Notes under the pieces: generated by a model
What the model was told of the DNA's origin: nothing
What the model saw: the letters and a program-made list of their open reading frames with translations, nothing else
Databases searched by the model: none
Shown: one piece after another, positions 1 to 64,000 of the stretch
How positions within the stretch are numbered: position 1 is the stretch's first letter
How the letters are laid out: the number at the start of each line of letters is the position of its first letter
Program-made: the position numbers and the translations under genes
Assembly (NCBI GenBank): GCA_964016885.1
Contig: OZ024743.1
Span: 119,164,001 to 119,228,000, forward strand
Source of the DNA: Eledone cirrhosa
Taxonomy: Eukaryota
Direction of reading: 5' to 3'
DNA: 64,000 nucleotides

Positions 1-683
1 AAGGAAATATTGATTTCTTTGACAATTCAATCGATCTATAAAAGTATAGGCAGCAGTATCCTGAAGTGAGATTTTAAACACAAAAACACACACATGCACA
101 CTCACAGGCACACATACATACATATACATACATAATACATACATATACATACATATATACATACACACGCGCAAAAACGTACACGCACATACATCCACGC
201 ATATCCATACACTCACACACACATATATACAATATATACACACACATATATACATACATACATACATACCTAGCCGTAGACATGAAGAGTAACAAAAAAG
301 AGCAGAAATGATATTGTTGATGAGAGGTTAGCAAGAAGGGTTGGGCGACACCCTTAAAAAGGGGCTATAGCTAACTGAGTTAAATAGATGTAGTCGCCAA
401 TTGACGGAGACGAATAGACGCCATGTGGCGCTGATGACAGTACCTAAAAGAATATCCGGGTGTTGTTATCCCTTCTCTTAACTGTCACCTATCACAACCC
501 CTATCACAAGTTTTAGAACGTGTATGTACGTGAGGAGAGGTATGGTTCGTGGTTCTTTACTGCGGCTTATCCTACTTACTACGGTTTCTACTTCCATTTT
601 ATATTTATGTGTTACGTATTTGTGATTATGTTTATGTGTTTATTTTTAAACACACACGCACACACATACATACGCACATGCAA

Positions 684-687
<4 letters not shown>

Positions 688-774
<87 letters not shown>

Positions 775-812
775 CAGACAGACAGAGAGAAATGTTTGCA
801 TATGTGTGTATG

Positions 813-869
<57 letters not shown>

Positions 870-910
870 TGACAGACAGACAGAGAGAAATGTTTGCATA
901 TGTGTGTATG

Positions 911-965
<55 letters not shown>

Positions 966-1030
966 TGACAGACAGACAGAGAGAAATGTTTGCATATGTG
1001 TGTATGTATGTATATATATATATATATACA
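688..1030. repeat. Compound microsatellite with a higher-order unit [(TA)n(GA)n-GTGACAGACAGACAGAGAGAAATGTTTGCATATGTGTGTATGTATG] repeated three times
   Basis: The same non-microsatellite spacer occurs at ~770, ~868 and ~964, each preceded by (TA)n(GA)n. Confidence 0.9.
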
Positions 1031-1031
1031 T

Positions 1032-1136
<105 letters not shown>

Positions 1137-1179
1137 AGTATATATATACAATATAAATATAGTCAGTTATAACAGTGGC

Positions 1180-1258
<79 letters not shown>

Positions 1259-4135
1259 TAGAGAGTGATAGACAGACAGACAGACAGACAGAGCGAGAGA
1301 GAAAAATGTGCGTGGTTGTGTACGAGAGAGAGAGCAAGGTAAATAGATATGTATGTATGTATGTGAGAGTGTTGCGTTTGAATGAAGTGTTAATAGGTGT
1401 GGGTGTACATAAAGCTGTGTTAACACGCACACAAAGAAACATTGCACACACATGCACACAAACATACACACACACTAACACTCTCTCACACATAAACACA
1501 CATGTCACATGCGTATATAAATAAAATATATATATAATATATATGCAGGTACATATAAATGTGTGAGTGTTCGTATGCATGTATTTATGTGTGTATATGT
1601 CTAGAAATTAAACGCCCTTCTCTGACCAATGTATTCTTCCATTTGTAATTTGTTTCCAGTTCAGAAAGAAAGCGTAATAGATATTAAGGGAGATATACTA
1701 AGGGAGAGAAAGAGAAAGAGTGAGAGGCCGGGGAGGAAGACGGACTGACAGTCGGAAAAAGAGAAAGATGAAAAATGAAAAACCTTCACGAGTCAAAACT
1801 GCCCGCATTTACAGGGCCCAAGTTAACCTTTCTGCTCATTTAACCACCTCGTTGATCGCTGTACGGGCGATTGGAGTTGGAATAAAGAAAATCACTGACG
1901 AAAGTATAAAAATCAAATAAATAAATAAAAATAATAATAAAGTTTGAATGAAAGGAAGGAAGTAGGAAATAATGGAAAAGAGGGTAATAGAAACATTTCT
2001 CCATCCTTCCATTCTTCTATTAGCATTAATTAATGCTAATTAATAAATAAATACTAATTTTTCTTCTTTTTTTTTAAAGTATGAGTGCAACTTGGAATCA
2101 CAACCACCACTACTATACGAATAAGGACACGTTAGATAATGTAGAGAAGGGGTAGTTACGGCCAGATTGTCTTAGATCATATGTATGCTCGATCAAGAGA
2201 GACCTGGAGCTAAAGAACATCACAACAATCACATTAATAAGGGAACAACTATGTGGTCTTTTAATTTGTTAGAAATAGCAGCCAAATCTCCTCTAATCCA
2301 CAGCCAGTACAATGGACAAAGTAATCCAGTCTGAAATGAAAATGAAACAAAAAATGCGATGAAATGTTTTGCTCATAGACCAACAACAATGATATGTGAT
2401 AATTCCTTTCCACCTCGTGTAAGCTACATAAATCGCTGAAGGAGACATGAAAGTCTTCACATCTTAATTTGGTGTCAGTGTAATCTTGATATTTTGTAAA
2501 TAGATTTCACACAAATGCAACCATTTCATCGAAACCAAGAGCTAGTCTTCTACAATCATAGTATCGTAGAAACCCAAATGTTGTCGTCTTTGTTAAATGG
2601 GGTAAACGAAAACTGGGTGGAAACGAAAATTGGATACAGAGCTCGAAGAGCCAGAACAAATGACATAAGACTTTCTATCCGGTGTTCTAAATATATGACT
2701 ACTCGTGCTGATTATATCTGTTCGTACGTTGCAGACATAATTTATCAACTAGTTAAACACCATCAACTGAGCACAAGTTGCCTTGAGTGGAGTCCACTCT
2801 TTTGCATGGAAAGGATAAATTCATATTTTGAATTGTGTTGCTTCCTATTGCAGTAAGCAGTGTGTCGTAACGTTGTTGTCTTGTGATCCCTGCATGTGGT
2901 AAGGCCTCGGCAACAATATCTTTGATCTAACGTTTCTTTGATTCAGAACTGGATTAGGGATAATCAGCCGAAATAATCACCGCCACCACCACAATATTCA
3001 TAACTAATGATGTTGTATATGATTTACATCTTTACTAACTATATTCATCACCACCACTATCTCTGTCAACCTGATCACTACTAACCAGTACACACATATC
3101 AACCACCTCTTAACCGCCATGCCATTAACATTACCACTATCAATAACACCAACACCATGACGACAACACTTCCGTCTCCCCTCATCGTCTCTACCATTGC
3201 CATTATCATTGCCATCATTATCCAGAGTTGTGGTCACAGAGGCGTTTTTTCTTTTTCTTTTACGAAATAGCGATTTAAGAAACGATTATTTTTATTGATT
3301 AGCCCACATTTGTTAGTGTTCACCAAGTTTACAACCTCTCACCCACATCTTTTTCGCAAGATTTCTATTCCGACATTTTTATTTCTGAACCGTATCTTAT
3401 CTAATCTCATCCTACGCATTTACTTCCTAACATTATCAACTCAGACGACATAATTTTTGTTCTACCTCATGACAAGAGTTTCCGCTATATTTTATTTCTA
3501 TATGACGAGCCAATGTGAAAGCTTAGTGTTCGTTCGAACCGCTAAAAATAACAACCCGATCTCACTCAAATCGCACTCCCATTACACTCTTAGAAAGAGA
3601 AACGGCACACTAGATAAACTCTAGTTCTTGATACAATGTATTTAAAGAAGAAAAGAAACACATAGAACATTATTAAGCGAAATAAATATATTGCCTCGCA
3701 GTTACCTATCTTTATATTCAGAATTTAAATCTATTCGAAGCCGATTTTGCTTTTCATACTCTTGGGTTCGATAGAAATTATCAGTCAAGTATTGTGATCA
3801 ATATAATCGATTACCTGCTCCCCTCTTTACTCAAAATTTGCTAGCCTTCTGCCTATGCAAGAAATGTTTAGAAGCAATATCTTGAGGAGATGAATTGTTA
3901 GAGTATTGGCCAAAATGCTTTGCGGTCAAATTCGTATTTCACTTTTCCGAGATGGATAGAGAGTACTAGTGAAATACTGAGCTTGGTTGTTATAACTATA
4001 AATCATCATAGAATTACAATAAAGATTATCTGTTCTTACATAAGTAGGAAGACATTGCGAGGGAGAGGTGTTTACATTGTCAAACAAACATACTATCTTT
4101 ATCATTGATATTATTGCTGTAGCTGCTAATATTTG

Positions 4136-4147
4136 TGGTGGTGGTGG

Positions 4148-4201
<54 letters not shown>

Positions 4202-4236
4202 CAATGACGACGGCGACGACGACGATGATGATGATG
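4136..4236. repeat. (GGT)n(GAT)n(GAC)n triplet microsatellite
   Basis: Seen directly; explains the poly-Asp and poly-Ser ORFs. Confidence 0.95.
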
Positions 4237-5699
4237 TTCTAGATGTTATTATTGTTATCTGTTGCAGTGTTATCCTTATTGTTTAACGTTATACTCTCTC
4301 TGAGTTAGCAAACATCTGTAAGCAAAGGCCTCCTAGCTGTGACCATCATGTCTTATGTTTGACTTTGCGTATAATGGACTACATTATCCAACGCGTGCTT
4401 CCACTTTTAAACAAAAGAAAAGAAAAACAATGTAGGTTTGGAATAGGAGGAGAATTATCTGTTATTTCTGACATGTTGAGTAAACAAATATTTAATATTG
4501 AAGTGGTTACCGTAGTTAATACTGTGTATTATTTTCATTGATCAATGCCACTTTTCATAAATTAATTAACGTGGTTGTTGTTGACGATGTTTTGCTGTTT
4601 CTTTCACTTGTTGCTGTTTTGCTGTCCTTTAATTTTTGTTCATGTTGTACCTCACACAAATATATATTTAATTCTTCAAACGTAAATTATCATGGATGTT
4701 CTGTATAATATTACCAAACCTTCAAATGCCTTCACATAAAATAAAAAAATGGAGGCGAATTCATCCCCTACACACTCGCAAACATATTTCTCACGTGCAA
4801 ACATATTTCTCACGTGCAAATGATGACACACGATTTCAGAAAATGTTGAATGAGCAACAAAACAACGCCAGTGCAGACACCACTACAATCACCAGGGAAG
4901 AAACAATCTATGAGGCCACTATTGACAACAACAACAACAACAGCAATAACAACTCTACACAGCGAAATTATGATATAAATTTCCCGCAATTAAAAAATTC
5001 AACATCATCGTCACCATCACAAGAACTAAAAAATAAAATGAATACACACAATAAAGACTAACACAAATGCTGCCACCATTTATCATCACCACCACTGCCA
5101 CCAACAAAAATATGCAACAACAAAAATGTGACAAGAAAAAAAAAGCGAAAATAAGTGGTTCTTCCAACAAAGCTTTATCGCCCCTCTCCGCCTTCTCTAA
5201 ACACAATCACATACATAGACACCTACACAAACACAAATTTACTCTCACCAATATCCGAGACAGATTCCACAGAAAACAGTACCTCCTCATCTTGAAGGGA
5301 AGATGAGAGGAACTCCCCTTAAAAAATCTTGCCTTACACCATCACCCACACAAGAAAACACAGAAAACACTCTCACAACACATCCGTCAAAATACACATA
5401 GCTAACACCACTAGAACCATCCCAATTACAACTAACCCCAAGAAGAAAACACAACAACAACAACAAAAACCAATCACACAGATATCAAACGTTGTGATAG
5501 TGAGGAGGGTCAACGAAAAGTTGATGGCCCTTATAGTACGAAATAATGATATTGAGAGTTAGGGGAAGAATTTCGTCACCATCACATTTAAAGAACTACA
5601 AATTCTAATGATGGCACACATGTCTGTTGAGACTTACAAAAAACATGTGAGCTTCCCCTAAGATGTGAGAACCCCAAATGTAAAAGCCACGAGTAGGCT

Positions 5700-6175
5700 T
5701 TTAAAAGGGTTTCCAAATGAATGGATGGTGTACCTTACGAGTTTTACGTACCCATGCCACAAGTCCTCGTCAACTTTTTCAAGTTCCACTTGGAAAGATA
5801 CTTGAGAATGGAGAATCAAGCGCTGCTCCTCGGTACATTTGTTAAAAGGTAGGAGAATATAGCAATAATGGCCCGTCTGAATGGGTCTACTCTCAACATA
5901 TGTCTGAAAGCTGATGAATTCATAGAGAAGGGGGTCACCTTCCTAGGGTATTCTTGAGGATTAGGGTGATTTCGGGTATGTGGGGTTCTTAAACAAACTC
6001 TGGTTGGGGGATTCTGTTGTTATATATTTCTAGTTAATTGGTACCAGTTTTCCTTCTTTTTACACGTTTTTATGTAAGTCCCTGCAGTCTGTGTATTTTT
6101 TTTTTTTTTTGCATTGTCCTTTATGTTTCGACCCAAGTGGACCAAAAAAACAAAAAAAAAAACAAATAAAAACAA
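5700..6175 (+). mobile_element. Decayed 3' end of an L1/Tx1-like LINE (ORF2 C-terminus, 3' UTR, A-rich tail)
   Basis: Reads LVNFFKFHLERYLRMENQALLLGTFVKR*ENIAIMARLNGSTLNICL from ~5766, resembling Tx1-type ORF2 C-termini. Followed by a T-rich UTR and an A-rich tail at ~6144-6172. Confidence 0.55.
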
Positions 6176-6189
6176 TCAATATTATGGCA

Positions 6190-6447
6190 GTATTTGTTTC
6201 GGCTCTCTATCTCCGTTCTGAGATCAAATGGCTCCGAGTTCAACGTTACCTTTCATCTTTCCGATGAAATAAATTACTACTCATGTATTGGGTCGACATA
6301 AACGATTTTTCCTCCCCCCAAATTGCTGGCCTTTAGCCTGAATTAGAAATCATTATTAACGAGGTTAACTTTGCCTTTCATCCTTACGGGGTCGATAAAA
6401 TAAAGTACCAGTAATGCACTGGGTGATTGCTGGCCTTGTGCCAAAAG
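6190..6447 (+). mobile_element. Two partial copies of tRNA-headed SINE family A (one old, one 5'-truncated young)
   Basis: GAGGTTAACTTTGCCTTTCATCCTTACGGGGTCGATAAAATAAAGTACCAG matches the other family A copies. Confidence 0.8.
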
Positions 6448-6854
6448 TATTAACGATTGATTTAATTTGGGGCTCAAGCCTTGGCTTTTGGTTATATCAT
6501 GAGAAGAGACACAGATGATGTAAACAATGATATTGTGTGCCTTGTCAGAAAAATGACTGCGCATCAATAATTGGTGAAGTTTATTCATTTATCTACACCT
6601 GCTTCATGATTGTGGTTTTAATTTCCTTAGGAATAATCATCATTTATTCAACTTTCTGCCGATGAAATAGGGATACAATTATTGTATACATAAGTAAGAA
6701 GAGAGTTTTGTGTATATTCTCTACATACATTGTGGTTAAGATTGTTATATATATATATATAAAGGAGCGATCGACTTTTTTGTCAAATCGGACCGAGGGA
6801 ACAATGTTTCCGTTGGTCTTTCCAATTGCTAATACTATCTATCGGTCGCAACTC

Positions 6855-6980
6855 CAGGTAGAAGGAGCAACGTGAAATAAAGTGTCTTGCTCAAGGATAT
6901 AACGCATCGCCTGGTCCAGGAATCGAACTCACAACCTTACGATTGCGAATACAATTCTCTAACCACTCAGCCACACGCCT
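6855..6980 (-). mobile_element. tRNA-derived SINE family B, 5' part
   Basis: Minus strand has A box TGGCTGAGTGG and B box GTTCGATTCC, then CCTTGAGCAAGACACTTTATTTCACGTT, shared with the copy at 22556. Confidence 0.8.
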
Positions 6981-7072
<92 letters not shown>

Positions 7073-7843
7073 CATGTATGCACACGTGCAAATTAGTTTT
7101 AGACGATTTTCTTGACATGAAGCATTGTCATCAAATTGGACTGCCGGTATCGATATTTTCATATCGTATCTTGAAAAATCTGGGTCAGGAACAGTTGGAT
7201 TAATTGGATTAATTGTCAATATATTAACAAGAACCAGAAAACAACAATGTCCTGGGTATACCTATATAAAATCTATACACACGCAACATATATACATCGT
7301 ATATACATATATATATATACATACATATATATATATTCATACATAACATGCATGAATACATATATACATACATACAGACCTAATACTTAAAAACGTAAAA
7401 TACCATAATATAAGAAGAGGATTTACAAACACGAAAAATCGTCCTTGACGGTGCCAAATGATTCGCTCTAGTAAATATTAATATTCCCTATTAATGGAAA
7501 TGTGTATTCGTCTCCGTGTGTCAATATACATATATATTTATATATACATACATACACAAAACACACGCTAACTAATACCTTTACACACACACACACATAT
7601 ATATATATATATGTATGTGCGTGTGTGTGTATTTCTGTGTATGTATGTGTTTATGACGTATGTAAGCTGTGAATATTGTATTAAGAACGTTTTATTAATT
7701 TTTGCCGTAAGTTGGTCCGATGGAATTCAATAGGGAAGAGTTATTTTTCCTCAATTATGTTTTAATATTGCTCCTATTTCTATTGTAACTGATATTGCTG
7801 GGGACTGCGACTTTAATACATTCATACATACATACATGTATTC

Positions 7844-7950
<107 letters not shown>

Positions 7951-8690
7951 CATAAACATATAATTAAGCACACACACACACACACACACACTTTTACATG
8001 TATATGTGTTTTTTGTGTGTGTGTGAGCATCGGAAAAGTATCCAATCTTTGCCTGGGCAAAAGATACATACTTGGTTGTGTTCATTTGTTAACCCTCTTC
8101 GAAATAGGTAACTCGAGCCTCCATACATTTAGCTAGCAGATCCTTCAACCGTTGAAAGCACGTCTGAAGTGCTTCTTTTGGAATGACTCTCATCTTCATC
8201 ATCACAGTCCGCTTAGTGTCATCTCAGCTCTCAAAGGAATACAATGACAATATTCAATTGAACGGACAGCAAGGTATGACTTTAGTATGACATATGCCTA
8301 AAGAAACTGCTTTTATTCATACACTCACCGCTGTGCATTCGACGATTTCTTAATGAAGAAATAACGAAAGAGTTGACAAGTGATTGCATTCAGACTATAT
8401 ACAATATAAGGTTTAAATTAAAGGTATTAAATTAAAGTTATCTATTCGTATGATACATATAATGTCGATCTCGGCGGAAATCAAACTCATAATTTAAGTA
8501 TAAGCACCTAAATAACGAAGGAATAAAAAGAAAGAAAATCGAAAACTATACAGTATTAACTGCGTTAACCGGATTTACATTGTTTTTATTTTAGAAATTA
8601 ATGAGTAGATAGAACACCCTTTCGCAAACACTTTGAAATATATAATATATACATAAATATATACACAAATGTGTGTGCATATCATTCTAT

Positions 8691-8822
<132 letters not shown>

Positions 8823-8851
8823 ATTGCAAACTTGACTGTCACCACACATTA

Positions 8852-8890
8852 TGAACCTGAAGATTGCGAAAGCATGAAAGTACTTGTTCA
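8852..8890 (+). ncRNA. Minimal type-I hammerhead ribozyme motif
   Basis: TGAAC-CTGAAGA-TTGC(GAAA)GCAT-GAA-AGTACT-T-GTTCA. Perfect 5-bp stem I, intact core, GNRA-capped stem II, palindromic stem III. Lies ~30 nt after a (TA)n array. Confidence 0.8.
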
Positions 8891-9145
8891 ATTAACACTT
8901 AACATTTAATATTCTATCATACTATTTCATTATAATACCATTATAAATTTTAAAGGATTGTAAATAAAACGAGTAAATCAGACAAAGTTGGAATTCCTCT
9001 TATTAATATAATCTTCTATACACAATCATACACACCCGTGTATATTTATCTCTCTCTCTCTCTCTCTGTATATATATATATATATATACATACATATTTA
9101 TATTTATATATATATATATTGTGTGTGTGTGTTTGTGTGTGTCTC

Positions 9146-9285
<140 letters not shown>

Positions 9286-10505
9286 TATTACAGGTATAAT
9301 AGCGAAATATATAAATCTTCGAGAAAACATATAAATCAGTGTGTCCAGCACACAAAAAAAAACTTCCTTGAAACTCACCCCATCGTAAATGAAGTGAACC
9401 AAGAATTGGTCAGTCGGAATTCGGTAATCAACGACGCTATTCTTCAGAAACGGCTTCATGCATAACAAAAGTTATATGAATTATTTACATATATAGAAAT
9501 AAGTTGGAAACTCAGATCCTAAGGCTCCGAAACATTGTCGGGAACTTAGAAAATAGAATACTCTATTGTATACTTTTGGAAAGATTTTGATGGTAAAATA
9601 CGAAAAAGTGAAGCTTGAACACGCGGTGTACAACAACCATCAAACACAAAGCAATGTTATCTTTCACTAAACCTGCCAAATAATTCTGTTACAATAGGCT
9701 TGTCTTACAATATGCTCGCAGTCCAGCTGTTTGTATAAAGAAAGCAGTTGATGGTATCTGTGGAAATGTTCGATATGTTCGTCTTCAGCTGGCTGGTGGC
9801 AACATCCAGTAACCATTCAGAGATCAAGCCACATCAAATAATTGAACACATATAATTATTGAATAAACATGTGGAGAGATCAACACCAACTAGAGTTTTC
9901 TTGGATACTAATGAAGATAAAACATTACATCACCTCAAGCATCTTAACTAGAGACGATAACTAGCAGGATATCATGACTAGAAACGACAACAATGAAGAT
10001 AACACAATAAGTCTGCTCAAGCAAAACGGCTATGAAAACAGAGACTGAAACAAAGGATAGATAGAGAAAAAAAGCAAACAAGATGGGGATACTCCGGAAG
10101 AATCAAAATTCCAATGATCAAATCTAACAAGGGATTCTGCCTGTTAGAATTAGTTGTCTGTGAGTCACACACAACTTCTACACAACCGTATTTAAAAGGG
10201 TTACACTTCATAATGCAATCCTTGATACGCTATGTCTATAAAAGAAAGACAAAATGGGCATCCTCTCAGTTGTGTGTGCTGTTTAATGTGAGAAATAAGT
10301 TTGTAGCTTCTCATTGAAGTGAAATGGAAATGCGGCTGGAATGCTTTTGATCATATGTCTGTCCCAACAGTCTAGATCTTTGACTAAACAACATCAACAA
10401 TGACGATGAAAAGGAAACAGGTTTATTAACACCGAAGCCATTCGTCGTCTTATCTATAGCTTATATTGAATTAGAGCTGTTAAATAGCAACCTCATCTCT
10501 TAAGA

Positions 10506-10588
10506 TGCTGTCTGATGAGGTCGTGTTGGTGGTTGCGTGATTACTGCATTACGTAATTATGAACGCCACAGAAATATGTATTACGGCA
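10506..10588 (+). ncRNA. Degenerate hammerhead motif with long stem II (PLE pLTR-like)
   Basis: TGCTGT-CTGATGA-(long imperfect stem II)-GAA-ATATGTAT-T-ACGGCA. AATAAA follows; the island ends in (TA)n at ~10770. Confidence 0.55.
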
Positions 10589-10766
10589 GATTCTGAATAA
10601 AATGAATTAAGAAAATTTACAATTCACAATTATCATCATTGTAATACTTCGTTATGGACTACCAAATCACATTTGGAGGCAAACACAGGTCGTTGGATGT
10701 CTCAATCCCTTTACTGATTGGAGTGTTGCATACACAAGCCAGTTGTCAACCACTTTTATAAAAGCC

Positions 10767-10808
<42 letters not shown>

Positions 10809-10934
10809 GTAGGAGGTGAGTTTTATTGTAGTACAATAAAGCAATGCAGATATCGGATAAGAAGCACTCTACAGTTTGTAGGACTGGAGTATACATAATA
10901 TATAAGAACAAAAGATGGTTAAAAGAGTTCCATG

Positions 10935-11005
10935 TATTTTATTATGCGCATTTCAAAAACAAATATCATCATGCAAAAATATTTGTGTTTTCATCAGATA
11001 AAACA
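10935..11005 (-). ncRNA. Mirror copy of the 11131 hammerhead
   Basis: Reverse-complement arm of the fold-back; TCATCAG at 10991-10997. Confidence 0.85.
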
Positions 11006-11130
11006 GGAGGACATGATATGAAGGTTAAAAAACACTTGTGGGTAGTTCAGTTTTAAATCAACATATCATATATGTTGATTTAAAACTGAACTACCCACAA
11101 GTGTTTTTTAACCTTCATATCATGTCCTCC

Positions 11131-11201
11131 TGTTTTATCTGATGAAAACACAAATATTATTGCATGATGATATTTGTTTTTGAAATGCGCATAATAAAAT
11201 A
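11131..11201 (+). ncRNA. Type-I hammerhead ribozyme motif
   Basis: TGTTTTAT-CTGATGA-AAACACAAATATTAT...ATGATATTTGTTTTT-GAA-ATGCGCAT-A-ATAAAATA. Perfect palindromic stem III; predicted cleavage after 11193. Confidence 0.85.
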
Positions 11202-11229
11202 CATGGAACTCTTTTAACCATCTTTTGTT

Positions 11230-11301
<72 letters not shown>

Positions 11302-11818
11302 GCTTTCTGTTTTCACCTCAGACTTTCTGCTTGTCTCTCTTTGTCTCCTTCCCTATCTCTCTCTTTTTCTCCCCCTCTCTCGCTATATATATATATATTT
11401 ATATATATATATATATTAATATATATATATATTTATATATATATATCTATATATATACATGTAGATTGTCATGAAAAGAGAGAGTGTGAAGGAAAAGAAA
11501 AAGATAGATAATGAGAGGAACAGAAAAGATAGATAATGAGGAATGAGAGAGTGAAAAAGATATTGCATGGAAGATACAGTAGGAGAGAGAAATTGGGCGA
11601 CAATGAGTTGACTTGAAATCCACTTTCAGTTTATTCGGGAGGGCTCGGTTGACAGGTTTTGTCACCGCCATAAATCAGCCAGTGTGACCAAAGAAAACAA
11701 AATAGAGAGGATGTATGGTAGAGAGGTCAGTATGTAACTACAGTGATATCCCCACCACCCCGTCAAATTTGATGTGCTAAAAATAGCAGCCAAATCGCCC
11801 GCTCTCATACCCGTTCTA

Positions 11819-11911
11819 TTCTTCTTCTTCTTCTTCTTCTTCTTCTTCTTCTTCTTCTTCTTCTTCTTCTTCTTCTTCTTCTTCTTCTTCTTCTTCTTCT
11901 TCTTCTTCTTC
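11819..11911. repeat. (CTT)n microsatellite
   Basis: Seen directly; explains the poly-K/R/E/F ORFs. Confidence 0.97.
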
Positions 11912-12129
11912 TCCTCTGTCGTGAAGGCAGAATCCCCCAGCATGCTTTCGAGCGGGTCCTGTCAGAAGCAACTGTCTCCAATTGATCCGGCTGGATCTCC
12001 AAGTAGAACCAGTCAATCTCTTGGATGTTATCCAGCCATCATGCCCGAGGTAAACCGCTAAGTATCCTTTCGGCTGGTTTTTGCCCATAAATAGTGATGA
12101 AGCAAAGGAAAAGGGAGAATTTAAGCAAG

Positions 12130-12400
12130 ACAGACAGAATAACACATTGAAACGATGAAAGAAAAAAATATGTATGGTCGATTCGTGCGTGAAATGCCTG
12201 AGACAGTTGACAAAGATAGGAACTGGGAATGAACTAGGAAAAGTGACATAAAAGTTGAAACTGAGGCCCTTTTTTTTTGCAGCCTAGGAACAGGCACTAA
12301 GAACGAATTATATCAATTTTAGTATTGACAAGTCAGTGAATTCCCCACTTTGTAGGTTGTGTAGTGAATGTATTGTGGCAGTAATTGTGAATGTAAAATG
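12130..12400 (+). mobile_element. Dong/R4-like LINE fragment (region leading into the CCHC zinc knuckle)
   Basis: Reads MYGRFVREMPETVDKDRNWE*TRKSDIKVETEA, then after a frameshift EQALRTNYINFSIDKSVNSPLCRLC. Contains stops. Confidence 0.75.
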
Positions 12401-12846
12401 GTTACAGTCCTTAATAATAATAATAATTCTGCTGCTACTGCTACTATTACTACTCCTTATATGTTTTTATATGTTTATTCGATCTGCTTGAAATAAAGGC
12501 CAAATCACCCTCACCTCACAAACACACTCACCATCTAAAAAAGGAAATCAGATAATTACACTTCTGGAAATGAGAAGAAGAAGAAGAAGAAGAAGAAGAA
12601 GAAGAAGAAGAAGAAGAAGAAGAAGAAGAAGAAGAAGATGATGATGATGATGATAACGACGACAATAGCAACAATAACAACTACAACTAAAATATGAAAT
12701 ATTGAAAACAATGTAAGTTACATGAGCAACTTATAACATCCGACACAAATCTGGTCAATTGTCACGACCTCTCCATCTCTTTTTCTACATTTGTCATCTC
12801 CCCTCTCTCTCCTCACTAACTCACTTATTTTTCTCACTCTTTCATT

Positions 12847-12899
12847 CTGCTTTTCCTGATGAAGCTATTTCTGAGTTGCGGGAGTAGAAAGGAAAGCAG
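12847..12899 (+). ncRNA. Hammerhead remnant lacking stem III
   Basis: CTGCTTTTC-CTGATGA-AG-CTATTTCTG(agttg)CGGGAGTAG-aaa-GGAAAGCAG. The 9-bp stem I and stem II survive; stem III and the cleavage site are missing. Confidence 0.55.
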
Positions 12900-13664
12900 T
12901 TCATATAATGGAACAGGTTAGAAAGCCCGGTTGTTATGCATGTGGCAATAATAACTAATGGAGGGCTTTCTTCTAATGGAAAACTAGAGAAAGAAATGCA
13001 GTAGCGAACAAAACAGCTGAAGCATCAGCAACAGCAGCAAGCCCAGGAAACTGGTATTTGAAGAACACGGCTGGGAACTACTGCAACGCTAGTAGGAACA
13101 AAATTCGCTTTGTCTTCAATGTCAGAAGCTGATGAGCCGGAAATCAAGGCCTCCACCCACCATTAAGACGGGGAGAAAATGTAGACTGGAGTAGGGTGGC
13201 AAACTGATGTGGAAGCGAAACGAAAAGTCACAAAAGAAAAAAATATAAATGAACCAAAAATAAAGGTGTGTAGGTCGCGCAAAAAATTGTTCATATGACA
13301 GCATGTAATTCACATTTGTTTGAGGGTCAGATGGATGAAAATATACACTCTTTCGTAAATGTAGAGTCTTTCTATGTATGATAGAAATATTTCATTCAGA
13401 AATAAGGTACATTGTCAAGATTAATAAAACTACACAACACCACTAGTTCCTGAGTTCAAATCTCATCATGGTTGACACTTAAGTCTCGATAAATTACATA
13501 TGTTCCAGTATGGTATGTATCAGTCCAGTTAATAATTATTTCTAATTTTGGCACAAGATAAAAAATGTAGGAGACAGGAAAGTCTATTATATTTCAGTAC
13601 TGGACTGGTACTATATTTTGTCGACCCCAGAAGGATAAAATCAAGCAACAAAGATTTGAATGAT

Positions 13665-14090
13665 TACATACATACATACATGGTGGCTGCCAACTCGTTT
13701 TCGAGTACGGCCACTACATTATATCCATGTAGGCGAACCCCTACCGATGCGCTGAACGAGTGTGACTTTTTAGTCCAGCCAGCGACTTGAAAACTCTGGT
13801 ACAAACACTACACTTGTGACAATTATTGACACATAGTGCTGGGCCCATGGTACCATGTGACGACAAGTGCAGAGAGATCTCCAGATATAAAGCAATGCCT
13901 GTGCCGTGAAGCTTTTATAGTGAGCAAAGGCACTGCACAAAGCCAGTTCCACTCTCTTAACCAAGATGATATTTACCAAAAAGAAGAACAAGTCAACATC
14001 ATTGGATACCATCAGGGTTGCAGGTGTTATATCAGAGTTTTCCTTCTCCTAGAATTCTGCCTTGACAAAGGCTAAGGGTCATCACTCATA
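13665..14090 (-). mobile_element. RTE-related SINE-like element with (TATG)n tail, copy 1
   Basis: Colinear with 14733-15030: both have TCGAGTAyGGCCA at one end and CCTTCTCCTAGA..CTTGACAAAGGCTA at the other, and both abut (CATA)n. Confidence 0.6.
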
Positions 14091-14141
14091 CATACATACA
14101 TACATACATACATACATACATACATACATACATACATACAT

Positions 14142-14190
<49 letters not shown>

Positions 14191-14214
14191 GAATGGGGTA
14201 ATTATTTCCTGATG

Positions 14215-58523: not shown

Positions 58524-58626
58524 TATATATATATGTATATGAATATATATATGTATATGAATATATATATATGTATACGAATAGATATATATATGTATAT
58601 GAATATATATATACATATATATATGC

Positions 58627-58657
<31 letters not shown>

Positions 58658-58685
58658 CACACACACTTGTATATATACACCTACA

Positions 58686-58739
<54 letters not shown>

Positions 58740-58845
58740 CACACATACATATATACATACATACATACATACATACATACATACATACATACATACATAC
58801 ACACATACATACATACACACATACATACATACATACATACATACA

Positions 58846-58881
<36 letters not shown>

Positions 58882-59084
58882 TACATACACACATACATAT
58901 ATACATACATATATGCGTGTGTTTGTGTAGTGTGTGCGCAGGCGCGAATGCACGTGAAATTATTTCAGGTGTGTGCGGGGTGGGGGGAAACAGACGACGG
59001 AGAACATAAAGAAAAAAAAAAAAAAAAAAAAGGGGTGTTGAGTGGAGTAGGCATGCATTGTGAAATATAAATACTTCAATTTAC

Positions 59085-59425
59085 CTTTTAAGCAAGATCT
59101 TCCATTCTGTTGGTCATTAGTGAACTGGCTTCCTGATAGATATCTCGGAATCGTGTAAGATCCGGAATTTGTCCCGAAATTCAAATTGGCCGCCGCCGCC
59201 GCCGCCGCCGACACGGAGGCCGCGTCCCAAAATCGTGGCCCCATTTGGTTTTGACCGTATATACAAGAATCGCCGAAATCTAGAGCGGCGGCGGCGGCGG
59301 CTGCTGCGGCGGCGGCGGCTGCTGCTGCGGCGGCCCCGCACGAGGCCGCCGTAGGGGCTTGGTTTTGACAAAAGTGACCCGGCAGGGTGTCAGAAAAGTA
59401 CAACATGTTCCAAAGTTTGGTATAA
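59085..59425 (-). CDS. Exon of an unidentified host gene encoding a poly-Ala-rich segment (possibly a transcription-factor N-terminus)
   Basis: GC/CpG-rich open frame YTKLWNMLYFSDTLPGHFCQNQ..poly-Ala..LDFGDSCIYGQNQMGPRFWD..A7..NGRSCLK. Acceptor CACTTTCAG| at 59426, donor AAG|GTAAAT at 59084, possible start ATG at 59406. Alanine codons are mixed. Confidence 0.75.
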
Positions 59426-59457
59426 CTGAAAGTGCATGGACTAAATAGATCTTTCAC

Positions 59458-59506
<49 letters not shown>

Positions 59507-59537
59507 CTATCTCTCTCTCTGTCTCTCTCTTACTGTA

Positions 59538-59611
<74 letters not shown>

Positions 59612-59753
59612 GTATCCTTCTTACTGTATTATTCTCTATTGATGTTTCTAAGTTTCTCTATCTATCTATCTATATATCTATTTATTTCTCACCTCCTCTC
59701 TCTCTCTCTCAATTTGTTATACACTCTCTCTTTCTTTCTCTCCCTCTCTCTCT

Positions 59754-59794
<41 letters not shown>

Positions 59795-59952
59795 TCTCTC
59801 TCTTTCTCAATACCTTTCTTTTTCAATTCGTTGTCTTTTTATGGTTATGGTTTGTTTTTCATGTAATAATTTGTATGAAGTCTTTGATTCCATTTCAATG
59901 TTTTTATCCGTTATATGTATTTTTTTTGCATATATACATAAATATACATATG

Positions 59953-60070
<118 letters not shown>

Positions 60071-60369
60071 TATTTATATGTGTGTGTATATAGTTTCGCT
60101 ATTGCTACTACATCAGTTGTTGCTATTGATTGTGCTGCGGTTGTTGTTGTTGTTATTATTATTTTTATTATTATTATTAATTCTTTGTTATTTATTTAAC
60201 TAATTTTTTTTTTATTTAAATTATTCATATATTTATGCATTAACTCATTCATATATTTTGTTGAATTTTCGGTCTCCCGACACAAACAAAACTTCAAATT
60301 AAATGTGTATGTATGTATGTACGTATGTATGTATGAATGTTTATTTATATATGTATATACATGTGTGTG

Positions 60370-60403
<34 letters not shown>

Positions 60404-60746
60404 TGTGTGTGTGTACGTGTGTGTGTGTGTGTGCCAGCGCGTGTCAGTTATATCTGTCAGCTAAATTCCTTTAATTATTGATATGTCCGAAAACGAGTGA
60501 CTGTATGGGTATATATTTGTATAGAATTCCTTTGCAAATGCGTAGATGATTTTTGAAATATTTTTTTTTTTAAATACTCTATTTATATTTACTTTAAATA
60601 TACATGATATTATTATTATCATTATTATTATTATTAGCAGTAGTAGTGGTGGTGGTGGTGGTGGTGGCAGTATTTATTTCATGTGTAGGTTTTGTTTTAT
60701 ACAGAATTATACAGATGTAAACATTTCAGCATTACACATACATTAC

Positions 60747-60779
<33 letters not shown>

Positions 60780-60964
60780 CGTATTCAAATATAATTCACA
60801 AATATATATCTGGACATATGTATAAGTTCATTGGATATCTGGTCCATAACATTGTACGTCAATTATATACATGTATAAATATGTGTAATATATATATATA
60901 TATATATTTGTGTTTATACTTGTAAATATATATTTTTTGTCGACGCATACACACAGATACACGG

Positions 60965-61044
<80 letters not shown>

Positions 61045-61924
61045 TTGTATGTGTACTTGTGTTTATGTGTATATGTTAGTGTATGTATAGTTAGTATAGC
61101 GTCCTAGTGAAATTCATGGCATTATACAATAGTGTGTATATATGAGTCTCATTTGCATTATATTTCGGAATATTTATATTTTTTATCGATGTTACATTAT
61201 TTACATGTATGTGTATATATAAATTTATGTGCGTGTGTGTATGTTTTTGTGTGTCCGTGTATGTATTTATGTGACTGTATGTGTATATGCGTGTATGTGT
61301 GTGTGTATGTCAGTTTTATCTATATATCTACTATGTAAACAAGACAGTGTGTAATAGTGCGTGGAAAATAGGAGACGAAATTTTTAAAGACAACAGAACA
61401 AATATGAGCTAGTTTAGCAAATATAATCATACACACATAAACACACACACACACACTCACACATCATATATATATATACCGTATATATAAATATATATAT
61501 ATATATAATGTGAGGCGAGAGAAATATGTATTAACACACCATACAGGAGATAGAAAGAAAAATATAGAGAGAGTGAGTGAAAGAAAGAGAGTGATAGACA
61601 AAGGCGCACGAGAGAAAGAGTCAGAAGAGAGAGAGAAAGAGAGAGAGTGAATATGATAAAGAGAGGGAGGGACACACACGTATATACAAAAATATATAAT
61701 AATATTAGTGTTGCCTTGTTTTCCTTTCAAAAGCGTTGCCTCCCCTCGGCTGTTGATGGTTGAAAGAGATGATTGAAATTGGCATATAGTAGTGGTCACA
61801 GTGTTGTGAGTGAGGGTAAGGTTGAGAAGCAGCAGATAAAAAGGGAGGAACTGAGATAGAGAGAAAGAAAAGGAAAGAGAGTGTATGAAGGGGAGGTAGA
61901 TAGATAGATAGATAGATAGAGAGA

Positions 61925-61981
<57 letters not shown>

Positions 61982-62168
61982 GAACAGAGTGTAATTCGTA
62001 GTGAAGTAGAAGGAAGGCTGGCTTACCGATCGACAGACATGATTTGTGAGTCCAGAATATTACTTGGGAAAAAGAAAGTGAGGAAAAGAACGAAAGAGGG
62101 AGATACGACGATAAATTGATACAAAATGAATATTCACATGTATTTATATACGTATATATAACTATATA

Positions 62169-62247
62169 CAGGGTGTCCCCAAAAATTGTATACACATGTT
62201 TATTGAAATGGTGTTGAAGATGTATACATTTTTTTGTGGACACCTTG
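62169..62247. mobile_element. Tc1/mariner-type MITE
   Basis: TA|CAGGGTGTCCCCAAAAATTGTATACA ... TGTATACATTTTTTTGTGGACACCTTG|TA. Confidence 0.8.
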
Positions 62248-62305
62248 TATATACATATCTATGCAAATAGTATATATATATATATATATATATACATACA
62301 TACAT

Positions 62306-62336
<31 letters not shown>

Positions 62337-62519
62337 AATATATATATATATAGTTAGTTAGTTACAACAGTTACACATACAGGTGCTTAAGTTTCGTTGG
62401 GTTATACGCCCCAGCTCAATCAGCCTGTTATAAAAAAAGAAAAAAAAATATATATATATTTATACACGCACATACATATAATACATACATAATTACACAC
62501 ACGCACAATACACACAGAC

Positions 62520-62579
<60 letters not shown>

Positions 62580-62805
62580 GCATAATCTAATCATACACTA
62601 CACACACGCACATGTATATATATATATGAAAGAGAGATTTATTTAATTATGTCTCATATAAGATAATACAATCAACTTTCTACAAAATACTATATAGTTA
62701 GCACCCCAAACACTTAATTGGGATTATACTTAGGTATATCCTAATGTTTGTTGAGTGAGATGGAGTTGGTCAGAGTATCGCTTAAAGCTTTCTCTGTTAA
62801 TGTAT

Positions 62806-62863
<58 letters not shown>

Positions 62864-62895
62864 TCAATAGACAAAAAATAACTTAATAACGTCAA

Positions 62896-62952
<57 letters not shown>

Positions 62953-62954
<2 letters not shown>

Positions 62955-63164
62955 CGAAGGAAATGTGGTAAGGAACCAGATGGACCATAACGCACCAAAG
63001 TACTCAATACTTAGGGTAGTAGAGTGGGTAATAGGAACAAGTAGGACCCCGACGGCTGAGCTCAAGCCGTTTCGACGGGTAATTCTGGACTAAAAATACA
63101 ATGATTTTAATCCAGAATTACCCGTCGAAACGGCTTGAACTCAGCCGTCGGGGTCCTACTCGTT

Positions 63165-63168
<4 letters not shown>
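62953..63168. mobile_element. Family G fold-back element, copy 4
   Basis: Arms ~63030-63095 / 63105-63168. GAAACGGCT..AGCCGTC-GGGGTCC on both strands. (TA)n on both sides. Confidence 0.9.
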
Positions 63169-63214
<46 letters not shown>

Positions 63215-63595
63215 TTAACATTAAGACAGATATTATACATGATCGTATTTATTGCATATTGTTTATGGAACCTATCGTGATATCGAGATTGTCCGGTTAA
63301 TCCTTTCTAGTCCATATGTACTCCTTGAATATAAACAGTGTGAATTATATTTCCTTCTTACAGTGTTAAGCACATTTGCCTAACTGCAAAAGTTTTCAGT
63401 ATTAATCATTATTATTGATAAAGAAGTCAGTATTATAGGGGAAATTGAAGGATAATAGTTCGGTATGTTTAGTAGAACGAACTTGGAACTATTCTTACTC
63501 TGCAAATACTTGAACCACTCAATCACGTCGCTTGCTTTGGAGCATGGATGTAGATTGTTTGTTGTAGTTGTACCCCCTTTCTATGTGCCGGTATG

Positions 63596-63665
<70 letters not shown>

Positions 63666-64000
63666 AATATGATAATAATGGAGCTGCGGCGTTGCAAATG
63701 GGATACATATGAAAAAGTGAGTCCTTCATCAGTGACCCTCCAACCGTGCCAGGCATTTCATCGCTTTAAGGGCCATATACCTCAGGTTGGTGCGAACAAC
63801 GGCTAAAAAAAGTCGTTGGGACACGTATATATATATATATAGAAACACATATATATATATATGGAAATACATATATATACAAATCTACATATAAATATAT
63901 ATGTATATGTATACATATATATATAAATGTACATATGAATATATATGTACATGTATATAAATATATATGTATATGTGTGTGTATATATATATATATATAT

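Follow-up and report, generated by a model that had tools for sequence, protein, structure and literature searches.

A lopsided hammerhead-bearing palindrome between (TA)n runs as a candidate twin-priming product of a Penelope-like element

A palindrome of about 430 bases with a hammerhead motif on each strand lies between (TA)n runs in an AT-rich, microsatellite-rich and apparently animal stretch of 64 kb, the whole of which was analysed and is referred to below as the window. Judged by its anatomy, the element is very probably the stump of a truncated Penelope-like retrotransposon (PLE). We put the probability at roughly 0.55 that its asymmetry arises from twin priming of a 5′-truncated PLE terminal repeat into (TA)n, with the products joined head to head. 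The family has two recurrent 3′ ends, and its junctions range from tail-only inversions to full palindromes.

Results

Anatomy of the palindrome

The original prediction described nearly identical arms of ~168 bp around a spacer of 3-4 nt, and the measured structure agrees with it: the arms are 169 nt each, are identical at 168 of 169 positions with the single mismatch at 10977/11159, and are separated by the 3-nt spacer CAT (Table 1). A 3′ tail of ~90 nt on the long, minus-strand arm was likewise borne out, as this arm extends ~91 nt beyond the palindrome, from 10897 down to 10807, into the 37-nt TA run. The short, plus-strand arm was said to stop at an internal TATATA merged into the flanking (TA)n, and it does fuse through its own TATATA with the 67-nt run; this hexamer occurs just once in the arm, at the short end. 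Because the hammerhead motif is on the minus strand in the long arm and on the plus strand in the short arm, which are the respective sense strands, the two copies lie head to head. (TA)n flanks the palindrome on both sides, and a target site duplication is illegible within the TA runs.

Table 1. Coordinates of the palindrome, its flanks and the repeat groups of the window
Feature	Position	Strand	Remark
8-mer AAAGCCTG	10761-10768	+	reverse complement at 11299-11306, just beyond the opposite TA run
Left (TA)n run, 37 nt	10770-10806		putative target and primer of the long-arm cDNA; other family copies enter TA at 10802-10807
One-sided 3′ tail, ~91 nt, between two family-wide 3′ ends	10807-10897	-	
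Long arm, duplicated part, 5′-truncated pLTR-like sequence	10898-11066	-	minority base at 10977
Type I hammerhead motif, long arm	10935-11005	-	descriptor and fold
Spacer CAT, head-to-head junction	11067-11069		
Short arm, inverted copy, ends at the family's internal 3′ end	11070-11238	+	last 7 nt overlap the TA run
Type I hammerhead motif, short arm	11131-11201	+	core 11139-11145, predicted cut after 11193
Right (TA)n run, 67 nt	11232-11298		putative target and primer of the short-arm cDNA
Family B	30629, 53824, 62953, 55940, 28755		
Family C	57676, 22137		
Family D	31329, 22419, 29348, 39302, 36214		
Singletons	20773 and 30115		
~190-nt repeat, near-full copies	21168, 24214, 25840, 26420, 32446, 46175, 47465, 49249		

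The family's usual sequence diverges from the CAT spacer at 11067-11069 and has a CATATG palindrome there; the spacer can be assigned to neither arm. Loose ends behind 11066 were present in all four of the mapped runs described below. The tail folds into three hairpins and a closing stem that pairs its two ends, with a fold z of -2.37 and 5 of 200 shuffles equally stable, the folded stretch including 7 nt of the TA run. Since the two ends pair, the fold would bring two start sites together; by eye, the same end pairing is seen in two of five other tails folded (22137 and 31400). Beyond the TA runs, an 8-mer recurs in inverted orientation. Flank pairs of TA runs sharing at least 8 bases number 14 of 2211 and are mostly simple repeats or ends of the same family.

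The hammerhead motifs

Both strands carry a hammerhead core of the form CUGAUGA...GAAA-UGCGCA-UA with an 8-bp stem I. In the long arm, stem I is formed by 11005-10998 and 10942-10935, CUGAUGA (10997-10991) is followed by helix II, and GAAA occupies 10954-10951; this motif contains the palindromic AUGCGCAU, and its predicted cut falls after 10943, at an AUA triplet. The long helix II comprises about 12 bp and additional weak closing pairs, with A-U as the closing pair; its stability is greater in the short arm (-9.1 kcal/mol) than in the long one (-5.4 kcal/mol). Helix III is palindromic in both hammerheads at this locus, and a helix III duplex between two hammerhead copies is predicted at -10.5 kcal/mol, so that cleavage is predicted solely for a dimer formed via this helix. 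A complete hammerhead on both strands had been proposed; the core is indeed intact on both, but helix III falls short of what a monomer needs and helix II is closed by A-U. Family variants at 10990 and 10955, both bases of this closing pair, would give a canonical G-C if carried together.

Descriptor motifs were found seven times in the 64-kb window as against 0.033 times per dinucleotide shuffle (30 shuffles), and those with a palindromic helix III six times as against zero in all 30 shuffles. Rfam at its gathering score gave no match. At E up to 10, the stretch 10400-11400 gave 71 weak matches, none of which was to a hammerhead model; most were miRNA-hairpin models on the palindrome, which we rejected as matches to shape only. 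Because both arms extend ~120 nt beyond the cut site, hammerhead cleavage was rejected as the maker of the 5′ end, and the hammerhead probably had no part in joining two cDNAs.

Left of the element, a separate hammerhead-like motif (10500-10770) has CUGAUGA at 10512, a long helix II and a fold z of -4.09. It may represent an older element sharing the same TA run as its 3′ end, and it has no relative within the window.

Membership in the Penelope-like elements

The PLE traits present are a type I hammerhead with a small palindromic helix III, a 5′-truncated copy beside a head-to-head inverted copy, and an optional 3′ tail bounded by two fixed 3′ ends (10802-10807 and ~10890). The overall shape, in which inverted pLTRs meet head to head, a tail extends on one side and hammerheads are present, is already published as a form of PLE insertion. 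PLE inserts with an inverted pLTR and an optional tail are described in PMC3846280 and PMC8557442 (Arkhipova et al., 2013; Craig et al., 2021), and the likeness extends to 5′ truncation, a shorter head-to-head inverted copy, a palindrome at the junction, a one-sided 3′ tail and, putatively, a microsatellite target. The published tails measure 30-40 nt compared with ~91 nt here, where no ORF remains, and (TA)n targeting is reported for Naiads, which are without canonical hammerheads, whereas this family has one. The hammerheads of PLEs with their small palindromic helix III, including motif pairs on opposite strands 100-700 bp apart, are treated in PMC4209133 (Cervera and de la Peña, 2014). Ours are alike in type I topology, intact core, a helix III predicted to require a dimer and an extra base before helix II, but have a long helix II, an A-U closing pair and an AUA cut triplet, unlike the conserved G10.1-C11.1 given there.

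No RT or GIY-YIG domain of Pfam was matched in the 92 window frames of at least 70 aa; their only match over the cut-off was a Transposase_1 fragment at 41277-41540 on the minus strand (E 1.5e-06). A GC-richer island (35243-36171) holds overlapping open frames of 157-253 codons with zero Pfam matches, which by eye we take to resemble the end of a non-LTR retroelement ORF. An open frame with poly-alanine runs at 58960-59496 on the minus strand also has zero Pfam matches and contains an exon-like stretch that by eye is typical of developmental transcription factors. In a metagenome scan, a 21-nt piece of the hammerhead matched no locus, and a 17-nt motif of the tail matched 25 loci with a longest match of 39 nt and no TA run above 8 nt; as these matches scarcely extended past the motif, they were rejected as chance.

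Metazoan non-LTR retrozymes, argued in bioRxiv 10.64898/2026.07.22.740005 to derive from PLE pLTRs, are likewise short non-coding repeats with a type I hammerhead, but they are defined there by head-to-tail tandem units and our copy is head to head without a tandem. A retrozyme was therefore rejected: there are no head-to-tail units, BLAST within the window matched the element only to its own inverted copy, and none among the four joints listed from the reads goes back. In place of the constant terminal inverted repeats expected of a MITE or fold-back DNA transposon, the element has a 91-nt extension at one end and a centre and 5′ extent that vary between copies.

Family copies in sequencing reads

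Words of the locus are contained in 19 runs, three of which, from one sample, have 0.69-0.90 of them; that sample may be the source of the assembly. Four of the 19 runs were mapped onto the long arm alone (10801-11075) at 80% likeness. X17 consists of raw reads from another sample and study, X4 comes from another organism, and X1, X4 and X6 were counted as contigs. Family copies amounted to 4116 contigs in X1 (1119 at ≥99%), 395 in X6 and 33 in X4, and to 5253 raw reads in X17. The family is thus high-copy, occurs also in another sample and another organism, and looks young.

Among the ends listed, loose ends entering TA at 10802-10810 came from 21 contigs of X1, 1151 and 467 reads of X17 and one contig each of X4 and X6, and those at 10890 from 54 contigs of X1, 269 reads of X17 and two contigs of X4. 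Since the TA run aligns across 10890-10904 at 80% likeness, the 10890 ends correspond to the end of the short arm. Further ends at 10910 (35 in X1, two in X6, one in X4) belong to a variant sequence that in X1 enters TA at about the same place. Both recurrent 3′ ends (10802-10807 and ~10890) are hence present in three of the four runs, X1, X17 and X4, and X6 has the first together with the variant at 10910. The 5′ ends vary among family copies and the 3′ ends are fixed; because numerous copies extend beyond 11066 (X17, 355 reads), the copy at this locus is 5′-truncated. The base of the short arm at the mismatch (10977) is the family's majority base, shared by 702 of 726 first-mate-plus reads of X17, and that of the long arm is rare; at 11042 and 11047 both arms have minority alleles in common.

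Of the four joints listed, three connect opposite strands: 10839-11065 (98 reads, one start), 10897-11073 (77 reads, two starts) and 10877-10970 (one contig). In all three, one breakpoint falls within the tail or at its border and its partner lies upstream. The joints 10839-11065 and 10897-11073 are necessarily head to head; in each, an upstream piece, inverted and not duplicated, abuts the whole tail or a portion of it, and 10897-11073 inverts cleanly at the internal site without duplication. The 5′ end zone 11065-11073 is common to these two read joints and this locus.

As a separate observation, 10944 (hammerhead U16.1) has a plus-strand A>G change that makes up 14% of the depth in X6 (20 contigs), is absent from X1 and occurs in three reads of X17. 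The change in X6 could be A-to-I editing of the hairpin RNA or an allele.

Other fold-backs of the window

The same long-arm/short-arm design had been claimed for 20773, 30115, 30629, 53824, 57676 and 62953. All six are inverted pairs with one side longer, but BLAST linked none of them to the 10807-11238 element and they fall into four groups (Table 1); moreover, the short arm of 30629 has no TA run behind it, and 30115 lacks a defined long end. Further inverted pairs are found at 31329, 36256, 38805 and 15975, and arm identity over the 11 pairs measured is 84-100%. Only 57676 among the six carries a full core on both strands, and family B, judged by eye, retains the 3′ half of the hammerhead.

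The short ends coincide in all five copies of family D and fall within about 3 nt of each other in four of five copies of family B, and these coinciding ends include three copies without an inverted partner. In family B, 55940-56080 consists of only an inverted upstream piece and the tail, which meet at CTATTA at the internal end, and is an inversion of the twin-priming type; 22419 probably has the same form with 6-9 nt of tail. Centres differ among the family B copies 30629, 53824 and 62953. The spacer of 57676 resembles the short arm in the sense orientation, where 7 of 1000 shuffles did as well, as opposed to 868 of 1000 in antisense, and that of 31329 has 24 nt identical to the upstream sequence of 22419. 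The spacer is therefore short-arm sequence in two of the two informative palindromes; 30629, 53824, 62953, 20773, 30115 and this locus, whose spacers can be assigned to neither arm, stand outside that count.

Sequence comparison makes family C a probable distant relation of the element: shuffles did as well in 3 of 1000 cases for the whole, in 6 and 17 of 1000 for the tails, and in 97 of 1000 for the upstream part, a weak result. The matching end positions of the element's own family and 57676/22137 in the alignment are a lead only. Family C (22040-22325 and 57676-58065) has an AUAUAU helix III and a tail with a GAGUGCUUCU motif in common with the element studied.

Another family with CUGAUGA-type cores is found at 23296-23440, 39703-39894 and 40023-40139, the copies 39703 and 40023 lying head to head about 130 nt apart. 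Older asymmetric fold-backs occur at 36220-36815 and 38805-39170, with arms 84% and 90% alike; the former has ends resembling those of family D, and part of a ~190-nt interspersed repeat interrupts it. This repeat, SINE-like by size, has eight near-full copies that are 80-96% alike, as well as fragments.

Discussion

Twin priming of LINE-1 5′ inversions is reportedly due to Ostertag and Kazazian in 2001. In L1 twin priming the internal site is unfixed and the two pieces scarcely overlap; here, unlike in L1, the internal site is fixed and the overlap reaches up to 169 nt. According to PMC4245944, twin priming underlies LINE-1 5′ inversions, the second target strand priming internally and the two cDNAs being joined head to head, and the copy at 55940 and the 10897-11073 joint share this form. 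A biochemical parallel is the Poseidon element PAc of Anolis, whose purified protein cleaves and extends both target strands and is predicted to act as a dimer, and whose RT can begin at either of two internal positions of the RNA, between which a tail lies (PMC11167929; Frangieh et al., 2024). PAc is alike in having these two start sites downstream of the hammerhead and an AT-rich target. Its start sites are non-homologous to the target and lie within the start of an ORF, whereas here both ends are TA-like and, by eye, no open frame follows the hammerhead. Tandem and inverted PLE products are termed undefined in PMC8557442, and the main text of PMC11167929 does not derive the inverted structure from two-strand extension. 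A search of titles and abstract openings, covering few subscription papers and no supplements, found no literature deriving PLE inverted repeats from twin priming.

Two-strand priming by a purified PLE protein (PMC11167929) combined with L1 twin priming (PMC4245944) predicts two fixed 3′ ends, inversions that join the tail to an upstream piece, and palindromes with short-arm spacers where the distal cDNA passes the internal site. All three are seen in the reads or the window. A PLE RT/GIY-YIG protein acting in trans would nick both strands of (TA)n, and each nicked strand would prime cDNA synthesis on the element's RNA, the first from the distal 3′ end (10807) and the second from the fixed internal site (~10898). 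The internally primed cDNA would lead and reach a stall zone near 11065-11073. Depending on where the distal cDNA stops, the product would be a short inversion (inside the tail), a clean inversion (at the internal site) or, when it reads on, a palindrome as at 10898-11238; reading on could involve displacement of the first cDNA, a second RNA, or completion by the short-arm cDNA folding back. Head-to-head joining of both cDNA ends would follow, and end joining at the CATATG zone would add the few extra bases.

Several observations sit uneasily with twin priming. None of the 92 frames ties the family to a PLE protein by an RT or GIY-YIG match, the anole element starts at non-homologous rather than TA-like sites, and the tail exceeds the published length. 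The sole TATATA of the arm would, as a microhomology hot spot, give the same clustering of ends, further end points may exist among 184 weaker rows of loose ends beyond those listed, and microhomology deletions in full palindromes could yield the same inversions and spacers; the joints rest on one or two read starts or one contig each. The shared minority alleles at 11042 and 11047 require one template, one source copy or arm-to-arm conversion, and the inverted 8-mer of the flanks is left unexplained.

This 8-mer favours, at this locus, the mechanism assumed in the original prediction, in which a single target-primed cDNA, the long arm, snaps back, copies itself, exits at the internal TATATA, slips to TA and joins the other target end. 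Were the tail ends paired, the polymerase could skip the tail and copy the left TA run with its flanking bases, which would account for the 8-mer; the near-perfect arms with their common minority alleles and the plausibility of ATAT-CAT-ATAT as a primer with a 3-nt loop also suit such a copy. Self-annealing of small hairpins makes inverted duplications at L1 ends according to 10.1101/2024.12.14.628481. We nevertheless regard fold-back as rather unlikely. It leaves the solo short-ended copies and the tail-only inversions unexplained, and the family sequence beyond 11066 does not provide the CAT spacer. A copy of the long arm cannot contain a short-arm spacer unless the centre was later deleted, which argues against fold-back in 57676 and 31329. 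The recurrent short end, the tail-only inversions and the short-arm spacers together thus favour twin priming. The idea of a short arm copied from the long-arm cDNA up to a chance TA microhomology is not supported as stated, since the short-arm end recurs family-wide and also in solo copies of families B and D. Short-arm ends are non-random with respect to TA as had been expected, clustering at ~10890 into TA, but they look like a fixed family terminus more than a chance site. What survives of the proposed recent insertion is a real retro-insertion into (TA)n, probably young to judge by the identity of arms and family, with a recurring long-arm/short-arm design; its self-copying cDNA finds less support.

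Self-priming on an antisense template is proposed for head-to-head palindromes in PMC3846280, for the Adineta Penelope; on an antisense or already hairpin-shaped transcript it would copy palindromes as units, and the TA-rich centre could serve as a two-way promoter. This origin is improbable here: copies within one family (30629, 53824 and 62953) have unlike centres, as do this locus and the read joints, so that each insertion seems to have generated its inversion afresh. A long inverted repeat at a TA target looks like a MITE, and the window holds a Tc1/mariner-type fragment elsewhere; yet the asymmetric ends, the many copies that continue 5′ past 11066, the variable 5′ and fixed 3′ ends and the hammerheads in the arms make a DNA-level origin very improbable, whether as a MITE, as a fold-back DNA transposon or through repair that duplicated a resident repeat in inverted orientation. 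Perfect palindromes are a known long-read artefact and most of the locus is confined to one sample, maybe the assembly's own source, but a fold-back read or assembly artefact, once named as what would overturn the structure, is hardly credible given a palindrome that ends at a family-wide terminus followed by different unique flanks, arms that differ at one base with the family majority base in the short arm, short-end junctions and head-to-head joints at 11065/11073 in raw reads from another sample and study, and ten other fold-backs in the window with arms 84-100% alike.

Returning to twin priming, we tentatively propose, at somewhat lower confidence than for this locus itself, that the inverted-pLTR-plus-tail shape of PLEs reflects programmed twin priming, in which the two nicked strands of a single (TA)n target engage two fixed start sites brought together at the base of a ~90-nt RNA tail domain, and that tail-only inversions, palindromes with a spacer and perfect palindromes form one continuum set by the reach of the trailing cDNA.

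The object itself is ordinary, a stump of a known retroelement class, and with its structure already known the mechanistic gain is modest. It matters as naturally preserved evidence of how PLEs integrate: one 64-kb window and the mapped reads already show every product class predicted by twin priming. If programmed twin priming is true, SSR-rich animal genomes contain thousands of such events. Hairpins of this kind split (TA)n runs, escape Rfam and would form long double-stranded RNA if transcribed.
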